Of a stretch of 5,118 bases of DNA, positions 1 through 5,118 are shown piece by piece. Source of the DNA: Zygophlyctis sp. KS116 (Eukaryota; Fungi; Chytridiomycota); assembly GCA_054661495.1 (NCBI GenBank), contig BAAFSQ010000503.1, positions 1 through 5,118 of the forward strand, read 5' to 3'. The translations under genes and the position numbers were made by a program. The stretch's first letter is position 1, and each line of letters opens with the position of its first letter. Below the pieces are notes generated by a model. It was not told the origin of the DNA. It was given only the letters and a program-made list of their open reading frames with translations, and did not search any database.

Positions 1-76
1 CAAGAGATAAGATAGATCGATCGGATCGAAGACTACAAACAATACATCGCGTTTATCTGAAAGTCGTGATTTAACA

Positions 77-80
77 AAAT
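77..80 (+). repeat. Left target-site duplication AAAT
   Basis: AAAT at 77-80 matches AAAT at 5038-5041. The 5-bp comparison (AAAAT vs AAATT) does not match. Confidence 0.85.
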
Positions 81-246
81 TGTTACAATTCAATGATCTC
101 ATTCCTAATTAAAGCCTATTAAGGGATGTTATAATCAGGCTTTACTCAAATTATGTGTGAACTCCAACCAAGTAAAAACGGAGATGTAATGCATTATTCT
201 TTTATTTCTTTTCTACTTCTAATTCAATTATGAAACATCTATGTGC

Positions 247-269
247 CGATCAAACACCAAATTTGATCG
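247..269. repeat. 8-bp perfect inverted repeat in U3 (CGATCAAA-N7-TTTGATCG); copy at 4878-4900
   Basis: Arms 247-254 and 262-269 are exact reverse complements. Confidence 0.8.
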
Positions 270-290
270 AATCTGAAACAACTTCTTAAC

Positions 291-298
291 TATAAAAG
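291..298 (+). promoter_or_regulatory. TATA box (TATAAAAG) of the LTR promoter; copy at 4922-4929
   Basis: Consensus TATAWAAR located 33 nt upstream of an Inr-like TC-A(324) that coincides with the start of the self-primer. Confidence 0.75.
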
Positions 299-323
299 AT
301 GGTTACTTTTGAAACTAGTATTC

Positions 324-336
324 ATAATTGGATTAT
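324..336 (+). other. Predicted transcription start (A324) and self-primer ATAATTGGATTAT (start of R)
   Basis: Inr-like TCA context, TATA spacing, and 13/13 complementarity to the PBS. Confidence 0.75.
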
Positions 337-409
337 CTTAGTTTTTAGTTATCAACTAATAGCTTTCTTAATTGAGTTTCCCTTAATAATCCAGCTAATC
401 GCAACAAGT

Positions 410-422
410 ATAATCCAATTAT
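410..422 (+). promoter_or_regulatory. Primer-binding site, self-priming type (ATAATCCAATTAT)
   Basis: Starts 3 nt after the 5' LTR, lacks the TGG expected for tRNA CCA pairing, and is the exact reverse complement of 324-336 in the LTR. Confidence 0.88.
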
Positions 423-428
423 ATCTCT

Positions 429-1343
429 ATGCCTCCTAAGCCTCCTCCTCCTGTTCAACCCGAACCCGGTTTACAAGCTTTAAATGATTTGGTGCAATTA
501 GTCCAGTCTCTTTCGGACAGATTAGCATCAATGGAAGCACGAGCCGAAGCTGATCGTGTGACAGCCCGTCAAGTGGCTGAAGCACAAACTCATCAATCAG
601 AACAAGCAGTTTCCCCAGGCCTATCTCAGACACTTTCTATTAATACTGCTTCTTCTTCAATTGATAACAAAATCAAAGCATCTTTACCGGACAAATTCGA
701 TGGATCTGCTTCTAATTATGATTCATTCGTCCAATCTGTGGACAACTTCTTCGCTTTAAAATCATCAGTCTATTCAACCGATGAAATTCGAGTTCGCACT
801 GTTGGGACCCTCTTAACAAAATCGGCTCTCTCTTGGTTTGGTACCTTAGTCAAAACAAAGTCTGCACTTTTATCAAATTACAATTTATTCATGAAAGAGC
901 TTGAAAGATTATTTTCTGATCCAAATTTAAAGGAAAATGCTCAGCAGAAAATAAGAAATCTTCGCCAAGGGACAGGATCTGCTCTAGCTTACTCTTCAAA
1001 ATTTCGAATTCTTGCAATCGACACTGGATTTAATAATGACGCTCTAATGGCCGTTTTTAAAAATGGTCTGAAAGAAGAAATTAAGGACATTATGGCCAAA
1101 TCAACTGATCCTTCTCCGAAGACTCTTGAAGATCTAATTGCATCAGCTACCAGACTCGATAACAGAATATATGAAAGAAAGAAGGAAACTCTTGAACAAT
1201 CTCCAAAGAAACCTTATTTCTCTCGATCTCTTAGTTCACTCACCCCACGATTTAAGAAGCTCAGTTATGCTGAAAAACAAAGAAGAATTAAAGAAAATCT
1301 TTGTCTTTATTGTGGTGACAAAGGTCACTCTCATTCAAATTGC
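429..1343 (+). other. Gag region: Pro-rich N-terminus, predicted coiled coil, sushi/PEG10-like capsid, zinc knuckle at 1302-1343
   Basis: PPKPPPP; ALNDLVQLVQSLSDRLASMEARAEA; LPDKFDG (684); LRQGTGSALAYSSKF...FKNGLKEEIKD; CLYCGDKGHSHSNC. Boundaries approximate. Confidence 0.88.
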
Positions 1344-4300
1344 TCTAAGAAAAAGTCTTTCAGCTCAACTGGAACTTCTGGTGGATCTGTATCTCCTATA
1401 ACTCCAGAATCTACTGGTGCCTCCGGCGAATCATCTACTCCGCTCGCAGCTGTCATCGATAGCCGCTCATTTATGGTGGAAGTTTCTCTACTTATTCAAG
1501 GTAAAGAAATAATTGTGGAAGCTCTTCTTGATTCCGGAGCTTCAGCAAACTTCCTTGATCTATCATTTGCCGAAGATTTAAATCTATCTACTCTGTCTAC
1601 ATCAAAGAATCTTAGTCTCGCCGATGGTTCCCCATTGTGCAATATTTCAAAAATTACAAATGCTGAAGTCACTTCTCTCGGAAAAGATGGATCATTATCA
1701 TGTGTTTCTACTGACTTTCTGGTTTCAAAACTTCAATTTAAATGCATTCTAGGACTCCCCTGGATGACTAAAACCCGACCAGTAATCAACTGGGACACAT
1801 TAACTATCTCTTTTAATAATCAGATTTCAATCGCTGCTATTAATCCAGAATGTATTCCTAAAGAATATCAAGAATTCTCAAAAATCTTTAACCCAAACAA
1901 GGCGGTATCCCTGCCTCCTCTTCGATCTTTGGACATGGAAATAAATCTCAAAGACGATTCTAAACCTCCTAAGAAACAACCAATTTATTCATTATCTTTA
2001 AAAGAGCAAAATAGTCTAAAGGAATGGATTAAGGTGAACTTAGATCAAGGACTAATCCGGCCTTCAAAATCAGAATATGGAGCCCCTATATTTTTCGTTC
2101 CTAAGAAAGATGGAACATTGAGACCTTGTATTGATTATCGAGATTTAAATCAAAACACTAAGTTGGACGTTCATCCATTACCACTTATTGCACAGCTGAT
2201 GGATCAATTGGCTCATTCTAAAATCTTTACCAAACTCGACCTGCGTGGAGCATATAACTTAGTCAGAATTAAAGATGGTGATCAATACAAGGCAGCCTTC
2301 AGGTGTAGAGACGGACACTATGAACCTATGGTTATTCAATTTGGTCTTACCAACGCCCCTGCCGTTTTTCAACGCTTTATGAATTCTATTTTTCAAGATC
2401 TTCTGGATAAGTTTGTTATCATCTACCTAGATGACATTCTCATTTTCTCAAAGGATTATGAAGCCCATGTGCAACATGTCAAGGAAGTACTTAAACGACT
2501 CAAAAAAAACGATCTTACTGTCAAACTGGAAAAGTGTTTATTCCATACTAGTAAGCTAGATTTTCTAGGATATATAATTAATGATGAAGGAATATCAATG
2601 GATCCCAGTAAAACAAATGCTATTTCTAAGTTCCCCGCTCCAACTAATGTTTCGCAATTGCGCTCTTTTCTTGGTCTTTGCAATTTCTACAGAGGATTTG
2701 TTCAGAATTATAGTCAAATAGCTAAACCTTTAACTGACCTGACTGGAAAAATAGCTTTTCAATGGAATACAGAGACTGAACGTGCATTTAATCTGCTAAA
2801 AGAAAAACTAACTAGTGAAGTGATGCTACCGTACCCAGACCAGCTGAAACCATTCTTTTTATCAACAGACGCATCCGATCATAGTATGGGTGGTGTGCTC
2901 TCCCAAATGGATAAGGAACAAAAACTAAGACCTGTTGCTTTCTTCTCGCGCAAGTTTACTGATGCAGAAAGAAATTACTCCGTATATGATAAGGAATTGT
3001 TATCAATTATAGACTGTCTCAAATTTTGGAGACATTACCTAGTTTCTCCTGTGGAACCAACTAAAATCCTTACAGATCACAAAAATTTATTGTTTTTCAA
3101 AACACCTCATCTTCTAAAACCTCGCCATGCACGATGGGCTGAACTTTTATCCCAATTTCCATTTACGCTAGCTCATGTGCCAGGTAATTTAAATCGTGTA
3201 GCAGATGCTTTAAGCCGTGCAAACTCATCTCCTGATCCCATGCCAAACAAGTTGCAACCAATCATAGTGCTACCAGATGAAAAATGGACATTGAATGCAA
3301 TAAATAGTGATTCTGAATGGCCTTTACTGATATACTTTTTTCTCAAAAATGATAAATGGCCTAATGGACTTTCAGAAGAAAAATTAGAATTGGTGAATAA
3401 AGAACTCAAAAACTTTATTATCAAAGACAATTTGTTATATTATCAATATGCCAAAAAGGATTACTTATATGTTCCAATTGATGAACGTACACCTATTTTG
3501 AAACGCTATCATGATTACCTTGGACATCTTGCTTCAAAATCAATTATTGACTTACTTACTCGACATTACTGGTGGCCTGATCTTGAAAATGACTTAAAAA
3601 ATTATATATCTCAATGTCCTAAATGTCAGCTTAACAAATCTCTACCGAAAAACATTTCAAAACAAATGGAAACTCCCCCTCGACCAATTCCTCCAGTAGG
3701 CCTCCCATTTGAACGCTGGGGATTGGATTTCGTGCAAAATCTACCAGAAACTGAATCAGGGAATAAGCATATCATCACCGCCATTGATTATGCAACAAGG
3801 TGGCCGGTCGCAAAAGCAGTTCCAAAAATGGATACAGAAACCGTCTTATCTTTTCTCTACGAATTAGTTACAAATTACGGTGCACCTATAGAAATCATCA
3901 CTGATCGAGGAAAATCATTGTTATCTGAAGCTGTGACAGAATATGAAAAGAGAAATTTGATAAAACATCATGCATCTACATCGTACCACCCCCAAACAAA
4001 CGGAATGGTAGAACGTATGCATGCAATGTTAGGACATGCTATTACTTGTCTTTCAGAAGGACTACCAAAAAGATGGGATGAATTCCTTTCACAAACTCTT
4101 TTTTCAATGCGCGTAAGAACACACTCCACCACCGGCTACTCACCCTTTTACTTACTCTATGGTATAGATCCTAGACTTCCAATGGATCCAAGACCTCCAC
4201 CGGAAACTATGCGACCCTTGGATGACGAAGAATATGATGAATTTTGTTCTGAATATACTGCTCGAGAACTCGAAATTCTAGGTGAACACCGTGCCGCAGC

Positions 4301-4727
4301 ATATCATAAATCTCTTCAACAAGCAGCCAAAATTAAATCAAAACATACTAATGAGGAATCTGCTGATTATTTCTTTGAAGAAGGAGATATGGTCAAAGTC
4401 AAACATCATGGAAAGACAAAGTTCGAGTTTAAATGGAAAGGTCCGTATTTTATTTTAAGACGAGCTCACCCAGGAACTTATTTTATCATGTCTCCTCGGG
4501 GTGATGTTTGGAAATCTCCTGTTAACCAATGCAATTTAGCGCCTTGGCTTTCTAAAACAGAGGATAATATTGATTTTTTTTATGATGGTACTACTCGAGA
4601 ATGGAATGTTAACTCAGATGTAATAGCAACACTTAACTTTACAAAGCTCTGGGATTTTTCGACTAGTGAATTAGCGCCTTCACTTCCCTCCGGCCTTTTT
4701 GTGGGGGATAGTGTTACAATTCAATGA
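429..4727 (+). CDS. gag-pol: Single-ORF Gag-Pol polyprotein (1432 aa): capsid, CCHC nucleocapsid, aspartic protease, reverse transcriptase, RNase H, integrase
   Basis: Uninterrupted ORF with LPDKFDG, CX2CX4HX4C, LLDSGA, YLDD, TDASD/KELL/TDH/ADALSR, HHCC, D-D35E and GPY motifs. First ATG downstream of the predicted TSS. Stop TGA at 4725-4727 lies within the 3' LTR. Confidence 0.97.
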   Translation: MPPKPPPPVQPEPGLQALNDLVQLVQSLSDRLASMEARAEADRVTARQVAEAQTHQSEQAVSPGLSQTLSINTASSSIDNKIKASLPDKFDGSASNYDSFVQSVDNFFALKSSVYSTDEIRVRTVGTLLTKSALSWFGTLVKTKSALLSNYNLFMKELERLFSDPNLKENAQQKIRNLRQGTGSALAYSSKFRILAIDTGFNNDALMAVFKNGLKEEIKDIMAKSTDPSPKTLEDLIASATRLDNRIYERKKETLEQSPKKPYFSRSLSSLTPRFKKLSYAEKQRRIKENLCLYCGDKGHSHSNCSKKKSFSSTGTSGGSVSPITPESTGASGESSTPLAAVIDSRSFMVEVSLLIQGKEIIVEALLDSGASANFLDLSFAEDLNLSTLSTSKNLSLADGSPLCNISKITNAEVTSLGKDGSLSCVSTDFLVSKLQFKCILGLPWMTKTRPVINWDTLTISFNNQISIAAINPECIPKEYQEFSKIFNPNKAVSLPPLRSLDMEINLKDDSKPPKKQPIYSLSLKEQNSLKEWIKVNLDQGLIRPSKSEYGAPIFFVPKKDGTLRPCIDYRDLNQNTKLDVHPLPLIAQLMDQLAHSKIFTKLDLRGAYNLVRIKDGDQYKAAFRCRDGHYEPMVIQFGLTNAPAVFQRFMNSIFQDLLDKFVIIYLDDILIFSKDYEAHVQHVKEVLKRLKKNDLTVKLEKCLFHTSKLDFLGYIINDEGISMDPSKTNAISKFPAPTNVSQLRSFLGLCNFYRGFVQNYSQIAKPLTDLTGKIAFQWNTETERAFNLLKEKLTSEVMLPYPDQLKPFFLSTDASDHSMGGVLSQMDKEQKLRPVAFFSRKFTDAERNYSVYDKELLSIIDCLKFWRHYLVSPVEPTKILTDHKNLLFFKTPHLLKPRHARWAELLSQFPFTLAHVPGNLNRVADALSRANSSPDPMPNKLQPIIVLPDEKWTLNAINSDSEWPLLIYFFLKNDKWPNGLSEEKLELVNKELKNFIIKDNLLYYQYAKKDYLYVPIDERTPILKRYHDYLGHLASKSIIDLLTRHYWWPDLENDLKNYISQCPKCQLNKSLPKNISKQMETPPRPIPPVGLPFERWGLDFVQNLPETESGNKHIITAIDYATRWPVAKAVPKMDTETVLSFLYELVTNYGAPIEIITDRGKSLLSEAVTEYEKRNLIKHHASTSYHPQTNGMVERMHAMLGHAITCLSEGLPKRWDEFLSQTLFSMRVRTHSTTGYSPFYLLYGIDPRLPMDPRPPPETMRPLDDEEYDEFCSEYTARELEILGEHRAAAYHKSLQQAAKIKSKHTNEESADYFFEEGDMVKVKHHGKTKFEFKWKGPYFILRRAHPGTYFIMSPRGDVWKSPVNQCNLAPWLSKTEDNIDFFYDGTTREWNVNSDVIATLNFTKLWDFSTSELAPSLPSGLFVGDSVTIQ
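1467..1815 (+). other. Retropepsin aspartic protease domain
   Basis: ALLDSGASANF (catalytic D codon 1530-1532) and ILGLPW (1746 onward). Boundaries approximate. Confidence 0.9.
1980..2600 (+). other. Reverse transcriptase domain
   Basis: PIFFVPKKDGTLRPCIDYRDLN, FTKLDLRGAYNLVRI, FGLTNAPAVFQ, YLDD (2424-2435), FLGYII. Boundaries approximate. Confidence 0.97.
2850..3218 (+). other. Ty3-type RNase H domain
   Basis: Catalytic D (TDASD, 2868), E (KELL, 2994), D (TDHKNL, 3075), D (ADALSR, 3204). Confidence 0.95.
3462..4548 (+). other. Integrase: HHCC zinc finger, DDE core, GPY/F module; no chromodomain
   Basis: H3510/H3525/C3615/C3624; D3726 (WGLDF), D3903 (ITDRG), E4011 (GMVER) with exact D-35-E spacing; KWKGPY (GPY at 4440-4448). 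Boundaries approximate. Confidence 0.95.
4701..4711 (+). promoter_or_regulatory. Polypurine tract (GTGGGGGATAG) with upstream T5 tract
   Basis: G-rich run abutting the 3' LTR TG and preceded by TTTTT (4696-4700). Confidence 0.85.
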
Positions 4728-5037
4728 TCTCATTCCTAATTAAAGCCTATTAAGGGATGTTATAATCAGGCTTTACTCAAATTATGTGTGAACTCCAACC
4801 AAGTAAAAACGGAGATGTAATGCATTATTCTTTTATTTCTTTTCTACTTCTAATTCAATTATGAAACATCTATGTGCCGATCAAACACCAAATTTGATCG
4901 AATCTGAAACAACTTCTTAACTATAAAAGATGGTTACTTTTGAAACTAGTATTCATAATTGGATTATCTTAGTTTTTAGTTATCAACTAATAGCTTTCTT
5001 AATTGAGTTTCCCTTAATAATCCAGCTAATCGCAACA
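4712..5037 (+). repeat. 3' LTR (326 bp)
   Basis: Copy of 81-406 at offset 4631, immediately preceded by the PPT. Confidence 0.98.
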
Positions 5038-5041
5038 AAAT
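5038..5041 (+). repeat. Right target-site duplication AAAT
   Basis: Directly follows the terminal CA of the 3' LTR and matches 77-80. Confidence 0.85.
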
Positions 5042-5118
5042 TGTTATCTTGAACTCAAATTATATGGATTGATCAATTGCTGATGTAAACATGTGAAAAT
5101 CGCGAAGATTTATTGCTT

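Follow-up and report, generated by a model that had tools for sequence, protein, structure and literature searches.

The window, a stretch of DNA of 5,118 nucleotides, harbours one intact Ty3/Gypsy element whose insertion site resembles two abutted ends of long terminal repeats (LTRs), and related elements of the chytrid Batrachochytrium salamandrivorans (Bsal) lie end to end at sites of the same configuration. The regularity of this piling suggests that the integrase aims at the ends of its own kind, and, on balance, we favour the view that insertion into the spacer between LTR ends provides the clade with a self-renewing target. According to this proposal, a very young, intact, self-priming Ty3/Gypsy element of a chytrid-type fungus would have been inserted by its integrase in an ordinary concerted reaction with a stagger of 4 bp. 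Its landing point would be the spacer of 4 bp that separates two LTR-type termini facing outward (...TAACA-AAAT-TGTTA...), and AACA-N(about 4)-TGTT would represent the preferred landing place throughout the clade. Since the LTRs of the clade all start with TGTTA and end with (T)AACA, each insertion would leave two new copies of the site, one per junction, and later insertions could reuse them in either orientation, so that elements and solo LTRs would accumulate in end-to-end stacks.

The two LTRs of the window element (81-406 and 4712-5037; TGTTAC...GCAACA) are 326 bp long and 100% identical, indicating a very recent insertion. They are bordered by two copies of the target site duplication (TSD) AAAT (77-80 and 5038-5041, no strand), with an extra A common to positions 407 and 5038 as the first base past the terminal CA. 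The 5' LTR contains a conserved U3 box (159-188), a TATA box (291-298) and, 33 nt past the latter, a 13-nt inverted repeat (324-336) that presumably serves as self-primer and marks the start of R. This segment is a perfect 13-nt complement of the primer-binding site (PBS; 410-422), located 3 nt past the LTR end, and the two co-vary among relatives, occurring in five versions with compensatory changes. Judging from these sequences, priming is of the Tf1-type self-priming kind, with a PBS that is not complementary to a tRNA 3' end and a primer cleavage step that is predicted. A single gag-pol ORF (429-4727; 1432 aa), whose stop codon lies 14-16 nt into the 3' LTR, encodes gag/capsid (about 714-1202), a CCHC knuckle (1302-1343), protease (about 1491-1760), RT (about 2097-2579), RNase H (about 2763-3158) and an integrase composed of a zinc domain (about 3471-3641), a core (about 3705-3992) and a GPY/F-type C-terminal module (about 4374-4457). 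The polypurine tract (PPT) GTGGGGGATAG (4701-4711), which is kept in all relatives, abuts the 3' LTR; all of these features, from the LTRs onward, lie on the plus strand. The gag-PR-RT-RNaseH-IN order along the ORF, as determined with Pfam, the direct TG...CA LTRs with a TSD in the 4-6-bp range and the placement of PBS and PPT identify the element as a member of the Ty3/Gypsy group (Metaviridae). Its lack of a chromodomain, as asserted by an earlier first-pass annotation of this DNA, was borne out by Pfam searches, in which PF00385 was absent from the whole ORF and from its last 245 residues even at E<=10. Chromodomains are present in most of the more distant matches (25-40% identity), whereas the window element does not qualify as a chromovirus, a group to which Tf1 and sushi belong in the strict sense.

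The left flank (1-76, no strand) ends with TTTAACA (70-76) and, read outward on the minus strand, starts with TGTTAAA, the canonical LTR terminus of the clade, while the right flank (5042-5118, no strand) starts with TGTTATC (5042-5048). Without the element, the site reads TAACA-AAAT-TGTTA, and both junctions display the same 12-mer, AACA-AAAT-TGTT (73-84 and 5034-5045), confirming the earlier observation of an end-like palindrome around the TSD. The symmetry of the flanks comprises exactly 5 bp (TAACA/TGTTA) and is broken at the sixth base; the TSD is not itself palindromic, with complementarity limited to its outer pair. The flanks come closer to the clade-canonical TAACA than does the 3' LTR end of the element itself, CAACA. 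Within the window, AACA-N4-TGTT has two matches, both at the junctions, compared to 0.14 expected from shuffles. It is very improbable that these arms merely reflect a coincidence in AT-rich DNA that was selected post hoc. Such an explanation would fit the shortness of the arms, the single insertion available for the window's family and the absence of the motif from the closest relative, L001. However, a random insertion site in the AT-rich DNA of relatives would match by chance with a probability of about 2-3e-5 over 4+4 positions and about 1e-6 over 5+5, a scan of 27.9 kb of related sequence yielded no instance of the flank-arm motif, and relatives show this configuration about 29 times.

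Beyond their arms, the flanks, which span 76-77 nt, resemble none of the LTRs compared: neither local alignment with five AT-rich LTRs nor a BLAST comparison with all loci revealed significant similarity. For the right flank, nothing emerged beyond two short matches, a marginal one of 14 nt with the element's own U3 (p about 0.05) and one of 13 nt, on the minus strand, with a Bsal LTR (E=0.27). AAAT forms the spacer at either junction, and the two arms fit the LTR terminus consensus. The left flank may represent the terminus of an adjacent LTR, and the right flank either the beginning of another LTR or an inverted LTR end. Most probably, the two arms represent the ends of neighbouring LTRs in a stack of the kind found in relatives.

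Searches for further copies and relatives returned no exact-protein record for the window ORF, no exact DNA match to the LTR core or either flank in viral contigs and no match to the LTR core in scans of metagenome or genome contigs; a second copy of the window's family was not found in the scanned collections. Protein-seeded scans of viral, metagenome and genome contigs identified L004 as the sole find, which comes without a junction. Flanks are missing from the metagenome relatives L005-L008, whose contigs consist of LTR-internal units in collapsed or permuted form. The closest relative is L001, with 77% amino acid identity, and the closest named relatives are Gypsy elements of Bsal, whose LTRs have termini, PPT and self-priming design in common with the window element. 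As integrase identity between the Bsal elements and the window element is only 55-63%, the behaviour of the former is extrapolated across the clade. The LTR terminus consensus of the clade, based on 39 LTR units that include two spurious gag fragments, is TGTTA...TAACA.

The Bsal sample comprises 103 kb from three assemblies (L002, L003 and L009-L011), with the loci picked for integrase genes, so that TE-rich DNA is over-sampled. Throughout this sequence, LTRs of at least eight families adjoin one another in either orientation, with spacers of 2-6 nt (mode 4) between successive ends. AACA-N3-5-TGTT was observed 30 times, as against 7.1 +/- 2.7 expected occurrences, with enrichment peaking at N4 (14 vs 2.4 expected) and N5 (10 vs 2.6 expected), and the positions of the junctions coincide with LTR boundaries that BLAST comparisons with natural copies delimited independently. 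In L002 (2718-5485), for instance, five successive LTRs of four families, in both orientations, are joined by 3-5-nt spacers and directly precede a full-length element. Insertions with matching TSDs reside inside LTR-LTR junctions in L011 (14173-20050, TTTT/TTTT; 20676-21354, GTTT/GTTT) and in L010 (6295-11754, TTTG/TTTG; 136-6008, TTT/TTT). Nested insertions outside LTR-LTR junctions were not detected in these loci, with the internal regions (4.2-5.7 kb) being free of clade insertions; nested insertions in plants are described as shunning LTRs (PMC6911290). Spacers are inherited within a locus: 3-mer sharing among them amounts to 0.62 within and 0.29 between loci (permutation p=0.0004), as expected if successive insertions take over the same spacer. 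Both orientations are frequent at the junctions, consistent with the prediction for a symmetric target. Several spacers are 2, 3, 5 or 6 nt long and several TSD pairs are mismatched, which needs slippage or later events as an explanation.

The first-pass annotation had offered two readings of the window, a stack of elements at one small site or an integrase preferring targets that mimic its own ends, with two sites renewed per insertion. The element-N4-element arrays of Bsal, in which different LTR families share one small site, make the first reading directly visible in relatives; for the window itself, whose flanks match no LTR compared, a stack is only a probable arrangement. The Ginger-like DNA transposons that the annotation had suggested as neighbours found no support, all identified neighbours in relatives being Gypsy LTRs of the same clade. 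The second reading would provide the simplest mechanism for the first, although the three isolated insertions discussed below lend it no backing. The broader notion that the end-like palindrome reflects a self-propagating targeting habit rather than chance is supported by the Bsal stacks. We infer that the arms are read by the integrase itself. Opinion is evenly balanced, in our assessment, on the more specific claim that the enzyme recognises abutted outward-facing LTR termini (about 8-10 bp, AACA-N4-TGTT), such that each insertion would create two landing pads and gene-free stacks would extend themselves.

Alternatively, the flanks could be ordinary host DNA that happens to contain TAACA-N4-TGTTA, with the integrase favouring this short palindrome anywhere and no neighbouring elements being involved. 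We regard this scenario as rather unlikely, even though the window flanks resemble no LTR compared and the first insertion of any stack requires a non-LTR site. A naive seed site at a stack edge was not found in the Bsal loci; a candidate edge beside a host gene, at about 8649 in L003, proved to be a truncated LTR and is therefore uninformative on this point. Short palindromic target consensuses also exist for other LTR elements, such as the rice Ty1/copia element Tos17, whose target palindrome ANGTT-TSD-AACNT is ascribed to a symmetric integrase multimer (PMC6911290). The window site shares with it a short palindrome around the TSD, but its arms (AACA-TSD-TGTT) have the opposite polarity and thus deviate from the Tos17 pattern; unlike those of Tos17, they copy the outward-facing termini of the element, so that the site renews itself. 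Moreover, every resolved outward LTR end in Bsal adjoins another LTR end and never host DNA, perfect AACA-N4-TGTT sites within coding regions stay empty (e.g. L011 18431 and L009 20180), and the LTR consensus also fits the fifth base of both arms in the window. The motif is, in addition, absent from the isolated insertions of other lineages, whose junctions lack the arms: ...TTCAA-GAAA-[LTR in L001, LTR]-ACGG-TGAT in L012 and LTR]-ACAC-AATG in L013.

Insertion into LTR-end spacers, the reading we prefer, also has to be weighed against the reuse of a fixed host hotspot, defined by a Pol III tether as in Ty3 or by a chromatin feature, with LTR-LTR adjacency as a by-product. L013 terminates 11 nt upstream of a tRNA-Val gene; this Ty3-like location makes it the only relative associated with a Pol III gene in this manner, and the inheritance of spacers within loci is predicted by any fixed-site model. 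However, ARAGORN and Rfam searches detected no tRNA, 5S, U6 or other Rfam gene in the 103 kb of Bsal stacks. They were likewise negative for the window with its flanks of 76-77 nt, beyond which such a gene may lie. Within the sequence covered, a Pol III tether is rejected for the window and the Bsal loci. Young elements furthermore lie inside stacks, between two LTRs, rather than at one edge next to a host gene. Overall, a fixed hotspot appears highly unlikely.

Least credible of all, and in our estimation extremely improbable, is an origin of the junctions without targeted integration, through recombination, cDNA end-joining, 2-LTR-circle junctions or mis-assembly. Tandems with shared LTRs (LTR-internal-LTR-internal-LTR) do exist in L002 (5485-17176), L003 (13601-14056) and L010 (17519-18134), and collapse or circular permutation affects the metagenome contigs L005, L006 and L008. 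Nevertheless, the junctions unite different LTR families in both orientations, and three independent assemblies show the same pattern. The spacers are unlike the PBS- or PPT-adjacent bases expected on unprocessed cDNA ends, and cDNA end-joining and circle junctions are rejected because the spacers are locus-specific and duplicated on either side of young elements, which marks them as true TSDs uniting different families.

The proposed LTR-end targeting shares individual features with several known systems. Tf1 and Tf2 of Schizosaccharomyces pombe and the sushi-type Ty3/Gypsy elements likewise combine a single gag-pol ORF with self-priming, in which the 5' end of the transcript pairs with a PBS near the 5' LTR. 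Tf1, which possesses a chromodomain, is guided to Pol II promoters, whereas the window element lacks such a domain and resides in an LTR-end-like palindrome. Ty3 of S. cerevisiae and Tj1 of S. japonicus target Pol III start sites, and their precise reuse of single sites can place LTRs side by side; in contrast, no Pol III gene accompanies the window element or the Bsal stacks, and insertions occur in the stack interior. Sequence-specific targeting is known for some elements of the Drosophila gypsy group. Bacterial elements of the IS30 and IS3 families target their own inverted-repeat ends, and retroviral integrase acts on the palindromic junction of 2-LTR circles. By analogy, these cases may illustrate how a DDE recombinase can favour abutted element ends, although the enzyme families or reactions differ from those of the clade. 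To our knowledge, no LTR retrotransposon has been documented to integrate in this way into LTR-LTR junctions on chromosomes, and our literature search found no published description of LTR-end targeting. Double insertions at one target have been described for the P element and R1, with tandem junctions that retain one TSD copy between the elements, and rare LTR-LTR junctions unexplained by unequal exchange were also noted (McGurk and Barbash, 2018; PMC5932611). Those double insertions are rare events at a site made of host sequence, whereas the site described here is made by the elements themselves, is used by many families in both orientations and dominates the landscape.

If the proposal is correct, the joint between element ends would constitute a self-regenerating way to spare the host. 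It would differ from the known strategies, in which LTR retrotransposons limit host harm through a tether to Pol III, heterochromatin or promoters. The elements would create a safe harbour of their own that depends on neither a chromodomain nor a host tether, and this process would play a part in forming the compartments of the B. salamandrivorans genome that are rich in TEs. Long-read assemblies of this species contain about 2,958 Gypsy copies. Gypsy elements make up about 9% of the genome (PMC9926174), and self-made targets would account for such an expansion while keeping it confined to repeat islands. The clade would also offer a naturally sequence-specific integrase of the retroviral type for structural work and, possibly, for the development of site-directed insertion tools. 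As a caution for annotation, LTR finders applied to stacks of this kind will mis-pair LTRs and misread TSDs.

The window holds one complete LTR retrotransposon, with a 5' LTR (81-406) and a 3' LTR (4712-5037) of identical sequence (326 bp, TGTTAC...GCAACA), the 4-bp TSD AAAT (77-80 and 5038-5041) and a single gag-pol ORF of 1432 aa (429-4727). This ORF encodes gag, a CCHC knuckle, protease, RT, RNase H, integrase zinc and core domains and a GPY/F-type C-terminal module. The element shows all defining features of Ty3/Gypsy that we tested and is a member of this group; its identical LTRs and open reading frame indicate a very recent insertion. As previously proposed, a chromodomain is absent (none in the ORF, even at E<=10), which places the element outside the chromoviruses. 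The PPT (4701-4711) adjoins the 3' LTR and is coding, and the gag-pol stop codon (4725-4727) lies inside this LTR, so that the integrase tail and the start of the LTR place constraints on one another.

The left flank ends in TTTAACA and the right flank starts with TGTTATC, so that both junctions carry the same 12-mer, AACA-AAAT-TGTT, bearing out the claim of the first-pass annotation that end-like arms surround the TSD. The reconstructed empty site has symmetric arms of exactly 5+5 bp around a TSD that is not palindromic. The only two AACA-N4-TGTT matches in the window are these junctions (expected, 0.14), and the arm motif did not occur in 27.9 kb of related sequence. It is very unlikely that the symmetric arms are coincidental, since their probability per random site in related AT-rich DNA is only ~2-3e-5 for 4+4 and ~1e-6 for 5+5 arms and the same configuration recurs in relatives. 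Both arms match the five-base terminus consensus of the clade, as host DNA with four-base arms would do in only about 1 in 10 cases. The flanks (76-77 nt) resemble none of the LTRs compared, so that their identity as LTR ends is no more than likely. A 13-nt exact match on the minus strand (5105-5117, E=0.27), containing AATAAA, connects the right flank to one LTR family of Batrachochytrium salamandrivorans (Bsal), just after its self-primer; although too weak to call, it would agree with an inverted LTR lying to the right.

The best protein match to the ORF is a metagenome element (P0001, locus L001; 77% identity), and the closest named relatives are Bsal integrase fragments (55-63% identity), which makes a chytrid-type fungus the probable host; no second copy of the family was found in the viral, metagenome or genome contig collections searched. 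Four metagenome contigs (L005-L008) represent collapsed LTR-internal units without flanks. Three of them (L005, L006 and L008) read integrase-LTR-PBS-gag or begin and finish in the same LTR, reflecting collapsed LTRs or real tandems, and thus carry no flank information. Our Bsal sample comprises five loci (L002, L003, L009, L010 and L011; 103 kb, three assemblies). Having been chosen via integrase genes, they over-sample repeat-rich DNA, a bias that inflates the density of joints and cannot create base-precise ones. The Bsal LTRs share the window's design, starting with TGTTA, ending in (T)AACA, following a G-rich PPT and carrying a self-primer/PBS pair.

Two readings had been proposed for the window: successive insertions stacking at one site, or an integrase that prefers targets mimicking its own ends. 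The former is directly seen in the Bsal relatives, where LTRs are stacked at one small site; the latter we infer, and LTRs as neighbours of the window element are putative. In the Bsal loci, LTRs from at least eight families adjoin one another, in either orientation, with only short spacers in between, as in L002 (2718-5485), where five LTRs of four families with 3-5-nt spacers lead directly into a full-length element. AACA-N3-5-TGTT occurs 30 times in the 103 kb (expected, 7.1 +/- 2.7), and a scan of spacer lengths from 0 to 12 peaks at 4 (14 vs 2.4 expected) and 5 (10 vs 2.6). At 29 curated LTR-LTR junctions, where separate BLAST searches with natural LTR copies also place the LTR boundaries, spacers measure 4 nt in 12 cases, 5 in eight, 3 in four, 2 in three and 6 in two; those of 3 and 5 nt would reflect a one-base slip of the 4-bp stagger. 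Spacers share 3-mers far more often within than between loci (0.62 vs 0.29, p=0.0004), as predicted for repeated insertion into one inherited spacer. Moreover, four insertions inside LTR-LTR junctions retain matching TSDs: L011 14173-20050 (TTTT on both sides, with an LTR start as right neighbour), L010 6295-11754 (TTTG), L011 20676-21354 (GTTT) and L010 136-6008 (TTT). This is the window's arrangement, with identifiable neighbours.

Elsewhere in L011, a minus-strand element (818-6690) is flanked by inverted copies of one LTR family (533-811 and 6691-6970), so that its pre-insertion site would have been a long palindrome with identical arms of at least 18 nt, and another element (7294-13477) is bordered by copies of one LTR family, inverted as well as direct. 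No nested clade insertions were found within the internal regions (4.2-5.7 kb) of elements in the Bsal loci. The sole interruption seen is an unrelated insertion of 2.75 kb that splits a Gypsy 5' LTR in L003 (436-3188); it carries a 750-aa gene with a FAM200/ZBED5 RNase-like domain and is probably a DNA transposon.

A fixed host hotspot, such as a Ty3-like Pol III tether, would stack elements too, but appears improbable, because neither the Bsal loci nor the window contain a tRNA, 5S, U6 or other Rfam gene and young elements sit inside stacks. It is even harder to credit that the joints arose without targeted integration. Unequal exchange does account for shared-LTR tandems (L002 5485-17176, L003 13601-14056 and L010 17519-18134; LTR-internal-LTR-internal-LTR or PPT-LTR-PBS), which, unlike the stacks with their spacers, have the form that this process or recombination between cDNA and a resident copy produces; however, unequal exchange leaves joints of different families with duplicated spacers unexplained. 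From end-joined cDNAs or circle junctions one would expect PBS- and PPT-adjacent bases, whereas the spacers are locus-specific, and mis-assembly would not repeat joints of this precision across three assemblies.

For targeting of end-like sites, the integrase would carry out ordinary concerted strand transfer, staggered by 4 bp. On each target strand, it would attack the phosphodiester after ...AACA, corresponding to the position at which 3' processing cuts the LTR end, so that a terminus-adapted active site or end-binding surface could favour AACA in the target, with a symmetric multimer reading both arms. Since all clade LTRs carry TGTTA/TAACA, each insertion would swap one site for two, with orientation free, and solo-LTR formation would then leave LTR runs. 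The loci examined contained no naive seed site. The arms were not seen at three readable isolated insertions in other lineages (the left junction of L001 and the right junctions of L012 and L013), so that the preference would either hold for only some of the clade or require more than the eight bases. The relative in L013 (5116-5201), with 53% integrase identity, terminates 11 nt upstream of a tRNA-Val(TAC) gene, a Ty3-like position and a single case that points to variation in targeting among clade members.

Bacterial IS elements target abutted ends, and retroviral integrase acts on 2-LTR junctions, both analogies to the behaviour proposed for the window element. Our literature search found no description of LTR-end-junction targeting for any LTR retrotransposon. 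Palindromic target consensuses are known, such as ANGTT-TSD-AACNT, cited for Tos17, and nested insertions in plants avoid LTRs (PMC6911290), the P element and R1 show double insertion at one host site, with LTR-LTR joints being rare (PMC5932611), and target sites are not analysed in the account of the Bsal Gypsy expansion (PMC9926174). Tos17-type targets have the opposite polarity to AACA-TSD-TGTT and do not mimic the element's own ends.

The PBS (410-422) is not tRNA-like and perfectly complements 13 nt of the LTR (324-336), a stretch beginning 33 nt past a TATA box. Its predicted pairing with the R start rather than a tRNA corresponds to Tf1-type self-priming. The same design is found in L001, L005, L006, L008, L013 and the Bsal loci, with TATA-to-primer distances of 33-39 nt and five different primer/PBS pairs across lineages, whose two sides always change together. 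The otherwise unalignable LTRs of the window, L005, L006 and L008 have in common a U3 box (window 159-188 and 4790-4819), GAACTCCAACCAAGT followed ~6 nt on by GGAGATGTA, a candidate promoter or enhancer element. Finally, the motif D-F-F-Y-D-G-T (4572-4592; ORF residues ~1382-1388), located 3' of the GPY/F module and matching no Pfam domain, is kept in the integrase tails of the window, Bsal, L012 and L013 elements.
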